Notes under the pieces: model-generated | Database searches by the model: none | What the model was told of the DNA's origin: nothing | The model's input: the letters and a program-made list of their open reading frames with translations, nothing else | Translations under genes and position numbers: made by a program | IMG/VR virus record: IMGVR_UViG_3300010224_000001 | Span: 192,001-256,000 of that record | Length of the DNA stretch: 64,000 bases | Source of the DNA: a virus | Direction: 5' to 3' (one strand) | In this document: positions 1-64,000 of the stretch, piece by piece | Position numbering within the stretch: the stretch's first letter is position 1 | How the letters are laid out: the number at the start of each line of letters is the position of its first letter

Positions 1-2
1 AA

Positions 3-434
3 CTCATCAAACAAAGTATTCCAAGCGCGAAGCGTGTCAACAGGAGGATGACTCCACGCGCCACGATCACCACGGCCGCCATTGTTGGTACGACCATGCG
101 GTACAGCTTGCTCGATAGCCGATCGGATAGCAAACAGGTTGTCAGGAAGATCGCTAGCAGTCAGTGTAGTTTTAGCAGCCATCATGCCGCAGCCAATATC
201 CACACCTACCGCAGCTGGAATAATCGCACCTAACGTGGGAATCACACTACCGATGGTGGAGCCTTTGCCGACATGCACGTCCGGCATCACAGCGATGTGT
301 TTGTAGATGAACGGCATCTTAGCGATATTCGACAGCTGTACTTTGGCTTCTTCTTCGACCGGAACACCTTTAGTCCACATCTTGATCGGTTTGCTGCCTT
401 CGTTGTTCAGGACTTCGTAGTTGTCTTGAGACAT
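3..434 (-). CDS. rtcB: RNA-splicing/repair ligase RtcB, N-terminal part (runs off left edge)
   Basis: Not in ORF track; manual translation from ATG at 434: MSQDNYEVL...PIKMWTKGVPVEEEA...AVMPDVHVGKGSTIGSVIPT..AIIPAAVGVDIGCGM, with the RtcB PDxH and VGVDIGCG motifs. Confidence 0.95.
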   Translation of the reverse strand, partial: MSQDNYEVLNNEGSKPIKMWTKGVPVEEEAKVQLSNIAKMPFIYKHIAVMPDVHVGKGSTIGSVIPTLGAIIPAAVGVDIGCGMMAAKTTLTASDLPDNLFAIRSAIEQAVPHGRTNNGGRGDRGAWSHPPVDTLRAWNTLFDE

Positions 435-444
435 GCTTCTTTCC

Positions 445-1215
445 TTATTGTTCGTTATTAATAAAATGCAAATCGCCACGAGGAATCTTGAGATTACCCA
501 TGCGTTTTTCTAACAACTCCATTGCTTCTTCGCATGCGATCCGCAGGATGTCATTGGACACGAGGTCTTTAAACAATGTTACGTTAGGATCACGTCGGAA
601 GCTAAACAGATAATTTTGATCGAAGATTTTTGTATGGCCGTAAACGCGATACGGATTCTTCTTATACGTACGCTTACTGGTCTGTGCATGAAACCATACA
701 CCATTGCCGAGATCAAGCAAGATGCGCGGCGGTGCAGTCATATCGTCCGGATCAAAAATGAGTTTAGAACCAGTCGGAAAGGGATGGAAGATGCTGTTCC
801 ATAATGCATCTATCATTACCTTTGTCAGGGTGGGCATCTTAGCTTCAATCGTTGCGTTACCAAATTTTAATTTGGAAAGGCCGCCGAGTTCAAAAGAATA
901 CCTCAAACTTTCAACAAGATAATGTTTTGCATTATCAATCTTTTTTACTTCTTCGTCGTTGAGATTGACATCTTCCGGAAATGTTAATTTAACATCGTGC
1001 TGACACGTGATCGGTTGTTCGTTAGAAAAGTTGAGGTACAGATCTTTATAACTGGTTTTGTAATCAGTAGCTAAACCGTTTACAGAAGGTTCTTTGATTG
1101 ATGCTGTGATACGAAAGCCAGGTAGTTCAGAAAGAACATTGACTTTCTTACCGTCATGCTCGAGGACATCGATCGTTACGAAAGGAAGGGGGATTTCATG
1201 GATTTTCTTAAACAT
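445..1215 (-). CDS. hypothetical protein (paralog family with 23070-23879 and 30047-30886)
   Basis: 256 aa ORF with RBS; shares LP(F/Y)(V/I)T start and L-x-LG-N..G.....F..R region with the two paralogs. Confidence 0.75.
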   Translation of the reverse strand: MFKKIHEIPLPFVTIDVLEHDGKKVNVLSELPGFRITASIKEPSVNGLATDYKTSYKDLYLNFSNEQPITCQHDVKLTFPEDVNLNDEEVKKIDNAKHYLVESLRYSFELGGLSKLKFGNATIEAKMPTLTKVMIDALWNSIFHPFPTGSKLIFDPDDMTAPPRILLDLGNGVWFHAQTSKRTYKKNPYRVYGHTKIFDQNYLFSFRRDPNVTLFKDLVSNDILRIACEEAMELLEKRMGNLKIPRGDLHFINNEQ

Positions 1216-1330
1216 GGTATTTTCCTATAAAAGGAGATGCGATTCTGACAAGCATAGGTCGCATGGAGTTACTGATTAGAATATTCTAATCAGGGTGAAA
1301 CAGGAACATTATCTATTCCTATTCTTACTA

Positions 1331-1348
1331 GTAATGTATGCCTAAAAT
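1331..1348 (-). promoter_or_regulatory. putative phiKZ-type early promoter
   Basis: Minus strand ATTTTAGGCATACATTAC resembles the TATATTAC early consensus; related motifs at 21062, 34833, 35892, 48453, 53505. Confidence 0.5.
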
Positions 1349-1361
1349 GTCTTAGGACAAC

Positions 1362-1398
1362 AAAAAAAAGAGGTAGGATTCCTACCTCTCTTATGACG
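1362..1398. terminator. hairpin terminator with T-tract on minus and TTATGACG tail on plus
   Basis: AGAGGTAGG-ATT-CCTACCTCT inverted repeat flanked by an A-run and TTATGACG. Confidence 0.7.
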
Positions 1399-1399
1399 C

Positions 1400-2539
1400 T
1401 TATTCAACAATCATGCGGGAATACTCTTCAACGATTTCCATGACTTGATCGAACTCTTCGCATTGCAACACATCGATAATGAAACGCAGACGTTGTTTAT
1501 TATCTTTCAAATGCCAATGGATAGCGTTCCAACCATGATCTTCAAGTGACTTATCCTTCACCTGAATGATGCAATGAAGTTGCAATGGATCTTGAATACC
1601 ATCCTCGTAGTCAAATGCAATAACTACTGGACAATCATCTGCTTTAAGGATGGCCTTGCCTTGTTCATATTCGACTTCGAATTGAACGATAAGCGAAGTC
1701 ATGTCCCCTTCGCCTTCGACATTTGAAGATACGAGATCGTACAGGAAATTCACGTCGAATTCCTTACGCCACTCTTCGTACTTGGTAATCTCTGCATCAA
1801 AGAGCTTTACGCCATCCCCATCGTAACCATACGCCGGAATACCGAAAGACGGTTCTTTACCCCAGTCGATGGTTTCAGGTTCGTACTTCTCACGCAGATG
1901 GAGAATCTTACGCTCCAACTCCGCAAAAGCCAAGGCTAGCATATATTCGCCTGAACTGATATCGAAGTCTACTGCTTTAGGCACGCCATCCATGCCAACA
2001 ATGCTAGCTTTCTTACCGTTTTCTGTGACGATAAAGTAACCTTGATCGCCAGCTAAAACGACAGTAGGATTCTTCAACATTTCTTCAATGTGACTATCCT
2101 CTTCCTTTTGCTTTGCCTCAATCTGTTTAAAACGCTCAACACACAAACTGATCACCTTTGCTTTATTCTCGATCGACGGTTTAGGCGCCATTGCGATCTC
2201 CGTTACAAACGCCTTTTCACGTTTTGCAAAAGGAGTAATTAGCATGCCAGCTTCACTCCACAGGGCCATGGGAATAAACTTCAGTGCTTGCTGAACGTAA
2301 GTGCTAAACTCACCATCGACAGTTGGATCGTATTTCTTTAGCGCTTCTTCCATTTCAGTGCGGTAGCATTCGAAATCTTTTACCAGGGTATCGAAGATAC
2401 CTTTCGGCAGCAGGATCGCATTGTTTTGCTCTTGTACAGAATCACTACCAGTAAGAAGCTTGGTGTCGCCTTCTGTTTCAATGTTGTAAGCAAACTTCAA
2501 GAAGTCTTCGAGAGTGATCGGATGCGATGTAGTATTCAT
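1400..2539 (-). CDS. hypothetical protein
   Basis: 379 aa ORF tiling with neighbours. Confidence 0.75.
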   Translation of the reverse strand: MNTTSHPITLEDFLKFAYNIETEGDTKLLTGSDSVQEQNNAILLPKGIFDTLVKDFECYRTEMEEALKKYDPTVDGEFSTYVQQALKFIPMALWSEAGMLITPFAKREKAFVTEIAMAPKPSIENKAKVISLCVERFKQIEAKQKEEDSHIEEMLKNPTVVLAGDQGYFIVTENGKKASIVGMDGVPKAVDFDISSGEYMLALAFAELERKILHLREKYEPETIDWGKEPSFGIPAYGYDGDGVKLFDAEITKYEEWRKEFDVNFLYDLVSSNVEGEGDMTSLIVQFEVEYEQGKAILKADDCPVVIAFDYEDGIQDPLQLHCIIQVKDKSLEDHGWNAIHWHLKDNKQRLRFIIDVLQCEEFDQVMEIVEEYSRMIVE

Positions 2540-2594
2540 GTTGGACTCGTCATAAACGCCAGGAGAAATTTTCCTCCTGGCTTATTGTTAATTA

Positions 2595-2999
2595 TTAGTG
2601 TTTAGCAGCACTGACCATCACACCGGTTTCATTACCAGTATTAGGACGTGCCATCAGACTCATTGCATCCAGAAGACGCGGCACCTCATCGACCGTGTCG
2701 ATATCGATTAAGCGATACTCGGCAGAACGCGAAATGCGCAGCGCCAGACGCACGCCTACGTATTCACCATCACGACGGAAAGCGCGCAGTGTATAGCGAT
2801 TACCATCCGCGGTATGGAATTCATGGACGTTGTTACCAGTCTTCCACAGAGTAAATCCCAGCGCAGTCATCTTATCCTTCATGGCGTCGATGAATGGCAG
2901 GATTGCTTTAGCGTGATGGTCAGCGTTGTCGTAGCTACCTTCGATACCCTTGCTATCTTTACGCAGCAGCTTTACTTCAGTTTGTACATTGTGAGACAT
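2595..2999 (-). CDS. hypothetical protein
   Basis: 134 aa ORF, AGGAG RBS, terminator downstream at 2548-2581. Confidence 0.75.
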   Translation of the reverse strand: MSHNVQTEVKLLRKDSKGIEGSYDNADHHAKAILPFIDAMKDKMTALGFTLWKTGNNVHEFHTADGNRYTLRAFRRDGEYVGVRLALRISRSAEYRLIDIDTVDEVPRLLDAMSLMARPNTGNETGVMVSAAKH

Positions 3000-3117
3000 A
3001 ATAGCTCCTTAGTTGCAGCTTATTTAGTTTACAGCGAAATTGCTATAAACCGACTCGATCCCAAAATCTGAGTCAAAGAATTGGTGAGCTAGGTTATTTT
3101 TTCATCGTTACGAATAA

Positions 3118-3152
3118 ACGGCATAAAGTCGAGAACCCGAAGGCTCTCGACT
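3118..3152 (-). terminator. hairpin + TTTATGCCGT
   Basis: GTCGAGA-ACCCGAAGGC-TCTCGAC hairpin, nearly identical to the one at 53532. Confidence 0.7.
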
Positions 3153-3161
3153 CTACGTCAA

Positions 3162-4889
3162 TTAGCTGTAACGGTCAATGAGGTACTTGGTCTTGATACC
3201 ATTCGTGACGACATGGATTTCGTAACCGAGACCGCCGCCGGGATGGTTGTGAACAGCCAGACCACCGAACGGTTCCAGACCTTCCGGTTGCGGTTCCATC
3301 TTACCACTCGTGAAGAAGTTCTCCAGAGTGGAACGGATTTCATGCAAGTCGTTATGCACCCACGATGCAGCCAGCGGGATCTGTTGAAGACCTGTATCCT
3401 TGGCGCCTTCCAGAGCCATGATCAGCGTTACGTTATCGCCAGTAGCAGCGCCCGGTTCTTTCATTTCGTGCGGCACAACAACGATGGCATTAACCGGCAC
3501 CAGAGTGAACGGTTGCAGGTTCCATTGTTGAGCGAACGAGCCCTTATCGTAACGATAAGCAGCAAGCGGATTACGCGCATTCTCATCGTCCCAAGCCATC
3601 AGAGGCGCAGCTTCCGGATCAACCGAAGTCGATACCGTCATGAAATCCATCCGGCTTGCTGTGACACGAACAAACAGGTTATCAGCCGTAGCCAACACTT
3701 CCTGTTTGAAACGCACCCACGACATGATACCGCCGTCGATGGTAGTCGGCAGTTGCGAAGCAGTGACCTTTGGAGCCACATCTTCTTTGGTTTTCAGATG
3801 ACCGAACAGACCTTGCTTAGCTTCCTCTTTGGCTTCCTTGACTTCCTTCGGTTCCCACACTTTGTACACCATCTCTTCCAGTGTAGCGAAGCGGCGCTTC
3901 AAAGCAGAAGCCAGACCCAGAGCTTCAAAGACCTTTTCTGCACGCATTACATTACCTTGCGTCGGTGGCGTTTGAGCACGGCCTTTCGTCAGCGAATCCG
4001 TTTGTTCCTTCCAACGTTTCTTCGCCAGGTCAAAGCTCATACCTTTCTCGATACCCTTGATGAATTCACCCAGAACAGTCGAGCCGATGTGAGTGCGATC
4101 TTTGTAGAGAGTCGCGACAGCATGCCAGACCAGACGAGCTTTCTGACGACGATCCTTCATCTCGTATGCGGTCTTCTGGAATTCGATGAACCATTCGAGA
4201 GTCTCGATGTACTTCTTCTCGTGACGCATGTCGCGCTCGTTCTTGAAGTAAATCAGAACTTTCTTTACGGTTTCCGGATTGAGAGAGGCGTCTTCGAACT
4301 TCTCTTCGCCACCTTTCTCTTTAATGCGACGCTTAACGAAACCCAGCGCTTCACTCAGAATACGGTAGTCTTCACGCGATTCGGAGATAGCTTGACCAGG
4401 CGTCTTCGTCCTCGAGAATTGCGGAACAATGGCACGCTGAACTTGCAGGTGATTGAAGGTATTCAGTTCAATCTGACCCAGCGTCTCGAAGCGGCTATAC
4501 CACACAGCTTCGATGTTTGCTTTCTCGACCAGAGCTTTCATCGCCTCGAACGAAGCACGGAAGTACGGGTCAACTTTATCGACCGCCGACCACATGGCGG
4601 AGACCAGATTGAAAACGCCTTGTGCATCTTTCTCGATAAAGACCAGGCGACCATAGCGACGGATGAAGTCCAGGCAGCACGAGCAGGTATTACGCTTGGC
4701 TTGGTCGTCAGCGAAACCACTCAGGAAAGCTGCTTGAATTGCTTCGTCGGTTACGTCAGTCATGAAGATGTTGGAATTCTTCATGTTGACTTTGTTGAAG
4801 TTGGCTTCGATGATCTTCGACAGCACGACATAGCGACCGTCGAGTTCTTCTTTTGCTTGAATGTTCGGTTGTTGCAGTACAGTTTCCAT
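3162..4889 (-). CDS. conserved phage hypothetical protein with CSCC motif
   Basis: 575 aa, NTCSCCLDFIRRYG motif, phage-like codon usage. Confidence 0.8.
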   Translation of the reverse strand: METVLQQPNIQAKEELDGRYVVLSKIIEANFNKVNMKNSNIFMTDVTDEAIQAAFLSGFADDQAKRNTCSCCLDFIRRYGRLVFIEKDAQGVFNLVSAMWSAVDKVDPYFRASFEAMKALVEKANIEAVWYSRFETLGQIELNTFNHLQVQRAIVPQFSRTKTPGQAISESREDYRILSEALGFVKRRIKEKGGEEKFEDASLNPETVKKVLIYFKNERDMRHEKKYIETLEWFIEFQKTAYEMKDRRQKARLVWHAVATLYKDRTHIGSTVLGEFIKGIEKGMSFDLAKKRWKEQTDSLTKGRAQTPPTQGNVMRAEKVFEALGLASALKRRFATLEEMVYKVWEPKEVKEAKEEAKQGLFGHLKTKEDVAPKVTASQLPTTIDGGIMSWVRFKQEVLATADNLFVRVTASRMDFMTVSTSVDPEAAPLMAWDDENARNPLAAYRYDKGSFAQQWNLQPFTLVPVNAIVVVPHEMKEPGAATGDNVTLIMALEGAKDTGLQQIPLAASWVHNDLHEIRSTLENFFTSGKMEPQPEGLEPFGGLAVHNHPGGGLGYEIHVVTNGIKTKYLIDRYS

Positions 4890-4973
4890 TATTACTTATT
4901 TTCCTATGTTAATTGGACTGACGTCATTTATTGCATTTTATTAACAACGCCAGTCTTTTTTCACTTTTTGATA

Positions 4974-5612
4974 TTACTGGTAATCCAGCGGTTGTGGAGA
5001 AGCTGACTTAAGATCGTCTTCAACATCAGCGACAATTGCTTCGAGAGTAGAAGCATAGAAGTCGTAGGAAACGACAGGTGTATAAGGATAGTAATACAGC
5101 TTACAAATATTACCTTGTTCAGACACCTTAAGACGTTCTTCTGTGCTAACAAAATCTTCGTCCTCAACCTCCGTTATGCTAAGAAACGCACCAAGGTCGT
5201 GACCACTACTGAACTGAGGATTATACTGAATGCCTAGTGAAGTGTTATTGTCCTGATGTACGATGAGTGTTTTGAGAAGACGTTCAAGTTTATGGATATC
5301 TACTTGAGCTGGTAGATTAGCTTGACCACGACCAAATACGCGCGCAACAACAGTCGTCAGAAGTCGATAAAGATTGTCACTGTACAGAGTGAGAACAGGT
5401 GCATCTTTACTCTGCATATAAAACTTCCAGACAGTGTTAGTCTGAATCGCATTATCTCGATCGATTGGGGAAGACCAATCTTTATCGCTCCATTCTCTAC
5501 TTACTTCTTCCACAGTTTGATAATTCAGACGTGGACCATTGTATTCCAAGAATACAGAGATGTTGTTATCAGTAATTCGTTTAAACAGAGCGTCAAGAAG
5601 TTGGATGTTCAT
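4974..5612 (-). CDS. hypothetical protein
   Basis: 212 aa ORF with RBS. Confidence 0.7.
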   Translation of the reverse strand: MNIQLLDALFKRITDNNISVFLEYNGPRLNYQTVEEVSREWSDKDWSSPIDRDNAIQTNTVWKFYMQSKDAPVLTLYSDNLYRLLTTVVARVFGRGQANLPAQVDIHKLERLLKTLIVHQDNNTSLGIQYNPQFSSGHDLGAFLSITEVEDEDFVSTEERLKVSEQGNICKLYYYPYTPVVSYDFYASTLEAIVADVEDDLKSASPQPLDYQ

Positions 5613-5628
5613 TATAATTCCTTTTTAT

Positions 5629-5877
5629 TTAGTCATCAGAACCGAAATCAAAATCTAGATCCCAGTCGCTATCGTGATTGCAACAGTGACTTGAACCACC
5701 ACCTGATGTACCTGAGAACATACCTAGGGAATAGAAGAACACTACTGCAAACACAATACACAATACGATCGCTACAAACAAACCAGGAACACCGTATTCT
5801 CCAAGTTTTGGAATAAAAACCGTGTAGTGTAGAATATTCAGTGCTACTGCAAAAATAAACTTCAAGATCGATTTCAT
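5629..5877 (-). CDS. small membrane protein
   Basis: Two hydrophobic helices; resembles adjacent 5906-6100. Confidence 0.6.
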   Translation of the reverse strand: MKSILKFIFAVALNILHYTVFIPKLGEYGVPGLFVAIVLCIVFAVVFFYSLGMFSGTSGGGSSHCCNHDSDWDLDFDFGSDD

Positions 5878-5905
5878 GTTGTTGTTATTCCCTAGTTAAT
5901 TCTAG

Positions 5906-6100
5906 TTAAGTAGTGATTGTTTTCTCTTCTGGCTTAATCATGCCGATCGACACCAGGAAGACAGCTGCGAAGAAGAAAGTCAAAACAATAGCGATGGCGA
6001 TACCTATCGGTCCGGTCGTTTCCAAACGATGGAACACAAAGGCGTGGAAGATCACGTTAAGCATGATCGCGGTCAAGACGTCTAGGATAACCATCATCAT
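5906..6100 (-). CDS. small membrane protein
   Basis: Two hydrophobic helices; tandem paralog-like of 5629-5877. Confidence 0.6.
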   Translation of the reverse strand: MMMVILDVLTAIMLNVIFHAFVFHRLETTGPIGIAIAIVLTFFFAAVFLVSIGMIKPEEKTITT

Positions 6101-6588
6101 TGTTCTGTTCCTTTCATAAGTTCAAAAGCTTTCTCTAACGATTCGCCGAGATTGAGGTAGTAACCGTTTGGATCTTTACTCCATGGGTTACCGCCAAAGA
6201 CACCAGCAACCTGATGAAGCGAGATAGGGATGGCCAGCGTTATGCCTGGAAGGTACAGAAGATCCTGCGCAAACCAGGTACGCAATTCATCATCGTAGTG
6301 ATCATAAATGACAGCAGCACCCAGACGGGTATTGACTGCAAGAATACGACGACCATGATCGCTGATAGCACGGACAACTTTACCGTAGGGTAGCGAAGTA
6401 AAGTCCGAATGATAAACAGCAGCATCCATCGATGTGTGTTTGTTATCCGGAATCTTAGTTTCCCATTCAGCATTGAAATCGATAGTATCAGTAACTTCCG
6501 TCCAACGCATGGTAAAGAACTCTACGATCTCACGATCACGTTGAATATATGCTGGTACGTTAGACATCGGTATCCTCCTCAAAGTCAT
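6097..6588 (-). CDS. hypothetical protein
   Basis: ORF coupled to neighbours; true start probably the internal MSNVP. Confidence 0.65.
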   Translation of the reverse strand: MTLRRIPMSNVPAYIQRDREIVEFFTMRWTEVTDTIDFNAEWETKIPDNKHTSMDAAVYHSDFTSLPYGKVVRAISDHGRRILAVNTRLGAAVIYDHYDDELRTWFAQDLLYLPGITLAIPISLHQVAGVFGGNPWSKDPNGYYLNLGESLEKAFELMKGTEQ

Positions 6589-7699
6589 TCATGCAGTTCT
6601 TGATATAGTCAATCACTTCCCAGCGACCGTTCTCGACTACCCATTGTTCAAAGCTATGCCAACGAGTATCTTTCAGCGGTAAGCTATTCTTGCAATAGGT
6701 CATGAATCGACCCAGCTTCTCGCCAGAGTAACCAGTCGTCTCACTTACCAGCTTACCATTCCAATGCTGCTTAGCTTGACGCTTGATGATTTCGACGGTT
6801 TCGATATTCTTGTATTCTGCTTCCAGACCAGGAAACGTAGAATAAGCCACCACCAAGAAACCATTTCGTTCCGTATTACGACGATACAGATCATAGTCAG
6901 TCGCATTCTTCGGATCATAAACATGCCAGGCAGATTTATCCAGTTCTGGTTTATCAGCCATCCATTCCAAGAAACCACGATAAGAAGAACGTTTTGCATC
7001 ACGAGCGCGAGACTTGTGGTTACGATTCTCCAGCTGGAACGGTAGACGGCTAAAGTACTGCGTCGAAGCTGCATATTCGTAAACTTCTTCCAGGGTATTG
7101 AAGCCTTGTTTGAAACGATTGTAATCGTAACCCAAGAAATCAAACACCTTAGCAGTATCACGACTTACGAGGATCTTACCAACAACCTCGTCTTCAACAC
7201 GCACTTCTTTCCAGAAACCATCCCAACCGTATTTGAAGCCCATGCGCTCAGCGATACGACCCATGAAATTACCGAGGTCATTGAAAGCATAATAAACACG
7301 AGCTGCGTGGAATTCATTGCGGTTTACAAGGATGAGATCAACCTGCAGACCTTGCACGTCAAACGAAACCGAGAAGCAATCTGGACTTACTTCAGGAACA
7401 CTGTCATCCCACTTGTAAGAAAACGGTGAGCCACCGAAACGATTCACCACCATGTTCTGCGGTGCGAATGCTTTGTGAATGATGCTGATCCAGTTGGCAG
7501 GCAGTTCATCGCGTTCGAGGATGATGTCGCCATCGCCAAAGCTTTCTTTATTAGCATAAGCTTTGACAGGAGCGAGCATGGACCAGGAAAACATATTGCT
7601 GAGTTTCCAGCAAGTGCGTTCCATGATGCGATGATATTCGTCTGCTGGCTTACGACCAGGCTTGACATCGTAAGTTTGATCTACGGCATTACCACCCAT
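6560..7699 (-). CDS. putative nucleotidyltransferase (Pol-beta-like superfamily)
   Basis: KESFGDGDIIL (GDxD) and QVDLI acidic motifs; N-terminal MGGNA typical of a jumbo-phage NTase family. Confidence 0.65.
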   Translation of the reverse strand: MGGNAVDQTYDVKPGRKPADEYHRIMERTCWKLSNMFSWSMLAPVKAYANKESFGDGDIILERDELPANWISIIHKAFAPQNMVVNRFGGSPFSYKWDDSVPEVSPDCFSVSFDVQGLQVDLILVNRNEFHAARVYYAFNDLGNFMGRIAERMGFKYGWDGFWKEVRVEDEVVGKILVSRDTAKVFDFLGYDYNRFKQGFNTLEEVYEYAASTQYFSRLPFQLENRNHKSRARDAKRSSYRGFLEWMADKPELDKSAWHVYDPKNATDYDLYRRNTERNGFLVVAYSTFPGLEAEYKNIETVEIIKRQAKQHWNGKLVSETTGYSGEKLGRFMTYCKNSLPLKDTRWHSFEQWVVENGRWEVIDYIKNCMNDFEEDTDV

Positions 7700-7701
7700 G
7701 T

Positions 7702-8103
7702 TTATTCCCTTTCTTTACTAGTTTGGAAACGCTCCGGATATTGTTTAGCATAGCTATTATAGATAGCCAAACATTCCGCTTCCGTCGGACGACGAGGCGC
7801 ATCCCTTTCGAACAGCAGCCACATTGCTTGGGTGCGGCCACGTCGTTTATACCACTGCACCCAGAGTGTCATTGCTTCACCAACACCTGGAATTTGACAG
7901 ACGTTAATTGTCGAATAACGTTCATCGTTTTCCAAGTTCACCAGATGTACGTCACTGATATCTTCAAGTTCGGCAATATCACGAATCTTACCAACGGTAG
8001 CGCAGTTCCAGTTATCGGCATTGAAAAGCGCATCTTCGAAAGCACACTTGGGGTCAGTGCCGTTCCAGGGTTTACCGCGCTCAATACAAGCTTTGCATGG
8101 CAT
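7702..8103 (-). CDS. hypothetical protein (Cys-rich)
   Basis: CxxC N-terminus, WYKRRG motif. Confidence 0.65.
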   Translation of the reverse strand: MPCKACIERGKPWNGTDPKCAFEDALFNADNWNCATVGKIRDIAELEDISDVHLVNLENDERYSTINVCQIPGVGEAMTLWVQWYKRRGRTQAMWLLFERDAPRRPTEAECLAIYNSYAKQYPERFQTSKERE

Positions 8104-9347
8104 TATACTTCTCCTTTAAGTTCTCTAAGTAGTTTCTTAACAGCCGAAACACGAACAGCATGGATCGCGTCCTTAAGTTCTCGAACATTCGTCCTGGCTT
8201 TCTGCTGATACTTAACCGCCACGACACCTACTGCCACGCCGCGTGCGGCTGACATAGCTGTCCGGCAGTATTCGGCTTGTGGATAAGGACGATCTTTGAA
8301 CGACACCGTTCTACTAGCTCGACCTCGAGCATCGCACATTGCGGCATCAATGACTTTCAAGAAGCGTTCAGGACGGCGATAGATATCGCAACGTTCAAAC
8401 ATCTTCACCAAAGTAGCAACGCGAATGTCCATAGCCCTGTGAATGTTAAGATGCTCGCGAGAAGTCATTACGGCAATCTCCTCGCAATCCTTAGGAATAC
8501 GCATCCGTTCGCAAATAGCCTTAATCAACGGAACACCAGCTTCTTCATGACCGTGGTGACTTGGCCACTGATCTTCAGGTGTTACTCCTTTGCCAACATC
8601 ATGCATCAACACTGCAAAACGAGTTTCGAGATCATAACCCATTTCAGCAGCATAATTGAGAGAGAGTTCAATGTGTGCTCCTGTCCAAATCTCAGGATGA
8701 TGTTGTTCAGCTTGGGGCACATGCCAGAGTCGATCTAACTCTGGAAAGAAACCAGCCATCAAACCAAAAGCCGTCATCATGGTAAACATCCGTCCTGGTT
8801 TAACTTCCATCAAACCACGAGAAAATTCTTTCCAGATACGCTCCGGGTTAGCACCAACCAATCGATTCTCTAAGAACAACCTTCTCGATAACCAGAATGT
8901 GTCAGTGTCGATTTTAAAGTCAAGATATCGTGCATAGAACCTGCACAACCGAAACGTACGAATCGGGTCTTCTCTGAAGCTTTCTTCAGACACCATTCGC
9001 AGTACTTTGTTCTGAATGTCAGCGCGGCCGTTATGCGGGTCGATGTATTCACGGGTTTCCGGATCATACGCAATCGCATTAATCGTCAGATCACGCTTAG
9101 CCAGATCCTCTTCCAGTGTTACACTGGGATCGAAGGTGGCCACGCCGCCCTGACGTTCACGACGTGCTAGCGAATACTCTTCTTTTGTGAATGGATGCAG
9201 AAAGGTCGGGAAGTCTTTACCGACTTGAATGTAGCCGAGACTAATCATTACCTCAGCAGTAGTGCCTACTACGACCCAGTCTTTATCCTTGGGTGTAATT
9301 CCCATCAGCTGATCTCTTACAGCTCCACCTACTAAATAGACTTTCAT
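8103..9347 (-). CDS. cca: multifunctional CCA tRNA nucleotidyltransferase / HD phosphatase
   Basis: MKVYLVGGAVRD..KDKDWVV, EDLAKRDLTINAIA, EDPIR, ERIWKE, HHPE, LMHDVGKG HD motif. Confidence 0.95.
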   Translation of the reverse strand: MKVYLVGGAVRDQLMGITPKDKDWVVVGTTAEVMISLGYIQVGKDFPTFLHPFTKEEYSLARRERQGGVATFDPSVTLEEDLAKRDLTINAIAYDPETREYIDPHNGRADIQNKVLRMVSEESFREDPIRTFRLCRFYARYLDFKIDTDTFWLSRRLFLENRLVGANPERIWKEFSRGLMEVKPGRMFTMMTAFGLMAGFFPELDRLWHVPQAEQHHPEIWTGAHIELSLNYAAEMGYDLETRFAVLMHDVGKGVTPEDQWPSHHGHEEAGVPLIKAICERMRIPKDCEEIAVMTSREHLNIHRAMDIRVATLVKMFERCDIYRRPERFLKVIDAAMCDARGRASRTVSFKDRPYPQAEYCRTAMSAARGVAVGVVAVKYQQKARTNVRELKDAIHAVRVSAVKKLLRELKGEV

Positions 9348-9589
9348 TTACTCTTCCTTCTCTTTTGTCTCGCCATAAATGGCGTAAAGCCTAATACAAC
9401 AAAACTGAATGTCAGAATTACGGTTGATATCCAGTCTAGAACATCTTTCCAGTTATTGACATGCAAAGTGTGATATCGCAAATACTCTTGCCAGACCACG
9501 CCATTTAGCGTGATCAGCAGAGCAAGCCAGATAAACGCCACAAGAGTTACAACAACGGAACATACCGCATTTACTATTTTGTTTAACAT
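9344..9589 (-). CDS. small membrane protein
   Basis: Two TM-like segments, basic C-terminus. Confidence 0.55.
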   Translation of the reverse strand: MLNKIVNAVCSVVVTLVAFIWLALLITLNGVVWQEYLRYHTLHVNNWKDVLDWISTVILTFSFVVLGFTPFMARQKRRKSK

Positions 9590-9606
9590 GACTTGCTCTT
9601 AAAAGG

Positions 9607-10434
9607 TTAAGCTTGTTTTGCAACCTTGATGTTGTGCTCCATGATCTTTTCAATCATAGCCGAACTTACTTTGACACGACGTTCATTGTCTTGCGACATC
9701 GACGGCATCGGAATAGGACGCATGTCTTCGAAGTAGAAATCAAAAGCAGTTTCGAGAACATCTTCAGCCATTTCCATCGCATCCTTGTCGTTCTCACCTT
9801 GAGTGATAGCTTCAGGGATATCGCGGAACGTCACAACGTAGCCTGTTGTGGCTGGAGCGAATTTAGCCGGATAGGTAAACTCAGCTTTCTTTTCTTCAGC
9901 GTTGACTTCTTGTTCCGGTTCTTCGAACTCGATAGTCGAGCGCGACGATTTACCAATCGCTACCACACCTTCACCACGTGGGAAGTCTTTGGCTTTACGA
10001 TCATAGATGTAATCCGCCAGATTCTCGAATTCACCACGCAGAACTTGATCAGGATGCAGATAGATGATTTCGATACCTTCATCCTTAGCGTAGTTGATTT
10101 CTTGTTCCACACCTTCCGACGAATCCCAACCATCAATCGTCAGAACAACCACGAAGTCAGCTTTCTTCAGCAAGGTAATCGAATAGCTACCCCAGAAGTT
10201 CCAATCGCCCGGCAACTTGTCAGTATAGCAACGCACCAAATGCATCAGCAGCGGCGAATACGGTTTGATGCCGACCTTGACCATTTGTTCCAGACACAGG
10301 CTGAAAGTTTGCATACGCTGCGAGATGACAGGTACGTCTTCCTTACCTTGTGTGTTCTTAGCGGAATAAGGACCGCACACATACACCGCGTTTTGGCTGT
10401 TTTCACCGATGAGTCGTTTGATGAGTTCGTTCAT
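9607..10434 (-). CDS. DUF1937/nucleoside-deoxyribosyltransferase-like domain fused to HicB-like antitoxin domain
   Basis: N-term VYVCGPYS..YSPL..GWDSSEGVEQEI; C-term YPAKF..GYVVTFRDIPEAITQGE..AMEMAEDVL..RPIPMPS. Confidence 0.7.
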   Translation of the reverse strand: MNELIKRLIGENSQNAVYVCGPYSAKNTQGKEDVPVISQRMQTFSLCLEQMVKVGIKPYSPLLMHLVRCYTDKLPGDWNFWGSYSITLLKKADFVVVLTIDGWDSSEGVEQEINYAKDEGIEIIYLHPDQVLRGEFENLADYIYDRKAKDFPRGEGVVAIGKSSRSTIEFEEPEQEVNAEEKKAEFTYPAKFAPATTGYVVTFRDIPEAITQGENDKDAMEMAEDVLETAFDFYFEDMRPIPMPSMSQDNERRVKVSSAMIEKIMEHNIKVAKQA

Positions 10435-10490
10435 TGGAAATTCCTTTTAATTAGTTGTTGTGAAGCATAGGGTAAAGCAGCTAGGTATTT

Positions 10491-10703
10491 TTAGTTGTTG
10501 GTATCGATACGGTCGCGCACCATGTCTTTGGCAGTCTCGTCAGTGGCGTTATACAGCTTATCGCAGAACTCGCGATCTTGCGTGCATTTATCCAGTTGCA
10601 TGAAGTCATAAAACGATTGACCCCAACGCAGACCTGAATTAGGATCAAAACGAAACTGATTTACACGAGAAGCTGGGAAGGTCAAAACAGAAACAGTCAC
10701 CAT
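10491..10703 (-). CDS. hypothetical protein
   Basis: 70 aa, LRWGQSF motif. Confidence 0.55.
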   Translation of the reverse strand: MVTVSVLTFPASRVNQFRFDPNSGLRWGQSFYDFMQLDKCTQDREFCDKLYNATDETAKDMVRDRIDTNN

Positions 10704-10705
10704 GG

Positions 10706-11014
10706 TTAATCCTTTTGAGTCGATTTAGTTCTTTTTGGTTTACGAAGATTCTCTTTAGCTTCCGGAATCTGTGCTTCGATTTCTGCTAATGTTTCAGCTG
10801 GTAGTTTCTCTTTAAGAAATTCAATACCGACTTGGAGAAGCTGCAAGAGAACACGAGTGCGGTCCGTTGCAATCACGGTGGCAGTGGCGTCAATGAATGC
10901 AAAGTCATCCATTGGTCCACGAATGCTAATGTGCGCTTTCTCTTTATCACCTGCTTTTGACAGGCGGCTATTTGCGACGACTTCAGCGACGAGAGCGTCA
11001 AGTTGGGTTGTCAT
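10706..11014 (-). CDS. hypothetical protein
   Basis: 102 aa ORF with RBS. Confidence 0.6.
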   Translation of the reverse strand: MTTQLDALVAEVVANSRLSKAGDKEKAHISIRGPMDDFAFIDATATVIATDRTRVLLQLLQVGIEFLKEKLPAETLAEIEAQIPEAKENLRKPKRTKSTQKD

Positions 11015-11113
11015 TGTTATTCCCTTTTAATTAATTATTAAATAAAACTACCTTCCTATTCTGTGAGTGTTTAGTGACACAACACTTTTTCTAACCAAAC
11101 CGATAGGAAAATT

Positions 11114-12022
11114 ATGGAAAACGATACTCAAGAAACTACTACTGTCATCACTGCAACGCAGCAACAACCTTCTTATGACGATACTCCAGTTGAAACTGAT
11201 CCGCCTGCAGTAGTGGAATCAGCGGTTGAAGTAGCGTCTGCGGTGGTGGAACAAGCACCTGCGGAACAACCTTCGACCCCGGTTGTGCAAGTGTCCGCAG
11301 AACAAGCTCCGGCTGCAGAAGCTCCGGTCGAACAACCGCCAGTGGCACAAGCTGTGGAACAACCTCCGGTAGAAGAAGCACCAGCAGTACAAACTCCGGT
11401 TACGGACACCACGGTAGGGCAATCTCAACCAGAAACCACTCAGCAACCGGCTGTTGAAGTTCCTGTACAAGATGCTCCTGTTCCTGCACCCGTACCGGTA
11501 GAGGAAACCGCTCCCGTTGTTCAAGCTCCTGCTCCTGTGCAAGCTCCAGTGGAAGCACCTGAAGCTACTCCAGTTGTGGCAACGACCTCGAGTGAGTTAT
11601 CCGCACAATCGCAGCATGCCATTAACGGGTTGCACGAATATGTGGAAAAGATGAAGCATATCTACCCGAGCTATCTGACGCTGGGCGGCCAATACCAGCA
11701 GGCTCTCTACAGCCACCTGGTGAAGATCCTCCACACCGGTGAAGAAGAGTTTGAAACTGTTCTGTCGCACGCTTTACAGATCATCAAAGACAATCTGGGT
11801 GGCGTGTTCCATGAACGCTTCATGGCTCGTTACGCTAACCAAACTAAACTGGCTGCGGATGAAGCTAGTCATCTGCATCATCTGTTAACTGGTCTGGTCG
11901 CTTTGGCTGACCCGGTAACTCGTGAAGCTCAGAAAGTTGTGGTTAATGTCGAGAAGATGCTGCCGTTGCACAAAATCGCAGAAGAAGCACGTGATCGCGT
12001 GAAGTCGTTCTTTAACTTCTAA
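11114..12022 (+). CDS. hypothetical protein with long P/A/E/V/Q-rich disordered N-terminus and helical C-terminal domain
   Basis: 302 aa, RBS AGGA, convergent terminator at 12029-12070. Confidence 0.8.
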   Translation: MENDTQETTTVITATQQQPSYDDTPVETDPPAVVESAVEVASAVVEQAPAEQPSTPVVQVSAEQAPAAEAPVEQPPVAQAVEQPPVEEAPAVQTPVTDTTVGQSQPETTQQPAVEVPVQDAPVPAPVPVEETAPVVQAPAPVQAPVEAPEATPVVATTSSELSAQSQHAINGLHEYVEKMKHIYPSYLTLGGQYQQALYSHLVKILHTGEEEFETVLSHALQIIKDNLGGVFHERFMARYANQTKLAADEASHLHHLLTGLVALADPVTREAQKVVVNVEKMLPLHKIAEEARDRVKSFFNF

Positions 12023-12063
12023 TCACTTCCACCCTACCGACCCATTGAGGTTGGTGGGGTGGT

Positions 12064-12570
12064 TTATGACGCTTTATGTTTAAGCTGCCGTTCCTGAAGC
12101 CATGCTTCTTGACCGATTTCATATACCCGATCTAAATCACTTTGAAGACTACCATCGTTAATGCTGTCGATGTATTGACCTAGACCTTTATGTACGATAG
12201 AGGGGTAATTATCAAATGCAATATAAAAACCAGTCTTTGCTGTGAGAGCATCTTTCTCTACGATGTGTTTGTGAGGATGTTCAAATGAATCATAACACTC
12301 GTAGAGACGCTCACAGATACGACCATAACCATGATCCTCGAAAGGACTTTCATCGTAATGGTAATACAGAAGCGACGCTAGGAGATAATGATGTAACAAC
12401 TGACCTGGTTTCATTCGATCAACCAGACGAGTGTCTAATGTACGAAGGATAGTGTAGTGTCTATTTTTACGAGACTTACCGATTGTGAAGGTAACACTCG
12501 TAAAAGTTTCGTTCTTACTTACCACTTTGCGCCGTACAGAACTCTTTGAAGTAGTAGTTTCTTGCGACAT
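12064..12570 (-). CDS. protein with NAD-dependent DNA ligase subdomain Ia-like motif
   Basis: YLLASLLYYHYDESPFEDHGYGRICERL resembles LigA YY..D.P..SD..YD.L; start shortened to MSQETT. Confidence 0.5.
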   Translation of the reverse strand: MSQETTTSKSSVRRKVVSKNETFTSVTFTIGKSRKNRHYTILRTLDTRLVDRMKPGQLLHHYLLASLLYYHYDESPFEDHGYGRICERLYECYDSFEHPHKHIVEKDALTAKTGFYIAFDNYPSIVHKGLGQYIDSINDGSLQSDLDRVYEIGQEAWLQERQLKHKAS

Positions 12571-12571
12571 G

Positions 12572-13015
12572 TTAATGATTCGTTTTACAGAAGGTTTTCT
12601 CGACAATCGCTACTAATTTATCCAAATCTTCGCGATTCCACTGAATGGCTTCACCTTCTTGAACCTGTTTTCCACAGAAGCCGCTTACAGTAAGGCCAGG
12701 GACTCTTGAGAACGACAAGGCGTCAATCTTACCTTGCCAGAATGAATCGATCGTACTGCGGACAAAATCAAGCGATGCTCGCTCTGCGCGTGGTAGTTTT
12801 TCAACCAATTGGATGCTAGCCAATTCACCACTCTCCAGGTATGTAAACAGGATGCCTACGCCACCATTCCCAGGCTTACGCTGTTCCTTACCGTCAAAGG
12901 TGTCCGTAATGTTTTCGATAACCACGAGATTATCAGGGTATTTAGATTCAATCCTGGTAATCAGAATAGGTCCGCCGACGTCTTCGAAGGGATGAAATTT
13001 GTTTTCTTGGTTCAT
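12572..13015 (-). CDS. hypothetical protein
   Basis: 147 aa, AGGAG RBS. Confidence 0.65.
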   Translation of the reverse strand: MNQENKFHPFEDVGGPILITRIESKYPDNLVVIENITDTFDGKEQRKPGNGGVGILFTYLESGELASIQLVEKLPRAERASLDFVRSTIDSFWQGKIDALSFSRVPGLTVSGFCGKQVQEGEAIQWNREDLDKLVAIVEKTFCKTNH

Positions 13016-13063
13016 GATAAATCTCCTTTCAAGAGAATATGAGAGTAAGGTATTTTCGTTCTT

Positions 13064-13105
13064 ACGTCATAAAGCCAGGGTGTTACCCCTGGCCCTTATG
13101 CCGTC
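13064..13105. terminator. hairpin with TTATG(A/C)CGT tails on both strands
   Basis: ACGTCATAAA-GCCAGGG-TGTTAC-CCCTGGC-CCTTATGCCGT. Confidence 0.7.
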
Positions 13106-13108
13106 TTA

Positions 13109-14983
13109 TTACGCGTGATACGGAATGTAATCAAAACCGTTGTTCATCACACCGATCAGATTAGCTACGTTTTCTGCACTGTCTGCAAATGACAGAACCA
13201 GGTCAGAAACATTGCTCTGACCATTGTTCATTGCATTGAGCCAGAAGTCATGGCCAGCTTGATCAGGAGCACGATGGAGTACGTTCTGATATACCGAGTC
13301 AACCAAGACTTCATTGGAAGGATTCGCACCATACAGCTTGATAGCTTCCGCAGAGGTCATGAATTGTTTAGCGATGTCGTTAATCGACACACCAGTGTCT
13401 TTAGCGTTGATCCAGAAACCCAAACCGCTCTGATCTGGAGTACGACCAAATGCTGCCTGATACAAACGATAGACCTGGCCAGCATCACCGCTAATATCCA
13501 GAGCAACATTCTTGTCAGTGAACACCAGGCGTTCCAGATTGGTTACTGTATCTACACCATCCGCACCCGAGTTATCAGCCACGGTAAATACCGCACCGTT
13601 ATGATTGATCACGTAGTTAGCACGAACACCATGCAGTTGCAGAATATCCAAACCAGCACCGCCATCAAACGATTCAGTCGCAGAGGTCGAGACAAACTTA
13701 TCCGCACCAGAAGTACTACCGGACAGCAGAGCAGCTTTAGCTGGTGAATCCGTTACCATACTACCGCTAATGATTTTGTTGATAATCTCCGTAGAAGTCG
13801 CATTCGGATTTTGTTGATACAGCAGCGCTGCGAGTCCCGCCACATATGGACCAGCAAACGACGTACCGCCATCCGAATGGTAAGTATAGCTGCCGGTGGT
13901 ATTCGGCTCATAACCGCTCGAAGAACTTACCACCCATGGGAAAGGATTAGCACCAGGGCTATTCGAGGATTGGAACAGAGTACCGCCCAGAGCATCATAA
14001 TTACCCACTGCAATTGCTTCACCAGATTTAGCAATCAACGCCAGACCAGTTGCGCCATAGGTGCTAAAGTTACCACCGATGATTACCGTAGTGACATTGT
14101 GGGTATAAGCATAATGCACCGCGTCTGCAACCTGTTGGTCAATCACAGCTGTGTTGTTCTGCAACGGCATGCAGATAACTTTCGCTCCGTTGTCAACCGC
14201 CCAATGAATACCTTGAGCAATCTTGTCACTCGAGGAACCCTGGGAAGAACCAACGCGCACATTCAGCAACTGCGCATCAGGAGCCACACCCATGGTATCT
14301 TGACCTGCATGAACGAGATGGCTACCTGCAATGATCGATGCTACACCCAGAGCATGGTCGCTATAGGCGCCGTTATCAGGAGAAGGATCGCTGTCGTTTT
14401 GATAGAAGTCATAACCGCCTACAATGTTACTGTTGACTTCAGCATTACTTGCGATACCGACATCAATCACAGCCACCTTCACACCTTTGCCAGTAATACC
14501 AGCATCCCAGGCAGAAGAAGCGCTGATGAGGTTAAGAGCCAAGTTGTTATTCTGCCCAGCCATCGACAGTTCATAACTATGGTCGGTAACACCGAGAGAT
14601 TTAGCTACGTTAATGAGACCATAACCTTCAGCAGAAGACCATAGACCCTGAGAAGTCGATACTACTTTCTCAGAGAAGTCAACGAAGCCGATATCGGTAG
14701 CGCTCTTAACATCGATTTGACCAGGAGTCGTCGGATAGAACTTGTAACCGATCGAACCATCGTCCGATTTGATTTCCCAAGCGTGGGAGGAATAGGTAGT
14801 TTGCGTCTGACTTTGACCAGGATTCAGAGTAGCGTACTTCTGTTCAACACCACTACGATCGATCCAGTACAGATTAAGAACTGTATTGGTATCGTTGGTC
14901 AGAATGAATTGGGTAGGACTGCCGGTGTCAGTCGAAATGATAGTAGACGACAGTGATTGGAAGTTGATGACGTTCGAGAGCAT
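13109..14983 (-). CDS. S8 subtilisin-like serine protease with N-terminal VHL-beta-like domain and C-terminal DUF4214
   Basis: Triad VAVIDVG / DHALGVAS / GTSFAGP; LYWIDRSG..TYSSHAW; DGGAGLD RTX-like repeat; RLYQAAFGRTPD..GLGFW. Confidence 0.85.
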   Translation of the reverse strand: MLSNVINFQSLSSTIISTDTGSPTQFILTNDTNTVLNLYWIDRSGVEQKYATLNPGQSQTQTTYSSHAWEIKSDDGSIGYKFYPTTPGQIDVKSATDIGFVDFSEKVVSTSQGLWSSAEGYGLINVAKSLGVTDHSYELSMAGQNNNLALNLISASSAWDAGITGKGVKVAVIDVGIASNAEVNSNIVGGYDFYQNDSDPSPDNGAYSDHALGVASIIAGSHLVHAGQDTMGVAPDAQLLNVRVGSSQGSSSDKIAQGIHWAVDNGAKVICMPLQNNTAVIDQQVADAVHYAYTHNVTTVIIGGNFSTYGATGLALIAKSGEAIAVGNYDALGGTLFQSSNSPGANPFPWVVSSSSGYEPNTTGSYTYHSDGGTSFAGPYVAGLAALLYQQNPNATSTEIINKIISGSMVTDSPAKAALLSGSTSGADKFVSTSATESFDGGAGLDILQLHGVRANYVINHNGAVFTVADNSGADGVDTVTNLERLVFTDKNVALDISGDAGQVYRLYQAAFGRTPDQSGLGFWINAKDTGVSINDIAKQFMTSAEAIKLYGANPSNEVLVDSVYQNVLHRAPDQAGHDFWLNAMNNGQSNVSDLVLSFADSAENVANLIGVMNNGFDYIPYHA

Positions 14984-15161
14984 GATAGTTTCCTTTTTAG
15001 TGGTTATTCAGAATAATTGATCAAAACGTTGAAATACTTCTAATTCTTACTCACACAAGGAATATCTATCTATATTGCTCTAGAACAACATCGTTTTAAA
15101 CAAAAAATAAAGAGACGTCATAACAGCCAGAGCACGAGGCTCTGGCCATTACTTGTTTCGA

Positions 15162-15797
15162 TCAGAAAGTAAACAAAGTGACTAAGCTAATCACGAGTCC
15201 TACACATAACACCCAAACCGAGAACCAAATATACATTTCTCGTTGACTGGTATCCATCGTGAACTTCTTCATCACCGAACGACGGAACATACCGAAGAAC
15301 ACCGGCACTTCTTCATACTCTACTTCTTCATAGGCTTTCCGGGTAAACAGATAAAGCGCCAGAGTAAGCGTAATGGTTAAGAACAAGAGACCAAACCCGA
15401 TGTGAACCAGCGGACCGCCTACCACTTTATACACAACCACCAGCATGGTGATTCGACCAAGCGGCGTTTGAACAAAGTCATTAGCGGCAATACCCAGTTC
15501 TTTAGCTGCACCAGCGGCAGCCTTACCCATGTTACTACCCAGCTCGACCCACTTGGTTGCTTCGGTGCGAACTGATTCCGAAATGTTGGACGGATTGTTT
15601 GCTTCTTTTTGCAGATCAGCCACTTGACCCAGTAATTTGGTCTTCTGCTCAGGACTGAGTTTGCTGACATCAATCGAGTTGATGGTTTGTGGATTGGTCT
15701 GAGCATGCGCTGGCTGGACGATTGCCATGGCAATCAGTGCTGCAACGATCGGAAGAACCAGGGAAAGGATAAAGTCTCTTACAAGTTTGCTTTTCAT
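15162..15797 (-). CDS. membrane protein with signal peptide
   Basis: AHA-Q signal cleavage-like site, three TM segments. Confidence 0.7.
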   Translation of the reverse strand: MKSKLVRDFILSLVLPIVAALIAMAIVQPAHAQTNPQTINSIDVSKLSPEQKTKLLGQVADLQKEANNPSNISESVRTEATKWVELGSNMGKAAAGAAKELGIAANDFVQTPLGRITMLVVVYKVVGGPLVHIGFGLLFLTITLTLALYLFTRKAYEEVEYEEVPVFFGMFRRSVMKKFTMDTSQREMYIWFSVWVLCVGLVISLVTLFTF

Positions 15798-15818
15798 GTT
15801 GTTTAAAGTTGGGGTTAA

Positions 15819-16205
15819 TTAATAAGCGACGAATTCAGGAGGAATATTGCCGTTGCGGTCATACACAAACCAAGTATCACCTACACCGCGACGCATCATC
15901 ATTTCTCGAGCTTGATCTGCATTCATCGCATATTGCGTCGGACGATTACTGATTTCGATACGATACTGCCAGCCTTCTGGAGGCACACCTTTCTGCGCGT
16001 GCTCACGTGCAATGCGACGAGCGTCTGCTTTGACGTGTTCTTCGTACCAGTCCAGGTATTCCTGCTGAGTAACACCAGCTTCTTCCCAGTTGACGGCCCG
16101 AACAACAATGGCTAGACCAAGATACTTGGTCAGATTGCACAGTACTGCAGCCATCTTAGAATTGGTGATACGGTCTTGTGCTGCTTCCGCGTCATAACAA
16201 GGCAT
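15819..16205 (-). CDS. hypothetical protein
   Basis: 128 aa, MPCYD start. Confidence 0.65.
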   Translation of the reverse strand: MPCYDAEAAQDRITNSKMAAVLCNLTKYLGLAIVVRAVNWEEAGVTQQEYLDWYEEHVKADARRIAREHAQKGVPPEGWQYRIEISNRPTQYAMNADQAREMMMRRGVGDTWFVYDRNGNIPPEFVAY

Positions 16206-16364
16206 ATCAGTTCTCCATCATTACTTGTTCATCGGCATCGATAGTCACCATGATACCGATATTAGGGCTAAAAGCGGCTGCATTTCCAGCTACGCGTTCT
16301 AGCACTTTGTCGCCGAAATCAACATGCATGAATTTCTGGCCGAGATTCAGTTCTTCAAACGTCA

Positions 16365-16664
16365 TCACGCTTCTCCTTCAGGTTTGGTAACGATCTGCAG
16401 ACTGTGTTCCGGAAAGCCATGATTCCACTGATACTTGCTCTCGTGGTGTTTCATACCGAGAGCGTACAGCGGTGTCTGATCACAGTCACGGTGATGTGCT
16501 TTCACATACAACCGCTCACCTGACGGTTTGCCATCATCGTCGAGTAACTCCACCAGAGTATCCAGAGGAATGTTGTGCTGTTTTTCAGCGTTGACTTGAC
16601 GGTAGCTGCGACCTTGTGGATCGTCAGGATCTTTAAGATCAGCGATGTTAACAAGTTGGACCAT
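16365..16664 (-). CDS. hypothetical protein
   Basis: 99 aa, HRDCDQTPLY motif. Confidence 0.65.
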   Translation of the reverse strand: MVQLVNIADLKDPDDPQGRSYRQVNAEKQHNIPLDTLVELLDDDGKPSGERLYVKAHHRDCDQTPLYALGMKHHESKYQWNHGFPEHSLQIVTKPEGEA

Positions 16665-16687
16665 GATATATTTTCCTTTCTAGTTGA

Positions 16688-17149
16688 TTATTCTGGAAGT
16701 TCAGTAACGATGTTGCGGATATGAACGTCTTCAGCATCGCCGTCTGGCTGATTGTCAATAATCCGTTTAACCATTACATGGAGTTTGCTTTTGTGACCTC
16801 TTCCTATTAGTAGCATAGGTAGATGTTTATTAGCAGGATGAAAACCATCGACGTAGACAACTTTACCTTCGTAGTTCTTAAGAAGATCAATGGTCTGATT
16901 GCGAAGACGTTTCCATTCTGTTTGCTTGTCTTCACGTTGTTTGGTTTGTTCTTCTTTGTAACGCGTATTGAATTTACGCACATGCCAAAGAATGCGAGGT
17001 AGTGTCAGTCGATCATGTCGCATGGAGGCAAGGACTCCTTTGCCACCAGTGACATCACTAGAGTAAGGTTGACGTTTTGCCATCCTTACTAGTTCGTCGA
17101 AGTACTCGCGAGAGATAACGATTTGATGAGGATCGTTATTTTCTTTCAT
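16688..17149 (-). CDS. hypothetical protein
   Basis: 153 aa ORF with RBS. Confidence 0.65.
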   Translation of the reverse strand: MKENNDPHQIVISREYFDELVRMAKRQPYSSDVTGGKGVLASMRHDRLTLPRILWHVRKFNTRYKEEQTKQREDKQTEWKRLRNQTIDLLKNYEGKVVYVDGFHPANKHLPMLLIGRGHKSKLHVMVKRIIDNQPDGDAEDVHIRNIVTELPE

Positions 17150-17173
17150 TTTACTTATCCTTTCTAACGACCG

Positions 17174-17599
17174 CTAGTCACGTTCCGGATCGCCGTATTG
17201 CTCATAAGCCCTTGTCGGGTTACCCACAGTAGCAGCGCACAGAGTCACTTGCTTAGGTACGCGGTTAAACACGTGAGGAAAACGTTTCTTGGCTTCGTCA
17301 AACATGCCTTCTGGAGAAATACTCAGATCGTTAACGAAGATAATGCTGTTCGAACCGCTCCGAGTATCGACACTATAATCCCAGAACGCAATAGCGCAAA
17401 CACCCCAGCCGTCTAGACGGGAGAAGGCCGCCACGTAAGGTTGGGTATTGTCTTGTGGAGTTAATAGACCATCTAGCTTGCGAAGCTTGTTGTATTCAGC
17501 ACCCCAGAGCTGTTTCATCTTGTCGTCAAATAGATAATGACCAGCACCATGGTCGCAGCCAAAATAGAACCATTTTTGTTCTGATTCAGAAATTCGCAT
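17174..17599 (-). CDS. hypothetical protein
   Basis: 141 aa, YFGC..GHYL and AFWDYSVDTRSGSNS motifs. Confidence 0.65.
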   Translation of the reverse strand: MRISESEQKWFYFGCDHGAGHYLFDDKMKQLWGAEYNKLRKLDGLLTPQDNTQPYVAAFSRLDGWGVCAIAFWDYSVDTRSGSNSIIFVNDLSISPEGMFDEAKKRFPHVFNRVPKQVTLCAATVGNPTRAYEQYGDPERD

Positions 17600-17663
17600 T
17601 TTGTTCTCGTAACGTTATAAAGACGATTGCTACTTTGCGTAGCAATCGTCTAGTTGGAAGAAA

Positions 17664-18560
17664 TTAAACCTTTGGAGGAATCGGCGAAGCTGCTTGACCT
17701 TGGTATTTACCACCACGATCTTTATACGACACATCACAGTCTTCATCCGACTCGAAGAACAGCACCTGAGCGCAGCCTTCATTGGCGTAAATCTTAGCGG
17801 GCAACGGCGTCGTATTCGAGAACTCGAGTGTCACATAACCTTCCCATTCTGGTTCGAACGGCGTTACGTTAACGATGATACCGCAGCGCGCATAAGTCGA
17901 CTTACCCAGACACACAGTCAGAACATTTCGCGGAATGCGGAAGTATTCGACGGTACGGGCCAAAGCAAACGAATTCGGCGGAATGATGCAGACATCGCCT
18001 TTGAAATCGACAAAAGAATTGTTGTCGAAGTTCTTCGGATCAACGATGCAGCTATTAATGTTGGTGAAGATCTTGAATTCATCTGCACAGCGCACATCGT
18101 AGCCATACGACGAAGTACCATACGAGACGATCTTCGCATACAACCACAATTCACCATTTCGCATTTGCGCACCTTGCACATGCTCGCCGAGCTTAGCAGT
18201 CACCTCTTCATGCGTTGCGCCAGATAGTGCCAAACGTTCTTTATCTGTAGCTTTGCGCCAATCCCACCGCACCTGACCAGGTTCGAATGGTTCAATCATT
18301 GGCTTGAAACCATCGTCAACAGGTTCTGTCCGGATAATGGAGAACTTCTCTTTCTCAAAAGCTTCTTTACCCACAACCTGCTCGATCTCTTTATAGAAGA
18401 GTTCCGAACCAAACGGATTGTAGAGCGGTGTCGAAGTTTCTTTCTCTACGTGGCGAGTAGAACGCACATTATCGCGATGGCGAACATATGCTGTCGGTTT
18501 GGCGCTCATGCGCTTGATCCAGCGATCTGCCTTGATACCTGCGGTGGGTTTATCAAACAT
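17664..18560 (-). CDS. dcd: dCTP deaminase with two N-terminal insertions
   Basis: [52 protein letters not shown]. Confidence 0.95.
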
Positions 18561-18596
18561 GGGAGCTTATTTCCTAGTTTTTAGTTGTTGATGAAA

Positions 18597-19160
18597 TTAG
18601 ACGTAAGTCTGCGAAAGGATCTTGGTTACCTGGAACAGTTCTGGTGAATTCTCAATACGCTCTTGCCGTTGCACGTAGATATTAACAGCGATCGTACTTT
18701 GATCAGCGCCCGCCATAGTTGTACCTGCAAAGATCATAAAGACATTTTGCAACTCAATCATGACCGTAGATTCTTCGACCAAATTAAGAATAGGCGTAGG
18801 GCTAAGTGAATCCTTGTACTCAGCACTACCGTTAAGAATGTCACGGATGATATCTACGTTTGCATTACTTACCTTTGTAGCGAATTCGGGGTCTACATAG
18901 AAACCCTTAAACTGTTCCATAGCGAGTTGCTCTACGCGGAACGCCAACTCGTAGTAAAGCTTCTTGAAGTGGGCAAGGAGTTTCTCATGCATAGACTCAT
19001 CTGTCTCTACATGAGTAAAGAAAAAGCGGTCGTGGTGATGTGCTTTGATCGAAGGGAACTGTGGGTTGTTCACAGCTTCCAGTTTCAGATTAGCCAAATC
19101 ATCAACTGTTTCTTTCGAAAGTTCTTTCGACAAAGCATCATAGTCTGCAAATGATTTCAT
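18597..19160 (-). CDS. hypothetical protein
   Basis: 187 aa ORF with RBS. Confidence 0.65.
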   Translation of the reverse strand: MKSFADYDALSKELSKETVDDLANLKLEAVNNPQFPSIKAHHHDRFFFTHVETDESMHEKLLAHFKKLYYELAFRVEQLAMEQFKGFYVDPEFATKVSNANVDIIRDILNGSAEYKDSLSPTPILNLVEESTVMIELQNVFMIFAGTTMAGADQSTIAVNIYVQRQERIENSPELFQVTKILSQTYV

Positions 19161-19174
19161 ATCTGCATCCTTTT

Positions 19175-19639
19175 TTACATTGGAATATTGCCGTGCATCA
19201 GAAACTCGAATACAGCCTTGGATGCGTAGAAAAGAGAATGTTCATTACCATGCGTATAATCACGCGTCGTTTCGAACAATTCTTTACAATGCGGCAGAGG
19301 ACGGCGGAACATAACAGTGTAACGATTCTTAGCGTTAAGATGATCGATGTAAATCATCCGTTCACTCATTTCTTTCTCTATGCGGTCCGAGAATTTCCGT
19401 TCAACTGCCGTAAACTGACTGTAATCGAAGACAGGTTCCATTTTCACTACCATCACCATCACATCTTTGCGGTCGAGCGTGAAGGTAGGAATGTTCTCCG
19501 GAAAGAGTGCTAGGTTATAGTTTTTCTTTTGTGTGACAATGGGACGTATCAAATCACATACTGCGCCGATGAGTTCGACATGATGAGGTGCCGTATCCAT
19601 CAGACGTTTTGCTTCTTGTTGCGCTGCGATGTTATCCAT
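19175..19639 (-). CDS. hypothetical protein
   Basis: 154 aa ORF with RBS. Confidence 0.65.
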   Translation of the reverse strand: MDNIAAQQEAKRLMDTAPHHVELIGAVCDLIRPIVTQKKNYNLALFPENIPTFTLDRKDVMVMVVKMEPVFDYSQFTAVERKFSDRIEKEMSERMIYIDHLNAKNRYTVMFRRPLPHCKELFETTRDYTHGNEHSLFYASKAVFEFLMHGNIPM

Positions 19640-19699
19640 TCTTTATTCTTTCCTTCTATGATTGGAATAGCCTTTGTTAAGCTTGGACAGGCTTTATAT

Positions 19700-20194
19700 T
19701 TACAACGGGGTACTAACTAAATCAAACGTAACAATCTCGTGAATTCTGGTAACGATCATGCCGTCTCGTTCTACAAAACCACGCATACCAAAATGTAATG
19801 AGTTTATTTCGAGAAGCCTCTCAAAGAGTTTCGCATAAGGACCGCATGGAGTCGCATCACCTTTTACTACACCATCTTCTACACGGATATTCGTAATGTA
19901 GTGCGAGACATTGTCTTCGTGAATCTGCATAATGCGAGCTACTTGATGATGTAGTACGCCATTATTGCTATGCTTGACTCGAGCGTGTTTATCTTCACGA
20001 ACAATCGTATTGGTTTCACGGGTAGCTTTTATCGGTAGCGTTACGTGAGGCATTTGATGCTCACCCCGCAATAGGCCACGTTTTAACAAACGACCGAAGT
20101 TGAATGTCTTTACAGCTTCGGTATAATCGAGACCGGTCCTACTCGACACACCCGCCTTAAGCAGTTCAACAGTAATGAATTTCTTCTCTTCCAT
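19700..20194 (-). CDS. degenerate phiKZ gp175-like (S80) head maturation protease paralog
   Basis: LRGEHQMP, RIMQIHEDNVSH, TPCGPY, FGMRG, IVTFDLV resemble S80 motifs, but the catalytic His and Ser appear substituted. Confidence 0.55.
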   Translation of the reverse strand: MEEKKFITVELLKAGVSSRTGLDYTEAVKTFNFGRLLKRGLLRGEHQMPHVTLPIKATRETNTIVREDKHARVKHSNNGVLHHQVARIMQIHEDNVSHYITNIRVEDGVVKGDATPCGPYAKLFERLLEINSLHFGMRGFVERDGMIVTRIHEIVTFDLVSTPL

Positions 20195-20203
20195 GACCTA
20201 TCC

Positions 20204-20704
20204 TTATTCTGGCAAAATACCGGAGTGCATCCAGTTGAACGCATCTTTACCAGCATTGATATCCAGCTCACCGATGCCGTCACTGTAGTAATCATAAGTA
20301 CGGTGCGTGGCAAAATCAATCTTGCCCTCATGTTTACCCATGCAATGAAACCAGACGGTCAGTTTCTTTTCTTCTTGGTTGTCGCAGACGTAAACAACGC
20401 GCCGTGCCATGATCATACACCGTGCGGTATACTCATCGGAATCGAGCGTGATGATTACCTTGTGCGGATGCAGAGTTATGAATAAGCCAAGCGTATGTTC
20501 TTTTACGTTATCTGGTTTAGGAACATTGTCTAAAACCGAATGGATTGGTTCGAGACGATACGGTTCTTTAGCGCCGGTAACCGTAAAGGTAGCGTGTGTC
20601 TTTCCTACTTCAACTCCTAAACTCATTCCGAACTGATACATGACAGGACGGTTCATGAATTCTTGGGCGACTTCTTGAGATGCAGGGTGCGGTTTGGTGA
20701 ACAT
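20204..20704 (-). CDS. hypothetical protein
   Basis: 166 aa ORF with RBS. Confidence 0.65.
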   Translation of the reverse strand: MFTKPHPASQEVAQEFMNRPVMYQFGMSLGVEVGKTHATFTVTGAKEPYRLEPIHSVLDNVPKPDNVKEHTLGLFITLHPHKVIITLDSDEYTARCMIMARRVVYVCDNQEEKKLTVWFHCMGKHEGKIDFATHRTYDYYSDGIGELDINAGKDAFNWMHSGILPE

Positions 20705-21009
20705 TCTTTCTTTTCCTTTACTCTATTTTTTACAACGTAACTATAGCTCATCGTGACTTGCCAAGGGAGAATGAAGTAATAGATCTGCTTAGCTTGATTT
20801 CTTATACCTTCCAAGTCTAAGCTCTCCCTCAGCTCGCGAGCTTTCATCAGAAACACAGTTAATGCCGCTTTCGCAATTGCAAACTCTTTGTCTGGCAGAT
20901 ATTCTTTATGTTCTTTTAACTGCTCGATATACCAGGCATAAATCTTGTAATACAAGTTATCCACTTCACGTTCTTCATCTAACGTGAGTATTTTCTTCAA
21001 ATTACCCAT
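20653..21009 (-). CDS. hypothetical protein
   Basis: 118 aa, first gene after the promoter motif at 21062. Confidence 0.55.
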   Translation of the reverse strand: MGNLKKILTLDEEREVDNLYYKIYAWYIEQLKEHKEYLPDKEFAIAKAALTVFLMKARELRESLDLEGIRNQAKQIYYFILPWQVTMSYSYVVKNRVKEKKECSPNRTLHLKKSPKNS

Positions 21010-21061
21010 GTATGATTCCTGCCTTGGACTTCGAAAGAAGATAGTGCACTATCCTCACCAA

Positions 21062-21080
21062 GGTTATATAGGTCCAAAAT
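21062..21080 (-). promoter_or_regulatory. putative early promoter
   Basis: Minus strand ATTTTGGACCTATATAACC. Confidence 0.45.
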
Positions 21081-21794
21081 TATTTACTACTTTACACATT
21101 TGAAGAGACAAAAAAAAGAGAGGGGTGTTACCCCCTCTCAAAGGCTCTCACATCACACATCAAACTTGCCAGTACTATTACTTTTATCTATTGCTCTTTC
21201 GATAGAGGCGTCAATTCCTGCAGAGACTGCAAGATGAAGAAGATGGTTTAACTCTTCTTCGGAAAATAGGTAAACAGGCTTTCGCGATGAACCGACCTTC
21301 ATCTTACTCAGCTTAGACGCACTAGCTTCATGCTTCTTGAGACTATATTGCCCTTTCAATATAGCAAGAGCCGAAATACGGAGCGCGTACTCGTGGTCGT
21401 AAGTGGGGTCGTGGCTACTCATGTTAACACCTATTTATAGACGGTTATCAAAGAGGATTACCAGAGATATCACACTGTGCTGCTTCTGCTGCTTTCGCGA
21501 GTCGTTCTGCCCAGACTTTAGCATTTTCATCAGCAGCCCGCGGACCTTGTGAGTCTGCGAGAAGGTTATAGAAAGTGCCGCCTCGCTGATACTTCTTTGA
21601 CGTAGGGTAGACGAGCAGCATCAAGTGCTGCCGACGACGCATAATCATTTCTTGCTGCTTTTGCTCTTCAGTTTCGGACATGATGTTCTCTTTCTGATTT
21701 CACTACCAGCTTTGGACAAATGATCAGCTGAGACTACACTGACATAATAAACAGACTAGCTACGATATTCGTAGCTAGTCTGGTGTTATTGTTA

Positions 21795-22160
21795 TTAAGG
21801 TTTATTGGCTTTGGAAGTAGCTACGTAAGTCTTCCAGATAGCGTCAACTGCTTCTATATCGAGATGCAGTGTTTCTTTTTCGGAGATCTGTTTCATGTTT
21901 TGCATCACACGTTTCAGATACTGCTTCACACTGATGAACATGTGAACAAAGTCCTTTTGGGAGTGTTCTTCTTTGTACGGTACGTTTTCAAACTTCACCG
22001 TAAAGTAAACATCACGCAGGACTTTCGGTTTCTGACGAGAAAACTGACTGATCTGACCACTTATCACAACACCTGCTTTACCAGCACAGCCATCCTTTGG
22101 CGCTTCCAAAGGTTCTTGCGAAGTAGTAATGTGAGTACGTTCGTTTGCTAAGGCTTCCAT
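21795..22160 (-). CDS. hypothetical protein
   Basis: 121 aa; long hairpin downstream at 21751-21782. Confidence 0.6.
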   Translation of the reverse strand: MEALANERTHITTSQEPLEAPKDGCAGKAGVVISGQISQFSRQKPKVLRDVYFTVKFENVPYKEEHSQKDFVHMFISVKQYLKRVMQNMKQISEKETLHLDIEAVDAIWKTYVATSKANKP

Positions 22161-22174
22161 CTTTATCCTTTTCG

Positions 22175-22717
22175 TTAAAACGTAGTTGGGAAATGATCAG
22201 CTCGAGTCACTACATCAAACGTCTCTGTAGGATGATCATGATCAGACATGAATTTGTTTCGTAAAGCGACAGCTTCATCGAATGTCAACCAGAGCGCGTC
22301 ATTCCGATGACCGAATATGCCATCAACCCTCAAGTAACACAGCTCCATTGGGTAATACAGCAGATAACGATGGCTTTGTTCCCAGTCGTGTGCTGCTGCC
22401 CACAGTTCATCTTCAACCCAAGCAATGCCTTGTTGAAGCAGGTGAAGATTAGCAGGAGGCACGCTAAGTGCTTTGGAAATTGCATGACGCACTTCACGAT
22501 AGAGATATGAACGATCGGAATAACCGCTACGAGAAATGATCACTTTCTGGAAACATACTCCGTATTCGCACTCCCGGTTACCTTGGTCATCATGCAGATA
22601 AAGCTTACTCCAATAAGAAAACTTGGTATCAGCTTTATCTTTCGCATCTGGAGTTACATCATCAAAAACCTTTACTTTGATTTGAGCATGCTGAATACCA
22701 GCGTTGGTGGGCGCCAT
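22175..22717 (-). CDS. hypothetical protein
   Basis: 180 aa, coupled TAATG to upstream gene. Confidence 0.65.
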   Translation of the reverse strand: MAPTNAGIQHAQIKVKVFDDVTPDAKDKADTKFSYWSKLYLHDDQGNRECEYGVCFQKVIISRSGYSDRSYLYREVRHAISKALSVPPANLHLLQQGIAWVEDELWAAAHDWEQSHRYLLYYPMELCYLRVDGIFGHRNDALWLTFDEAVALRNKFMSDHDHPTETFDVVTRADHFPTTF

Positions 22718-23055
22718 TATTCTTTACCTTTCTCGACAGGAGCAGTGCGCAAATTAACCGCAACGAAGTCGACATTATCCACATACTTACCGAACTCTTT
22801 GATGGTGTAAGCACTCCAGATATCGGCTTCGTTGATGTCGTCTGTCCAAATGGGACGATAAGTGGCTACAAACGCGATCTGTTCCTTGACTTCTTCGATA
22901 GTCGGATTCTTAGCTTTCATCCAGCCTTGTTCACCCCAAATCCATTTCAGGATATTCAAGGTGTACAGCTTCGTCTCTTTGTGACGTGCGACAAAGATCG
23001 AAGAACGATTCGATTCATTATCGAGAATCTGCTGCTCTTTCTCATTAAGACTCAT
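22717..23055 (-). CDS. hypothetical protein
   Basis: 112 aa ORF with RBS. Confidence 0.65.
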   Translation of the reverse strand: MSLNEKEQQILDNESNRSSIFVARHKETKLYTLNILKWIWGEQGWMKAKNPTIEEVKEQIAFVATYRPIWTDDINEADIWSAYTIKEFGKYVDNVDFVAVNLRTAPVEKGKE

Positions 23056-23069
23056 ACTCTCTATTTCCT

Positions 23070-23879
23070 TTATTCTTGATTATTAAATTTCAAATCAGTG
23101 AGCATTAACGAAGTGTTTGGCATCAAATCGTAAAAGTTACCGTCGAGTACATCGTAAATACGAGTCTGTAACTGATCATGGTCGAGCATACCACACAGCT
23201 TATTCACACCACGCTCCCACCACAACAAACTTCGAATTGCAAAGTTGTAGGAGCTTTTACCCAGCACAGTACAAGTACCAGAACATGCCGAAGTCATCAT
23301 CTCACGATGCCTTTGACTGGATGGGTCGTTACGAAACGCCGTAAAGGTCAGGTAGTTACCCAGATTAAGCTTGAGGTTATACGTCGGTTCACTACCCGCA
23401 GTATTCACAAACAAAGTACACTGCTTGCCTTCTTTGTCGTTTTGATACTCAACCATGCGAATCAACGAATTCCAGATAGAGTCTGCGTCATCCACATTGT
23501 CTTTACTGGAAGAAGACGTTTCTTGATTCTGTTTGGCCTGGCGAGCCATACGAGGCGAAGGCGGTAGCACAACCAACGGAAAAGCACGACCGTTGTTGAC
23601 TAACGTATTGGCCTGCATGATTTGATTAATGATGCTGTTATAAAAATAACGACGAACAGTATTACGATCCATTCGTTTGACATCACGGTCTTTAATTTCA
23701 TACTGCATGTAAAAGATCACGTGACGCTCAGCAACGTTATCAAACATCACGACAGACGTATGGGGGATACAATCAACGTCAGTCATGGTGCGTGGTGTCG
23801 GTGGCTGTAAGAACTTTACAGTAACGAATGGAAGTTCCAGCGGTTCAGGAATCCTGATGTTATTTGAATACGTCTTCAT
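23070..23879 (-). CDS. hypothetical protein (paralog of 445-1215)
   Basis: LELPFVTV, LNLGNYLTF, GTCTVLGKSSYNFAIRS. Confidence 0.7.
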   Translation of the reverse strand: MKTYSNNIRIPEPLELPFVTVKFLQPPTPRTMTDVDCIPHTSVVMFDNVAERHVIFYMQYEIKDRDVKRMDRNTVRRYFYNSIINQIMQANTLVNNGRAFPLVVLPPSPRMARQAKQNQETSSSSKDNVDDADSIWNSLIRMVEYQNDKEGKQCTLFVNTAGSEPTYNLKLNLGNYLTFTAFRNDPSSQRHREMMTSACSGTCTVLGKSSYNFAIRSLLWWERGVNKLCGMLDHDQLQTRIYDVLDGNFYDLMPNTSLMLTDLKFNNQE

Positions 23880-23911
23880 GTATGCAAATTTCTTCTCTTG
23901 GTTATTGATTT

Positions 23912-24643
23912 TTAATAGGAGAATCGATAGATCTGTTTGATCTTCGGTTTGCCGCTTACGTCGATTTCAGCTAAGCTTAAACCATATTCACCATCCTTTC
24001 TAGCCTCCTCCATAAAGGCACCAGTATCCATGTAGACATGGTTACCGATCTGTGTAACAAAACGACTGATACGGTGACCTACGAACGAAAGAGAAAGACC
24101 TGCATGTTTCTCATGACTCACCCTTCGTTCAAAGAGTTCTTTACCCCATTGCAGTGAAAGTGGAACACGGCGATCTTTCACGTTAATGAGTTCATCCAAC
24201 TGAGTATCCGAACCATGGAACTCAGCATGGAATACGTTAAAGCGTCGTTCGCCCTCACCCACTACAATTACGATGGGAAGTTCAAACAACTTCTTCACAT
24301 ACTCCATGCGTTTCGCTCTTGGCATCTCTTCAGCCCAGCTACCGCCATGAATAATCCAGTTATCCCAGTTAAAGGCAATCCGTGGATCACATGAATCAAT
24401 GAAGATTTCCTCGTGATTACCGGCAGTGCTACGCACCCAGTCTTCGTCGAGCAAACCAAAGCATTTCTCCGATTGCGGTCCACGATCACCTAAATCGCCA
24501 GGTAGATAAAGAATGTCTTTCTCTTTATCAAAGTTGACACGATCGAGCAGTGTTTCTAATTGATGATAACAGCCATGCAAATCGCCAGCGACAAAGGTAC
24601 GCCCTTTGTCGTTATGCGGGTAGTACTTAATAACAGGAACCAC
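23912..24643 (-). CDS. calcineurin-like metallophosphoesterase (lambda NinI/PPP-like)
   Basis: GDLHG, GDLGDRGP, GNHE, FHAE, VGH, DTGA; GTG start at 24643 with AAGGAA RBS. Confidence 0.9.
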   Translation of the reverse strand: MVPVIKYYPHNDKGRTFVAGDLHGCYHQLETLLDRVNFDKEKDILYLPGDLGDRGPQSEKCFGLLDEDWVRSTAGNHEEIFIDSCDPRIAFNWDNWIIHGGSWAEEMPRAKRMEYVKKLFELPIVIVVGEGERRFNVFHAEFHGSDTQLDELINVKDRRVPLSLQWGKELFERRVSHEKHAGLSLSFVGHRISRFVTQIGNHVYMDTGAFMEEARKDGEYGLSLAEIDVSGKPKIKQIYRFSY

Positions 24644-24659
24644 TTTATTCCTTTCTTTG

Positions 24660-26069
24660 TTAAGGTAGCGATGCGAACGCCGTGTCGATTTCACGGGCCA
24701 TATGGTCCAGATAGCTGAGGTCTGGCGCGATGACCGGGGGAAACAGCGAGTTAGCAAACGTTGGAACAAGATAATGGCGAGCATCTTCACAATCCCACTC
24801 CATTGTAAACTGGCTGTTGCCAAACAGATCAAAACGACCTACCAGTGTAAGATTGATTGCGTTGCGGTGCGTGAGCATCGAGAAAACACGGTTTTCGATT
24901 TCTTCTTCGAAAGCTTTAATGTCTTCTTCTTTCACGAAGTCATCTACCCCGGCAGTGCCGATAACGTTAACACCAGTCTGTCCGTAGATATTGCTACCGT
25001 TAAAGTCCACTACTCGGATGCCATACTTCGCCATAATAGCCGGGACGCTATGTGCAATCGCACTAGCTGCTACCGTAGCTGCATCGCTACCTCCCCAGGA
25101 TTCATACTGCACGTCAGGGTTGCTCTGAGGAGTTACGTTGATATGGCAAACATTAAGTGCATTCGGATCCATGACACGCAGATCGTCCAACTTAATGTTG
25201 TTGATTGCCACGCCATTTTTAATCATAGCGAGTGCGCGCATAACGGGATTTTGCGTAACTGGCCGATCCATTACAAACCTTCTCAACGTCTCGATGTAAT
25301 GCATGGAATGACGATTCTTTACTTCACCAGCCGATTCCATTTGGATTGTTGCAGAGACATCAGTACTTACAATGGTTTGTAACCAGCTGCTCATATCTAC
25401 ATATTCGTAATCAGAAAACACAGGCGTGGCGACATGCGTTGTACGAAGATCCACAGTAGTCACACCGGCGACATTAAGCATTGGATCAGTAACAGAGGAC
25501 ATGCGAGCAAATACATCCATCGGACGAGTCCGTTGCATATTTGGCTTATCGACACCCACGTAATCAGGGTTCGCCAAAACCTGATAACCCTTGATGAGCT
25601 TCTCAGTACCATTCGGAGTGAGATACGAACGTACTTCAAAGATCGAATTGATCGTAAGGATCGTTTCTGGATCAAACAGAGCACCTTCTTTGTTTTCCCA
25701 AGGGCGATCAGTGTAACCGGAAACATAGTACTTGAACGGTCTTTTCGCGCCTGCGATCATACCTTCAATCTCGGCAACGAAACAAGCTACATCCATATCC
25801 CAGCTTTCGCCAGTTGCGGTAGGAAGTTTAACCGGATTACCGATGGAGCTAACATGAATCAGTCCTTCGATATACGGAATAGTGATACTGCTCGGGGTTT
25901 CTTCCGGACTATGCTTGCTATGTTCAGCAATCGCTTGATTGAGAAGCTGAAACTTCGGCAGAGTATCACTGTTGATGTTGGTGACGAAAGTGCGCAGGAA
26001 TTGCTGCTGATGTTTACCTCCAGCCATGAACTCAATGCTATTGATTTTGAATTGTACATTGTTCAGCAT
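24660..26069 (-). CDS. probable phiKZ gp68-like (non-virion RNAP promoter-specificity subunit) homolog
   Basis: YVSGYTD..FDP..L.INS, RPMDVF and PTFANSLFPPVI match my recollection of gp68-family motifs; not verified by search. Confidence 0.45.
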   Translation of the reverse strand: MLNNVQFKINSIEFMAGGKHQQQFLRTFVTNINSDTLPKFQLLNQAIAEHSKHSPEETPSSITIPYIEGLIHVSSIGNPVKLPTATGESWDMDVACFVAEIEGMIAGAKRPFKYYVSGYTDRPWENKEGALFDPETILTINSIFEVRSYLTPNGTEKLIKGYQVLANPDYVGVDKPNMQRTRPMDVFARMSSVTDPMLNVAGVTTVDLRTTHVATPVFSDYEYVDMSSWLQTIVSTDVSATIQMESAGEVKNRHSMHYIETLRRFVMDRPVTQNPVMRALAMIKNGVAINNIKLDDLRVMDPNALNVCHINVTPQSNPDVQYESWGGSDAATVAASAIAHSVPAIMAKYGIRVVDFNGSNIYGQTGVNVIGTAGVDDFVKEEDIKAFEEEIENRVFSMLTHRNAINLTLVGRFDLFGNSQFTMEWDCEDARHYLVPTFANSLFPPVIAPDLSYLDHMAREIDTAFASLP

Positions 26070-26136
26070 GATGATTTTTCCTTTGACGTGAGCGTAAAAT
26101 TGGAATGATTAATTATTTGTTTTTCTTGTTACTTCT

Positions 26137-26940
26137 TTATTTAATACAATTGCCTGACCCATCTGGTTGATCGCGTGTTTCTTTAAATAATTCATCCATT
26201 GGATCATCGAGCATTTGAGTTTCAATAACTCGATCTAAAAAACCTGTAGCTGGGTTAGATAGAATCTTTTTAACTACTACACCCTTTACTTCTGATCTTT
26301 CCCACGCTCTACCGTAAAGAAGATAGTGGTCGCCGTTATTTACAAGTTTGAACTTAACATTATTGCGATCATCAGGTGAGATTACTTGCCCCAACAAGGT
26401 CACCATTTCTAATGCCTCTTGCCGAAAATGACAGCCAGTCATATCGGTACTGATCTGTTTAATCTTTAGCATTAAATGCTTAAAGTTCATAGTTAGTTCG
26501 AACTTAAAACTTTCAAGACGCGGCTTATCTTGATTTCGAATGGCTAAGACAATTTCACTTTCTTCTTTACCATAAAGTAGATTGTTAACCCACTTGTTAT
26601 CCATCTTTTCAAGAATGTCATCCCAATCTTTGTAACCAAGAGCAGCAGCTACTCGATCGTAAACAAACTGGCGACCTACGGCCTTCTCACCCATGATCCG
26701 TGGGATATCCATGAATAGAGTCCAGATATCCTGTTTCAATTCACGAATAGAAAGCCCTGGTTTATTCGTTATATTGAGAATACGACGTTCAATCCAGTTA
26801 TGTGGCTCTGGTTCTGGTAGATAACCTTTTTGATTATTAGCAGATTCAAAAGCTTCCTTATGCTCTTTGAGATTTTCTGAACGCCGTTTTACTGTCAAAG
26901 TCTTACGCGGTTGTTGCGTAGGAAGAGACTTGATTTCCAT
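26137..26940 (-). CDS. hypothetical protein
   Basis: 267 aa, AGGAG RBS; VAAALGYKDW motif. Confidence 0.65.
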   Translation of the reverse strand: MEIKSLPTQQPRKTLTVKRRSENLKEHKEAFESANNQKGYLPEPEPHNWIERRILNITNKPGLSIRELKQDIWTLFMDIPRIMGEKAVGRQFVYDRVAAALGYKDWDDILEKMDNKWVNNLLYGKEESEIVLAIRNQDKPRLESFKFELTMNFKHLMLKIKQISTDMTGCHFRQEALEMVTLLGQVISPDDRNNVKFKLVNNGDHYLLYGRAWERSEVKGVVVKKILSNPATGFLDRVIETQMLDDPMDELFKETRDQPDGSGNCIK

Positions 26941-26995
26941 TTCATGATTCTCCTTTCGTTATTGATTATTAGTTTTTATCCAACTTGAACAGGTT

Positions 26996-27388
26996 TTAAG
27001 CTTTTGGCACTACTACTAATTCACCGTAACGTGGCGCGTTCATTATTTCGGCGATCTTATCGGTGTGTTCAGCCAAACAAACGGCCGGAATATGCAGATC
27101 AGTACCATCTTTCCTGTTCACTAAACCTAGAGAATTGACTATCAGGTCCTTCATTAGGAAAAAGATACCTTCCACATGGGTAGGTAATGCGAGATCGACT
27201 TTGAATGGCGCATCTCTATCATTACCAGGCTCAGCATTAACGACAATAGTTTCGATGCTCGCCAGACCATTTCCATCGTCTACCAAGGTAAAGTATTCTG
27301 TTTTTAAACCGACGATCTGTACGCCTATATGAACACTATTATGTTTTGCAATCTCGTCGATGAAGCTTTGACTAATGAACATTATCAT
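26996..27388 (-). CDS. hypothetical protein
   Basis: 130 aa ORF. Confidence 0.6.
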   Translation of the reverse strand: MIMFISQSFIDEIAKHNSVHIGVQIVGLKTEYFTLVDDGNGLASIETIVVNAEPGNDRDAPFKVDLALPTHVEGIFFLMKDLIVNSLGLVNRKDGTDLHIPAVCLAEHTDKIAEIMNAPRYGELVVVPKA

Positions 27389-27401
27389 TCCTTTTTTATG
27401 T

Positions 27402-27653
27402 TTAGAGAGGTTTTAGACCTTCTTCCTCAATGAACTTCACCAAACCGAAGAAGTCCCAGATCGGTTCTTTATCTTTAAAGATAATGACGAAACCATTAAC
27501 CGGACTGACATTACCCTTCGACAACTTCATCACTTTCTCACGACTCAAATAAGTCGTAGTCTTTATGCCGCAATGGACCAAGATAGCACGACATGCGGTG
27601 AGATTATCAGACGGAAAGTAATTTTCATCAGTAACAAATATTTCTGCTTTCAT
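27402..27653 (-). CDS. hypothetical protein, possibly glutaredoxin-like fold
   Basis: 83 aa; size and pattern only. Confidence 0.5.
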   Translation of the reverse strand: MKAEIFVTDENYFPSDNLTACRAILVHCGIKTTTYLSREKVMKLSKGNVSPVNGFVIIFKDKEPIWDFFGLVKFIEEEGLKPL

Positions 27654-28148
27654 TTATCCTCCGTAAATGTCTTTAGATCCAGCCAGCCATTGTTCAAATT
27701 CTTCTTTCTTTCCACTGCTTTTCACCCATTCAACTTGACGAGGCGTGATGTCGTTAGAAAGCACCATGGCATTGAATACTGCAAGGCGCTTCTTATCCGA
27801 CGAAAGAATCTGATCAAACTTTTCACTGTCTTCCACCTTGGTGAGTTGACCGTGAATCATCAAAGAGAATTCCTCGAAGAACTTGGTGTCCATGTAGTTG
27901 ATCGCAAATATTTCGCAGATCTTCTTAAGAGCAGTATAGACTTCAGTACCAGCTACCATGGCTTTTTCTAAAGCAGGGTTGTTCTTATTACCTAGCAACT
28001 TACTGATTACTTCCGGAGGAATGTTTTTAGGACCGCCGTATTTCCATTTGTAGAAAGCAAAGCGGATACTAAACCAAATGTTACTAATGTCTCGAGCTAG
28101 ATTACTAACATTCATCTGGAATGTATAAACAAGTTGCTTGATGATCAT
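27654..28148 (-). CDS. hypothetical protein
   Basis: 164 aa ORF. Confidence 0.6.
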   Translation of the reverse strand: MIIKQLVYTFQMNVSNLARDISNIWFSIRFAFYKWKYGGPKNIPPEVISKLLGNKNNPALEKAMVAGTEVYTALKKICEIFAINYMDTKFFEEFSLMIHGQLTKVEDSEKFDQILSSDKKRLAVFNAMVLSNDITPRQVEWVKSSGKKEEFEQWLAGSKDIYGG

Positions 28149-28164
28149 GATTAGACTTTCTTTA

Positions 28165-28638
28165 TTAGTGCCGCTTCACGCGTCCAAACTTTTGCAGTAG
28201 AACAAGTTCCAACTTCGTATTGAGAGCAGGGGATTTTGATTGTTTACGAAATTTATGGATCGTTTCCTTGCTTAGTTTAAAGCTAATCGGATGCGGGCGC
28301 GCCGGAATATAGATCGATGCAAAGATCTTCGATTCCGTCGGTAAGAAGTATGGTTTGACATACATACGCACACCCATGGACGTACAGTGGCTCCACCAGT
28401 CATCGAACATCTTGTAATTGATGATTTTAACGTCCATATACGGAATGAAATTTTCAAGCATCATCGAGTAGAGCGACTTGCCGGAATTATACAACGTATC
28501 TTCGACCTTGACCGATGAACGAGCACCAATATTAGCGGAGCGCATCAAACGTTCAACACTAATGTGATGTGGAACGCTATGATATTTTGCAGAGATAACT
28601 GCTCCGCTACATTCATGAAAAGCACTGGTATTATTCAT
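28165..28638 (-). CDS. hypothetical protein
   Basis: Start shortened to MNNTSAF, overlapping the thg1 stop. Confidence 0.55.
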   Translation of the reverse strand: MNNTSAFHECSGAVISAKYHSVPHHISVERLMRSANIGARSSVKVEDTLYNSGKSLYSMMLENFIPYMDVKIINYKMFDDWWSHCTSMGVRMYVKPYFLPTESKIFASIYIPARPHPISFKLSKETIHKFRKQSKSPALNTKLELVLLQKFGRVKRH

Positions 28639-29473
28639 CCTTATTCTCCTTGTCAATTGCAACGATAGGAACGGCACCATTAAAGATGACGTCAACTCGG
28701 TTGGTTACCTTATCGAAAACCGGCATGGCAAAGTCGCCTTGAAATTCATAGACGATGTTGCGACGTAGTTTCAGATCAGGATTAGTTCTTGCGTGGTGTT
28801 TCTCAGGCAGCTTTTCAATCTCAGCAAACGTGTACGGTGTTTCAACAACACGCCGCTGAATAAAAGTACCACGTTTAAAGAAGGCCGGATAGTGGTTCCA
28901 GTTGATGCCTTTTTCCATCAACATATCCAAACGCTCTTTACCGTTCTTACCCAACACTTGCTTATGGCTGTAGTATGCGGTCGCTGCCATGCTAATACTG
29001 TTCTTCGTAGCATCACGCTCACGCCACAGGAAGTTATTTGCTGCTTCTTCCAGATTTGGTAAATTGAATGCGCGGCAATCAAACGCAGGACGCTTATGTT
29101 TGTACTCAGGCAGACGCTCCGCGACAATCTCGTTAAAGATTACGGAAGCTTTAGCTGCAAGAGCTGTATTCATTTTCAGAATACGACCATCGAACCACAC
29201 TTGACTTTTGAGACTATCAGAATACCATGCCAGAGTAATTTCATCGCTTTGGGTATAAGCGCATACCGCATGCGTCTCTTCCAACAAACGTTTGGCGGTC
29301 TCAATCATGGCATACGACATAAGCGGATCATACGGTCGCTTCATGCCACGGGTGAACTTGCTGAAACCCATCCCATCCAAACGTGCCACGATCGGAAGCA
29401 GTGGCATAAAACGGCGATCAGATTCGACGTTTTCATACATCTTCATGCGATCGCCGAGTGCGTCTTTACTCAT
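28631..29473 (-). CDS. thg1: tRNA(His) guanylyltransferase Thg1-like 3'-5' polymerase
   Basis: ARLDGMGFSKFT, YTQSDEITL, FDCRAF, WRERDATKNSI, FFKRGTF. Confidence 0.9.
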   Translation of the reverse strand: MSKDALGDRMKMYENVESDRRFMPLLPIVARLDGMGFSKFTRGMKRPYDPLMSYAMIETAKRLLEETHAVCAYTQSDEITLAWYSDSLKSQVWFDGRILKMNTALAAKASVIFNEIVAERLPEYKHKRPAFDCRAFNLPNLEEAANNFLWRERDATKNSISMAATAYYSHKQVLGKNGKERLDMLMEKGINWNHYPAFFKRGTFIQRRVVETPYTFAEIEKLPEKHHARTNPDLKLRRNIVYEFQGDFAMPVFDKVTNRVDVIFNGAVPIVAIDKENKDE

Positions 29474-29478
29474 TATTG

Positions 29479-29649
29479 TTATTCCTTAGGTTTCTTAGTT
29501 TTGGTGTGAGTCAGAGTCATAGCTTGATAAAAGTTTTCACCATCTTTTATGATAGTGTCGTGTAACTTCCATCCAGCATTTAACTTTGCGTTAACCTTTT
29601 GTTCTAGATAACGTAGACTAGCTGCTTCAATTATTTTGAACGTAACCAT
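29479..29649 (-). CDS. DUF1737-like small protein
   Basis: Manual ORF of 56 aa: LEQKVNAKLNAGWKLH..FYQAM. Confidence 0.55.
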   Translation of the reverse strand: MVTFKIIEAASLRYLEQKVNAKLNAGWKLHDTIIKDGENFYQAMTLTHTKTKKPKE

Positions 29650-29969
29650 TAGTTAACCAGATCCCGTTCTTTCTCAGCTTCGTAGAACTTCTTCAGTTGA
29701 TCATCATCAAGTGGTTCGAGCCAATCGTCGGCGCAAGTTGCATTGTTGCTTTCACGGAAGGTATGGCTTTGCATGTCAGGAGAAGTGATCTTCACTCGGA
29801 ACTGAGAGCCGTCGATTGCTTCTACATCCCACATGTCGCCCCAGACCACATGGTCGGGAGGATCAGCACGATCTCTTACCTTGACAATCTTACCGACAGA
29901 ACTCCCAGTGGGTCCTACCGACGAACCAATGATTCTGCAGATAACACCTGGTTCTACTTTCTTAGCCAT
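29649..29969 (-). CDS. hypothetical protein
   Basis: Start at MAKKVEPG after AAGGAA. Confidence 0.6.
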   Translation of the reverse strand: MAKKVEPGVICRIIGSSVGPTGSSVGKIVKVRDRADPPDHVVWGDMWDVEAIDGSQFRVKITSPDMQSHTFRESNNATCADDWLEPLDDDQLKKFYEAEKERDLVN

Positions 29970-30046
29970 AATGCTTTCCTTATTTTCTATTAGAAATGAC
30001 AACAACAGAGAGGACGTAGTGTCCTCTCCTTTATGACGTTTATTGA

Positions 30047-30886
30047 TTACACGAGCTGGTGTTCGTTACCCGGACGTTTGAATTCATCGTCGAAACGAAT
30101 ATCAGAAATCACATTCGGGAGAACTGCTTCGCCCATGAATGCGAAGTTCTTCTTAACTGCGTTGATGATTTCTTTCTTCATCACATCACGCGATACCCAG
30201 TTAGCCAGATCAATAGGGGTGTCGTGGTGCAGAGTAAAACGACTGTCGGAACGAGCCACAACAAAGCGACTCTTCTTACCGAACATGTAAAACTCGCCGG
30301 TCATACCCCAGGCCATCGGGTTAGTGTAGTAATGAAGATTGCAATTCTCTTCCTCGTCTGTGGAGGAGTAGAAGCTAAGGCTCTTACCGAGAACGATATT
30401 CAGATTAACATTGTCGGGAGTGCCCATCATGTTAAAGTTAGAGATACGTTCGTAACGATGGCGGCCGCCCATGCTGTAGATGGAATGGAGAATCTGACCG
30501 CACCATTCACCGATTGCACGGAAAGTTTCACGCTCAACATCTTCTTTGGTGAGACCTTGTGCATTATTAAAGGCACGCAGCTTACTACCGTGGATATTCG
30601 TGACTTGACGCTCGACATTGATCCCGAGTACATCCTTAGCGTATTTGCTGATCATTTCGTGCAGCTTTTCACCCATGACTGCCGTGACATTATCGTGGTT
30701 ATCCGTCAGAGGTTGCTTATTAGTGAAGGCGATGTAGAACTTGATGTCTTGACCGGTGTCTTTATTGTAATAATTGACATGGTGGTCCGGAAGGTCAGCC
30801 AAGCTTTCAGTCGTTTTAACTGTCGGTTCGGCGATCAGATGGAGGGTGATGTACGGGAGAACCAGAGTGTCGAGAATGGTTTGCAT
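30047..30886 (-). CDS. hypothetical protein (paralog of 445-1215)
   Basis: LVLPYITL, IVLGKSLSF, GEFYMFGKKSRFVVARS. Confidence 0.7.
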   Translation of the reverse strand: MQTILDTLVLPYITLHLIAEPTVKTTESLADLPDHHVNYYNKDTGQDIKFYIAFTNKQPLTDNHDNVTAVMGEKLHEMISKYAKDVLGINVERQVTNIHGSKLRAFNNAQGLTKEDVERETFRAIGEWCGQILHSIYSMGGRHRYERISNFNMMGTPDNVNLNIVLGKSLSFYSSTDEEENCNLHYYTNPMAWGMTGEFYMFGKKSRFVVARSDSRFTLHHDTPIDLANWVSRDVMKKEIINAVKKNFAFMGEAVLPNVISDIRFDDEFKRPGNEHQLV

Positions 30887-30918
30887 GATGAATTTCCTTT
30901 TCTATTGATGTGATTGAA

Positions 30919-31221
30919 TTACAGGTTTTCGATTTTTGCTTTTATGTCTTTGATTTCTGAACGTAAATTAAATTGCTGTTTTGCCATCGCAGCGGCCGGA
31001 GTATCTTTGAGTTCAAGCACCGCGTTCGCGAGTTCGGTTAATGTAATGCCTAACACTCTCACTAGAGCATCCGCGGTGATAAAGTCAAGATTTAACTTAG
31101 CATTCTCAATGCGACTAACTGTATAACCTGGCAGATTAGCTGATAGCGACAAAGCCTGAGCTGTCAATTTACGTTTTTGGCGTAACTTGCGTAGCGCCAA
31201 ACCTACTACAACTGAGTCCAT
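30919..31221 (-). CDS. XRE-family HTH protein
   Basis: LRKLRQKRKLT..LS...TVSRIENA..LVRVLGITLTEL. Confidence 0.8.
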   Translation of the reverse strand: MDSVVVGLALRKLRQKRKLTAQALSLSANLPGYTVSRIENAKLNLDFITADALVRVLGITLTELANAVLELKDTPAAAMAKQQFNLRSEIKDIKAKIENL

Positions 31222-31230
31222 GACCTAACC

Positions 31231-31905
31231 TTAGTTGTTCTTACTGAAATGCTTCAGATAAAGGTCAGCAGCCTTCATCCAATCGTTCCACTTCTTTTGA
31301 TGGCCTTCAGTCATTTTAATGCTGACATTCTCAGCACCGATTTTACGACTTATCAGCAGGTGAGACAACCAGTGGATCAAACGACCAGCCATCGATTGCT
31401 CGGGAATACCGAGTTCTTTTTGCAGCAGGTAGTTAAGATGGAAGACGTCAATATTCCACAACTCTTTTACCTTAGGCATTGGGATCGTGTCGTAATTCGG
31501 AAACTCACGAATCTTTGCCATGTCTCGCATATACCGCACGAGTTTATACGGCGTGTCCAACATGCGGATGTCACGATGTCCATTAATGTAAGCAAACACC
31601 GAACGATCAGGATCGTCAGACTCCAAATCACAGATACGAATTGGAGCGCGAGCACCCATCTGGTTAAGCATACGCGCATGAGCAATGCTGTACTCTACCG
31701 GCAGCACATTGTAGGCGATGTCAGACAAGACTTCCAGCAGGCTGAAGTTTTCCAGTTCGACGGCAGACACACGTGCCGTATCATTTTCAAACGAACTAGC
31801 ATACATCTGTTTACGAGATGCAGGCGCACAACCACCATACGCAAAAGGGTTTAAGCCATTTGTCACATTGAGTTCTGAATAATGCTGATTTGGTTCATGT
31901 TTCAT
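31231..31905 (-). CDS. hypothetical protein with N-terminal RNAP-beta-like peptide
   Basis: GLNPF...ASRKQMYASS resembles the LxPF..R..M.S motif of RNAP beta. Confidence 0.6.
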   Translation of the reverse strand: MKHEPNQHYSELNVTNGLNPFAYGGCAPASRKQMYASSFENDTARVSAVELENFSLLEVLSDIAYNVLPVEYSIAHARMLNQMGARAPIRICDLESDDPDRSVFAYINGHRDIRMLDTPYKLVRYMRDMAKIREFPNYDTIPMPKVKELWNIDVFHLNYLLQKELGIPEQSMAGRLIHWLSHLLISRKIGAENVSIKMTEGHQKKWNDWMKAADLYLKHFSKNN

Positions 31906-31919
31906 TGTCTTCTCCTTTA

Positions 31920-32120
31920 TTAGCCATCATCTTTCTCGCGCACCAAGGCTTGAAAGTATTCTTGATTAAGTCGAGGGAAACCAGCGCGGTCATTATCCAC
32001 GTACGCCACTGCAGCAATTCCGCCTTGAGGTTCCCAGCCGTTTCGAAGGAAGGAATTCACAATACCTTCGAGTTCGGTGAGTGTATCACCGGCAGCAGTC
32101 GTGTATTCAAGAACAGCCAT
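31920..32120 (-). CDS. DUF1737-like small protein
   Basis: LEGIVNSFLRNGWEPQGG..YFQALV. Confidence 0.65.
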   Translation of the reverse strand: MAVLEYTTAAGDTLTELEGIVNSFLRNGWEPQGGIAAVAYVDNDRAGFPRLNQEYFQALVREKDDG

Positions 32121-32121
32121 G

Positions 32122-32907
32122 TTAATTTTCCTTATTATCTTTAGGTGGGTGTTCGGAAATATCACGAACCGCTTTCATGACATCCACTTCTTCTAATGAA
32201 ATCTGAGGAAGTAGATCAAAACTGTATTTGATCGCGTGTCCAGATTCATTCAACTTTCGTTGTTTACCACGTTGGAAGGTCAGCACTTTACCAAAGTGTT
32301 CATTTACAATGAAAGCAGCACTTACGTAAGTATCGAGAAGATCAGGTTTCTTTTCACCACCGATATCACTTTGCTTAAGATTCACGCCTTTGACGTCGAT
32401 AGGTGCAAGCAGGGAGAAATCAGGAGCACCAATTTGCGGAACGAACGTGTCAAACGTGTAGTGATCAGGCACTTTAGGAACACTGAACGCGATGTTTGCA
32501 TCACGCGCAAAACTACGCAGGTTGTCAAACAACTTGTCAAACTCGTGATTCTCTCGAGGCGTGTCGACGAAACTGAATGGTTTGAAATCGCCAGGTAGTT
32601 CATCATGGACGTCAGCATGAATACTACGCGGATTCATACCGCGTTTACCAAAATCGAAGAACCGATATTCCGTACGTTCACCAGTCGCAATAAGCTTGAA
32701 AATATTGGAAGACATAGTTGACATTTCTTCCATGAATTCGCGATAATCATTATCGATATCAGGGAAAGGTACAAATGTCGCCAATGTATAAACTCGCACA
32801 GCAAGCATACGTACTTCCTGATCGGTCGGAGCAATACGACGTAATTGTTCTGCTTGACCAAATGCGACCTTGGCAGCATATTCGCGATGTTGTTCTTTGC
32901 TTAACAC
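32122..32907 (-). CDS. hypothetical protein
   Basis: 261 aa, AGGAG RBS. Confidence 0.65.
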   Translation of the reverse strand: MLSKEQHREYAAKVAFGQAEQLRRIAPTDQEVRMLAVRVYTLATFVPFPDIDNDYREFMEEMSTMSSNIFKLIATGERTEYRFFDFGKRGMNPRSIHADVHDELPGDFKPFSFVDTPRENHEFDKLFDNLRSFARDANIAFSVPKVPDHYTFDTFVPQIGAPDFSLLAPIDVKGVNLKQSDIGGEKKPDLLDTYVSAAFIVNEHFGKVLTFQRGKQRKLNESGHAIKYSFDLLPQISLEEVDVMKAVRDISEHPPKDNKEN

Positions 32908-32945
32908 GGAGCACTCCTTTATTAAAGTTGGATTATTGATTCTTA

Positions 32946-33278
32946 TTAGAGACGCTTTAACAACGCCATAAACAACCTGCTGGGTTCTTTGACCTCTTTG
33001 GTATAATCAGGCTGTTCATCCATTCGAGTGATGTATTGCGGTCCATCAAAGAAATGTGGACGAATTGGACTAAGGCCATGCAAATCGCCCACCATCACAA
33101 CTCTTTGCACATCTTTAAGTGGAACCATACTACATCCAGCTTCAATCAAAGCGTCTTTAATCTTACCCGAGACGTTTGGATCTAACCCATTATCGTCGAT
33201 GGCTATTTCTGTCCCTGTAAACTTCTTAGCAAGAACGTCAGCAGCCATTCTAGTAATAAGTTTCTGTCTGTTATTCAT
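32946..33278 (-). CDS. hypothetical protein
   Basis: 110 aa ORF. Confidence 0.6.
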   Translation of the reverse strand: MNNRQKLITRMAADVLAKKFTGTEIAIDDNGLDPNVSGKIKDALIEAGCSMVPLKDVQRVVMVGDLHGLSPIRPHFFDGPQYITRMDEQPDYTKEVKEPSRLFMALLKRL

Positions 33279-33828
33279 CAGCTTTTGGTTCAGGAAAGAT
33301 TGCCGAAATCACGGTGGTGATCTTGGTTTTCTCGGGCGGATTCATTGGCTTGGATTTGAGCTTAACTGGAGAATCCTTTGGAGGGCCAGTTAGCCAGTCA
33401 GGACAGGAATCTACTTCAAACATCGTTTTGCAATCTTGATAGCTTTTGATATTGACAGTATCAAAAGCTGGAGCTTCCAAATCGAATGCGATGTGTGTCG
33501 CTTTTAAGTATCGCTCACGCAAGACTGGATTGCTCATGATCAGATGCCAGGTAAGCAGGCTCTTACCGCTGAACAACTGATGATGATCTTCCGGACCAAG
33601 TACCACATCGTCTTTGCCTTCGAAGAGTGCTTTCAATCCAGGACTCATCGCAGGTCGAAAATGCGCCGTTCCTTGCACGTAAAGCTCACCTCGTCTGAAA
33701 CCACCTTCCAACATCTGACTTAAATTAGGAAGGAGGCCAACAGGAAGCTTTTTACTCGCATCACTTTTCAGCTTAGCGATGAGAGCATCCTGGTAAGGAC
33801 GCAACGGAATGACATTATCGTCGCTCAT
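33271..33828 (-). CDS. hypothetical protein with DnaB-helicase-like fragment
   Basis: LSQMLEGGFRRGELYV...SGKSLL..IAFDLE resembles the DnaB/RecA-fold Walker A region, interrupted. Confidence 0.55.
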   Translation of the reverse strand: MSDDNVIPLRPYQDALIAKLKSDASKKLPVGLLPNLSQMLEGGFRRGELYVQGTAHFRPAMSPGLKALFEGKDDVVLGPEDHHQLFSGKSLLTWHLIMSNPVLRERYLKATHIAFDLEAPAFDTVNIKSYQDCKTMFEVDSCPDWLTGPPKDSPVKLKSKPMNPPEKTKITTVISAIFPEPKADE

Positions 33829-33830
33829 GA

Positions 33831-34118
33831 TTACTCCTTTCGAGTATAAGAGATTTCGGTGGTGCGAATGGTGAAGTTCTTACCTTTCAGCGGTGCGGAG
33901 AATTCATTATTCTCTTCACGAATCAATGTACGCAACGAATAGAGACAACGCAAACGTGCCAAACATTCGATGTGAATATGTAATTCCGCTGGATCATCAA
34001 TTGAATGGATGGGTGGTTGAATATTCGTGTGATGATAATCGCTCTCATGCAACACTTCACCGCTTTGAATATCAATCGCTTGAAACTTCATTGTTACGTC
34101 GAATCCGGTTGGTGCCAT
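33831..34118 (-). CDS. hypothetical protein
   Basis: 95 aa ORF. Confidence 0.55.
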   Translation of the reverse strand: MAPTGFDVTMKFQAIDIQSGEVLHESDYHHTNIQPPIHSIDDPAELHIHIECLARLRCLYSLRTLIREENNEFSAPLKGKNFTIRTTEISYTRKE

Positions 34119-34700
34119 TTACGCTGCCTCCAATTGTTCAGGGATTGCTTTTGCTTCTTGCTTTTCTTGCGCAAGAGTCTGCATCATCTTGATCCGTTCC
34201 AGTGTTTCAAACGGATAGCTCTGCATGTTCTTTTCAATGACGCGCTCGTAATAGTTCTTGACTTCGAAGTTAACATGCTTGAGTTCGAGCAAGTTAAGCT
34301 TATCAGTCAGAAGACTCGTAACGTTCAGAGCTTCAGTAACGTCGTCAAGTTCCATCATACGGAGAATGAATTCACCCGTCAGATGTACCCGGACCATCAT
34401 CGCACCCAAACGGTCCAAACCTGCCGAGAATACTTCTTCCAATTCAGGATTGTATTCGTAGTAGTGCTGAGCAATGTAAAGACCCATGATGATGCGATAG
34501 TGCACAAACATCCAGTCTTTCATATCAGCTTCGCGCGCCCCGAGTTTTACCAGGCAGCTAATTGCATGCTGCGCTTGCCGAGCTTTCTCACGTTGCTCAG
34601 GTGTCGCTGTCTCCACTACTAACGGCTCGCGATGAACCGGTTTAGGGCTCATCACTTTTGCTTTTGTAGTTGGTTTTCGTTTCGATTTGCTTGTCGGCAT
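34119..34700 (-). CDS. hypothetical protein
   Basis: Start probably MPTSKSK; downstream of promoter at 34833. Confidence 0.6.
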   Translation of the reverse strand: MPTSKSKRKPTTKAKVMSPKPVHREPLVVETATPEQREKARQAQHAISCLVKLGAREADMKDWMFVHYRIIMGLYIAQHYYEYNPELEEVFSAGLDRLGAMMVRVHLTGEFILRMMELDDVTEALNVTSLLTDKLNLLELKHVNFEVKNYYERVIEKNMQSYPFETLERIKMMQTLAQEKQEAKAIPEQLEAA

Positions 34701-34832
34701 AGTTTCTTTTGATTGAGAGTTTACTTGTTTATTATTAAACAACGAATAGACATGCTTCGCCTACCTTAAAATAAGAGTGAAGAATCTTTTTTTGCTTCTA
34801 CATCAAGATTCATCTTCCTCTTACTCAAGGTA

Positions 34833-34850
34833 GTAATATATGCCCAATTT
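34833..34850 (-). promoter_or_regulatory. putative early promoter (exact TATATTAC)
   Basis: Minus strand AAATTGGGCATATATTAC. Confidence 0.55.
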
Positions 34851-34934
34851 ATTTTACAAACATAGAAAAAAAAAGAAGACTACGCCACAACTCTACTACG
34901 CTTTTAAGGGCGTAGTAGAGCGTGGTGAAGTTAA

Positions 34935-35327
34935 TTAAACTTCAAGTGGTGTTGTGCTGTGAATGATGGTGGCAATGCTCCAGGTCTGCGAGTTGATATT
35001 GCGTTCCAATTCTTCGTAAGCATCTTGCGGCACTTTACCACGTACGTTCGCCAGGTACTGATGAGCGACTTCAGCGGTAGGACGTGCACCGTTCGATGTG
35101 GCAAACACGTTGGTTTCTTTCACGTGCGGGTATTGCGAGACTTCTTGATTCGTTTCAATGTCCACGACATAGGCTTCCCAGTTAACGGATGCTTTCTGCG
35201 CGACTACCGTTACTGCGGGCACGTTCACGAGTTGGCCCGAACGATCGGACCAGATACGACGGCGAACCACAGGTGCAGCAAACAGAGCGGGGTTGATAGC
35301 AGTAGCATACGAAGCATGTACGTTCAT
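34935..35327 (-). CDS. hypothetical protein
   Basis: 130 aa, GAGGA RBS, long hairpin terminator at 34891-34920. Confidence 0.7.
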   Translation of the reverse strand: MNVHASYATAINPALFAAPVVRRRIWSDRSGQLVNVPAVTVVAQKASVNWEAYVVDIETNQEVSQYPHVKETNVFATSNGARPTAEVAHQYLANVRGKVPQDAYEELERNINSQTWSIATIIHSTTPLEV

Positions 35328-35462
35328 TTAAGTATTTCCTCTTTATTTAAAGCCACGTCTAGGTGTGGACTTTCTTACCATGAAAAGATAAAGTTAGCTG
35401 TTGTATCAGCTGGATGTTTATAGTACTGCAGTCCTGTTCCGGATCCAGGACCTCTTGGTTGA

Positions 35463-35870
35463 TTAAGCCATAGCAGCACTGGCTCGTGGGACTCTTGTGT
35501 CAAGATTAAACAACATTAAACTCAACTTGCTCTTCACATAACGACGTGTGGTCGTGCCACAATACGTTAGCTTGCCATATCGACGCACAACGTCAGGCAA
35601 TTGAAGCAGTTGTTCGAATGAATCAATCAGATCAGACAGAGTCGTGTCAGGATCTAATTGAGTAGGGTTAATCTCAGGCGAGAGTTTGAGCCCGAAACGA
35701 TAAAACTTGCTATCCCTGTAAGGAGCAGCAAGCATGAAACCGAAATTATCAACCGCTATTTTCGTAAGCTTGGTTGAAGAGTCGCCGCGCAGTTCTAACA
35801 CGCCAACTGGCGTCTCAATGCTGGCAACAGATGTACTGAAGAACATGATTCTATTCCTATAAAAAGACAT
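35463..35870 (-). CDS. hypothetical protein
   Basis: 135 aa ORF downstream of promoter motif at 35892. Confidence 0.6.
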   Translation of the reverse strand: MSFYRNRIMFFSTSVASIETPVGVLELRGDSSTKLTKIAVDNFGFMLAAPYRDSKFYRFGLKLSPEINPTQLDPDTTLSDLIDSFEQLLQLPDVVRRYGKLTYCGTTTRRYVKSKLSLMLFNLDTRVPRASAAMA

Positions 35871-35931
35871 TCCTAGTTGCTCACCAGGAGAGTGATATAG
35901 GTCTTAAAAACTCTACATCACTCGGATTGTC

Positions 35932-36459
35932 TTAATACTTAGGCCCTGCTGTGAGATACTTGGCGGGATTCCAATAACCTGGGTTATCGATGTTGTCGCT
36001 ATAATCCCGAGGAATGTCGTATTGCGATTCAATCAGTAACGGCACAGCATTGCTAAACTTCTTTAAGTCAGTGGTTCTGACTAAGTAAGGCGAGAATGGA
36101 CTAGCCCAACCTCCGATGGTGTATGCCAGCTGTTCATTACCATCGTAAAGTTGGGATTCCAAAAGTTTCTTGTAGACGATGTCGATAAACCCCCTGCATA
36201 ACAAATCTACATGTTCAACTAGAGCCGGATTCTTTTCGATATCGGGAAAGTACTTATCCGCTATCTCAAAAGTCAATGCTTCTACCGCTTCTTTCTTGCA
36301 ATGCGCGTGATGCAAGAAACGTAAAGTATCGACAAAAATCCTTTCTATTTGAATGACTTGTCTACCCATGGTGTACACTGTTAAGAGTCTTGTAAACTCA
36401 GCCAGTGCTTGGGCGATGTCGAGAATAATGACTCGACTTTTGTTATTTGGGTTGTTCAT
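35932..36459 (-). CDS. hypothetical protein
   Basis: 175 aa ORF. Confidence 0.65.
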   Translation of the reverse strand: MNNPNNKSRVIILDIAQALAEFTRLLTVYTMGRQVIQIERIFVDTLRFLHHAHCKKEAVEALTFEIADKYFPDIEKNPALVEHVDLLCRGFIDIVYKKLLESQLYDGNEQLAYTIGGWASPFSPYLVRTTDLKKFSNAVPLLIESQYDIPRDYSDNIDNPGYWNPAKYLTAGPKY

Positions 36460-36940
36460 CGATCGTGTATGACCAGTTCTGATGCTTGTTAATCCTGGCT
36501 GTCCATTTCTCTAAAACGATGTCGTTGAAGTTCTCTGTCTTTACAGGAACAAGAGAATACGGTAAGTATCCTTTCAAAGTGCGCAAACCATACTCTTCAA
36601 TTTGTTCTTGAATGGTTTTTGAAAACGCTCTTGCGATCTCTCTGAAGTTACGTTTATCGTGCAGTTTACATTCTGCATCCACGTTTCCTTCACTGTCAAC
36701 TGACAGAGCATGATAAGGATAAGGTGGCAACCAGAGATTCATATCGGTTTTGATCAGCCAAGTGCGTGCTTTGCGTTCGGATTCACTGTAAATGTAAAGA
36801 GCGTCGATTAACTCGCTTACCTCTTTATTCAAACGACGACGCAGATATAGCTTCGGGCGTTCAGGGAACGATGCTTCAAGAATCTCTAGCATCGCTGGAT
36901 AGTTACCACCCGACGAGAGAACCAGTCTTTGTTTTTCCAT
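36443..36940 (-). CDS. hypothetical protein
   Basis: 165 aa, AGGAG RBS. Confidence 0.65.
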   Translation of the reverse strand: MEKQRLVLSSGGNYPAMLEILEASFPERPKLYLRRRLNKEVSELIDALYIYSESERKARTWLIKTDMNLWLPPYPYHALSVDSEGNVDAECKLHDKRNFREIARAFSKTIQEQIEEYGLRTLKGYLPYSLVPVKTENFNDIVLEKWTARINKHQNWSYTIDEQPK

Positions 36941-37061
36941 AATGCAGTTTTCTCCTTCACTAGATCAGAATGCTAAATATATTTGTGACGAAAAAATTGA
37001 CGTAGAACAAATTCTCAACCATACGGCATAAAGCCAGCCATAAAGGCTGGCCACTATGCTG

Positions 37062-37511
37062 TTATTTACGAGCGATTGGAGCGATTGATAAATCAATAAT
37101 ACGATAGAAGCCATTTAACTGAATCAGGACAGCACGTCTTCCTAATGGCTTATCTTCCCAACCACCACGTACTTGGGCAGGTTTATCATTGTAGACTAAA
37201 CCTTTACAGAGATGTTCAACTAACTCTTCAGCGGATACCGCGGTTTCAATCCAAGGAAACGCCATGATGTCGTAATCACGTAATTGTGACCCATGTGTAC
37301 CAATAGCGTAACCTACTTCTTTTGCCAATGCGCGAATTAAGTGTATGTCGGGATTTTCAGGTTCATCCCAACCAACAGCCACAGTACCGTCGTCACATTG
37401 CCAGCATGGCTTTAATGGAATGCTGTACATCTGCGTACCGTTGCAGACACCACACGGCTTCACCGGATATGGTTTCTTACGCATCGCGCTTTTCCACCTT
37501 GCGCTCTTCAA
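37062..37511 (-). CDS. hypothetical protein with Zn-finger N-terminus
   Basis: CGVC..CWQC; GYAIGTHGSQLRDYD motif (possible minimal NTase-like). Confidence 0.6.
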   Translation of the reverse strand: MKSARWKSAMRKKPYPVKPCGVCNGTQMYSIPLKPCWQCDDGTVAVGWDEPENPDIHLIRALAKEVGYAIGTHGSQLRDYDIMAFPWIETAVSAEELVEHLCKGLVYNDKPAQVRGGWEDKPLGRRAVLIQLNGFYRIIDLSIAPIARK

Positions 37512-38019
37512 TTACACGCATGATACCAAACGGTCCCCGACCTTCTACGTCGTCTGTGAATTCACCGTTCTTCAGCCAGCCATGATAACCAGGCACAACA
37601 ATCGAAGGCATTGCAGTCAGATTCAAACCTTCGCCTGTAATCTTCCAACCTTCACCATTGGTTGCTACTTGGTCAATAATCCACATGGAACCATTTGGAC
37701 ACATCACACAAATCGGTGGACGTTTATGGGAATGCTCTAACCAATAGAAGCGCGATAACATCGTACCTTTAAACGTGCCATTTTGAATACGTTCTAAAGC
37801 TTTGGTGCGCCGTTCTTCATCATCAGGATTTTGCGGATCAAAGATCCACGGCGTATACCACATCGTACCTGGTTTGATGATCCGTGGATCGTCACGCCAA
37901 AACCCTTTCTCGATCGCTTCTTCATTTAATCGAGAATGCTCTTTATCAGTTAAGAGCGTATGTATTTTCAAAGCCATGATAACTCTCCTGTCCCGTAACA
38001 TAGGATCAGGAGAGGACAT
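37477..38019 (-). CDS. hypothetical protein (DUF6527-like C-terminus)
   Basis: W..TG..LT.MPSI...YHGWLKNGEF. Confidence 0.6.
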   Translation of the reverse strand: MSSPDPMLRDRRVIMALKIHTLLTDKEHSRLNEEAIEKGFWRDDPRIIKPGTMWYTPWIFDPQNPDDEERRTKALERIQNGTFKGTMLSRFYWLEHSHKRPPICVMCPNGSMWIIDQVATNGEGWKITGEGLNLTAMPSIVVPGYHGWLKNGEFTDDVEGRGPFGIMRVIEERKVEKRDA

Positions 38020-38020
38020 G

Positions 38021-38413
38021 TTACTTCTGGAGTAAGAACGGCTTAAAGTAAGTCTCTAGCCATTCTTGGGGAAAGGGTTCGTCTGGTTTATCAACAGTAA
38101 ATGATTCGATCCACAGTTCGTCATTCTTAGGCGTATTGCGATGTCTGCCGTACAATGAAAGATTTTGATCACCTTCATTGATCTCAACATCAATGTAGTG
38201 TGTATCGTTATCCCAATAGACACCCGGCATATTCTTATCCATAGGACCGAAGTTGCCTTCATCATTACCGTACATGGGAATAGGTACAGATACAGACAAG
38301 CAAATCTTGTTAATGAAGTCTACCATCATCTTGCGTCTTAAATCCGTTAAGGGATAACTGTTCAATTCCTTTAACGTCACTTCTTTCGTACATACACGCT
38401 TTCCTAATGGCAT
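38021..38413 (-). CDS. hypothetical protein
   Basis: 130 aa, GGAGG RBS. Confidence 0.65.
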   Translation of the reverse strand: MPLGKRVCTKEVTLKELNSYPLTDLRRKMMVDFINKICLSVSVPIPMYGNDEGNFGPMDKNMPGVYWDNDTHYIDVEINEGDQNLSLYGRHRNTPKNDELWIESFTVDKPDEPFPQEWLETYFKPFLLQK

Positions 38414-38481
38414 GTTTTCCTCCTAGACGACGTCATAAAGCCAGTCCCGAAGGACTGGCCATCCACACAATCAAAAATAGA

Positions 38482-38765
38482 TTCAACACTAAGAAGGAAT
38501 ATGATTTTAGGTTCCAACGCCTTTTGATCAAAATCTTCTTAATGTTGAAACCTGGAGGAAGTTCCATGAATTTAACAGGAGTCTATCTCATGCTATTTTG
38601 TCTCGACTAATAGATACATAGCGTGTACTAAAAGGATCGAATGAGACGCGATAGGACGAGATTGCTTTAGCACTAAGCTAACTTCCAGTGAAAGGAGCTT
38701 CTATTAACCGCTGCTTGGAATCCAACTTTCAGCCAAAAGTTTAAAGGATTACGATTAATAGAAGC
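38482..38765 (-). ncRNA. candidate structured ncRNA(s): three tandem long stem-loop domains
   Basis: 15-bp and 14-bp terminal helices with G-U pairs on the minus strand; no credible ORF; terminator at 38430. Confidence 0.4.
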
Positions 38766-38771
38766 GTGATC

Positions 38772-39062
38772 TTAAATTGCTAACAGGCTGAGTAATTTAG
38801 CGAGACGATCGTTCACATTGCAAATGCTAGTATCAAGTCGATTGATGCTCTCACCAAGGGGCGAATACATCGGACGATCTTTAGGCTGCTCTGTCGGCGC
38901 ATCTGTAACATAATCACCAGTCAATACTGGAACCAGACGTCTCTCTAAACGACCGATATTCTCCTGGAGAAGAGAAAGCGAATCACGGGCCAATTGCAAA
39001 CAACCATCGACTTCACTAACACGTACGGGTTCATCTAAGGGAATATCTGAAACACAAGCCAT
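38772..39062 (-). CDS. hypothetical coiled-coil protein
   Basis: 96 aa ORF. Confidence 0.6.
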   Translation of the reverse strand: MACVSDIPLDEPVRVSEVDGCLQLARDSLSLLQENIGRLERRLVPVLTGDYVTDAPTEQPKDRPMYSPLGESINRLDTSICNVNDRLAKLLSLLAI

Positions 39063-39092
39063 ATTCTTTTTCTTTCAAGATATTAAGGAAAA

Positions 39093-39168
<76 letters not shown>

Positions 39169-39175
39169 AAAAACT

Positions 39176-39484
39176 TTACCAGCTAATTACAGTGCAGAGA
39201 ATTCGCGGTAAAGTAGGGAAGAAATTATCACGAATTGTTTTCTCTACAAACGACACTTTGAAACCTAAGTCTTCAAGACGCAACTTAATAGCAATCATTG
39301 TCGTAGTTGCTTGAGGTCTTTCTTCCAACCCGCAACGAGTCGCACCAACACCTTCGGATAAGGTGAGTTCGGTCTTACCTTTTGTAGCGCTTTCTTTAAT
39401 CTTAGCTTCAAGATCCATCATGATGACGGTCAGTTGAACTTCAGATGTGTTCGTTAACTCACGAGCTTGTTTAGCGGTGATCAT
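39176..39484 (-). CDS. hypothetical protein
   Basis: 102 aa MITAKQAREL. Confidence 0.6.
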   Translation of the reverse strand: MITAKQARELTNTSEVQLTVIMMDLEAKIKESATKGKTELTLSEGVGATRCGLEERPQATTTMIAIKLRLEDLGFKVSFVEKTIRDNFFPTLPRILCTVISW

Positions 39485-39504
39485 AATAAAGACTCAAGAA
39501 GAGT

Positions 39505-39581
39505 TGGTCTCCCGAACTGGGTTCGAACCAGTGACCCGCATCTTAGAAGGATGCTGCTCTATCCAACTGAGCTATCGGGAG
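39505..39581 (-). tRNA. tRNA-Arg(TCT)
   Basis: GCATC-CT-TCT-AA-GATGC, encoded CCA. Confidence 0.95.
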
Positions 39582-40034
39582 ACTGATACTTAATAGTTAG
39601 AGAACTCGTTATACCACTTCTTGATAAGCGGCATTGAATCTTTGATCACGACTACAGCTACAAGGATGTTAACCAGCGGGACCAGAGCAATCACTGCTGT
39701 AACAATCAGCTGAAGTTTATTACGACGGTTGTTCCAATCGAGACCCAGCAGAATCAGAGTAACAACCAGGCAGAACCAATAGATAAAGGCAAGCATGATT
39801 TCCTTAATGTTTTTAATAGTATCGTTTGCTAGACTCAGAAAGCTTTTCAAACAGTCGATCAGTGGTTTCTTGAATACTCATGATCCAGTCTAGAGTGGTT
39901 TGCCGATCAGGTAACGGAATACCCGAATCAACCATCTCGTCGTACAGAGGAATTGCTCTAATCAATCGAGCGAGATTCTTTTGTGCTCTTTCTTTCATAG
40001 ACATCATAAGCTTCCTCTGTACGTAAAACACTTC

Positions 40035-40496
40035 TTAAGCTACGAACGAAGAAGCATGCTTGACTGCTTTAACCGCATCTTCATTTTTAAGCTTTGCCAT
40101 ACCAGCTAAGACTTCACCCAGAGCCGGAATGATTTGTGAATTCTTTTCTGCTGCGCGCACCAAGGCTGATGTGATATCGCCAAACTCTAACGTTATCAGA
40201 GCGGAAGTAGCAATATCTTCATCATTGAGTTCTTTGCCAGGTTCCAAAGAACAGGGGATATTGGTGCCACGCGAAGCAATAGTCTTGCCTGAATCGCTCA
40301 AGATATACACGTTGCCATGCATGAGGTATTCTTCAGGATCTTGCTCGGGATTGTGAATGATGCAAACGTCAAGATTATTCTGATTACGTTTAAACTCGAC
40401 TTTGCCACCATCCGGTAAGCTGATCAACTGAAAACCTTTATAAGGGCTCGAATCAGGCAGACTTTCATTCGACATCAACTTTACAAAACCAGCCAT
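40035..40496 (-). CDS. hypothetical protein
   Basis: Start at MAGFVKL after AGGAG; the ORF-track extension overlaps tRNA-Tyr. Confidence 0.65.
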   Translation of the reverse strand: MAGFVKLMSNESLPDSSPYKGFQLISLPDGGKVEFKRNQNNLDVCIIHNPEQDPEEYLMHGNVYILSDSGKTIASRGTNIPCSLEPGKELNDEDIATSALITLEFGDITSALVRAAEKNSQIIPALGEVLAGMAKLKNEDAVKAVKHASSFVA

Positions 40497-40577
40497 GTTA
40501 TTTCTCCTAGTACTAGTAAGTGGTATCTCTACCATGGTGATTTTAAATCTGTTCACCAACAGTGCTACAATGAAACT

Positions 40578-40662
40578 TGGTGGGCAGGGTTGGATTTGAA
40601 CCAACGAACCACGAGGGAGATGATTTACAGTCATCCGGGTTTAACCACTTCCCTACCTGCCC
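40578..40662 (-). tRNA. tRNA-Tyr(GTA)
   Basis: GATGA-CT-GTA-AA-TCATC, long variable arm, CCA. Confidence 0.95.
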
Positions 40663-40915
40663 GAAACTTCTACTTGAATATCGCTGCGATAATCCAAGCT
40701 ACTAACGCAACAGCCAACGCAGGAATCGTCATGAACATTCTGGTTATACCACCACCCCAACGACCGTTTTCTTTAACAGGCCAATAATTCAACCATAAGA
40801 AAGCAATCACAGTTACTGCGGTAGGAATCATCCACCATGAAATCGATAACTCTAAGTGAATGTTCATTTGGTTATTCCCATAATCTTCAGATGTAAGATG
40901 CGTTGCTAGAATTCT

Positions 40916-40992
40916 TGGCTCCCCGACCTGGACTCGAACCAGGGACCTGCGGATTAACAGTCCGTCGCTACTACCAACTTAGCTATCAGGGA
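40916..40992 (-). tRNA. tRNA-Asn(GTT)
   Basis: CGGA-CT-GTT-AA-TCCG, G73, CCA. Confidence 0.95.
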
Positions 40993-41091
40993 ATACTACG
41001 GTCACATTGCTGTGAGATCTTTACTACAACTACGGGCTACTCATCACTTATGCATTTAGTATGAAGTATCCTTTATTACTGGAGTAACCTC

Positions 41092-41442
41092 ATGCCTGCT
41101 GCAAAGAAAAAAGATGTTTACATTCGCAACGCTAAAGTAATTCGCGTTGTTGACGGAGATACCGCTGAATTTAATGTCGATCTCGGTTGTGATATCCACA
41201 TTAACATGACTTGCCGTTTCAACGGTATTAATGCACCTGAAGTCAGTACTGACGAAGGCAAAGCTTCTAAGGTTTGGCTGCAGAACAAACTTCCACCAGA
41301 ACTGCCTGTTGTCATTCAAACTGTCGCAGATAAGAAAGAGAAGTACGGTCGATATTTAGCCGACGTTTACTTACCTGGCGCATCTACTAGTATCAATGAC
41401 GAGTTGGTGAATGAAGGTCTTGCCAAACCTTACAAACCTTAA
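41092..41442 (+). CDS. thermonuclease (SNase-like)
   Basis: RVVDGDT, RFNGINAPE, KYGRYLADVY, INDELVNEGLA. Confidence 0.9.
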   Translation: MPAAKKKDVYIRNAKVIRVVDGDTAEFNVDLGCDIHINMTCRFNGINAPEVSTDEGKASKVWLQNKLPPELPVVIQTVADKKEKYGRYLADVYLPGASTSINDELVNEGLAKPYKP

Positions 41443-41501
41443 AGCTACTACATCCCTTTAATCCTGACATGACGTTAGGGTTAGAGGGACTTATGACGTA
41501 T

Positions 41502-41591
41502 TGGCGGAAAGCTTGGGATTCGAACCCAAGGATAGATTGCTCCATCGCCGTCTTAGCAGGACGGTGCTTTAGACCACTCAGCCAGCTTTCC
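41502..41591 (-). tRNA. tRNA-Ser(GCT)
   Basis: CCGTC-CT-GCT-AA-GACGG, long variable arm, G73, CCA. Confidence 0.95.
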
Positions 41592-41602
41592 ACATTTACT
41601 AC

Positions 41603-41851
41603 TTAACCATGTGCTATTTTGTTCTGATAATCATTAGAGAACACATGCGGTTCACCAATCGATTTACGAGCCTGTTCAATTAGAGCATCTACGTTATCGT
41701 AATCGATGTAGTAGAAGGTTTGACCGTCTTTAACGCGATGTCGTGGCAACTTCTCTAAGTCTTTACAGAGTTTAATCAACGCGTCTTTAGCTGTAGTATC
41801 TGTAATTGGGAATTGGCCTTCCCCTGCAAAACTATCATTACTGAAACACAT
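41603..41851 (-). CDS. hypothetical protein
   Basis: Start at MCFSND after GGAG; the ORF-track extension overlaps the tRNA-like element. Confidence 0.55.
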   Translation of the reverse strand: MCFSNDSFAGEGQFPITDTTAKDALIKLCKDLEKLPRHRVKDGQTFYYIDYDNVDALIEQARKSIGEPHVFSNDYQNKIAHG

Positions 41852-41870
41852 GACTTCTCCGTAAAGTGTT

Positions 41871-42008
41871 TGGTCGGGCGTTCTTGGAATCGAACCAAGG
41901 ACCTTCGTCTTGTGGTGAGGTTCCCCTCTGGCCGATCGCCTAAGCGGTCGCATCCGCCGAAGCGAATGGAATATTGGACGATGCTCTACCGAACTGAGCT
42001 AAACCCCG
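41871..42008 (-). ncRNA. tRNA-scaffold RNA 0: tRNA body with 67-nt three-hairpin insert replacing the anticodon loop
   Basis: CGGGGTT-TA-GCTC..GAGC-A-TCGTC[insert 41910-41976]GACGA-AGGTC-CTTGG-TTCGATT-CCAAG-AAC(G)CCCG-A-CCA. Confidence 0.85.
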
Positions 42009-42016
42009 TAAGTCTT

Positions 42017-42691
42017 TCAACCTTTTGCTACTAGTGTAAACTCAACAGGTTTGCCATCTGGTAAGAATACACTCTCAGCGTAGGTGAACATGTAAAACTT
42101 GTCAGCAGGATCCCATTTCTCATCATCCATTTTGTACATTGCAAACACTAACTCGTGAGTAATGTGTAAACAACGATTGGCTAACTTGGAGAACTCAGCA
42201 CTGACAATGATGTTACCGTAGGAGTAAGTAGTACCTTTATCCCACGAGAACGACATTGGCTTTTCTGGAGCATAACTCCATTTATCACCAGGCTTGGCTT
42301 TCTTGTATCGTTCAGTTATACCAGCGTCTTGCTGACCTGGATTAATTTTGAAACCACGATACAGCAATGGATGATTCGGAGGACGTTGAATCGATTCAAA
42401 GACTTTTTTAGCTTCTCGAAGTTTATCTAAGAGACTGTAATCAGTAACAGACACCCACTGATCAACAGCTTGAAGAAGTTCTTTGTGCTGCAACATCTTT
42501 TCAACGATCTTCATGTCTACATCTTCTTTCTGGAATGCCAGTTGAGGCGTGTATCCAAAAAGTTTTATTAAGCGCATCAGAATTTTCTTCTTCCACTCAG
42601 CTTCTTTGTAGACTTCGTTGAAGTTTGCTTCTTTCTCTAGACTGACAGAATTATCTGTAATCCAGTCTATATAAACAGGTTTAGTCGTCAT
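42017..42691 (-). CDS. putative ADP-ribosyltransferase (R-S-E clade-like)
   Basis: LLYRG...PMSFSW...YAESVF pattern; motif-level only. Confidence 0.45.
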   Translation of the reverse strand: MTTKPVYIDWITDNSVSLEKEANFNEVYKEAEWKKKILMRLIKLFGYTPQLAFQKEDVDMKIVEKMLQHKELLQAVDQWVSVTDYSLLDKLREAKKVFESIQRPPNHPLLYRGFKINPGQQDAGITERYKKAKPGDKWSYAPEKPMSFSWDKGTTYSYGNIIVSAEFSKLANRCLHITHELVFAMYKMDDEKWDPADKFYMFTYAESVFLPDGKPVEFTLVAKG

Positions 42692-42752
42692 GGTTTACCG
42701 TTACAAATGAGGGTGATAATCATAGTAATTGGTGAGACTAAACCTGTTGAAT

Positions 42753-42917
42753 TGGTGGGACGTTCCTAGATTTGAACTAGGGACCTCGATCTAGTTTAGA
42801 TGGAACCTGATTAGGGTTCTGCCTTTAACCACTCGGCCATACCTCCTAACGGAGATAGAGGGATTCGAACCCTCGGATCTTTGGTTGATCGCGCTCTAAC
42901 CGCTGAGCTAAACTCCC
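42753..42917 (-). ncRNA. tRNA-scaffold RNA A: outer tRNA with nested class II tRNA permuted in its variable arm
   Basis: GGGAGTT..CGATC[95 nt]GATCG-AGGTC-CCTAG-TTCAAAT-CTAGG-AAC(G)TCCC-A-CCA. Confidence 0.9.
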
Positions 42918-42938
42918 GGATACTTCTACTACAATGTT

Positions 42939-43110
42939 TGGTGGAGCGATGCAAGATTCGAACTTGCGACCTCTGTCTAAGCTTTGACTAGCAGGATTGT
43001 GCTCTAACCATCTGAGCTACTAACGGACGTTGACACCCGTTAGATCGGACTTGAACCGATGACCCCAATCGTGAATAAGACAGCGTTCTACCTGACTGAA
43101 CTAATCCCCC
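42939..43110 (-). ncRNA. tRNA-scaffold RNA B: outer tRNA with nested anticodon-permuted tRNA
   Basis: GGGGGAT..CTGTC[101 nt]GACAG-AGGTC-GCAAG-TTCGAAT-CTTGC-ATC(G)CTCC-A-CCA. Confidence 0.9.
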
Positions 43111-43128
43111 ATGTACTACTTTGAAACT

Positions 43129-43288
43129 TGGTGGAGCGATCTAGGAATCGAACCTAGGACCTCTGCCTGAGTCGAATGCTCTACCAGCTGAGCTACCGAT
43201 AAGTAACGAAGTGTTACCTACCGAGCGGGACTCGAACCCGCGACCCGTCGATTAGAATGGCAGCGCTCTATCACTGAGCTAATCCCCC
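43129..43288 (-). ncRNA. tRNA-scaffold RNA C: outer tRNA with nested anticodon-permuted tRNA
   Basis: GGGGGAT..CTGCC[91 nt]GGCAG-AGGTC-CTAGG-TTCGATT-CCTAG-ATC(G)CTCC-A-CCA. Confidence 0.9.
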
Positions 43289-43307
43289 GCAAACTGCTTT
43301 GTGAAAC

Positions 43308-43437
43308 TGGTAGGGCGCTTCTGGATTTTAACCAGAGACCTCCGTCTAGTTAACCAATAACCACACCCCCGTTGGGAGGTACGGCTGGACTTGAACCAGC
43401 GATTTGACGGCGCTCTAACAGGCTGAGCTAAGCCCCT
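43308..43437 (-). ncRNA. tRNA-scaffold RNA D: outer tRNA with minimal permuted T-arm/acceptor/D-like insert
   Basis: AGGGGCT..CCGTC[59 nt]GACGG-AGGTC-TCTGG-TTAAAAT-CCAGA-AGC(G)CCCT-A-CCA. Confidence 0.85.
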
Positions 43438-43446
43438 AATGAAACT

Positions 43447-43617
43447 TTACTTAAGAACACACATTAAAGTGATGCTCTGCTTTTTATCACTGTTAGCAAT
43501 CTTCGCATTCTTAGTAGCTTCGATGCATTGCTCCCAGCTTTGCATCGGAAACTCTTTCTGATCTATACTCCAACCATCGGAATGGATCCAGATAAGAAAT
43601 ACTGCTAATGCCTTCAT
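43447..43617 (-). CDS. small hypothetical protein
   Basis: Manual 56 aa ORF MKALAVFLIWIH..SWEQCIEA..LMCVLK. Confidence 0.55.
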   Translation of the reverse strand: MKALAVFLIWIHSDGWSIDQKEFPMQSWEQCIEATKNAKIANSDKKQSITLMCVLK

Positions 43618-43638
43618 GTCAATGATCTTTCTATTCGT

Positions 43639-43894
43639 TAGTGGAGAGATTGCGGGAGTTCAACCCGCGACTTTGATGGAACCCTAAAGCTGCAGCACTT
43701 GGTTTAGTTAAAGGTGAGTTACGATAATTTACCGCACTTGACCACCCAAAGCTTATGCATAAAACCCAAACTGTAAGAAAACCATGAAAGAAAACTTACA
43801 GAGGTTTTATAGAAGGTAACCTACAAACTTTAGAAGTATAATCTGCACCGAAGCCTTCCGCCAAGAAGGAGTCTTGCTTCTCGACTATCTCTCC
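43639..43894 (-). ncRNA. 256-nt structured RNA closed by tRNA-like acceptor stem and T-arm (tmRNA-like ends)
   Basis: 5' GGAGAGAT pairs with 3' ATCTCTCC-A-CTA; T-arm GCGGG-TTGAACT-CCCGC; internal long helices. Confidence 0.7.
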
Positions 43895-43947
43895 CAAGAG
43901 AACTTAATCTCTTGCACATTATGGGAAGTACGTGTAATTTTTTACTT

Positions 43948-44403
43948 TTAGACAACTATTTGACCGATAGCGATCCGTTGCTTGGTCTTAGCTAAACGAG
44001 GTCCAAAGTGGTTGAGCCATTTTACAGTAGCTATGCGAAGGTGACGTGTTCGGCATTCTTCGTTATACTCACCTTTAAAAGCTGCTTCTTGGTAAGTATT
44101 ACGAATAGTCCAAACGTTGTGTTTCCACACCTCCACAGTAAAGCTACCGAGCTGACTTAACTCAAGAGCAAGTTCATACGAGCACTCGAAAGCAATATAG
44201 AAACCGTAAGGATGACCTTCACAAGAGAAACGGGTTTTAGCACCGAGTTCTTCTAGTGCCAAGATGAAGAAATTCACACCTGGTTCCAGCGTTGAAACTG
44301 GATATGTAATCTCTACACTTTCAAAGCCGCGCTCAAGCTTAAGTTTACAAGCTTGATCCCAGGGATGTTCTGACATAATCGCCGGACCATTAATGAATGA
44401 CAT
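43948..44403 (-). CDS. hypothetical protein
   Basis: TRFSCEGHP motif. Confidence 0.65.
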   Translation of the reverse strand: MSFINGPAIMSEHPWDQACKLKLERGFESVEITYPVSTLEPGVNFFILALEELGAKTRFSCEGHPYGFYIAFECSYELALELSQLGSFTVEVWKHNVWTIRNTYQEAAFKGEYNEECRTRHLRIATVKWLNHFGPRLAKTKQRIAIGQIVV

Positions 44404-44816
44404 TATTTCACCTTGACTTTATCGAAACACTCATGAAGATCCTGGGAAGAACGACCACTTTCCCAATCGATGATAAGCCAGCGTTCACCATTACGATGTT
44501 CTCGGATATATTTCTCCACTACTTTACCAGGCGTATTGATCGCGGAGATAAGTTCCAGACCTTCGCAGATTTTTTCATACGGCATCTGGGACAATGGTTT
44601 GCCTGAATAGTCGGTTGTTTCAACCACGACGATATCTGCGCAATCGCCTTCGTTATGGCGTGTCCACTTACCGTTATCCCAATCTACGTGAATCTCTTTA
44701 GCTTGAGTAGTAAAGCGAACAATGCCTTCTTCTTTCTCTGCATTGGCTACTCGTAAATCGGTCGTGATTTGAGCGATAGGGATTTCCGACAATTTCTTAC
44801 CTACAAGTTGTTCCAT
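44403..44816 (-). CDS. hypothetical protein with internal two-fold repeat
   Basis: GKKLSEIP..VDWDNG and GKPLSQMP..IDWESG. Confidence 0.65.
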   Translation of the reverse strand: MEQLVGKKLSEIPIAQITTDLRVANAEKEEGIVRFTTQAKEIHVDWDNGKWTRHNEGDCADIVVVETTDYSGKPLSQMPYEKICEGLELISAINTPGKVVEKYIREHRNGERWLIIDWESGRSSQDLHECFDKVKVK

Positions 44817-45118
44817 TTTTTCTTCTCTCTTATAAAGGCAACAGTGTTTTGAGTTTTTGATATAGGAATGGATTGCTACGGCAAGCTATGTTAATCGCTC
44901 GTGCTGCATCTTGTTCATTCATTTGACTCAGCAGTTGGGACAATTGGTTGAACTGTTGTTCTTCTGTTGAGGGGATTAATTCGTTACTTGCCATGTTCTA
45001 TTCCCGGTTGGAATGATGAACGATAAAGCTCGTTCGTTTTCAGATCTACATTAACACAAAAAAACTAGATTACGAACATAAAAAAACAGAGAGACCTTTC
45101 AGTCTCTCTGTATTGTTT

Positions 45119-45445
45119 TTAATGCCAATAGTTCAGATGGGGATTCTTACGCACCATCACTTCATAGTCGCTGTCTTTCTTATAGCGAGCCAGTTCATGA
45201 CGAATCCGGGCACGGTGAATCTGATGCTGGAGTTGACGGCTTTCATGAGGATAGATGTTACAGTAACGACTATCTTGATAACGGTCGCTATGGTAATGTG
45301 CAATTGCTTTCGCTTTGGCTTTACCCTCATGACGAACTTCTTTCAAATACTTACCGCCGTATTTGCTTTCAACGTAAATCCAGTCAAACATACGCCAGAC
45401 AGTGTTTCGGTTATACCCATTCTTCCTACGAATTGTTCTACTCAC
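45119..45445 (-). CDS. basic hypothetical protein (MSRT family)
   Basis: Paralog of 45735-46064 (SKYGGKY, HSDR). Confidence 0.7.
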   Translation of the reverse strand: MSRTIRRKNGYNRNTVWRMFDWIYVESKYGGKYLKEVRHEGKAKAKAIAHYHSDRYQDSRYCNIYPHESRQLQHQIHRARIRHELARYKKDSDYEVMVRKNPHLNYWH

Positions 45446-45734
45446 TTTAATCTCCAGATAGTAATACCACCTACCTGGAGTTTGTGAAATGCGAAGTGAT
45501 GAACATGGTTAATAGACGCGTTTACGACGAATACGAAGCGGATGCATCTGAACCAGATGCGCTGCCAGGATAGACCAGGCGCCAACCATCAACCAACCCA
45601 CCATGGCGATGTTGAAGGCGCCGCTCGAACCCTGATCCATTAAAGCCGGGCTAGTGATGAAACCGTGAACGAGGATTGCGATAACGGAAGCTACGAGATT
45701 TACGATATATTTCATTTTTATCACCTTTTAAAAG

Positions 45735-46064
45735 TTAATCCCAATAATCCCAACGTGGTTGTGCGCGAAGCATAATCACGTACTCAGAGTTATGACGATA
45801 GTTGGCCAGAGCAGTTCTTGCTTTGACACGATGCCTGCGATGATCTACGTTACGATACACCCAAGGGGTATTACCAATATGACAACGAGCAAAACGGTCG
45901 CTATGAAATTCAGCCAGTCTGCGCTTGAATTCTTTACCCTCGCATTTTACACGTACGTAGTATTTCCCACCGTATTTACTTTGACGCCATTCACTATTTT
46001 CCATCCACATATCAAACCAAGGATTAAGTTTGACTGCATTTTTCCTGCGAAAGGTTCTGCTCAT
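45735..46064 (-). CDS. basic hypothetical protein (MSRT family)
   Basis: MSRTFRRKN..SKYGGKY..FHSDR..WDYWD. Confidence 0.7.
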   Translation of the reverse strand: MSRTFRRKNAVKLNPWFDMWMENSEWRQSKYGGKYYVRVKCEGKEFKRRLAEFHSDRFARCHIGNTPWVYRNVDHRRHRVKARTALANYRHNSEYVIMLRAQPRWDYWD

Positions 46065-46326
46065 TATGTTCTCCGATTAAAGGGGCTAATCGGGAACAAG
46101 TAAAGTGATGTACGATGAACATGTGTTTATTTCAGAGAAAGAGTAATCGGACTAACGCTAAAAACAGAACGCAGAGTTTCTATCCATTGCTTAGCGTCAG
46201 CATCAGACAGCGGTTTAAAGCCTTTCAATTCTTCCGCGGTAAAAGTCATCTTTGGATTCTTGATGCGTGTTCCTACACGCTTACCATTAATGATGATTGG
46301 TTCATAAGTTGTTTCTTTTGATTCAC

Positions 46327-46686
46327 TCATAAGCCAAGTCTTTCACATAATCGAGCAAACCAGCTTTTAGGAGCTACTGCTCTGGGAGATTGGTCCAGTA
46401 ATGATTCATACCGAGGTGAAGGTCGGAGAGCCATGGCAGAACTTTCACCTACAACAACCCAACCAAGATGAAAATGGTAGTTTGTTATTACACCTTTTCT
46501 CTGCCATTTAATGGTGTAATAGACCGTCCGACTAGGATCGTCTTTAACAGGTGAACGAACACTCTTAATGGACAAGAGAACGCCGAGATCGCCATCACTA
46601 TCAACCGCCTTTAAACCTACCGCTTCGTCTTCAGGTACACCGATTAAGCGGTAACCTTTGTACTTTTCTTGGTTGGGGTTTCGCAT
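46327..46686 (-). CDS. hypothetical protein
   Basis: 119 aa ORF. Confidence 0.55.
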   Translation of the reverse strand: MRNPNQEKYKGYRLIGVPEDEAVGLKAVDSDGDLGVLLSIKSVRSPVKDDPSRTVYYTIKWQRKGVITNYHFHLGWVVVGESSAMALRPSPRYESLLDQSPRAVAPKSWFARLCERLGL

Positions 46687-46789
46687 TGTTTGTTCGGCTT
46701 AGAAGGAGGTTGTTGTGATGTTGGCTTATTCGGTTTCTTCTTGATGTTACCCATTGCAACACAATGAGAACATTTGTCAGTGCAATTAC

Positions 46790-47302
46790 TCACAGCTTAA
46801 CCTTCTTAAGAATGTCACTCACAAAAGCACAAAGATCAGATAGACGCACTGAAGTATAGATCGTTTCACTTACCATTTTCTTAGGACGATCTTCCGAAAA
46901 GATAATGGTATCCATCGCTTCTTCAATATCGGTTTCTGAGATTTCATTGGAAACCAAATACTCACTACTCGGCGTATCCAAATGCTTAATAGTGAGTTCT
47001 GCGTATTTAACAGGATCAGAAATACCTCCTGCAATACGTTTGAATGCAAACAAAGCAAAACGACGACATTGATCTAATACCTTGATCTTCTGTTCATCCG
47101 TTAAGCCTTCTGGAAGAAGCTCGCCCAAACTGTTACGCTTGGTACGTTCTCGTACACGACCTCCATGCCATGCTTTCCAGGCCCAGAGCGCGGCTGGAGA
47201 ATCCCAGTTAGGCTCAGAGACACACATGCTGCGGATATCGTCTTGGAACAATTTATAATCTGGGTGATTTGCAGGAATAGACTCCGTTTGCGCTTCAATC
47301 AT
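46790..47302 (-). CDS. hypothetical protein
   Basis: 170 aa ORF. Confidence 0.6.
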   Translation of the reverse strand: MIEAQTESIPANHPDYKLFQDDIRSMCVSEPNWDSPAALWAWKAWHGGRVRERTKRNSLGELLPEGLTDEQKIKVLDQCRRFALFAFKRIAGGISDPVKYAELTIKHLDTPSSEYLVSNEISETDIEEAMDTIIFSEDRPKKMVSETIYTSVRLSDLCAFVSDILKKVKL

Positions 47303-47326
47303 TTTGGAATTCTCGCCTCGTTGTTA

Positions 47327-47695
47327 TTAATGTAGGATGGTGTTCTTTTTGATTTCTACAAAGTCAACCGGTTTACCTTTATCCATTACCAGGATAAAAG
47401 CATGGCGGTTCGTACTGATCGGATCTTTGGGATCAGAACCAGCCGGACCGTAAGCGATAGTCAAGAGATGTCCATAGTACTCTTGACCCATCTCAAACTT
47501 ATACTCGGCCAAACCAAACAACATAGACGAGTAGCCAAACTTGTCGGAACCGAACGCATCGTAGTATGCCTTACTAAGCGGCACGACTAGCTCATCATAC
47601 TTAGCAGCGATCTCTGGATTATTGATACAGAGCTTAGCAATAAACTCCGACACCTTATCGAGATCATTCCTTACTTCAATTATGTCAGTAAACAT
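47327..47695 (-). CDS. hypothetical protein
   Basis: 122 aa ORF. Confidence 0.6.
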   Translation of the reverse strand: MFTDIIEVRNDLDKVSEFIAKLCINNPEIAAKYDELVVPLSKAYYDAFGSDKFGYSSMLFGLAEYKFEMGQEYYGHLLTIAYGPAGSDPKDPISTNRHAFILVMDKGKPVDFVEIKKNTILH

Positions 47696-47722
47696 TGCGA
47701 TGATTTCCTTTATAATTGATTA

Positions 47723-48406
47723 TTAGTCTAAACTATTGGTGATAACTTCCTCACCTTGACTAAATGCTTTATTCGCCATGTCAACCAAAAACTGAGGATC
47801 GTATTTAGTAGCTGGCAATATCGAAGGTTCTGAAGTATTGAAATCAATAGTTCGTATATCGCCACCAACCCCTACTTCGACACCCTCCACCATTACCATG
47901 TTGATAATAAGCGGTGCTGTAATATTGGGAATCAGACGATTAATCCATTGCGCAGCCACCTGACCAGAACCAATCGCAATGAAGTCTTTCTTTTCGTATT
48001 CCTTTACGATGAGTTTACCTTTCTTGGGAATACGAATCGTGTAATTCTTGTTCTCGCAAACAAGCAACATTGTGCAAGTGGTTTTATTTTCTTCAAAGGT
48101 GCCAAGAATCGAACGATAGTTTTCATAAACCTCTTCGATATTCTTACCGTAACGAATTATGCTACGCATGTTAGCAATAATACTGGTTTCACCAGCTGCA
48201 GCGAAAGCCAAGATCTTGTCACCGCGAAAACTAGGCTTGTGCTTACTGCGCATCAGAACTAATTTATCAGTAGCGTCCCGCACTACACTAGCTGGTTTAG
48301 AGCAATGACCGCAAGTATAAGGTTCGCCTCCTACCTCAGGAGGTATGCTGCGAGTACTACGACTGTCGCCAGCTAACACGTTGTCTTTGAATACGATGAG
48401 CGTCAT
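47723..48406 (-). CDS. Ntn-hydrolase / HslV-proteasome-beta-like protein
   Basis: N-terminal MT, LAGDSR, DKL, AIGSG motifs. Confidence 0.6.
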   Translation of the reverse strand: MTLIVFKDNVLAGDSRSTRSIPPEVGGEPYTCGHCSKPASVVRDATDKLVLMRSKHKPSFRGDKILAFAAAGETSIIANMRSIIRYGKNIEEVYENYRSILGTFEENKTTCTMLLVCENKNYTIRIPKKGKLIVKEYEKKDFIAIGSGQVAAQWINRLIPNITAPLIINMVMVEGVEVGVGGDIRTIDFNTSEPSILPATKYDPQFLVDMANKAFSQGEEVITNSLD

Positions 48407-48522
48407 GGTTGGAAACCTTTTTTAATTGATTATTTGGTCTAACTTCAGCAGAATGATATATATCTGAGATTTTCTACATCCATAAAAGACAGAGGGACAT
48501 TCCCTCGCTTTATGACGTCTAC

Positions 48523-48843
48523 TTACATTACGGTCATACTGTTGATTTTGTATATTGTCCAGTTATCTGCATCTTCACGACGGAGCATAATAACAGCCGC
48601 ATCAGGACGAAACCAATTAATACTGCGAAACTTTTCAATGAGATCTGAGCCATCTGCAGCTTGATTGACAGAAACAGTAAATACACCATTGACCGTGGTG
48701 CTTTCAAGTTCGGGTTTAGTTCCAGGCCATTCTTCTAACAGCCAATCTCTAAACTTTGCTACACCGGTTTGAGTCTCACCGACGGCTACATATTCAGTGT
48801 CGTCAAAACTCACCATGAGTACAACGTCAGTATAACAAGACAT
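48523..48843 (-). CDS. hypothetical protein (family with 53178 and 53574)
   Basis: FRSINWFRPDAAVIMLRRE. Confidence 0.65.
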   Translation of the reverse strand: MSCYTDVVLMVSFDDTEYVAVGETQTGVAKFRDWLLEEWPGTKPELESTTVNGVFTVSVNQAADGSDLIEKFRSINWFRPDAAVIMLRREDADNWTIYKINSMTVM

Positions 48844-48855
48844 GTCTGCTCCTTT

Positions 48856-49317
48856 CTATTTCTTGATCCTCACACCATTCTTTTCGTAGAACAATTCGCT
48901 ACCCGGAATACCTTTGCGATAAGTCAATGTAGGATGATCTTTCTTCATGTCTTCGATCAGCATTGTACCAATGCCACGACGACGATAATTTTCTCGCACA
49001 AATACACTTACCCATGGTGGGAAGTAACCGAAGTCAGCCAACACTACGCCAACATACAGACCATCAGAATTCTCAGCTAACGTAACCGTGTAAGGACCGC
49101 CACACGCTGCGTCTTCTAATTGATGACGGAGTGTCCAGCCGCGAATGAACAGGTTATGCAGCAGAGCTTCACGAGCTGCTTCTTTGTTATAAACCCCCTT
49201 GACAATCCGGAAGGTCTCTTCTTTATTACTGGACTCTGGTGGATGCTGAGGACACGGCCAACGTAAAGAACCATCACCACTTGGGCAGGTACAAGTTTCT
49301 ACTTCTGCAATAGCCAT
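48856..49317 (-). CDS. GNAT acetyltransferase
   Basis: VFVRENYRRRGIGTML and FYEKNG. Confidence 0.8.
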   Translation of the reverse strand: MAIAEVETCTCPSGDGSLRWPCPQHPPESSNKEETFRIVKGVYNKEAAREALLHNLFIRGWTLRHQLEDAACGGPYTVTLAENSDGLYVGVVLADFGYFPPWVSVFVRENYRRRGIGTMLIEDMKKDHPTLTYRKGIPGSELFYEKNGVRIKK

Positions 49318-49322
49318 AATTG

Positions 49323-49682
49323 TTAGTTGAGTATAATGCTGTATTGATCGGTGAATTTAACTTCCACATTTTTGATCAGATTAACTTCATGATAAGATAA
49401 CTTCTTACCGTTCTGATCAACCAACGTGAACATCGTAAGTGCTCGCCGCATTTCATCTCGCGGAGCGTAGTCTTCAGTACGATCTACCGCCCAGTCATTA
49501 AATACATTAGAGCGTTTCATTCTGTTGTCCGCATAGCGCTTTGCAACACTATACATGTCTACACCAGTGACTCGCAGAATCTCCCTCTTCGGAACAACGA
49601 TCTTCATCAGCGATTCAGCTTTAACGATAGCGGGAGCGCTACCGGCAGCTAACATCGCTGCAAGAAATCCACGACGATTCAT
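49323..49682 (-). CDS. protein with twin-arginine (Tat)-like signal
   Basis: MNRRGFLAAMLAAGSAPAIVKA. Confidence 0.65.
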   Translation of the reverse strand: MNRRGFLAAMLAAGSAPAIVKAESLMKIVVPKREILRVTGVDMYSVAKRYADNRMKRSNVFNDWAVDRTEDYAPRDEMRRALTMFTLVDQNGKKLSYHEVNLIKNVEVKFTDQYSIILN

Positions 49683-49693
49683 TTATTCTTCCT

Positions 49694-50359
49694 TTACCAT
49701 AAACATGATTTCTCAGCAATCTCCATACGTTTCCAGTTCTTCTTTAGTCCGTAGATGCGTCGAGTCAAACCAGACAGATCATTAACTGGAAATACCATTT
49801 TCTTAAAAGGATCACCACGTACAAAACGCGGCCAGGGATCAACGATATACATATCGTCCACTATAGCAAAGTCATGACCACCTGGGTGGAGATTGCGTTT
49901 TACGATTTCACAATCAGGATTGTCTTCATTGTGAAAACCATAAATCTTTACACGACCAGGTAACTTGTCGTAGATGAACTTAGCATAATGCGTGCAGCAA
50001 ACAGCAGAGCCGCCATTACCAAGATGAGACGAACACGACGGCATATCTTTACCTAAGCGAATACACAGCGCTTCGTAGTCTTTAATGCTGATACGACCAG
50101 ATAGTACTTCTGGATGCGCTAACTCTGCTTCGAAATAGATACCAAATGCTTCTTCAGTGCCGAACAGTTCTTCCATCTCTTTGGCGAATTCTTCTTCAAG
50201 CATTGGCATCCGCATGTGGTGTTCTTTGCAGAATTCCTCCAATGCTTTACGAGCAGCTCCAGCTGACATCACTGCTGGATTGTGAGTTCGTTTAAGGAAA
50301 TATTCCCTGGCATTAAATGGACGAAGTGGTTGTTGTTGGTTATTATCAGGTGTTTCCAT
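49694..50359 (-). CDS. hypothetical protein, transglutaminase-like C-H-D pattern
   Basis: CCTHYA...GHDFA..YIVDPW. Confidence 0.55.
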   Translation of the reverse strand: METPDNNQQQPLRPFNAREYFLKRTHNPAVMSAGAARKALEEFCKEHHMRMPMLEEEFAKEMEELFGTEEAFGIYFEAELAHPEVLSGRISIKDYEALCIRLGKDMPSCSSHLGNGGSAVCCTHYAKFIYDKLPGRVKIYGFHNEDNPDCEIVKRNLHPGGHDFAIVDDMYIVDPWPRFVRGDPFKKMVFPVNDLSGLTRRIYGLKKNWKRMEIAEKSCLW

Positions 50360-50370
50360 GTTGCTCTCCT

Positions 50371-50763
50371 TTATGCTGCTAGTCGAGTACTACGTGTTCT
50401 ATCAAACGCATCAAAACGAGGCATCGTAGGTTTAATACCGCCGATATCATACAAGTCTTTCAAACTTAGGCCACTGTAATCCGACATACGCACCAACCAC
50501 TCCAATGGTAGGTTTTCTTTTCCATTGCGTACTCGGGATACACTACCTGCATGAATTTCCAATTCTTTCAGGAGTGTTTCAGATTTAACATGACCAGTGA
50601 CGATCATCAGGTGATTAATCAAACGGTCAATTGCCGAAGGTAAGGGTTTCCATTCACCAGGCTTCATACTGGCATCACGATACATCATGACGCCATACAC
50701 CATTGCTTCAGTGTAACCAAACGGACGATAGAAATACAACTTGTCTTTCGATTTTAGAGCCAT
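50371..50763 (-). CDS. HTH (XRE-like) protein
   Basis: LEIHAGSVSRVRNGK..LVRMSDYSGLSLKDL. Confidence 0.6.
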   Translation of the reverse strand: MALKSKDKLYFYRPFGYTEAMVYGVMMYRDASMKPGEWKPLPSAIDRLINHLMIVTGHVKSETLLKELEIHAGSVSRVRNGKENLPLEWLVRMSDYSGLSLKDLYDIGGIKPTMPRFDAFDRTRSTRLAA

Positions 50764-50870
50764 TACAAAACCTCTTGGGGTGTTGGTTTTACTGTTGACT
50801 ATTCTATTTGGCAGCAGGATAAATACTTAACATCATATAGCGATCACCTCACTATCTAGAGAATGTAACT

Positions 50871-51398
50871 ATGTCCAATACACCTACTCTTCTGTATCAT
50901 GGTTCAAGATTTGAGCAAACTGAACTAATGCCTGGCTTTCTCCGTAGCGGTGTTCTTGTCGAATGGGATAAGACAGAAAGCAATCGTTTCCTCTATGCGA
51001 CGAGTGTTCTGAATACTGCTTGGGAGCTAGGTTTCGCTAGTTCGATTGAGAAGGCATTTGACATTGAACGCTTTCATGTCCATCAAGGTAAGATCCTTAT
51101 TCAAACTCAAGAACCGATTACCGTTGAAGACTTAGAGAAAGTTCCTGTCTATCTGTACACCATCCATTATCAAGACAAAGATGGCTGGGTTAAGAACTTT
51201 AACGAGCATAACGGCCTTGATACTGAATACAAGACCAAGCAAACCATCCGCGCCATCGAGAGCTGTGTTAAACTGGATGTACGTAAATGGATTTGCAATT
51301 ACGATGTCACGATTGAAGAAGTGCTTCCAGACATTAAAGTGGGTAAGAGTAAACAAGTGACGTTAGAATCACACCGTCCTGTCTATCTTAAATGGTGA
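50871..51398 (+). CDS. hypothetical protein, possible H-Y-E ADP-ribosyltransferase-like fold
   Basis: LYHGS..LYATS..VYLY..TEY pattern. Confidence 0.45.
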   Translation: MSNTPTLLYHGSRFEQTELMPGFLRSGVLVEWDKTESNRFLYATSVLNTAWELGFASSIEKAFDIERFHVHQGKILIQTQEPITVEDLEKVPVYLYTIHYQDKDGWVKNFNEHNGLDTEYKTKQTIRAIESCVKLDVRKWICNYDVTIEEVLPDIKVGKSKQVTLESHRPVYLKW

Positions 51399-51494
51399 GA
51401 ATAATCCAGAGGGCTACGGTCCTTTGGATTATCTACCCTTATGCCGTCTTAACGTCATAAAGAAGGAGAGAGCCGAAGCCCTCTCCCTCAGGTG

Positions 51495-52079
51495 TTACTT
51501 GTGGTTACGAGCAATACCAAAATCAGCTGCTTTGAGTTTCACCATACGACCATCAGGATGATACCAGACGACACCTTCGATGTTCGTCTTGCTGAAGTAT
51601 TCCTTCAGTTCGTCAAACGTACGTGGGCAGTCTTCCATAATGTCTTGACCGTGCGGGATAAGAATGTGCTTTTGCAAATTCTCAGGATTCGGGCCATGGC
51701 GAGTACCAACTTTGGGTCCGCACACTTCATACGTACCGTCAGGTGGCATTGAACCCTTAACCCAATTACCCTCAGTAAGAGCGACAGCTTCCCATACATG
51801 TTTAAGTGTAGGAGAAGCGGGTACCCAACCAGGCCAGTGTCCAGTTTGCGGATCTGGTTCAGGTTGAGCAGGGATAAAGTCTGTCGGCGGTATACGGCCT
51901 GTCTTAGCATCGTAACGCACATACACCTTGAGTGACTGAATAAGCACAGCTAAGCCATCCCATTTACGAGTAGCGTAGCCAACACCATTCAACACCCATT
52001 CCGAACCTGGAACGGCCTCGTTACGGACTTGACGATCACCATCATAGTTACGTTGAAACAAAGACTGAATCTTTTTCAT
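51495..52079 (-). CDS. ATP-dependent RNA ligase-like protein (DUF5565/RLIG1-like)
   Basis: MKKIQSLF, ATRKWDG (motif I), TYEVCGPK, EGVVW, MVKLK. Confidence 0.75.
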   Translation of the reverse strand: MKKIQSLFQRNYDGDRQVRNEAVPGSEWVLNGVGYATRKWDGLAVLIQSLKVYVRYDAKTGRIPPTDFIPAQPEPDPQTGHWPGWVPASPTLKHVWEAVALTEGNWVKGSMPPDGTYEVCGPKVGTRHGPNPENLQKHILIPHGQDIMEDCPRTFDELKEYFSKTNIEGVVWYHPDGRMVKLKAADFGIARNHK

Positions 52080-52221
52080 GCTTTTCTTCCTATTGGATGT
52101 TGGTAAGTTTCGAATCCCGCCCCCATCCATAACCTTTCCTATCTGAGTATTTTTTTGATTATTTGCAACAAATAAAAATACGTCATAAAAGAGAGAGCTT
52201 TCGCTCTCTCCCAGATACTAC

Positions 52222-52542
52222 TTAGGTCCAATAATCCAGCTTATCTTTAGCGTTGAGAATGACGACCGTCTCAGGGTCTCTCAGGTAAAGATCGAGTTGA
52301 CGTTTCGCTTCGCGGCGCTGGGGGCGTTCAGTAAACAGGTTACGGAACCATGCCGGGCCAGGCTCTTTGAAACGAATGTACTTGTCAGAATGGAAGACGG
52401 CTAAACGTTTCTTACCTTCTTTCGATTTAGGGTCAATCGAAGGCGGATGGATAGCGTCAGATTCATCGTCTCTCAGTACCCATTTGCGGGTATAGCAGAA
52501 AGTATCGGAGTGGTTGCCAGTACGGCGTTTAGTGCGAGACAT
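52222..52542 (-). CDS. basic hypothetical protein (MSRT family)
   Basis: Start at MSRTKRR; FHSDK..LDYWT. Confidence 0.65.
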   Translation of the reverse strand: MSRTKRRTGNHSDTFCYTRKWVLRDDESDAIHPPSIDPKSKEGKKRLAVFHSDKYIRFKEPGPAWFRNLFTERPQRREAKRQLDLYLRDPETVVILNAKDKLDYWT

Positions 52543-52618
52543 TAAAGCTCCATGGTTGTTGAACTTACAACATGGCAGCCTCCTTAAAAATGGGTTAATC
52601 GTAAAAGAAATAAATTCG

Positions 52619-52708
52619 TGGCGTAGGAGGAAGGAGTCGAACCTTGCTAGCTTTCGCCAGACCTCCGTCACTCAAGAGTGCCTCACAACCGTTTGGCTAA
52701 CCTCCCAC
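52619..52708 (-). tRNA. atypical 8/4-fold class II tRNA-like gene with aberrant anticodon loop
   Basis: 8-bp acceptor GTGGGAGG/CCTCCTAC, 4-bp T-stem AAGG-TTCGACT-CCTT, long variable arm, G73-CCA. Confidence 0.75.
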
Positions 52709-52751
52709 ATTCTCTACAAACTATTAGACTACTTGGTATTTTTCAACTACT

Positions 52752-52979
52752 TTAGTCGCCCGTAGAGAGCAATCGTGGCTCACCTAATTCGGTGCGGAGT
52801 TCCAGAAGGGTCTTCTGCGCGGCAGCTATCTTGAGTTTAAACTCATCGTTGAATTCATCAGCACCCCAGCAAGGATTGATAACAATTTCATTAAATGCAT
52901 TATTCACAGACTTCAATGCTTTAGCGACATCGCTACGCATTTGATCGACAACGCGATCTGCTTCAGTAGTAACGCTCAT
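52752..52979 (-). CDS. hypothetical protein
   Basis: 75 aa with RBS. Confidence 0.55.
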   Translation of the reverse strand: MSVTTEADRVVDQMRSDVAKALKSVNNAFNEIVINPCWGADEFNDEFKLKIAAAQKTLLELRTELGEPRLLSTGD

Positions 52980-53177
52980 TTTTCTTCCTTTTTAAGAACC
53001 TGAACAAACTCATCTCTAGAAAAGACACATCGCGCTGCTCGTGCAGGATTACGACCCCAATTCTCGTCAAGTTTAATCCAATTACTGCAATTATAACGAA
53101 AAATACCATCTATAGGTATAGCGCCAAATGTGGTGTTTTCGATTTCATACATAGTTGTACCTTGTTGTTATTCCTTT

Positions 53178-53474
53178 TTATCTAAGTAAAAAGCTTTCTT
53201 GAGTTATAACTGAATTCGCACCCATCTCGCGAATCATGAGAAGAGTAACTTCTGGCTCATTCCATTTAATGGAACGGAATTGTTCTACCAATCTGTCCTT
53301 ACTGACATTGGTAGTCTTGATGTAGAACACACCCGGCATTGGTGCGTTTTCAAATTTCACATGTGGCTTACCAGACTCTTGTTCTATCCACATGGTAAAA
53401 GTACCGACGTTAGACTTAGTGTTATCGTTAGGTCTAATGTTATCTGATTTTGTTGCTAAAAGTAAGACTTCCAT
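53178..53474 (-). CDS. hypothetical protein (family with 48523)
   Basis: FRSIKWNEPEVTLLMIRE. Confidence 0.6.
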   Translation of the reverse strand: MEVLLLATKSDNIRPNDNTKSNVGTFTMWIEQESGKPHVKFENAPMPGVFYIKTTNVSKDRLVEQFRSIKWNEPEVTLLMIREMGANSVITQESFLLR

Positions 53475-53573
53475 TTCAAATCCTTTCTTGGTTGTTCTCA
53501 TTATGGGATATCTAGGTGAAAAATGATACAGACGTCATAAAGTCAGAGAACCCGAAGGCTCTCTGACTCACGA

Positions 53574-54104
53574 CTATACTGGAATAATTTTACGACCAAA
53601 CATGTCGTCCTGCACTTCACTTGAAGTGCGTTGTTTGCCGGTCCAAGGATTATACAACCAGGCGCCGCCCCAGTTATAATCGCGATATTCTTGCGCCAAA
53701 ATTGGTTCGCTTTCGGAGTCTTCTTCAAAACGCTCCTTGATGTCTTTACCATCAGCTGGATCGTATTTAAGAGGGATTAACTGTTCAACGCTAGAAGGTC
53801 CGTTCAACTCACGATAATGATCGTCGTGTTCTGTTTTTACAAATACTTGCACGTCTTCAGGAAACTTCCACGGTAACGAATAGACGCGTTTACGAAACTC
53901 TTCCTCATCAAGGTAGATGAATGAGCCGATATACGTGTTGGAATCTATCAAAAGATTTTCATCAGGATGTATATTTTCAATACGAACGAAATCATTGTTG
54001 CTGCAACGGCTGTACTGTTTTGGATTTTCTAATAATGCCGCAATAATGGAATCATCAACCTGATTATTGTTAGTACTAAGAATTACAGTAGTAATTGTAC
54101 CCAC
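53574..54104 (-). CDS. hypothetical protein
   Basis: SLPWKFPEDVQVFVKTE; C-term WLYNPWTGKQR. Confidence 0.65.
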   Translation of the reverse strand: MGTITTVILSTNNNQVDDSIIAALLENPKQYSRCSNNDFVRIENIHPDENLLIDSNTYIGSFIYLDEEEFRKRVYSLPWKFPEDVQVFVKTEHDDHYRELNGPSSVEQLIPLKYDPADGKDIKERFEEDSESEPILAQEYRDYNWGGAWLYNPWTGKQRTSSEVQDDMFGRKIIPV

Positions 54105-54132
54105 GATGTTTTTCCTTTTTATGTTAACTTGA

Positions 54133-54813
54133 CTATTTAATATCTACGTATGTCTTATTATTCCAAATGTTCACAATACCAGAATGCGCAATACCAAATC
54201 GTTCGCTAGCTTCACGCGCGGTAATTGAACCTTTTAATGCTCTCAACTCACGAACATTGTCTTCGTTTAATTTGGCAAGAGTTCCGTCACATCCACGCTT
54301 AGGTTCGGCTAAACCATTTTCGAAAGCGTGCTCAGTATTTTCTTGATGTGTTGCCCATTCTAAGTTTGTACGGTGATTATGCATTTTAACACCGTCTTTA
54401 TGATTCACCGTAGGTTTGTTTTCTGGATTAGGTACAAATGCCCCGGCCACAACTCGATGGACTCGTATCATTACATTCGTGCCGTCTCTACCGCCTATTT
54501 TAGTAGCAATGACTTCATAACCTGATTTACTTTCTTGTGACTTCAAGACCTTGTTTGTAGACTTGGAGATAACACGAGCATCTTCAGTAACAAGAAAACG
54601 ATTATCATATCCTTCTACAGGTTTAACTTCGGGATGGTCAATTCCTGCGCGTTTTTGCACAGGCATATTCTTTGGCCATAGCTCGCTACGTTTTGTTTCA
54701 TCGTCTCGAGTTTCGGTAAGGATTACCATTTCCGAACCATTGCGCTCAGTTATCGTAGGTCCTTCTGTAATTCGATCAGATAATTCTTTTGGCATTGTAA
54801 GCATTACTATCAT
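54133..54813 (-). CDS. NUMOD4-HNH homing endonuclease
   Basis: VHRVVAGAFVPNPENKPTVNHKDGVKMHNHRTNLEWAT. Confidence 0.9.
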   Translation of the reverse strand: MIVMLTMPKELSDRITEGPTITERNGSEMVILTETRDDETKRSELWPKNMPVQKRAGIDHPEVKPVEGYDNRFLVTEDARVISKSTNKVLKSQESKSGYEVIATKIGGRDGTNVMIRVHRVVAGAFVPNPENKPTVNHKDGVKMHNHRTNLEWATHQENTEHAFENGLAEPKRGCDGTLAKLNEDNVRELRALKGSITAREASERFGIAHSGIVNIWNNKTYVDIK

Positions 54814-54909
54814 TCCTTCATCACGACGTCATAATACCCAGACCATTGCGGGTCTGGGTATTTTTATTACGCCACACTGAATTAAAGAACGAGATAACAA
54901 GGGTTATAG

Positions 54910-54991
54910 TGCCGGGAACGGGACTCGAACCCGTAAGCCTTGCGGCGGCGGATTTTAAATCCGCTCCCTTTACCAATTTGAGCACCCCGGC
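54910..54991 (-). tRNA. tRNA-Leu(TAA), CCA not encoded
   Basis: GCGGA-TT-TAA-AA-TCCGC, long variable arm, A73 followed by CTA. Confidence 0.9.
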
Positions 54992-55091
54992 ACTATAACC
55001 CCTATTGTCATGCTCCCACTAAACTTTACTGCATCATCCTTCTTCTCAAACTATTAGCGTAAGTTGTAAAAAATTACTTAATAGCAACTGT

Positions 55092-55460
55092 TTACTTCGC
55101 TGGCTTAAAAAGTTCTAGAGAAGAGAGTGCTGGACGAAACTCAAATGACGAATCGCTCTTACGACGTTTGTATTCTTCGGCACTGATGTCTGTCCAATCA
55201 GTCCAAGACTGATCACCGCTACACCAACGACGAGCCTGCCAGTTTATCGAATTATTCGTTTCAGTTATTGTCAGAAACGTCACTCGTTCCCACGAACCGT
55301 TCTGCAACCAGTGAGTAGGTTCATCTGAATTGATTGCTACTGTTGGAATATCATCAACTAAGAAGATACCACGAAGAGTACCTATTTCTTCTGCTAGCCT
55401 AACTTGGTAAGGAGTTAAAGCAGAGACATCGGTACGTTTGATTGAGCTAACTGTTTTCAT
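55092..55460 (-). CDS. hypothetical protein
   Basis: 122 aa ORF. Confidence 0.6.
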   Translation of the reverse strand: MKTVSSIKRTDVSALTPYQVRLAEEIGTLRGIFLVDDIPTVAINSDEPTHWLQNGSWERVTFLTITETNNSINWQARRWCSGDQSWTDWTDISAEEYKRRKSDSSFEFRPALSSLELFKPAK

Positions 55461-55688
55461 TCATCACTCCTACAGCGTCAACATTACGCATAGCTAGACT
55501 GAACAGCTTCTTACCGTAACTAACTTGGAGTAAGCCGTTCTTGCATTGCTTTACGAGAATGCAGGTTTTACCGATAATCTCACGCCTACATTCACACATC
55601 CATAAATCACGATCGCTATTGATCGTGACTTCTTTACCAATGTTGTCGTTTACTTCCCGAGGACGCATGACGGGCTCCTTAGGTTAAA

Positions 55689-56012
55689 TTACTCAATTGG
55701 TTTAACAAGCTTTACTTGGACGTTTTCATTCGAGTTATTGATAACCTCGACTTCTTTACCAATAATCGTAATGCTGTTCTCGTCACCTTCAATCGACACA
55801 CTGCCTTTGGCTTTGATGGTAACGCCGTTGACGCTAATGCCGTCACCACTTATCGTAAGACCATTACCTTTACCACCTTTGATCTTTACACCAGTAATAC
55901 GGATACGTTCGCTTGATGGGATTTCCACAGATTCTTGTTCAGCAGTTGGTTTATCGAAGCAGGACAGGATTTCTGATCTGCTAGTAAAAAGACGTTTAAA
56001 GAAATCCCACAT
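55689..56012 (-). CDS. hypothetical protein, Gly/Ile-rich beta repeat
   Basis: GVKIKGGKGNGLTISGDGISVNG. Confidence 0.55.
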   Translation of the reverse strand: MWDFFKRLFTSRSEILSCFDKPTAEQESVEIPSSERIRITGVKIKGGKGNGLTISGDGISVNGVTIKAKGSVSIEGDENSITIIGKEVEVINNSNENVQVKLVKPIE

Positions 56013-56279
56013 ATTAACCTCGATGGATAGCGACTTTAACTGCAATCACGATTGGTTTAAGTCTGGGAATTGCCCAGTCAGGCATAGTGTCAAGGTGTGG
56101 ACCAGTGCTTACCCAGGTAGGAACACCTTCTGAATTACTGGCATGCCAAACTTGACCCTTTTCGTCTATGCGGATATGCGCCGTATTACTTATACGACCA
56201 AGGGCTTTAGTGTCAGCTAGTAAACCTTGGAGCGACGTACTCTTACCGACACTACGACCTTTGATTATAATCTTTTCTG

Positions 56280-56555
56280 TCATGATGCGTAGACTTCCCC
56301 GTAGAAGAGAGCTTTAGGATTCTTTTCTTTAGTACGTTCCATCCAGCTTGTGTAATCTTCCACATCTTCAAAGTCAAGACCTTTACCGATTTTAACACGA
56401 TAGAAGACACTACCGTCTTCAAGTGTTTTATGCGGTTGGATTTCGTCTTGCTTAGCAATAGTCTTCACACGACGAGTAACGGCAGCAGCTTCAGCGGCTA
56501 AAAAACCACCGAGTACAAACAGCATGACTTTCTTCAACAGACTACGACGTGCCAT
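56280..56555 (-). CDS. Tat-signal-like protein
   Basis: MARRSLLKK; IGKGLDFEDVEDY..W shared with the next gene. Confidence 0.6.
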   Translation of the reverse strand: MARRSLLKKVMLFVLGGFLAAEAAAVTRRVKTIAKQDEIQPHKTLEDGSVFYRVKIGKGLDFEDVEDYTSWMERTKEKNPKALFYGEVYAS

Positions 56556-56569
56556 TCTTATTTCCTCTT

Positions 56570-56920
56570 TCAGGTAGATGTACCTTTAATACCGAACATG
56601 GATTGGGCTAATTCTGGACTGATGGTTTGGCTCTCGCAAATATCGCCAATATACTGGATATTCGAGTCTGCTAGATTCGAAGGAAGCCAGTTGAAATAAT
56701 CCTGAAGCGTCTCGAAGTCTTTACCTTTACCAATCGTCATGTGAACGATCTTACGTTCTTTCTCGATCGGCGCGATAGCAGGAATATCCATCTCTTCAGG
56801 AATCAGATGATTCTTCGGAGTCAGGTCATCTTTACTACCGATCGATAAAGCTGCTTTAGTGGTGACAACACCTAAAACAACACCTACACCTGCTTTAAGA
56901 AAGCTACGACGAGAAGCCAT
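56570..56920 (-). CDS. Tat-signal-like protein
   Basis: MASRRSFLKAG; IGKGKDFETLQDY..W. Confidence 0.65.
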   Translation of the reverse strand: MASRRSFLKAGVGVVLGVVTTKAALSIGSKDDLTPKNHLIPEEMDIPAIAPIEKERKIVHMTIGKGKDFETLQDYFNWLPSNLADSNIQYIGDICESQTISPELAQSMFGIKGTST

Positions 56921-57187
56921 TGTTATTCCTTTTTTCTTTGAATGTATATTTTTTTGTTTATCGACTTTTGAGATGACAAACAAAAAAAAGAAAAAGCTAC
57001 CCAAGCATAGATGCAAGATCTAAACCTGGGTAGCGAAGCACTGCGTTTCCAATCAACTTAAAGGAAGATCATCACTCTTCCAAAATATTGGAGCTGATTA
57101 TAAAAAATTACTTCTTTACAACATTACCAAATACGCCAGGGGTCTTTGTCGTTCATTCTTTTTTCCAGTTCTTTGATAAAGCACACG

Positions 57188-57433
57188 TTACTTCAACACT
57201 TTCATAGTAACGTTCTTAATCATGAGTTCTTTAATCTCTGCCGCACGAAAATCGGTAAAAGCTTCACCACAGTCGTTACAGGTGACAACCGGTATCGAAG
57301 CACTAAGCTTCAACTCGTCTTCACCGGCGCCGTATTCGAAATTGTCAACCACAATTTCTTCCTTGAGATTAACTGACTCACAACGCGGACATTGATACTT
57401 AATATCGTCAGGTTGCGTCTCTTGATTGCTCAT
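57188..57433 (-). CDS. YgiT/MqsA-type zinc-finger protein (no HTH)
   Basis: CPRCES...IPVVTCNDCGEAF. Confidence 0.65.
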   Translation of the reverse strand: MSNQETQPDDIKYQCPRCESVNLKEEIVVDNFEYGAGEDELKLSASIPVVTCNDCGEAFTDFRAAEIKELMIKNVTMKVLK

Positions 57434-57728
57434 GAAGTTCTTTCACAATAGCCAAAAACTCTTTTTCGTTTTGAGGGAAGGTATCTGCCGCAGCACCACG
57501 GCTATTTGCCCAACGATCAAAATGTGGAAGCGGGCAAGAACATTCAAAGATACCATGGCAGTTAACCCGCCAGTGACGGCTCTTACCCTTGAGGTAAAGC
57601 GCATAACGTAAACCACGGCTTCTCCAACCACCATTCGGTTTCAGTCCTGCCTTCTTCGCCCAATGAATCCATTGTTTAGGAAGAACGATTCGACCGTTTT
57701 CATCTTTCTTAGCGACGAGTGTACTCAT
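57408..57728 (-). CDS. hypothetical protein
   Basis: 106 aa basic ORF. Confidence 0.55.
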   Translation of the reverse strand: MSTLVAKKDENGRIVLPKQWIHWAKKAGLKPNGGWRSRGLRYALYLKGKSRHWRVNCHGIFECSCPLPHFDRWANSRGAAADTFPQNEKEFLAIVKELHEQSRDAT

Positions 57729-57856
57729 AGAGGCTATTGAACATGTTGTTAATGATACTTAGGAAACCCATGACTAAGCAAGTGTCATACTTCTCATACT
57801 GCAAACCGTATGCGAAAAAGAATGCAGTGATAAAGAATAGGAACAAGTAAGAGAAT

Positions 57857-58750
57857 TTAAATCGTTTCTTTGTTGGTTTCATTATTTTCCTTTTCTTCTA
57901 GGTATTCCATCCACGCGCCTAAGATATCTGGCACGTTATCGAAACCATAGAAACCAGAAGAGTTAATACAGTTTATTTCCATTACCGACATGGATGACCA
58001 GCTACCGTTGTGAGGAATAGCGAAGTCTACCGTAAAGCATTCCGGGAAGTCTTCTTTCAATCCTTCTTTAAGAATAGAAATCAATGGGAAGCCGCGATAG
58101 AAGAATTCAACTATCTCTTTAAACGAGAAAGTAAATGGCTTGGCCATCGGCTTACCGTCTTCCATGTATTGACTTACAGCACCAATCTTTCCATTGATGA
58201 CCCAGCAACGGTATTCAGCTTTAGGCGCTTCTTGTCTTTCACTGATCCAGCACATCAGATCGTCAGGTAAGCTACGATCCTTAACTAACTGATGCCATTT
58301 CTCAGCATTGTAAACACCGCCATTGAACACTTTGTGTGCTTCATCTGGACGAATGAAAAACTCTTTTGGTTCGAACATGTTTTCGGACCATTTCGTAATC
58401 CACTCGCTGATAAGCTTTGCAGGATATGCTGCACCGTGATGGTTAAACATAATCCGGCCGCACTTATCGACCAAGTTAGACATCGCGATCGCTTTACGAT
58501 CGTTAAAGACGTACTTAGCCAGTTGCTCAGATTTAGCACAAGCGTTAACGAACTCAGCAGTACCGTAGATAAGGACTGGACCGTACTTGCTCCAATCGAT
58601 ACCGCAGTCGTTGATATCGAAGCTAGGTCCAGCATAACAGCGATCATGCACGACCAGGTTGTTATCCCAACCGTAACGGGAAACCTTACTGAAGAGATTG
58701 CCGAATGCATTGTTCTGCACCAAGATGCAGGGTAGCTTCTGTGTTGTCAT
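57857..58750 (-). CDS. ATP-grasp domain protein (R2K/DUF4343-like)
   Basis: FFIRPD..KVFNG, EYRCWVING, FTVDFA, VMEINCINSSGFY. Confidence 0.8.
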   Translation of the reverse strand: MTTQKLPCILVQNNAFGNLFSKVSRYGWDNNLVVHDRCYAGPSFDINDCGIDWSKYGPVLIYGTAEFVNACAKSEQLAKYVFNDRKAIAMSNLVDKCGRIMFNHHGAAYPAKLISEWITKWSENMFEPKEFFIRPDEAHKVFNGGVYNAEKWHQLVKDRSLPDDLMCWISERQEAPKAEYRCWVINGKIGAVSQYMEDGKPMAKPFTFSFKEIVEFFYRGFPLISILKEGLKEDFPECFTVDFAIPHNGSWSSMSVMEINCINSSGFYGFDNVPDILGAWMEYLEEKENNETNKETI

Positions 58751-59547
58751 TTGTTTTTCTCTCTTTCAATGAGTGCATTCATCCAGCCAGTGACAACTTT
58801 CTTACCCAGCTCGTGATCGTACCACATCGTGCTATGGATAGGTAAGAAGCTATTAATGCGGTAAGACCAGCCACGCTGTTCTGTTATCACAATAGAGTAA
58901 GCGAATTCTGGGAATTTACCAATCACAGTACGCTTAACGTATTCGATAACATGCGTACAGTCAGCGAAGGTATTAACAGCAAGTTTATCACCATCTTTTA
59001 TCATTGACGCCGAAATGACTTTATCGCCAGCTACCCAAACCTGGTACGAATCACCAACACCCGAAGGTGCTTTAGACACCCACAAGTTACGACTCTGTCG
59101 AAGATTTTTAGCAGACGCGAGAACCTCAAACTCTCGACGTGTATACAGACCCGCGTGAAAACCTGGTTCTTTATACCCGGTAGGTTCAATGTAGATTGGT
59201 TCATGCGTACCATACCACTCTATGCTGATATCGAACACTCGTCGCACTTCACCTTCATGACGCATAAAGTCACGACCAAACATAGCGGTCCATGCTTCTG
59301 GTCTGAAGTTCTCTTCGTCAAAGAAGATATAGTCACGCGCCCGGAAATCTTGTTTGAGCCCAGCCACAAAGGTAATAGGTCCAAATATCAAGAACGGATA
59401 ATTATCATCCCAATTTTCCCTTCCTTCACGCGGGAAAGAATAATGAGTGCCGTCGAGTACTCTAACGTCGTTTTCTTTAGCGTAATCGTTAAAGACATTA
59501 TTGACAGTCCGGAGTCCGTCATCAGCGTAGTAGATACAGGGTTTCAT
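58747..59547 (-). CDS. degenerate ATP-grasp paralog
   Basis: Same layout (IYIEP..FHAG, YQVWVAGDKVISAS), but the acidic metal ligands are lost. Confidence 0.6.
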   Translation of the reverse strand: MKPCIYYADDGLRTVNNVFNDYAKENDVRVLDGTHYSFPREGRENWDDNYPFLIFGPITFVAGLKQDFRARDYIFFDEENFRPEAWTAMFGRDFMRHEGEVRRVFDISIEWYGTHEPIYIEPTGYKEPGFHAGLYTRREFEVLASAKNLRQSRNLWVSKAPSGVGDSYQVWVAGDKVISASMIKDGDKLAVNTFADCTHVIEYVKRTVIGKFPEFAYSIVITEQRGWSYRINSFLPIHSTMWYDHELGKKVVTGWMNALIEREKNK

Positions 59548-59559
59548 TTACTGCCTTTC

Positions 59560-60282
59560 TTATTGGTTATTATCAGTCGACAAAATATCTTTAACAAGAG
59601 TAAACGTAGTCAAACCAGCGTACTTCATGTCATTGCGTTCTTCTTCCGCCACGCCGAGCACTTTACCGCCGCGAGTGACCACGACCTCAGTAATCGGAAT
59701 AGCATTGATACGATCGATCTTCTTCTGGATATCGGCCATCTCTTCTGCAGTTACTTCAATCTCAGACATCTGGTCGACTTCTTTATGAGGACGCGGTCCA
59801 GCGTAAAGACGATTACCGAGATCACCATAAGTGGCCATGGCAAATTTCTCCGCGGTCTCGGCAATCTGTCGAATATACTCACCCAGATTAACGTCACGGC
59901 TAGGGTCTGCCCAATACGCTGCAAACGTATTTGCCATGTCATCAGGAAGAGTAATCCGAGCAGCTTCATTTGCAACCGCTTGAACAAACATGGGTTCGTC
60001 AATACAACGAAGTAACGTACCAGCAGAAGCCAGTTCGCTTACCTTGCTATCCTGCATGAGAGTTTCCTCACCAGTTTCATACGGCGGTTTACTGATTTCA
60101 CCGGCGCCGCAGCACGCAGGACAGGTGTCGTCATCAGCCATTGCTTCGGCGAGGTCTTTAGTTTCCTGAGACGGTTCTTTGTCACCAAAGCTAAAGACTA
60201 TACGTGTGCTTTTTACAGTTTTGCTACCTTTGCACAGCGGGCAGGTTTCTTTCTTCGGAGCATAGACAAAGTTGGTATTCAT
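59560..60282 (-). CDS. hypothetical protein with DnaJ-like CxxCxGxG zinc motifs
   Basis: CPLCKGS and CPACCGAG. Confidence 0.6.
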   Translation of the reverse strand: MNTNFVYAPKKETCPLCKGSKTVKSTRIVFSFGDKEPSQETKDLAEAMADDDTCPACCGAGEISKPPYETGEETLMQDSKVSELASAGTLLRCIDEPMFVQAVANEAARITLPDDMANTFAAYWADPSRDVNLGEYIRQIAETAEKFAMATYGDLGNRLYAGPRPHKEVDQMSEIEVTAEEMADIQKKIDRINAIPITEVVVTRGGKVLGVAEEERNDMKYAGLTTFTLVKDILSTDNNQ

Positions 60283-60337
60283 GATGTTATTCCTTATTAG
60301 AGGGTAAAACGAAAGTGAGAGATGCAAATATCTGCCA

Positions 60338-60751
60338 TCATTTTGGCTGTTCTTTAGAAGCGACAATACGGTCTAGTACATACTGAGGAACGTCAGTTGT
60401 TTTCGGATGACGGAAGTCAGGACGATAATTTGGATTCGCCTTAACTATCTTCGTGAAGTAAAATTCTGGATCAATTCTGGCTCGCTTAAAGATCGCTTCC
60501 TTTTGTTCTTCGGTGAGATTAGGATCCCAAGGATCGATTCCGTCTGTTAGAACGAATTCTGGAGTTAAGAAGTCATTCATGAATTCATTCATCAGCGGAA
60601 CAAATCGTTCTTTCCCTTCCATTTCAACTTGGAATTCAGCCATATGCTTCAACCAACCAGGAGATGGGGTAACGTCAATCGAATAAGGTTTAGGATTGAT
60701 AGTGACTTCTAGTTTCTTACCAAACAGATTGTTCCATAGTTTCTTTAACAT
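60338..60751 (-). CDS. hypothetical protein with terminase-N-terminus-like peptide
   Basis: GIDPWDPNLTEEQKEAIFKRARIDPEFYF. Confidence 0.6.
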   Translation of the reverse strand: MLKKLWNNLFGKKLEVTINPKPYSIDVTPSPGWLKHMAEFQVEMEGKERFVPLMNEFMNDFLTPEFVLTDGIDPWDPNLTEEQKEAIFKRARIDPEFYFTKIVKANPNYRPDFRHPKTTDVPQYVLDRIVASKEQPK

Positions 60752-60815
60752 GGGTAAATTCCTAAATGACGTCATAAAAGGAGTGGTCTTACTGACCACT
60801 CCGTTATTAGAATTA

Positions 60816-60903
60816 TGGTAGACCGAGCGGGCTTTGAACCCGCAGTGGAGTTTCCTCGCTGAATTATGAGTTCAGTGCCTGCGACCAGTACGGCTTCCGG
60901 TCC
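60816..60903 (-). tRNA. tRNA with CAT anticodon and long variable arm (Met/Ile2/Leu-like, identity unclear)
   Basis: CTGAA-CT-CAT-AA-TTCAG, variable arm GAG-GAAA-CTC, A73-CCA. Confidence 0.85.
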
Positions 60904-60910
60904 AACAATC

Positions 60911-61369
60911 TTAACACCTGCGACTAGCTAAAAACTTACGCTTGGCGACATGATAACTAGCTGCGCAACTATGACTGCAAAATGCCATCTCAACACCCTG
61001 ATTAAGTCGCATCTTTATCTGTCTTTCAGTTAGTGTGAAATAAGTGCCGCAGTTATTAGCACAAGAATAACCATATACTACTTGATTTTCAAAATCTTTA
61101 GTAGCTTGTTTAATAAGATTTTGAGCTTTTGTCAAGACCTGAAGATTATCAATGCGATCATTAGTCTTGTCGTCGTCTTTATGATCTACTTCGTATTCGT
61201 CACTTAAAATGTAACCTAAATGAACACACATCAAATAACGTGCATAGGAAATAGTAGTACGATCTGCTTCGCTATTATAAAGCACTACGTTCTTTCTGTT
61301 CTCAGGATTAACGACCAAGTAGCCGTTTCTCCACCTTGAACTAAAAGGTTCTTGAAGGCTAATTATCAT
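60911..61369 (-). CDS. HNH endonuclease
   Basis: VDHKDDDKTNDRIDNLQVL, C-terminal FCSHSC. Confidence 0.85.
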   Translation of the reverse strand: MIISLQEPFSSRWRNGYLVVNPENRKNVVLYNSEADRTTISYARYLMCVHLGYILSDEYEVDHKDDDKTNDRIDNLQVLTKAQNLIKQATKDFENQVVYGYSCANNCGTYFTLTERQIKMRLNQGVEMAFCSHSCAASYHVAKRKFLASRRC

Positions 61370-61412
61370 TACTATCCTTTACCAGTCATGAGCTAGAGGT
61401 CCAGAGATGATA

Positions 61413-61613
61413 CTAAAAATTATTAACCGGAGCGTAATTGTTTAACTCTGGGGACCAGTTACACTTCTCACAACGATGCATCCCATTTGGACATTTACAC
61501 AAACGGGATCTACCGCAATGAGGACAACCATTCTCACCATTGTCATATTCAAGAAGAGCCCACTGTTCTTCTAGTTTCTTCTCTTCGTCATCGTCTTCGT
61601 GTAATCGCAACAT
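61413..61613 (-). CDS. small Cys-rich protein
   Basis: CPHCGR..C.NG.HRCEKC. Confidence 0.55.
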   Translation of the reverse strand: MLRLHEDDDEEKKLEEQWALLEYDNGENGCPHCGRSRLCKCPNGMHRCEKCNWSPELNNYAPVNNF

Positions 61614-61632
61614 TTGCTACTCCTAGAAATCA

Positions 61633-61763
61633 CTTACGGCTGCTGCGTATGTGCGGGACTTTCACCCCACCTCCGAGAGAATCCGCCGATCAGAGCAGAA
61701 GCCTCCAAAAGATTTACGACCCTCGACGTACTGATCATAGTCCGAGTCTGACGCAGCCGTAAG
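61633..61763 (-). ncRNA. candidate structured ncRNA with T-loop hairpin
   Basis: 11-bp terminal helix CTTACGGCTGC/GCAGCCGTAAG; GTGGG-GTGAAAGT-CCCGC. Confidence 0.5.
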
Positions 61764-61786
61764 CAATCTCAATAGAAAGTGCTTTA

Positions 61787-61899
61787 TGAGAGCGACGGCA
61801 TTTCACCGTCGAGTTACACTGGATGATCGGTCCAATATGTAACCCCCGCCTTAGACCCCCCGATAGAAATCTTAGCTTGGCAATCATAAAACACTCTCA
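61787..61899 (-). ncRNA. candidate tRNA-like ncRNA (7-bp acceptor + 5-bp T-arm)
   Basis: TGAGAGT/GCTCTCA stacked on GACGG-TGAAATG-CCGTC. Confidence 0.5.
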
Positions 61900-61904
61900 A
61901 AAGA

Positions 61905-62334
61905 ACTAGGAAGAAACCGCCTGGCCTGGTTGCCCTTAACCTCAGCGATTCCTTCCTGTCCCCCGAATCAAACAGCACCCAACCGCAATAAGCGGAAGTA
62001 ATGCGATTCAACTCTAATAACACTGTCTATTCCTCTTTGTCTGGCCTGACTCCAAGCAATATCAGCGGCTGCTCATCTCTTAAGGCTACTTTCCATCGCA
62101 AGCAGGACGTTACCTTACTCGAATTTACTAATAGGCAGAAGAGACTACAACTTGCTGTAGATCCCTCTTATTCTGTTGACAGCAGAATAATGGTTCGTTA
62201 ACAGCCATACAGTTTAAGCATCGGTGTCAACGATGCTACCTAGGGACGAAACCCTAAAAGTCTCCACTAAGGTAAGACCAGTCTTACCGCTAGATTCAAC
62301 TCAGCCACCACTGTTAGGAAGCTGTACTGGTAAC
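61905..62334 (-). ncRNA. candidate large multi-hairpin ncRNA
   Basis: At least six perfect or near-perfect hairpins, no credible ORF. Confidence 0.45.
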
Positions 62335-62769
62335 TTATTTACCTTTACGTTCAGATTTATCTTTACGCTCGGAACTACGTTCTCGTGCTTTGATAATCCA
62401 CTCAGGAACAGTTCTCCAAACTTTGTCACCTTGTTTAAAGAACTTAACGCAATCACCTGAATCAGTTGTTTCTACTGTTGCAACACCATTAATTATTACG
62501 GAATCTGCGTAGACTGCATAATCTTCTTCACCATCAGTCAACCACTCACCACGTTTGATGGTAGAGATATCAGCGATAGGACGAAGCTGGGTAAACGGAT
62601 GTTCACGTTTCATAAAGTGCCACCAGCGTTTCTTGACACCGTATGGTAATATCAAATGCGGGTTCGCTTTTTGCATCTTCTCACAATGAGCGAAAAACAA
62701 TCTTTCACGCTCTTCATAAGTAGCGCCAGCACGAACCGTCTCCATTGTAACGTTTATGAAACAACTCAT
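62335..62769 (-). CDS. hypothetical protein
   Basis: 144 aa, AAGGA RBS. Confidence 0.6.
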   Translation of the reverse strand: MSCFINVTMETVRAGATYEERERLFFAHCEKMQKANPHLILPYGVKKRWWHFMKREHPFTQLRPIADISTIKRGEWLTDGEEDYAVYADSVIINGVATVETTDSGDCVKFFKQGDKVWRTVPEWIIKARERSSERKDKSERKGK

Positions 62770-62825
62770 GTGAACATCCTTTATTTGTTTATCTCTATAA
62801 ATTCTGTATTCTGAGTAATAAATTA

Positions 62826-63494
62826 CTAGTCAGAATTGTAACGTTTACCGTTCCATACGTCCGCTATAACTGAACGACTAACGTTGAATAGAGGCGCTGC
62901 CTTCCTGGTCGACGTAGTTCCTTTCAGCTTCTTAATTTCTTCCACTTGTTGAGGAGTTAATTTAGAAGACGGGCTATCGTGTCCTTTGGGATTATGAGCT
63001 AAGCCATTATCGAACGCATGTTTAATGTTTTCTTGATTAGTGGACCATTCCAGATTATTCTTACAATTATTTGTTTTTACACCATCATCGTGATTAACGA
63101 ATGGTTTATTATCAGGATTAGGAACAAAGGCTTCAGCTACAAGACGATGTGTTCTGAGAAGAACAGATTTACCATTTCGACCACCTATTTTGGTAGCATG
63201 ATTGAGATAACCTTCGTTGCTTTCGCATTGACTCAAAATCTTATTGCTGACTGTTGAAACTAGTTGACCATCTTCAGTAACCATGAAACGATTATCGTAA
63301 CCTTCTACTTTTCTTATTTCTGGCGTCGGCGTAGAGGCACGTTTAATCGGAGAGGGATCGTTTGAACATACAAAGTTCTTATGTTCCCCTTCCGCCCCCA
63401 CTTGGGTTACAATAACCAAACTATTACCTTCTCGATCTTTTATCTCCCTGCCTTTGATTAGACGATTAGCCATGTCATCTGGCATAATTAACAT
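62826..63494 (-). CDS. NUMOD4-HNH homing endonuclease (paralog of 54133-54813)
   Basis: THRLVAEAFVPNPDNKPFVNHDDGVKTNNCKNNLEWST; shared EGYDNRF.VTED and ATKIGGR. Confidence 0.9.
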   Translation of the reverse strand: MLIMPDDMANRLIKGREIKDREGNSLVIVTQVGAEGEHKNFVCSNDPSPIKRASTPTPEIRKVEGYDNRFMVTEDGQLVSTVSNKILSQCESNEGYLNHATKIGGRNGKSVLLRTHRLVAEAFVPNPDNKPFVNHDDGVKTNNCKNNLEWSTNQENIKHAFDNGLAHNPKGHDSPSSKLTPQQVEEIKKLKGTTSTRKAAPLFNVSRSVIADVWNGKRYNSD

Positions 63495-63564
63495 TATTGA
63501 CCTTTCGTTAATACGTCATAAAGCCAGAAGGTTTCCCTTCTGGACTTTACTTTTCTAACTGGAA

Positions 63565-63651
63565 CGGAAGCGGTGGGATTCGAACCCACGGATGGTTTAA
63601 CCCACCGGCAGTTTTCAAGACTGCTGCCTTAAACCCCTCGGCCACGCTTCC
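63565..63651 (-). tRNA. tRNA-Ser(TGA), CCA not directly encoded (G-TT-CCA)
   Basis: GCAGT-CT-TGA-AA-ACTGC, long variable arm, G73. Confidence 0.95.
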
Positions 63652-63659
63652 ATTGATCT

Positions 63660-64000
63660 TTACTGAAGTAACGAACCTGAAGGTCGGGTACTTTCCAACA
63701 CTTGCGGTGTAATACCGTGATCAAGATAAGTGTAGATGTACGATGCCGCTAATTTAGCGATAGCTTCATCTAATTCTTCAGAGATAATCACTGATTCACA
63801 TTCTTGATCATCGGGACCAAACAGGAAACTTATTTCTACTGCGTTGTTCTGAAGATTAACGGCAATCATAACCCAGCGTTTACCTTCGGTAATCTTGACG
63901 TCGTCCTTGTCTTTCGCATCTTCTTTGGTGCCGTAAAGAAGATGTATATCCAGTTCGGATTCAGGACTTTTACCCAACAAGAAGTCGGCAATCTTACCTC
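63660..64000 (-). CDS. hypothetical protein, C-terminal part (enters from right edge)
   Basis: Frame is open to the window end. Confidence 0.55.
   Translation of the reverse strand, partial: GKIADFLLGKSPESELDIHLLYGTKEDAKDKDDVKITEGKRWVMIAVNLQNNAVEISFLFGPDDQECESVIISEELDEAIAKLAASYIYTYLDHGITPQVLESTRPSGSLLQ

Follow-up and report, generated by a model that had tools for sequence, protein, structure and literature searches.

A candidate gene for a tRNA-capped, non-decoding RNA at the head of the tRNA gene cluster of a jumbo phage

Our analysis of a 64,000-nucleotide (nt) stretch of viral DNA (the window; bases 192001 to 256000 of a 322,570-bp virus record) revealed a 256-nt locus on the minus strand that we hold, with middling confidence, to be the gene for a non-decoding, stable RNA carrying a tRNA-like cap. 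The preliminary description had listed a new tRNA-capped noncoding RNA among its readings; that reading fits all of our observations, although the RNA has a precedent in T4 rnaC and is therefore not an entirely new kind of molecule. The 256-nt RNA could not be placed in any described family. The record ends in direct terminal repeats, and the phage encodes the beta subunit of a multisubunit RNA polymerase (phrog_3148), the nearest named relatives of which are those of Burkholderia phage FLC9 (47.8% identity) and Ralstonia phage RP12 (42.5% identity). Judged from these relatives, the phage is phiKZ-like, i.e., a jumbo phage of the nucleus-forming type.

The RNA gene lies inside a 330-nt gap (43618-43947) in which neither strand carries an ORF of at least 50 aa. 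Its borders, both coding on the minus strand, are a gene for 151 aa at 43948-44403 and an ORF of 56 aa at 43447-43617. Nine tRNAs called by ARAGORN and three tRNA-like genes that bear inserts share the strand of the 256-nt RNA; downstream on the minus strand, several long-insert tRNA-like genes come before the canonical tRNAs. The RNA stands at the head of this same-strand cluster of tRNA and tRNA-like genes, in keeping with the earlier observation that it heads a cluster. CCA is encoded in 11 of the 15 listed tRNA or tRNA-like genes of this phage. Genes for a CCA-adding enzyme and for RtcB are present as well, and a search of the phage genome for Ro/TROVE proteins (PF05731) returned no match. 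The features of the locus, together with two further genes, are as follows, in window positions; RNA index (idx) denotes 43895 minus the window position.

43639..43894, minus strand: 256-nt RNA gene (idx 1-256; MFE -80.4 kcal/mol, z -3.72)
43887..43894, minus strand: terminal helix, acceptor-like 5' strand, GGAGAGAU (idx 1-8)
43643..43650, minus strand: terminal helix, 3' strand, AUCUCUCC (idx 245-252)
43652..43668, minus strand: T-arm, GCGGG-UUGAACU-CCCGC (idx 227-243)
43639..43642, minus strand: A-CUA tail, in place of A-CCA
43860..43885, minus strand: 9-bp hairpin at the D-arm position, GUCGAGAAG/CUUCUUGGC (idx 10-35)
43846..43855, minus strand: basal helix of the cargo domain, 5' strand (idx 40-49)
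43669..43678, minus strand: basal helix, 3' strand, abutting the T-arm (idx 217-226)
43680..43837, minus strand: cargo core (idx 58-215), with hairpins at idx 85-136, 148-184 and 188-198 within a long-range helix
43895..43914, minus strand: leader hairpin, CAAGAGA-UUAAGU-UCUCUUG, abutting G1
43934..43946, minus strand: AT-rich promoter-like motif, AGTAAAAAATTAC, just past the stop codon of the upstream 151-aa gene
43948..44403, minus strand: upstream gene for a conserved 151-aa protein with invariant S60 C61 E62 G63 H64 P65
8103..9347, minus strand: CCA-adding enzyme of the phage (Pfam PolyA_pol, 4.8e-20; HD, 1e-08; PolyA_pol_RNAbd, 3e-08)
54909-54991: tRNA-Leu(UAA) gene of the same phage, the gene end of which is A-CUA

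All of the sequence features described previously were recovered on the minus strand, reading from 43894 to 43639. More specifically, idx 1-8 pairs with idx 245-252 in a terminal helix of eight Watson-Crick pairs (pairing probability 0.90-1.0), and A244 (43651) is left unpaired as a spacer or bulge between this helix and the T-arm. The T-arm itself is perfect, with a 5-bp stem and the loop UUGAACU (probability 1.0); it retains U54, U55, A57 and A58, whereas position 56 (loop position 3), where C is usual, is occupied by G. This T-arm may resemble that of enterobacterial tmRNA. The cap is non-canonical, in that its helix has 8 bp, an A is bulged and T-loop position 56 is G. Pair 3:70 is A-U (A3-U250), in agreement with the reported lack of G3-U70, and the gene does end in A-CUA as first noted, with no encoded CCA; the mature body probably ends at A253 (43642), ahead of CCA addition. 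As had also been remarked, there is no evident tag ORF: all three frames lack an ending that resembles a tag, and the nearest candidate, a frame at idx 89-142, is hydrophobic and ends FYA.

Between the two arms of the cap lies an interior of ~215 nt, composed of the 9-bp hairpin and a branched domain of ~185 nt. UCGA, noted earlier as following soon after the 5' strand, occupies idx 11-14. The hairpin at idx 10-35 is folded equally well by 2.85% of shuffles. An alternative for idx 9-41 combines a weak D-like stem of 3 bp with a second stem of 5 bp that closes a 6-nt loop, and this arrangement is 5.8 kcal/mol worse than the 9-bp hairpin. The statement that the RNA has no D-stem holds insofar as the 9-bp hairpin is preferred, but must be softened in that the weak 3-bp stem can be drawn. 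Judged as a tRNA chassis, the RNA has a non-canonical acceptor and T-arm, and a D-arm of at most 3 bp that is outcompeted by the 9-bp hairpin. The basal helix of the branched domain (idx 40-49 with 217-226) is part of the MFE fold, but its probability is only ~0.45 and it is not in the centroid. Likewise, the long-range helix of the preliminary description is present in the MFE fold (idx 58-74 with 198-215) and missing from the centroid, and the long hairpin at idx 85-136 (43759-43810) has a probability of 0.82-1.0. Thus, the terminal helix, T-arm, 9-bp hairpin and long hairpin are the elements that are near-certain in the ensemble.

Upstream of the RNA, the 5' arm of the leader hairpin permits a second register, in which it pairs with idx 244-250 directly on the T-stem (pattern match at 43645-43912) and leaves idx 251-253 reading CCA; the MFE fold of the extended transcript retains the first register (idx 1-8 with 245-252). 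Part of the AT-rich motif, AGTAAAAA..TAC, can be aligned to sequence heading the tRNA clusters of two other phages, RP12 (Ralstonia) and FLC9 (Burkholderia). Early promoters of jumbo phages are described, in the portion of PMC7598289 that we consulted, as AT-rich motifs of roughly 10 nt near -10, and by analogy the motif at 43934-43946 fits that description. We also considered TAAAAAATTAC as a genome-wide promoter consensus and rejected it, since 14 sites with at most one mismatch were counted versus 11.0 in shuffles, i.e., no enrichment.

The structural pattern alone would not stand out. For an 8-bp helix with an adjoining perfect T-arm, dinucleotide shuffling of the 64-kb window (100 shuffles) gives an expectation of 0.05 occurrences per window, a frequency that is not rare in a large scan, and in GC-regressed folding 14 of 996 minus-strand windows of 256 nt match or beat the 256-nt RNA. 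The RNA rises above chance because its strand, its position at the head of the cluster, its lack of coding potential and the strain data combine. For the latter, near-identical strains were available as contigs from four runs belonging to three studies; these contigs are short, and parts of the stretch are uncovered in some runs. The comparison yielded four variable sites in the 256-nt RNA versus eight in the 206 nt upstream. Two of the four fall in the 9-bp hairpin and keep it (G>A at idx 13, converting G.U to A-U; C>U at idx 35, converting G-C to G.U), and the other two fall in the basal helix, where C>U at idx 220 converts G-C to G.U and A>G at idx 221 turns a C/A mismatch into C-G. All four substitutions are compatible with the predicted structure, one of them creating a pair. 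This agreement argues only weakly for the fold, because by a rough estimate ~70% of random transitions would be compatible, such that chance alone would give four out of four in about a quarter of cases.

We sought diverged homologs of the RNA in IMG/VR, JGI metagenomes, GTDB species genomes, FLC9, RP12 and T4, and found none. Consequently, only near-identical strains could be compared and no true covariation was obtained, so that the proposed covariation check came down to the four substitutions described above. Megablast of positions 43000-45000 against phages gave no match, and distant blastn with the RNA gave only chance 52-nt matches to Thermus phages (E=3). R1, a covariance model built from the single sequence of the 256-nt RNA, matched nothing outside the target in its own genome, FLC9, RP12, T4 or the five nearest IMG/VR relatives, the latter being fragments that are 9-48% complete. 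Searches with short strings were similarly sparse. An exact 29-mer had no match in IMG/VR, a 17-mer matched 16 stretches there, of which only three (on contigs L023, L025 and L036) were RNA-like and the others chance-like and mostly coding, and a degenerate T-arm pattern added seven stretches, none of them RNA-like. In JGI metagenomes, a 19-mer matched 14 stretches, comprising two from the same phage lineage, four from an odd tRNA-Gly(GCC)-like gene and eight that were chance-like. Among 185,579 species genomes, the 19-nt T-arm string occurred at nine places, none of which was a tRNA or tmRNA; on this sequence evidence, the string was not recently copied from a host gene within this set of species representatives. 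We likewise rejected the idea that the locus is an attP-like copy of the 3' end of host ssrA, as the two ends of the RNA pair together, the record has terminal repeats, and the string was found in no tmRNA of the species genomes.

The three RNA-like stretches disclosed a short end module that the target shares with another RNA. This second RNA, of 123-152 nt, was found on the three contigs just named (62-112 kb), which belong to an AT-rich phage lineage; two of the contigs are 94-95% complete, and the lineage (~111 kb) is unrelated to the jumbo phage. No tRNA genes were found in either of its two near-complete records. Common to both RNAs is a 20-nt run that covers the T-arm and the next three bases, followed in the 123-152-nt RNA by the partner strand of a 6-bp helix and then by an A-CUA tail, as in the target. 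In the consensus fold of the smaller RNA, the terminal helix shows G-C, G.U and U.G variants, and a hairpin of variable length (with one compensatory pair) comes right after the 5' strand; two further hairpins, the T-arm and an AA spacer complete it. It occupies an intergenic site and has a promoter-like element of its own. The 17-mer hit about a dozen independent lineages, and we estimate that the agreement beyond it in this lineage, i.e., the three extra bases, the distance to the tail, the 5' partner and the intergenic location, is very unlikely to have arisen by chance. For this reason, the end module looks to be selected in its own right. From here it is a longer step, and one that we consider doubtful, to propose that the target and the RNA of the ~111-kb lineage form a new class of phage RNA, the end module of which is kept for a protein that reads it. 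The signature of such a class would be the G56 T-arm, an A or AA spacer, a 6-8-bp helix and the A-CUA tail, and the variable interior would carry the phage-specific function. The reader would be either a host tRNA-targeting defence nuclease that is decoyed by the module, or a member of the maturation and modification set of the phage, for which the candidates would be the CCA-adding enzyme, RtcB and the adjacent, weakly TYW3-like protein.

The reading of the target as a tRNA-capped stable RNA in its own right has its closest known parallel in rnaC (species 1 RNA) of T4, which by analogy would be the same kind of molecule but not of the same family. T4 rnaC (NC_000866, 70908-71046) is a 139-nt locus annotated as a small stable RNA, species 1, and its fold has a perfect T-arm adjoining a terminal helix with hairpins between (z -4.57). 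Both RNAs lie within a phage tRNA gene cluster and on the tRNA strand, in both the 5' and 3' ends form a terminal helix on which a T-arm near the 3' end stacks, and both carry hairpin cargo instead of the D and anticodon arms, with no anticodon. They differ in that the T-loop of T4 rnaC is the canonical UUCGAAU and its T-stem joins the terminal helix without a spacer, whereas the target, at 256 nt, combines an 8-bp helix and a bulged A with G in the third position of the loop, ends in A-CUA, and has a branched cargo domain of ~185 nt inserted just ahead of its T-arm; moreover, a search of the T4 locus (L098) with R1 returned nothing at E<=10. To our knowledge, neither the T4 species 1 and 2 RNAs nor the other "extra" stable RNAs of phage tRNA clusters have been assigned a function. 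Rfam gave no match at E<=0.01 for T4 rnaC or rnaD. According to the part of PMC2330249 that we consulted, T4 species 1 RNA comes from a precursor of ~1.75 kb that is common to eight T4 tRNAs. A further RNA of this general build occurs in the tRNA cluster of FLC9 (172 nt; 12-bp terminal helix plus T-arm, z -3.89). In the portions of the published literature covered by our search, RNAs of this kind were not found described beyond T4 species I and II.

Two other comparisons help to delimit the RNA. The insert-bearing tRNA-like neighbours (41875-43437) share its strand and cluster, and like it combine tRNA-like ends with a non-tRNA interior. They have canonical D-arms, 7-bp acceptors, 5-nt variable loops, C56 and an encoded CCA, however, and their inserts lie in the anticodon loop as opposed to the variable-arm position in the target. 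Bacterial Y RNA (YrlA; RF02553) is likewise a non-decoding RNA with a tRNA-like element, but its model had no match on the 256-nt RNA and hit two of the neighbours instead (42970-43083 and 43178-43245; 34 and 32.6 bits, cut-off 69). On the sequence features, the target is therefore set apart from its neighbours and from T4 rnaC by its non-canonical cap, its variable-arm cargo, its size and the shared end module.

Since a tRNA-like domain made from two ends also characterizes tmRNA, the preliminary description had suggested a derived tmRNA or an SmpB decoy. The likeness is genuine as far as it goes: both have the acceptor helix and T-arm without a canonical D-arm, a long helix departs just 5' of the T-arm in the manner of helix 2 of tmRNA, and the only relevant Rfam match at E<=10 is to tmRNA (RF00023). 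Phage-encoded tmRNAs are, in addition, reported in the consulted portions of genome announcements. That match, however, reaches 12.9 bits over 37 nt (43651-43687) against a gathering score of 47 and covers only the T-arm and the 3' strand; at gathering scores, Rfam found nothing on the 256-nt RNA. ARAGORN -m called no tmRNA in the 322,570 bp at default thresholds, and relaxed thresholds gave only noise. The target is shorter than tmRNA, no pseudoknots were called in it, and it lacks both a tag-like frame and an encoded CCA. The A-U pair at 3:70 denies it alanine identity, G occupies T-loop position 3, and the 9-bp hairpin takes the place of the D-loop analogue that SmpB would contact. No SmpB gene (PF01668) was detected in the phage, whereas 10 control genomes were positive, and none of the nine species-genome places of the T-arm string is a tRNA or tmRNA. 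We thus judge it highly improbable that the RNA is a divergent tmRNA, or that it acts as a decoy for SmpB or other trans-translation factors by titrating them, and nothing specific speaks for the SmpB decoy.

Closer to an ordinary tRNA would be a class II-like derivative with a giant variable arm (~185 nt) and a real elbow, that is, a chargeable but non-decoding mimic that could be charged by a synthetase which ignores the anticodon. Counting from G1, we infer that U8, A14, G15, G18, A20/21 and C226 (position 48) fall at tRNA tertiary places and that C19 could pair with the unusual G56. The discriminator is A, FLC9 and RP12 have class II-like tRNA derivatives with aberrant anticodon arms, and once idx 42-221 are deleted, ARAGORN reports a cloverleaf at -ps90. 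Yet ARAGORN made no tRNA call on the target at default thresholds, even with introns allowed, and the tRNA model RF00005 had no match on it at E<=10 (cut-off 29 bits). When idx 9-41 were shuffled, 150 of 2000 constructs were still called (p ~0.075). The cloverleaf lies 5.8 kcal/mol above the 9-bp hairpin, with an ensemble probability of about zero, and its would-be anticodon loop has 6 nt and not 7. The module-sharing RNA of the unrelated lineage also has a long hairpin, and no D-arm, after its acceptor strand. We thus prefer the 9-bp hairpin and treat the cloverleaf as its rival, given that the latter appears only at -ps90, survives shuffling in 150 of 2000 cases and is energetically worse; overall, we find the class II-like mimic quite unlikely. 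Unlikely, too, in our estimation, is that there is no discrete functional RNA at the locus, but a decayed tRNA-like relic or a structured 5' leader of the tRNA-cluster transcript. Such an origin would suit the failure to find diverged homologs or a paralog, the 0.05 occurrences per window expected of the pattern alone, the low-complexity GAGA/UCUC arms of the leader hairpin and terminal helix with their two pairing registers, and the GAGA/UCUC-rich hairpins that lie behind the shared AT-rich motif in both RP12 and FLC9. Decay sits poorly, however, with a perfect T-arm and helices that are all intact, and with variable sites that are fewer than in the flank and all structure-compatible. It also leaves aside that an unrelated phage retains the unusual 3' module, as the end of another, separate small RNA, and that 330 nt are kept free of ORFs in a gene-dense phage.

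For the favoured tRNA-capped stable RNA, we propose the following course of events. By analogy with other tRNA clusters, transcription would begin where the tRNA and tRNA-like cluster starts, the AT-rich motif (43934-43946) being the promoter. The two ends of the RNA would then fold so that the acceptor-like helix stacks on the T-arm, reproducing the "top half" of a tRNA. As for a tRNA precursor, RNase P would cut at G1 (43894), a 3' nuclease would trim the A-CUA tail to the discriminator A253, and the phage's own CCA-adding enzyme would finish the 3' end. That RNase P and the CCA-adding enzyme recognize this cap is an assumption, because the cap is non-canonical. A route from CUA to CCA must nevertheless exist in this phage, given that its tRNA-Leu(UAA) gene also ends in A-CUA. 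The cap would serve for excision and end protection, and the working part would be the interior of ~215 nt, most likely acting by protein binding and not by base-pairing or decoding. An antisense role of the sRNA type on phage mRNAs was considered and set aside, as the phage genome contains a single 14-nt complement versus ~0.6 estimated by chance; with no antisense target beyond chance in the phage genome, protein binding becomes the likeliest role.

The locus would represent an unusually large example of the unexplained stable RNAs of phage tRNA clusters, located in a jumbo phage that has its own CCA-adding enzyme and RtcB. What is new is the short tRNA-mimic end module, common to the target and an unrelated phage without tRNA genes. 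Should a host or phage protein use the module as a handle for recognition, the module could be used as bait to identify the binding partners of these RNAs, and natural tRNA scaffolds of this type could inform the design of RNA expression.

The proteins encoded next to the RNA were also examined. No relative was found for the neighbouring 224-aa protein. The 151-aa protein encoded just upstream has 37 homologs, in which the S-C-E-G-H-P stretch is invariant. Searched alone, it had no relative in IMG/VR; a 23-member alignment of the family led to 19 distant IMG/VR loci, none with a tRNA within 3 kb. Its closer relatives (P0002-P0005; 74-55% identity) come from Logan assemblies. Pfam assigned it to no family, and none of the 23 family members had a relevant hit; a sequence profile search of the PDB gave nothing below E 0.07, and Foldseek with the predicted model gave nothing at E<=0.001. 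The model has a pLDDT of 87.7, and its best four VIA rows are TYW3-family proteins (Z 5.5-4.6), which points to a weak resemblance of the modelled 151-aa protein to the TYW3 fold.

Three tRNA genes of the phage cluster carry an insert in the anticodon loop, as detected with ARAGORN with introns allowed, and a complete gene for an RtcB RNA ligase (PF01139, 432 bits) is encoded on the same strand:

Window 41875-42008 (-): tRNA gene with a 60-nt insert in the anticodon loop
Window 42943-43110 (-): tRNA gene with a 94-nt insert in the anticodon loop
Window 43133-43288 (-): tRNA gene with an 84-nt insert in the anticodon loop
Genome 191211-192338 (-), overlapping window 1-338: RtcB RNA ligase gene

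Two of these three inserts gave matches to the Y RNA-like family YrlA (34 bits at window 42970-43083 and 32.6 bits at 43178-43245, both below the 69-bit cut-off), indicating that both hold a T-arm, a closed acceptor stem and a D-arm in permuted order. Together, the permuted tRNA inserts and the phage RtcB ligase raise the possibility, on sequence grounds, that the inserts could be excised and circularised. A search of the phage for Ro/TROVE turned up no such gene.

Nested or insert-bearing tRNA-like genes are also present in Burkholderia phage FLC9 (L049 1100-3340, -) and Ralstonia phage RP12 (L050 1540-2560, -), with RF00005 matches of 113 and 108 nt among them. Moreover, beneath a CDS annotated as hypothetical (gp119), FLC9 carries an RNA of 172 nt whose 12-bp terminal helix is joined by a T-arm. 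Each of the three related phages has a hairpin of GAGA/UCUC runs 3' of a common AT-rich upstream motif, which may represent a conserved leader element:

Window 43895-43914 (-): GAGA/UCUC hairpin, target phage
L049 ~3230-3295 (-): GAGA/UCUC hairpin, FLC9
L050 ~2455-2505 (-): GAGA/UCUC hairpin, RP12

The end module of the target RNA recurs elsewhere. A phage lineage that is AT-rich and lacks tRNA genes encodes a tRNA-capped RNA of 123-152 nt whose T-arm is that of the target, as are its AA spacer and its A-CUA tail:

L023:8041-8163 (+): tRNA-capped RNA
L025:2825-2960 (+): tRNA-capped RNA
L036:3009-3160 (-): tRNA-capped RNA

In L023, this RNA is followed by ~1.3 kb lacking any ORF of at least 60 aa (7954-9456). 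The T-arm of the target, with its G56, also occurs in an odd tRNA-Gly(GCC)-like gene of four JGI metagenome contigs (L059-L062, one of 1.18 Mb), whose D-loop lacks GG and which has other tRNA-like pieces around it. Within the phage cluster itself, the tRNA-Leu(UAA) gene (window 54909-54991, -) ends in A-CUA rather than A-CCA, as does the target RNA, and an encoded CCA is also missing from tRNA-Ser (63564-63652); most of the other tRNA genes in the cluster do encode it.

Upstream of the target RNA lies a conserved protein gene:

Window 43948-44403 (-): conserved 151-aa protein

The best four VIA matches of its confident structural model were all TYW3-family structures, yet with Z scores of just 5.5-4.6, and Pfam gave no support for this likeness. 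TYW3 belongs to the tRNA wybutosine pathway.

Genome-wide, TTATGACGT occurs in 26 copies (8.4x expectation), most of them intergenic and immediately 3' of a GC-rich hairpin:

Window 38438, 41491, 48510, 51460, 52188, 53540, 54834, 60777, 63521: TTATGACGT sites

From its sequence, this arrangement looks like a terminator and promoter signal in one. A TATG core has been reported for phiKZ late promoters, and TTATGACGT contains it.

Two other stretches of the window fold very strongly, namely 34689-34944, the second-ranked stretch when folding was scanned across the window, and 61740-62030 (-; MFE -112.1 kcal/mol, z -5.52), the predicted fold of which suggests that it may be an additional non-coding RNA.
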